64,000 nt of DNA from Eledone cirrhosa (lineage: Eukaryota). The position numbers and the translations under genes are program-made. The DNA is taken from assembly GCA_964016885.1 (NCBI GenBank), contig OZ024742.1:51336001-51400000 (forward strand). The letters are read 5' to 3'. Numbering within the stretch: position 1 is the first letter of the stretch; each line of letters starts with the position of its first letter. Below are positions 1 to 64,000 of this stretch, one piece after another. The notes beneath the pieces are model-generated. The model did not search any database and had not been told where the DNA came from. It saw only the letters and a program-made list of their open reading frames with translations.

Positions 1-15740: not shown

Positions 15741-16802
15741 TTATTTAAAACATGAATAATCATATTATGTAATTAGGCAGGAACAGAACTTTAGCTGCGG
15801 TTACTAAAGTGAAAAACCAAAAGGCCCCATTTATATTATTGAAACACTAAAAAACAAGTGAAAATATAACTGCATATAAAGCAAAATGAATAATATTTCT
15901 TTTTTTCATTCTTGGAATATTTGAAGCAATCTCCACTTTTGTACTTTGCAAGAACACATTATCGTTTGACAGCTATACCTGATACTAGATGTTGCCTTTG
16001 CACAAATCTTTTATTGATTCATAATCGTGTGCATTGTATATTGACCTGACTTTCATACGTCCACATGTTCTTCCTATATTAATATTAAAAATATAGGATT
16101 GCTTTGGATTAGTTTATGTAATCCAAATCAGTGAATGTTCATCAAATGAATGACATAAATAATTACCAATTTCAAAGTGAAATTATTTATAATTCCATTC
16201 AAAGAATGTGTCATATCATAAGCAAGTTAAATGTGGTTAAATCGTTTTACTTTGTTTCTTTTCTGCAAGTTGTAGCGGTTTCTGGAAGGGTTATCTATTT
16301 TGTTTGTTTTAATTTATATGGCCTTATTTATTATTTCACATTTTATATTTTTACTTTTATTCTATTCATAATTTGTTTCGTTATAGTACTGTCCTCGCTT
16401 ATATATCTCTGTTGTTTGCCTCAATTCTTATTGATTTCAGGTTTGTTAGTTAGACGTAGCTGAATGGGATGCATATTACAAGGCACACACGAGCATTTAT
16501 ATATATATATATTGGTTGGGGGCTGATGATCCAAATAACGTTAGATACCTTGTTCTTGTTAATCTTTCACTCAATCACCCCATCGTTCCGATCTATTTTA
16601 CTCATCTTCTCTTAATCTATAACTCCCTCATTTTTAATCTCTTTCTCTACATCTCTGTCTATATATACCCCCCTTCTTTCATTCTCTCCCCCAGGCGCTC
16701 CGTTAGATTTGTGATTATATCTTAGACTAAAATATTTTACTATGCAAATAGTATACAATTGGTAACAGCGATTCTTTGCTTAAACTTTAATCTGTTATTT
16801 TA

Positions 16803-16884
<82 letters not shown>

Positions 16885-17012
16885 ATAATAATAAATTTGA
16901 AGACTAAAATCCAAAGAGGGCTCGATAAGTATCCCCACCCAATATTTTAATATATATATATTTATATATATATATATATATATTATATATATGAATAATC
17001 ATATATATATTA

Positions 17013-17345
17013 TAAATGTAAGCTATCACCGTACTTTGACTAAAGAAATTATTTAGCCTGATAGTAGGGTTAAGAACCCTCAGAGAAATGGAAAAAGATG
17101 AGTATTGACGTACATGGGAGTTGAACGCACATCTTTGGTTATCCGGACCACTGTGATACCATTTACACCAACACATTACCCGTGATGTATAAATGGCAGC
17201 ACAGTGACCCGGATAACCAAAGATGTGGGTTCGACTCCCATGTACGTCAATACTCATCTTTTTCCATTTCTCTGAGGGTTCTTAACCCCACTATCATGCT
17301 AAATAATTTCTTTAGTCAAAATACGGCGATTGCTTAACATTTATT
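17013..17345. mobile_element. Fold-back element containing a tRNA-like head
   Basis: Arms 17013-17168 and 17186-17345 are reverse complements; B box ggttcgactcc at 17228-17238 with an A-box-like tgtataaatgg upstream. Confidence 0.7.
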
Positions 17346-17382
17346 AATTTCAAACCCGCTCGCTGTTTCGAAACTATTTTTA

Positions 17383-17466
<84 letters not shown>

Positions 17467-17506
17467 ACAGCAGGCTGGACTGGTGTAAAACCTTGAAAGG
17501 TTTACT

Positions 17507-17565
17507 ATACTATGATCATTTCAATGACCGGGTTCAGTATAAATCCGGTGATATCATCATGTATT
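17507..17565 (-). ncRNA. Degenerate hammerhead motif (C3 replaced by A)
   Basis: atac ATGATGA tatcaccgg...ccggtcatt GAAA tgatca TA gtat; palindromic stem III. Confidence 0.55.
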
Positions 17566-17868
17566 CAAAATATAACAAAGGAATATAACAGATTAAATAC
17601 ATGGGGCTGAAAATCAGAGACAAGATGACGACAGACTATTTAGCAGCTTCTACCTCGGTCGGCCGCCCTCAAGTCCAACAAACCTAAATATATATATATG
17701 TATCGATCTTACTCGACTCTGTAATCTGCGGCTTGTCGGATCCCTTGTAATCCTAGTAAAAAAATGCTACACTCTGTCTACCTCTACACCTCGACACTGA
17801 AGTGAACCTAGACATCAAGTGCTCACCCGGGTGAACCTACTGTAAGTCCAGGTTACACTCCCTGGATA

Positions 17869-17899
<31 letters not shown>

Positions 17900-18402
17900 A
17901 ATGTAAGTATGTATACGTACATACATATATACAGACGTACAGTAGCACGTATATATATATATATATACATACATACAGGCACACATATATATATGTACGT
18001 ATCAGTTTAGCGAATATTTATTATAAAATTCGCTTGGTTCGTTTGTAAACAAACGGACAGCCTGCTTTTGCCGTACGGTGTTAAGGCAACCACGTGACAT
18101 TTTTGTTCAACACTAACACAGGAACGATGTACCAGTTTCAAGCCTGTTAGCTATCGTCAGCACCGTATACCCTTCTGCCAGATGGTTGAACGTTCGAAAG
18201 TATATACTTTACTTATGAAAATTAATGGCTGAGCAGCCTAATTTGCATATCGAGTGAGTTCAGTCGGCTAGGCGCACCGAAAACGATAAGTTGGAATAGA
18301 ATGAAACGAAATTTCATTTCTCACTCTTAGTACGGCACTTACTTAAATGTAAGTATGTATGTATACGTACACACATATATGTATACAGACGTACAGTAGC
18401 AC

Positions 18403-18445
<43 letters not shown>

Positions 18446-18809
18446 CAGGCACACATATATATATGTACGTATCAGTTTAGCGAATATTTATTATTACATT
18501 CGCTTTGTTCGTTTGTAAACAAACGGACAGCCTGATTATGCCGTACGGTGTTAAGGCAACCACGTAACCTTTTTGTTCAACACTGACACAGGATCAAACG
18601 AACAAAGCGAATGTTATAATAAATATTCGCTAAACTGATACGTACATATATATATGTGTGCCTGTATGTATATATATATATATATATACATATATATACG
18701 TGCTACTGTACGTCTGTATACATATATGTATGTACGTATACATACATACTTACATTTAAGTAAGTGCCGTACTAAGAGTGAGAAATGAAATTTCGTTTCA
18801 TTCTATTCC

Positions 18810-18812
<3 letters not shown>
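17900..18812 (-). mobile_element. HHR element with partial direct repeat and inverted segment, flanked by (TA)n
   Basis: 17900-18122 is repeated at 18347-18592; 18596-18812 is an inverted copy; HHR at 18124-18166. Confidence 0.8.
18124..18166 (-). ncRNA. Minimal type I hammerhead ribozyme
   Basis: acggtg CTGACGA tagctaacaggctt GAAA ctgg TA catcgt; canonical core, 6-bp stem I. Confidence 0.8.
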
Positions 18813-18875
<63 letters not shown>

Positions 18876-18939
18876 AAGTGTTAAAACTATCAAAATTTGA
18901 TCGATTTAAAACTTTTTATCTCGGCTCTGTAAAAAGAAA

Positions 18940-20281
18940 GTGGGATTGAGAGTAAATCAAAATGCTGGAAGTTTAAGAAATTCTATATAAATCATGTTAT
19001 ATAGGAAACAATATAATAAAGATGTGAAAAGTGAACAAAATCTGTTTTTATATACAGATACTGATAGAATATATCTCCCTAGGAAAGAAGGAGGACCTGG
19101 GTTAATTCATGTAGATATTGCTTTGAAAACTGCAACAATTTGATTATCTACATATCTAAGGGAATCACATGATTGGATGATCAAACTCGTTTTGAAACAC
19201 AAAAGCATCAAAAGATCATACTCCATTACAAAAGATGCACAAATGGACAACAAATTTCAGAAGTTCCATTTACTGCTGAAATGAAAAAAACCCAGAAAAA
19301 TCAAAGCAGGTAAAAGTAATTGCAAAGAAAGAACTGCTACATAAACTGGCTAAGAAATGGCAAAAAAAGCCTCTGTATGGAAAATACACAGAAAGAGCTA
19401 ACAATCCTGATGTTGACAAAACTTTAACCCATTAGTGGTTGGCATCCTCTGGATTGAAATGGGAGACTGAAGGACTGATTATATCAGCACAAGGTCAATG
19501 TCTGCCAACAAAAAATTATCAAGCCAAAATTATAAAAAATGGATTCAACCCATTATGCCGTGTATGTAAAAAACAAACAGAGACCGTTGATCATATAATT
19601 TCAATGTGTAGTCCTATAGCTCCAACCGAATACCTAAACAGGCACGACAGAGATGAACATTGGATAATGTGTAAGCATTTTAACCTGCTCCATCAAAAGA
19701 ATTGGTGGGAGCAACAACCACCTCCCGTACTTGAAAAAGATCACATCTCAATGTTGTGGAAGGTAAGCTTCCAAACAGACCGAAAAATAGATACAAATAG
19801 ACATGATATAATACTGAAGGACTTTAAAAAGGGGGTATTCCTGCTAATTGATATGTCCGTTCCAATAGACAAGAATGGATCTATAAAAACATTTGAAAAA
19901 TTGAGCAAGTATAAGGACCTGGAGATAGAAATTGGAAATATGTGGAAATTGAGAACTAAAACAATACCAGTGGATGTAGGCGCTCTAGGAATGATACATA
20001 AGGGGTCTAATGATTACTTATCGCAAATCCCAGTAAACCCGCGTATAGGAGAAATACAAAAGATAGTACTAATGGGAACTGCTCATATAACTAAGGAAGA
20101 TTCTGTCAATATAAGTACATCACAAGTCTAACGACCTAAAGATGCATGTGTGTGTATGTATGTTCTTTCTTGAACATGGCGGACCTTGTTGTCTCTTGAG
20201 GTCACTGGTTGTGGCTTGGTGATAACTCCTATGAACATAAAGCAAGATAAATGCAACTATAATAATAATAATAATAATAAT
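18940..20281 (+). mobile_element. 5'-truncated R4/Dong-like non-LTR retrotransposon (CCHC finger + restriction-like endonuclease), (TAA)n tail
   Basis: ORF 19439-20131 has ETEGLIISAQ, CRVC..ETVDHIIS.C, RHD, LIDMSVP, EKLSKYKDL and VGALG; upstream YLPRKEGG motif; tail at 20259-20281. Confidence 0.9.
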
Positions 20282-23200
20282 TTCTTTATTAACCACAAGG
20301 GTTTACACAATGTAAGACATTAAGGACATACAGGACAATACAGGTCAATACAGGACGGTACAAATGGGCATTTCTGCGTGTAAAAATAAACAAAAATAGA
20401 GGATGTAACAAAAATGAAACAATGAAAAATTCCCCAATTGGAGGGTGACTTCCAAGGGCCATCGTGGAGAAAGCCCATTAAAAATTCCACTGTAGCCCTA
20501 ACCACCAGGGCATGTACCCTCTCCCAGTTTTCCACCTTCAATTTACAGGCACATACTCGGGCCATTCTTGCCTCTCTAACCCATCTTTCAACAAAATGCT
20601 ACGTAGAGAGCACTTCTTTCTCTACCCTGATTTTCCTTTTCAAATGAAACTTAAAAAAGTTAATCAGGGCATCACCGAAGAGGTAAGTGCTCGTCTTCAG
20701 CACTTTCAAACGCCTCCACCATATTATCTCTTTCGCCATGGCCACCAGAGAGATAAAAACTGCCTGCCCTTCCCGGCTGAAGGAAGAGGGTGGGGAAATC
20801 CTCACGATGGACTCAGCTGATAGCCGGATCCGTCCTACACGCAACAGCAGGTGTTCGACATAACGCCACAAGTCAGCAATGCTCGGACACTGGACGAGTG
20901 CGTGCAGGACTGTTTCGTCACCTTGCGCGCATCTCGGACATTACCACCTGACGGCACTTCCATGCCTGTAGAGTTTATCCCGAGCTGGCTAAGCTCCTCA
21001 GTAGCACTGCCAGGCCAGGGATTTCTGGAAGTTGTCCATAGGCCCCTGCCCGAAAGTCCTTCCGAAGAGATTGGCTAGTTGATTTTCGTTGACGCCTAGT
21101 GTTTCCCCAAGTACGTCGTCGATCTTCCCCTCCACTGATCCTCTATAGAACGCCAAGCTGGAGTTTCCACCGATCACATTGCTCGATTGGTCGAGGGCTG
21201 TGAGCGCCTGAAGACATTCCCGTCGCCAAGCGCTCCCTCTCGGTTTTCCCTTGACCCATGACTGCAGGTCCGTTAAGGAGACTAGCTGGGGAAAGACGCG
21301 TCTATCAAACGGCGATCACACCTGATCACCGTCAAGGAAGAGGTGGAGATGTCGTAGCCTGGGCGCGTGTCTGCGCATCATCGGCCACGGCATGCCCAGC
21401 TATCCACGTAGAGGGTGTTGACAGCAGATGGACCGACTGACTATCGGAGCGCGTCCCTTCCACAAAAAGCGAAAGAGCAAACGCTCCAGCGCAGTCAGGC
21501 GAGGCTTAGGACAAGGTACGACCGTCAGGGGGTAGTAGATGACGGACGTGTTGAACACATTCGCCAACTCTGCTCAAGCTTTCAGGGATAGTTTCCTCTC
21601 TGACCATTTCTGGATGAGAGAAGCCAACCTGCTCGTCTCCCCGTCCCAGTTTTTATCCGTCTGGAGGTCCGGACCGAACCAGACCCCTAGCAATTTAAAC
21701 TGTCCATCCGTCTAGCGCTTGACGACGCTATTGGACGACATGGATCTGACTCTCTAGGTGCCGAGCTGCAGGCACACCGACATTTCCTGGTTGATCATTG
21801 ATCCTATAACCGCTTCGTATTATCTCAGTGGTGTGCCTATCGCCTCGATGTGTTTTGCGTTCGACACCATTACGGTGACATCGTCCGCATATTCTGACAT
21901 GGATCTTCCGCATCCTAGTTAGCGCGGGAACCCCGCAACGTCTCCAGTTTATGCAGTAATGACTCGAGAGTCAATACGTACAAGAGGGACGAGAGGGGAC
22001 ATCCTTGGCGGACAGAGCGCATGATGTTCAATGATTCCGAAAGGTGACCCTTCACTCTCACCACAGAGCAGATGTCACTGTGAATGTTAGCGATCCAGCC
22101 CCTGAAGACGGGCCCAAAGCCAGCCACCCTCAGAACTGCCGCAAAATAACGATGGTCGACCCTATCGAAAGATTTCGACTGGTCTAAATTGATCAAGGAC
22201 CCACCCGTGTCAGGTTCCCTAGCTACACTCTCCACGATGTATCGCATGGGGTGGAGGTTGTCTTGGGTGGATCTGTCTTGAATGGCGCATGTCTGCGCCT
22301 CTTCCACCAGACCACCAACAACAAGCGCCAACCTCTTCGCTGGAAAATTTGCCAAAATCTTGAACTCTGTGTTTAGCAGAGTTATGGGCTTGACATTATC
22401 TATGTTATCTCCCTTGTTTGGATCCTTTCTCAGCAGTGCCACCGCTCATCGACTTACTGTGCTGGGAATTTTCTGGTTCTGTTTCTATTTGCAAGTCTGG
22501 CATGTGTACCTAAAGTTCATAAGGCAGACCATCCAAACCAGGCGATTTACCACTCGTGCAGCCAGTCACATCGGCTTTTTGCATCACTCCGCCCCAGTGG
22601 CCGAGAGCCGCGGAATTCCGTCGAAGTAGGCACTAAAGTCCATCCCTCGATTCGGCCGGCCGCTGCCCCCGAACAGCTGAGTGAAGTGTCGCTGAAATGC
22701 TTCACACATTTGCCCGGGATCGAGTAGCATGCGCCCGTCGTGGTTCACCAAAGACCGGATCGTGGCTTTGTTGCCACGACGCACCTCCGCCACTCGGGCC
22801 CATTGAATGGCTTTCGTCCCCTCGTGTCTGAAAGCACGCACCCTAGCTCTAACACGCAGACTTCGTGCTTTGCATTGAAGAATTGGTCAAGAGCCAATTT
22901 CGCCGCAAGTATGTCGGTCGCGATTCCTTTACTTAGCGCCTCGTCTAATTTTCTAACTATTTCTCCCTCTACTCTATTTTTCTCTATTGCTGAAGCCTTA
23001 CTAAACCTAATGGATTCTTTTCTAATCGTTCTTTTCAGAGCAAACCACCATTTGCTGTTGACAATGGCCCCCGTCAACGCCCGCTTAGCTAGCTCGCCAA
23101 TCCGGTCTCTGTAGTCCTTGCGCGCTGTTAATGACGCGTTTAGCTTCCAGTAGCGGGTCTATGTTTAGTGACCTGAGGTCGTTGAGCAGGTGGCCCTGGT

Positions 23201-25440
23201 TCCATGACGACCCCAGGCCTATTCTGATTGAGATCATGCCTATTCTGATTGAGATCATGTTGAAAAGGAGTGGAAATGGATGGGAAAGAACACTTACCTA
23301 TTTCTCGTAGAGGAAGGATGGTTTTCCATCCTTCTAACTGCTCGTGGCATCCTCCGGAAGGATGTCCTTATAAATCCTCCTGGAAGTCTCCGATGTCTTG
23401 GGGAATTTTAATTTTAGTGTCATGAACGTTTTATGTGTGATGCGAGTGATTTGTATGTATGTAGGTAGTGTGAATTTTGGGGCGTTGTGTAGTCTTTTTC
23501 TGTGAAGCTGGTGTTGTGTTGGATGTAGTGTAATAATTGGTTGTTCTTCAAATGTAACGCTTTGTAGCGTGTATCGTTTTGGTTGCTTTGTTTTGTTTGC
23601 GTTTGTTGTGGGTTTGTTTCTGTTTCGCTTGTTTGTGAGTTTTGCGGTGTTGTTGATGGTGTTGTTGGGGTTAATGATGGTGGTGGTGTTGGTGTTTGTG
23701 GGTGATGGGGTTGGTGATGCTGGTGTGGATGGTGGTATAGCTGTCTTAACTTGTTTGTTTGTTTGCTTGTTTGTTTCACCCTGCATTTTGTTTTTGGAGT
23801 GCTGGGAAAGAGGATTCTTATTCTTTTGGGGGTTCTTTTTTTCTTTTCATATTTTTCTTAATACAGTTTCACACTCCTCGTCGTTACAGTCTGTCTCCAG
23901 TTGCGATAGGTCGGGTAGTGGAAAATCCTCCACATGCGTTGGTTTTGGTTGTGGCGTGGTGGATGGTGGGGGCGCTGGTGCTAATTATGGCGCAGTGTGT
24001 GATAGTGGTGTTGGTTTTTCTCCTGTTGCTGCTACAGTTGCTGGGGTTTGCTGTTGCTACAGTTGCTTCTGTTGTTGCTGCTACAGTTGTTACTGCCATT
24101 TCTGCTGCTGGTTTTGATGGTTGAGTCACTGGGGTCGGTAGGAGTGCTGGCCTCAAATGTTTAGCCTGAGAGCAGAGAGCCTTTAGCTGGGTTCCTTCGG
24201 CACAAATGACACACATAGGCCTTCTACCCTCAACGATTACGGCGAGGTGGCTTCCGTTAGTGAGGTCTATCAACTCTGGAATTTCCTCAATGATGTTTTG
24301 GTCCGCTTGGATCAGGAGCTCCATCCGAGATCCGAACCAGTTCTGCTTTTCTTTTATTACTTCACTTAATTTAGTGTTAGCCTCGATTTCGGCGAGGAGG
24401 GCAGCCATTAGTCAGGGAATTTCGATGGCCGGCGGAACGTCGGTCACCCTCATCTTCACGAGTCTCTGACCAGAATAGCTTTGGACGAGTGTGAACTCGT
24501 CACTCCTTAGTGGGGCCATGGAGTCCTCTCTGGCTTCCTGTGGGGTTCCAAAGTACACGTCAACTGTTCCATATTTCTGCCCACGTCTGATGTGGGGTTT
24601 TTTCGCCCACACATGTCCGAAAGCTTTTTGCATCTTTGAATCGGATGCCCGTTCCACTCGGCGTGATTTTTTGTTTATCGTCCGATATGACACGGTGCAT
24701 AGGCGTTGATGCTCCATTTTAATAGATGGGGCGGTGAGGCTTACCCTGTACCTATCTTTTTACCTCGACTGTTTCGCTTTTCTTGGCTGCTTTGGCAAAC
24801 GACACATTTTGTTTTGCGCTGGTGTTGATATTGTTGCTGTTGCTGTAGTTGTTATTGTTATTATTATTATTGTTATTTTTGTTTCAGTTGAGGTGGTGGT
24901 GTCAGTGGTGTTCGGCGTGGAATAGTCGATGCTGGGTGAATGCCTTTCGATGTCACGAGATAATAATTTATTTTTTGTTTCTGTTGTCACTGTGGTGGTG
25001 GTGGTATCATTGGTGTTGGTTGTTCTTTTTGACATTGTGGTGTTTGGGGTGGCGGCTTTAACGCCGGCAGTTATTGGTAATGGCGAGAAATCCATGTCTT
25101 TATGCGGCAAATCTAAATAATTGAGACTGATATTAATTTTATTTTCAGTGTTGGCACCCGTGGCAAGGCTTACAATGGTGTTGGTGGTGGTAGGGGACGT
25201 TGGTCTGTTAAAAACAGGAGATTTATCGTTCATGTTTTTTTTCAAAGAAATATTTTGTTTCATGAATAAAAGTTTAAATTTTGGACTCAGGGCCCCAATA
25301 TTATCGAGTGTCCTTTTCAGAAAGCAATATATGTGAACTTATAAACGCTTAACAACAAAATGTTTCCATAACTGGCATTTGAAACAACTAAAAACAACAA
25401 AATATTGTGGAGCTCACGATAGTACGATTTCCTATGTAGG
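20282..25440 (-). mobile_element. L1/Tx1-clade LINE, degenerate (ORF1 with zinc knuckle; ORF2 RT; APE domain apparently missing)
   Basis: RT motifs KPITLLNTEFKILA, LDQSKSFDRVDH and VRQGCPLS (21915-22442); YWKLNASL near 23130-23155; CVICAEGTQLKALC (CCHC-like) in 23884-24408; AATAAA near the 3' end. Confidence 0.85.
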
Positions 25441-25467
25441 TCGCCAATAATAATAATAATAATAATA

Positions 25468-25540
25468 ATTGTTTCTACTTTTGGCACAAGGCCAGCAATT
25501 AACCAGTGCATTACTGGTACTTTATTTTATCGATCCCGTA
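25468..25540 (-). mobile_element. 3' fragment of the Nin-domain SINE with (TTA)n tail
   Basis: ttgtttctacttttggcacaaggccagcaatt...tttattttatcga. Confidence 0.8.
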
Positions 25541-26370
25541 TTTTGGAGGCAGATGACATCAAGAACAAAAAATGAATAAGATCTGATTACATATGGAGAG
25601 TAAAGAGCGTATTAAAATCACATCTAAATAGTAGGAATGTCATAAGTGCAGTAAATTCCCGAGCTTTGTCTATTATTAGGTACAGTGCGGGAATTCTGAA
25701 ATGGAATATTGCTGAACAAAAAGAAATGGATAGGAAGACTAGGAAGCTATTGACTATCTACAACATGTTCCACGAGAGGAGTGATGTCGATAGACTCTAC
25801 TTAAAGAGATCTGAAGGTGGAAGAGGCTTTATCAGCATAGATGGAGAAAAACAACCTGCACAGATAGGTGACTGACACTAGAGAGAAAATGCTCAAAATT
25901 GTACTGAAGGAGAAGACAATAGACCAAGTGATGTCCAAGGAGGAGGCTAGCTCATTGCGTAGGATCTGTGGATAGAAGGGACTGTGGCTCACGTTGTATC
26001 CGCGTGTAAACACCTAGCCCAGACTCACTCTAAAGGCTGGATGTATGATGGGATAGGCAGGGTGACCCACTGGCATTTATGCAAACTAAACAATTTACCA
26101 CATTCTGAGAAGTGGTAAGAGCATAAATAAGCCATAGTCGGTGATAGAAAACGGTCAGGTTAAGCTGCTATGGGAGTTTAGGATACAGACAGACAAGAGA
26201 TGAGAACACAATAGGCCTGACCTGGTGAATTTGGACAAGGAAAAAAGATTGTGCCTGATTGTAGATGTAGCCTGCCCATTTGACACGTGAGTGCAAGAAG
26301 AAGAGAGGGAGAACATTAACCGATACCAGGATTTGAGATAGTACCTCGTGCGCCTATGACAATTGGGACG
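25541..26370 (+). pseudogene. R4/Dong-like LINE fragment
   Basis: IIRYSAGILKW..MDRKTRKLL..DVDRLYLKRSEGGRG, followed by degraded RLE motifs (NRPDLV, VDVACPFD). Confidence 0.8.
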
Positions 26371-26879
26371 ACCTTGATTTTATGGCAGTTCAAAATCCTT
26401 TTTAACTCCCACTAAATAACGGACCACATGTGTAAATAAAGAAACTTAATATCAGCCGCACTCATAATTTTAAATCAAAACATAAAGAAAAACGATATAT
26501 GTAAGTAACAAACTCTATTGATTATATTACACATACATGTATTATAAATACAACGAAAAATGTACACAAAACAAATATGCAGATATACAGACGTTCGCTC
26601 TTTGAACTTAAAGAAAAATATATTTGAAGAAGAGAAACAGTCGTAGACCAGATAACACACTTGCTTACTTCGAGGAGTAAGTTGTCTTTAATTTGGTATT
26701 CCCTAACACGAAAATTCGACAAATTATTTCACCATTTATCTCTACAAATAATCTGACACTAGTTGTGAGAACTGCATAAATATTTTTATGTATTTACCAT
26801 TACATCGCTGTTTACATATTATTATTTGAAGAAAAGAAACGGAAAACACGCTGTTTATTTCGGGGGATAAGTTCTGTTT

Positions 26880-27885
26880 AATAAAAAATCCGACTAATTA
26901 TTATGCAATCATCTCTGTGGCTGAAGATGTGAACAAAAGAATCTCTGAAACAAAAGGTCCAAGTAAAAGCCCAACGAATTCGTATACTCGAGAAGCGAAA
27001 CAACTTCTACAGGCAAAATAAGTTGTTCTCATCTAATGCCAAGTCATTTTATAGAGAAGTAGGGAAGGAAAAAATAATGTAGATTGGATTAGTCGCCTGG
27101 AAAAATCCTAAACAAATTCTGAAGAACATGCGTGGGAAGACATCTCTATAGCGGACTTAAGGACAGCACTCAATAAATCTCATAAATGGAAATCCCCAGT
27201 AGAGATAGGGTGCCAAATTTCTGGCGTTCCTCACTCCCGTGCACTCACAATATATTGGTCAAGCTGTTTAATGGAATTATGAAAGATCCAAAATATACAC
27301 CTGATTGGATAGCAAGGGGCATTACCTACCTTCTACCAATGAACAACGAAAACAAATAAAAATATCTGTCCACCACTTATAAACTATTAAACTCTATTGT
27401 CATAGAAAGAGCATAGGTGTTTTTGGAGGAGAACAATCTTTTCCCCATTGAACAAAAAGGGTGCCGACGAGGTTCATAGGGTTGCAAAGATCAACTTTTG
27501 ATTAATCGTATGATCCTTGAGAACTGTCATAATAAACACAGAAATCTCAGTTCTGCATGGATCGATTATAAAAAAAGCCTTTGACACCACACTCATGGAT
27601 TCTGAAATCACTGGACATCTTCAAAATTTCACCTGTGATCTAAAAATTCCTGAAGCGCAATATGTCATTATTGAACACAAATCTCCAACTGTCTCATTCC
27701 ACTGGGGTACTGTGCTCTGGGAATATAAACATCAAATATGGTATATTCCAGGGTGACTCACTTTCACCCTTGCTTTTCTACATAGCATTAATAGTCTTTA
27801 CATCCGAGCTTAATGGAATAGGGTATGGTTATAAAATAAACAACAACAAAATAAGCCTACTATTTTATACGGACGATTTGAAGCA
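26880..27885 (+). pseudogene. R4/Dong-like RT fragment
   Basis: EQKGCRRGS.GCKDQLLIN, WIDYKKAFD, GIFQGDSLSPLLF, LFYTDDLK. Confidence 0.85.
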
Positions 27886-28099
27886 AAGTCAGCAAGGGGA
27901 AAATGAAACATGTGTCAGCGAAAACGAGTGAATTTTAACATTGCAAATCCCAGGGCTGGGGCGGAATCACTGACAGCAGAACAAATTAAAGGAGGGATCG
28001 AAAAAGTGGAAGGAGTGCATGCTCAAGATGAAACTCAAAATGAAAACAATGAGATCGTCAATGATAAAGAAATGAATGAGTATGAACTCGCCGACTTGA

Positions 28100-58692: not shown

Positions 58693-59671
58693 TATATTTA
58701 GAGTTATAAACTCAAACAGTCTTTTACAATTAATTAGCTCAAAGAAAGAAGCATTTCTGAGCCGTGAAATACAAGTTAATATAAATTAATATATAATAAA
58801 CACTAATATAAACATATAAGTGTTTGTATTGCAAATGACCAAGTTAGCTAGATTGAAAAATACTAATTAGATTAATACAGTTTGCCTGTCTCGATTTAAA
58901 ATAATAAATCAATAAAAACAAACCCATATTGGCAATAGCCGTGATACCTGGACAAATTTAAATTTCAAAATCCAAACCTGTTCCGTAGACAAATTTAAAT
59001 TTCAAAACCCAAATAAGTTTCGCAACGATAATTTAAAAAAGTGAAAAATTCCAATTTCTGTGCTCATCGGCAGGTATCCAGAAAATTGGTATGTTTCACC
59101 TCGAAATACTTAGCAGGACTGGTAGTCAAGTGTTAACGCACATGGTTATCCAGCTCCTAGCTATCCCCATACTCGTGCTGCTAGAAATAACACCCGTTTA
59201 TATGGGACTAAAATTTAACTCAACAAAAGGAGCCGTTAATACTATAAACGGCTGTTATTTCTAGCAGCATGAGTATGGGGATAGTTAGGAGCTGGAAAAC
59301 CATGTGCGTTAACACTTGACTACCAGTCCTGCTAAGTATTTCGAGGTGAAACATACCAATTTTCTGGATACCTGCCGATGAGCACAGAAATTGGAATTTT
59401 TCACTTTTTTAAATTATCGTTGCGAAACTTATTTGGGTTTTGAAATTTAAATTTGTCTACGGAACAGGTTTGGATTTTGAAATTTAAATGTGTCCAGGTA
59501 TCACGGCTATTGCCAATATGGGTTTGTTTTTATTGATTTATTATTTTAAATCGAGACAGGCAAACTGTATTAATCTAATTAGTATTTTTCAATCTAGCTA
59601 ACTTGGTCATTTACAATACAAACACTTATATGTTTATATTAGTGTTTATTATATATTAATTTATATTAACT

Positions 59672-59676
<5 letters not shown>
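58690..59676. mobile_element. Near-perfect ~430-bp-arm palindrome between two (TA)n tracts, each arm carrying an HHR
   Basis: 58769-59202 pairs with 59243-59676; 40-bp spacer. Confidence 0.92.
59367..59502 (+). ncRNA. Type I hammerhead with long G-U-rich stem III (mirror copy 58943-59078, minus strand)
   Basis: gatacctg CCGATGA gca...tgc GAAA c...g TC caggtatc; 8-bp stem I; ~30-bp stem III. Confidence 0.72.
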
Positions 59677-59753
<77 letters not shown>

Positions 59754-60089
59754 TATATATATATATTTATATATATTGGGAAATGTGTGAGATCCTTGGT
59801 ACAGTTAGGTATATTTGAAAAAAAGGAAAAGAATGACTTCACTTGTAGTGTTAAAAAACTTTTGATTTAATTTTATATTATAATATTATGAGTTGGTATA
59901 TCCAGTAAGTTCTTTGTTAACTTAGGTGGGAAGAATTTTAAAGATTCCTGGTTAACTTGGGTTGGAGAACTTTCTCGCATTCGTCTGTCTGTGGCGATAG
60001 TCAAACTGAGATCAGGTTATGTTGAAATGTGTGACTATATATAAGAGAGATTGGGATGTGTCCGGTGTGTGGCGTGTCGTGTTAATGAG

Positions 60090-62330
60090 TAAGAAACAAA
60101 AAGAACTTCAGGCCTCCGTTAAATAGAGACAAACACCTGGAGGATTACATAACCTATGTCCGACGGTCAGCACAGTCAAATACTGACGAAACACAAGCAC
60201 AACATCCCTACAGACCAACTGCAAGCACTAAACAAACTACAACAAAACTTTTCAATAATCATAAAAGAAGTGGACAAAGGTGGAGCAATCATCATCTTTG
60301 ACAAAAACCACTACAAGGATATGGTTCTAGAACAGCTGAATAACGAGGACCTTTACAGAAAAATCAGCAAAAACGAAGAAAGAAAATCGATTATTAAAGT
60401 AGGCAAACTGACGACAAAGTACCATAGCAACCTCATACTAACGGAAATCAATTACTTAACCAACTTCGAAATGAAAACCAGCAATTTCTATGTTTTACCG
60501 AAGGTTCACAAATACAGAGAAATTCAAAACAGCATAAAATGCAAAAATAGATCGTATGTTGAAGTACCAAAACCGACAGATTTAAAATTACGCCCAATTG
60601 TTGCCGGTCCAGCCTCAAGCACACAACGTCTAAGCAACCCATTAGACATCATACTTAAACGCTTATGAAAAAAAGTGTCAAGCTTCATCGGAGATGATAT
60701 GGAATTCCTGAACTATATCCCCCAGAAAGTACACCAAGAAACAATCTTATTCAGATTTGACGTAACACGCTTATATACTAACATCCCACACGGCCTAGGA
60801 GTTGAAGCTATTGACTTCTGGATTACAAAATATACAGACTACATTTCAGAGAGATTCCCACAAACATTTATTTTGGAAGGACTCAAACTAGTACTGGAGA
60901 ACAACCACTTCCTTTTTGATAAGGAACTATATTTACAAATAAAAGGAACGGCCATGGGTACCAAAGTGGCCCCAACATATGCAACACTTGTAGGCCACCT
61001 GGAGGAAAAATTACATTCCAAACTGCAGGAAACATTCAGTCATAACTTCGCCACCTACATTAATCACAACTAGAAACGCTACCTAGACGACTGCTTCATT
61101 TTCTGGAATAGAAGCCAAGAAGACCTTCAAAGATTCCATTCCATCATAAACAATCTTTACGAAGAAATAAAATTCACCTTGGCATGTAATAAAAAGGAAC
61201 TACCGTTTCTGGATATCCTTGTCATTAAAGAAGGGGAAAATATCAAAACAGACTTATTTTACAAACCAACAGACACACACCAATACTTGAATTTCCGTTC
61301 AGCACACCCATCACATATCAAAAGGAACATTCCTTTTAACAAGGCAAGACGCATCTGCATCATAGTAACAAAACCCACACTACAGGACAAAAAGATTAAA
61401 TGAATTACAAGAGTTTCTTAAGAGACAAGAAAAATCCGGTGAACCTCATCAACACAGCCATCTCCAAAGCCCAGAACATCCCAGTGACAACACTGAGAAA
61501 AACAAAGCAACAAAATAGAATGGAAAACACAGTTTATCCCTTTTGTCATCACTCACAATCCACGGAACTTCAACATTGTAAAAGCCGCCAAACAATATCT
61601 CCCCATTTTTCAGCAGTCCCCTAGAATAAATGCACTCATAAAAGACGCACAAATTAGATATAGTAGACGCCAAGAACCCATCCCAAAGTAACTGCTTACC
61701 AAAGCAAAATGTATGTCTAATAATGAAGCAATGCAAGTTAAGAAATGCAGGGGCCCTCGAATACGGAACTTGCGAACTCATTGAAGAGGGTGGACAAATC
61801 TCCTTCAAAAACAACCAGATTGTCACGGTTAATGCAAACATGAATTGCAAAACAAAAAACTTGATTTACTGTGCAGCCTGACCACAATGTAAGGAATACT
61901 ACAGGGGTGAAACCCGAATTGGTCTACATGACAGAGTTCGAGTACATAAACAACAAATTAGAGACCCCTCTGTCAGAAACACCACATGCAATGAACACTT
62001 CGCAACGTGCGAAAAGGGAAATTTCGCAATTTCCCCCTTCTTTAAGATAAGGACGGACAACGAAAACTTCCGAAAATATACAGAAGAATTCTTTATTAGA
62101 AAATACAAATCACTACTGAACACAAAAAAGTGATATTCTATCTTCAAGCAACGGGATTCTTCCCCTCTCTTTTCTTTAAAAAATTCTCATATTGAAAAAG
62201 AAAAATAGCTGATGACACCCGTACTTTCAAACATTCGATCGCTGAAGAGAAGAAAAACCCTCAGAGGTACAATAACATTTCATTAATTTCCACTTCCCCA
62301 CACCAATGTATATATGAACTTAAACACTTG
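60090..62330 (+). pseudogene. Penelope-like element, near-complete RT + GIY-YIG with stops and frameshifts, flanked by (TA)n
   Basis: IKEVDKGG, FYVLPKVHK, LRPIVAG, FDVTRLYTNIPH, GTAMGTKVAPTYA, RYLDD, LPFLDI, YKPTDTHQYL, NLIYC..Y.GET...RV..H. Confidence 0.9.
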
Positions 62331-62331
62331 A

Positions 62332-62371
<40 letters not shown>

Positions 62372-62373
<2 letters not shown>

Positions 62374-62980
62374 TGGCTGCCAACTCGTTTTCGAGTACGG
62401 CCACTACTTTATATCCATGTAGGAGAACCCCTACCGATGCGCTGAACGAATGTGACTTTAGTCCAGCCAGCGACTTGAAAACTCTGGTACAAAGACTACA
62501 CTTGTGACCATTATTGACACATAGTGCAGGGCCCATGGTACCATGTGATGACAAGTGCAGAGAGATCTCCAGATATAAAGCAATGCCTGTGCTGTGAAGC
62601 TTTTATAGTGAGCAAAGGCACTGCACAAAGCCAGTCCCACTCTCTTAACCAAGATGATATTTACCAAAAAGAAGAACAAGTCAACATCATTGGATACCAT
62701 CAGAGTTGCAGGTGTTATATCAGAGTTTTCCTTCTCCTAGAATTCTGCCTTGACAAAGGCTAAGGGGTCATCTCTCCCGGTGATTTTGGATGGCTATTGA
62801 CTCTTAAGAGCTCCCTTGCCCTTTGACAGGTTTTGTTTTTAGTCCTGCAGGATGTCCAAAGTCACCCTCCTCACCAAGAAACCTTGGTGGGGTTGCCAGT
62901 TTAGTCGCCAACGACCCGACCATGAGACAGGTTGTACTGGGATACATGTTACCAGTAGCACCAACTGGTGACCTGACATA
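62372..62980 (-). mobile_element. Internally deleted RTE-like element (5' UTR-like part plus C-terminal C2H2 finger)
   Basis: HKCSLCTRVFKSLAGLKSH near 62450-62510; inserted between TA tracts; RTE assignment is an inference. Confidence 0.5.
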
Positions 62981-63000
62981 AATATATATATATATATATA

Positions 63001-64000
63001 TATGAATATAGACATAGAATATTCGAAAATATTCTGTATGTTTATAATAAACATTTTGAAGACCTAATCGCTATAGAATAGAATACGTCACGTATTACAA
63101 TTAGATTCTCGATAAAAGCAAGGGAAGTAATCTACGCGTTTCATTCTCGTTAGAAATCATCAGGACTACATATCCAGTGCTTTTATCGAGAATGACACAG
63201 CTAGAGACTTATAGAATACTTAGCTGTGTACAGGAACTGGTTTGAAAGAGCGGTTGCCGGTCCGGCAGAAATTAGAAATTGGAATAAATGCTCTGAAATA
63301 GCGATATATATGTGAATATAGACATAGAATATTCGAAAATATTCTGTATGTTTATAATAAACATTTTGAAGACCTAATCGCTATAGAATAGAATACGTCA
63401 CGTATTACAATTAGATTCTCGATAAAAGCAAGGGAAGTAATCTACGCGTTTCATTCTCGTTAGAAATCATCAGGACTACATATCCAGTGCTTTTATCGAG
63501 AATGACACAGCTAGAGACTTATAGAATACTTAGCTGTGTACAGGAACTGGTTTGAAAGAGCGGTTGCCGGTCCGGCAGAAATTAGAAATTGGAATAAATG
63601 CTCTGAAATAGCGATATATATGTGAATATAGACATAGAATATTCGAAAATATTCTGTATGTTTATAATAAACATTTTGAAGACCTAATCGCTATAGAATA
63701 GAATACGTCACGTATTACAATTAGATTCTCGATAAAAGCAAGGGAAGTAATCTACGCGTTTCATTCTCGTTAGAAATCATCAGGACTACATATCCAGTGC
63801 TTTTATCGAGAATGACACAGCTAGAGACTTATAGAATACTTAGCTGTGTACAGGAACTGGTTTGAAAGAGCGGTTGCCGGTCCGGCAGAAATTAGAAATT
63901 GGAATAAATGCTCTGAAATAGCGATATATATGTGAATATAGACATAGAATATTCGAAAATATTCTGTATGTTTATAATAAACATTTTGAAGACCTAATCG
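63001..64000 (-). repeat. 310-bp HHR tandem array (more than 3 copies, runs off the window end)
   Basis: Unit restarts at 63001, 63311, 63621 and 63931; HHRs at 63127-63169, 63437-63479 and 63747-63789. Confidence 0.93.

Follow-up and report, generated by a model that had tools for sequence, protein, structure and literature searches.

We consider it likely that the tandem array at 63004..64000 of the window, the 64,000-nt stretch of Eledone cirrhosa DNA analysed here, is a copy of a very young, non-coding family of 310-bp retrozyme units, and that the two inverted arms of such copies were written by a borrowed PLE RT/endonuclease, priming from both cut ends on one RNA, probably a circle. Unit starts lie at 63004, 63314, 63624 and 63934 and, some 54 kb away, at 8974 and 9284, with a period of 310 bp and a GC content of about 0.34. 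The preliminary description had reported the same unit at both places, with a sole visible change in hammerhead loop II that leaves the core intact, and this is borne out: the units of the 63004 array are mutually identical, while those at 8974 and 9284 differ at 1 of 310 positions (C/T at unit position 145, the final base of loop II; haplotype 145T), with the core unaffected.

The 63004 array, whose RNA sense is the minus strand, has its A-type outer end against a (TA)n target tract (62982..63003) and continues outside the window for a total of 4.14 units, to the window-equivalent position 64285, ending in a fold-back of about 10 nt followed by a TA/TG tract. The second insertion (8974..9507, minus strand) consists of 1.75 units with an A-type entry that includes GT, and closes with a 23-nt inverted piece (9506..9528, plus strand; unit positions 216 to 194), which is a fold-back or a very short second arm; a long TA-rich tract surrounds it (8293..8973, resuming at 9529-10293). 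As had been described, both arrays begin inside TA tracts and the flanking sequence beyond the tracts is not alike. The further claim of a shared entry point stands for the TA tract but not for the exact position, the entries being 2 nt apart: the GT before unit position 1 is kept at 8974 and absent at 63004. Haplotype, entry and far end thus all differ between the two loci. Both copies are one-armed, the minority type in the family, and are flanked by repeats or long TA tracts. A separate 123-bp tandem repeat (two copies, 97% identical) lies at 11190-11435. No ORF of at least 120 codons was found over 63004-64000, the short frames within the unit are unconvincing as ORF remnants, and no ORF runs on from any arm end examined; the unit lacks the RT plus GIY-YIG ORF that an autonomous PLE would carry.

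Exact matches in the 3.0-Gb genome number 14,942 for a 25-mer taken from the hammerhead and 15,039 for the internal junction, with no match for the controls of either pattern, including the reversed 25-mer; these counts come from exact and pattern searches, a whole-unit DNA search being unsuited because common words are skipped. The window arrays are therefore neither a lone pair nor a mis-join, and many more than two copies exist. From the mean of 8.6 units per insertion (91 loci) and the overlap of the A and B end lists, we estimate about 2,000 insertions in the genome. Sporadic substitutions amount to 85 in 203,905 bases (0.04%), an upper bound that includes sequencing error. These figures, together with the differences between the two window loci, uphold the earlier suggestion of recent, independent insertions. 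Because the unit is present in 20 sequencing runs with 18 different organism labels, horizontal transfer was considered, and it was found to be unsupported, the unit being mostly in trace-like form where examined. Among the seven runs examined, five (X2, X16, X10, X12 and X15) contain the unit as one 280-340-base contig at a depth of 5-34, with the look of trace DNA, X23 is without reads, and X5 alone is deep.

Each unit carries on its minus strand a type I hammerhead motif, made up of a 6-bp helix I, CUGAUGA, a 4-bp helix II, GAAA, a minimal palindromic helix III and a GUA triplet; helix II has a U-U base and a 4-nt loop that position 145 closes. The motif of the first unit occupies 63127..63169, with the cut predicted between 63133 and 63132, and further motifs lie at 63437-63479 and 63747-63789 and, in the second insertion, at 9097-9139 and 9407-9449. 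All of them are minus-strand motifs, their core C falling at 63163, 63473, 63783, 9133 and 9443. Since the unit has no Rfam match at the gathering score, the call rests on the pattern scan, and we treat the hammerhead as a predicted self-cutting RNA motif for which core conservation and covariation speak. Weak helices III such as this one have been reported to be active in dimers (PMC4209133, in the part available). None of the fixed variants of the 310-bp family falls in the catalytic core, and the predicted fold of the circular monomer reaches -67.8 kcal/mol (z -4.5 against 100 shuffles).

Two sister families allow the fold to be compared. A 319-bp family (1,124 candidates) is 93-97% identical to the 310-bp family and aligns along the unit, and a third, older family (2,520 candidates) is about 91% identical. 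Both use sites homologous to the two entry sites, A and B, discussed below, the exceptions being B+B at L163, L196 and L198 and one unclear end at L174. The 319-bp type is exemplified by L065:3037-3301 (further loci L145-L175), with a U3-A8 core, a longer helix III and the same A/B sites, and the third by L042:3683-3993 (further loci L176-L205), where the internal TA run is broken. Of the 52 predicted pairs, 17 have changed on both sides between the 310-bp and 319-bp families, where slid controls gave 0-2; the count covers 4 + 5 sequences of two families, amounts to about one event per pair and uses a structure predicted from the same alignment. The U3-A8 core of the 319-bp hammerhead is a swap known as natural covariation (PMC3088659, in part). 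A conserved hairpin 12 nt from site A, recognised by comparison with the sister family (63016..63035, minus strand), has a UUCG loop in the 310-bp family and a GCAA loop with two compensatory pairs in the 319-bp family, and site B falls, in the predicted fold, among unpaired bases that a conserved helix encloses. The RNA fold thus appears to be conserved across the sister families.

Other hammerhead sequences were seen in passing. A 466-bp hammerhead tandem array (L129:1467-5941) is weakly similar, at the profile level, to the 310-bp and 319-bp families (E about 0.003-0.009), and a short hammerhead-like fragment recalling the helix II region of the unit (L031:3155-3215) ends in a TA tract about 870 bp past an array. 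In the window, a different hammerhead family forms an inverted pair with unequal ends between TA tracts (46397-47960; motifs at 46506, minus, and 47774, plus), with a related motif at position 62 (plus), and another hammerhead repeat (17950-18810; motif at 18160, minus) is present as tandem and inverted pieces between TA tracts.

The insertions begin at either of two entry sites, which are separated by about 35 nt. Site A adjoins the TA run of the unit, all A ends lying at unit positions 301-12, and at site B the homology is limited to 2 nt. Among the first 16 loci of the hammerhead match list, 11 are inverted array pairs with arms starting outward in the cDNA sense, and among the remaining five are three loci with a single arm, a short fold-back and an array that runs into a gap. 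All 11 pairs, which were picked by the hammerhead pattern alone, combine one A end (301-7) with one B end (270-277); 10 of the 13 B-type ends in these 16 loci are at 274-275. Pattern matches to the junctions themselves number 1,099 for B and 1,168 for strict A genome-wide. On contig C1 (1-239 Mb), where 100 A and 93 B ends were entered after six B rows outside the range and one internal variant had been dropped, the convergent pairs within 16 kb were A+B in 55 of 55 cases, with neither A+A nor B+B; six of the 11 pairs above are also among these 55. The same rule holds for 40 loci picked by one end, in which 29 of 29 inverted insertions with both ends readable were A+B. Twenty of these loci, picked as unpaired A, gave 15 with a B-type other end (268-283; one of them an 11-nt arm) and five single arms, and 20 picked as unpaired B gave 14 with an A-type end, three single arms, two extending beyond the stretch and one gap. 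A TA run of at least 8 flanks one or both sides at 82 of 88 loci, most of which were picked by TA-flanked patterns. Clear target duplications were found at L039 (44 bp), L041 (32 bp) and L048 (15 bp), most others being hidden in TA tracts. The stretch of about 35 nt between B (unit positions 275-277) and A (310/1) resembles a PLE-type tail; it is internal in the 63004 array (63278..63313, minus strand) and terminal at one end in two-armed insertions.

The preliminary description had proposed that an internal (UA)n run, by pairing with nicked genomic (TA)n, primes insertion. Pairing can assist at A, given that every A end lies beside the run, but as the determinant of priming it is insufficient, and we hold this model to be quite improbable. 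B is equally common with its 2 nt of homology, and G309 is absent from 55 of 87 A ends, three of these loci having G309>A haplotypes; A ends without G309 indicate that copying often starts past the run, the last base of the primer pairing beyond a mismatch. L048 has a non-TA target, marked by its 15-bp duplication, yet shows the same two ends. In the third sister family the run is broken in 33 of 49 internal junctions and the A ends are at the same base; four contiguous pairs would still be possible there, so this observation weakens the pairing idea without removing it. The preference for TA targets is more readily attributed to the endonuclease, and the position of the starts to the structure of the RNA and to the protein.

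The arms of an insertion share their template. In 63 of 66 insertions with at least one unit in each arm, both arms have the same haplotype, where shuffled arms gave a mean of 7.9 matches and a maximum of 16 (2,000 shuffles); of the 26 haplotypes, 16 were observed once. At loci such as L077, L083 and L096, a variant seen in no other insertion occupies every unit of the two arms, which points to repeated copying of a monomer-sized template. Arms reach 27 units. Single units could in principle have been inserted and then grown locally by unequal crossover, as in the satellite-type amplification discussed in bioRxiv 10.64898/2026.07.22.740005 (in part), or the arrays could be assembly artefacts; a few sporadic variants do recur within one long arm at L053. 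We regard either as highly improbable given multi-unit arms on both sides with common fixed variants, exact end sites and 0.04% divergence. Contigs of the independent run X5 also contain plus-to-minus arm joints, at other positions, which shows that the inversions are not confined to the present assembly.

A different origin of the second arm would be snap-back, in which a B-primed cDNA folds onto itself and is self-copied, the second strand exits at the TA run (A) by microhomology, and arm lengths are later altered by deletion or unequal exchange. This accounts for the shared haplotypes and for A at the TA run, for the mirrored variants of L061 and L106, where a variant is confined to the outermost pass of both arms, and for the short fold-backs at both window loci. 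It also accounts for L083, where at least 40 bp of the left flank are copied inverted beyond the A end (1 of 88 loci), an arrangement that fits outward DNA-templated synthesis; self-priming has been proposed for PLE inversions (PMC3846280, in part). However, snap-back predicts a B arm at least as long as the A arm, whereas in 79 insertions, about half of them picked as A+B pairs, the A arm is the longer in 34, the B arm in 41 and the two are level in four (Wilcoxon p 0.15, no significant asymmetry), in arrays merely 0.04% diverged. The near-symmetric lengths argue against a simple snap-back from B, and both sites are genuine RT starts for an anole PLE in vitro (PMC11167929, in part), so that we find this origin unlikely. 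The 66 central junctions comprise 35 with microhomology, nine blunt and 22 with filler.

Somewhat more plausible, though still well behind priming on a circle, is twin priming on linear multimeric transcripts, with the hammerhead incidental. Long arrays could yield such transcripts for arms of up to 27 units, the variants of L061 and L106 are index-matched between the arms, and hammerhead mutants left insertion by the anole PLE unimpaired in vitro (PMC11167929, in part). Together with L116, where the haplotype switches inside one arm, L061 and L106 show patterns that a pure monomer circle could not produce, and the inverted flank copy of L083 likewise counts against such a circle. Against linear templates, the presence of a private variant in every unit on both sides of an insertion calls for a monomer-level template at some step, and the catalytic core is free of fixed variants and covaries in the sister family.

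We searched for the partner that might supply the enzyme. Searching with protein sequence brought up a PLE that must be very young, since 145 of 150 scored copies are equal to the query over 160 aa; it has an intact 1,211-aa ORF, a 4,146-bp tandem unit and insertions in TA tracts. One copy (L266:1520-5155 on contig C28; further loci L236-L281) has a long Asn-rich insert in the ORF, and three 3' end positions are seen. Of 15 inverted pairs fetched, 13 were readable at both ends, and in all 13 a short end faces a long one, the difference being a tail of 44 or 59 nt. From its motifs we take this element to be of the Neptune type. The RT part of the ORF was below the cutoff against RVT_1 (E 6e-5); Pfam assigned no family to the whole ORF, and its C-terminal part had no match. 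A related ORF in the window did match GIY-YIG. Decayed PLE copies form an inverted pair in the window at 48520-51323, with a GIY-YIG match at 50826-51320, and another decayed PLE (60153-62330) terminates at a TA tract that lies 650 bp to the left of the array. The hammerhead scan of the young PLE found none, and an nhmmer search with the two-family profile over 60 PLE loci (two families, 30 each) matched only nested retrozyme copies. A relaxed hammerhead pattern for the driver gave 15 matches, whose matched letters are variants of the motif of the retrozyme itself and whose flanks were covered by a profile scan, and the ends of the second PLE family are unrelated to the retrozyme. Within the two PLE families sampled, no driver with ends like those of the retrozyme emerged. 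The young PLE, which extends the rule of one short and one long end, is a candidate partner, without detectable sequence in common with the retrozymes.

For the preferred reading, double priming on one RNA, we infer that the arrays are transcribed and that the hammerheads cut as dimers, releasing monomers which may circularise. The PLE protein, probably a dimer, would cut both (TA)n strands, and reverse transcription would start from B at one end and from A at the other, pairing of the internal UA run helping at A alone. Each RT would pass several times round its template, giving multi-unit arms, and the two cDNAs would be joined tail to tail through microhomology or a short filler. Failure of the second priming would leave a single arm or a short fold-back, as at both window loci.

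The element class itself is known, and the family fits the metazoan non-LTR retrozymes. As these are described in PMC7229834 and bioRxiv 10.64898/2026.07.22.740005 (each in part), they are, like the 310-bp unit, non-coding tandem repeats of 150-450 bp with a GC content below 50%, and they likewise have one type I hammerhead per unit and no LTR, PBS or PPT. They also occur as dispersed copies with target duplications of more than 4 bp when present, as do the copies here (14,942 matches; L039, L041 and L048), and two axolotl hammerhead motifs in the same available text share the weak palindromic helix III and the U-U helix II base. Cleavage and circles were demonstrated in PMC7229834 (in part), whereas in E. 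cirrhosa both are predictions. In the main text of that paper the words "inverted" and "microsatellite" have no occurrence, and the two-armed layout, the fixed starts and the targeting of microsatellites are not described in the available text of either work. Retrozymes have been tied to PLEs by phylogeny (bioRxiv 10.64898/2026.07.22.740005, in part), and circular templates for more-than-unit reverse transcription have already been proposed (PMC7229834, PMC4209133, both in part).

Among known elements, the PLEs also stand near to the family. They have a 30-40-bp tail at one end, inverted copies and a (TA)n bias, and the origin of tail and inverted copies has been termed undefined (PMC8557442). 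Like the retrozyme, EN+ PLEs form tandem and inverted copies with a one-end tail in (TA)n targets (PMC8557442; PMC3846280 and PMC11167929, in part), and have two internal start sites downstream of the hammerhead (PMC11167929, in part). In the anole element, Poseidon PAc, RT starts at two internal sites that bound the tail, without homology, both DNA strands are cut and extended, and a dimer is predicted; the start sites were alike on both strands in vitro, in contrast to the one site per end of the retrozyme (PMC11167929, in the available part). EN+ PLEs differ further in having an ORF and a pLTR, while the retrozyme is ORF-less and consists entirely of a single repeating unit of pLTR size.

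A second comparison is offered by mammalian L1. In L1 twin priming, two target ends prime on one RNA, leaving an inversion junction with microhomology, and the two cDNAs copy different parts, the first from the poly(A) tail. The retrozyme cDNAs, by contrast, start 35 nt apart and both repeatedly copy the same sequence. In the literature covered (the main texts cited here and the listings of full-text searches, mostly non-subscription) we found no report of one site per end, of templates shared between arms, or of a cephalopod retrozyme.

More tentatively, at a confidence just short of even, we suggest that PLE insertion in general is an asymmetric double priming, in which one dimer and one RNA (here the hammerhead circle) act together, each DNA end is given a different start site and the two RTs travel repeatedly around a shared circle. 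A single step of this kind would account for the tail of PLEs, for their inverted copies and for retrozyme arrays that arise as ready-made multimers, and the 1,211-aa PLE could be used to reconstitute the reaction. In vitro, two start sites were found, but how they are used in any one insertion was left unexplained (PMC11167929, in part), and the family supplies the rule.

The roughly 2,000 near-identical insertions are in this sense a record of the insertion reaction, from which a rule can be read: each end uses a single site, and the two arms are copied from a common template. The part concerning the ends is seen also in an intact PLE. With a 310-nt substrate, mapped starts and a candidate enzyme, the open question of the PLE mechanism becomes testable at the bench. 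For the arrays of this family, the evidence supports an origin by repeated copying of a small RNA rather than by later satellite growth.
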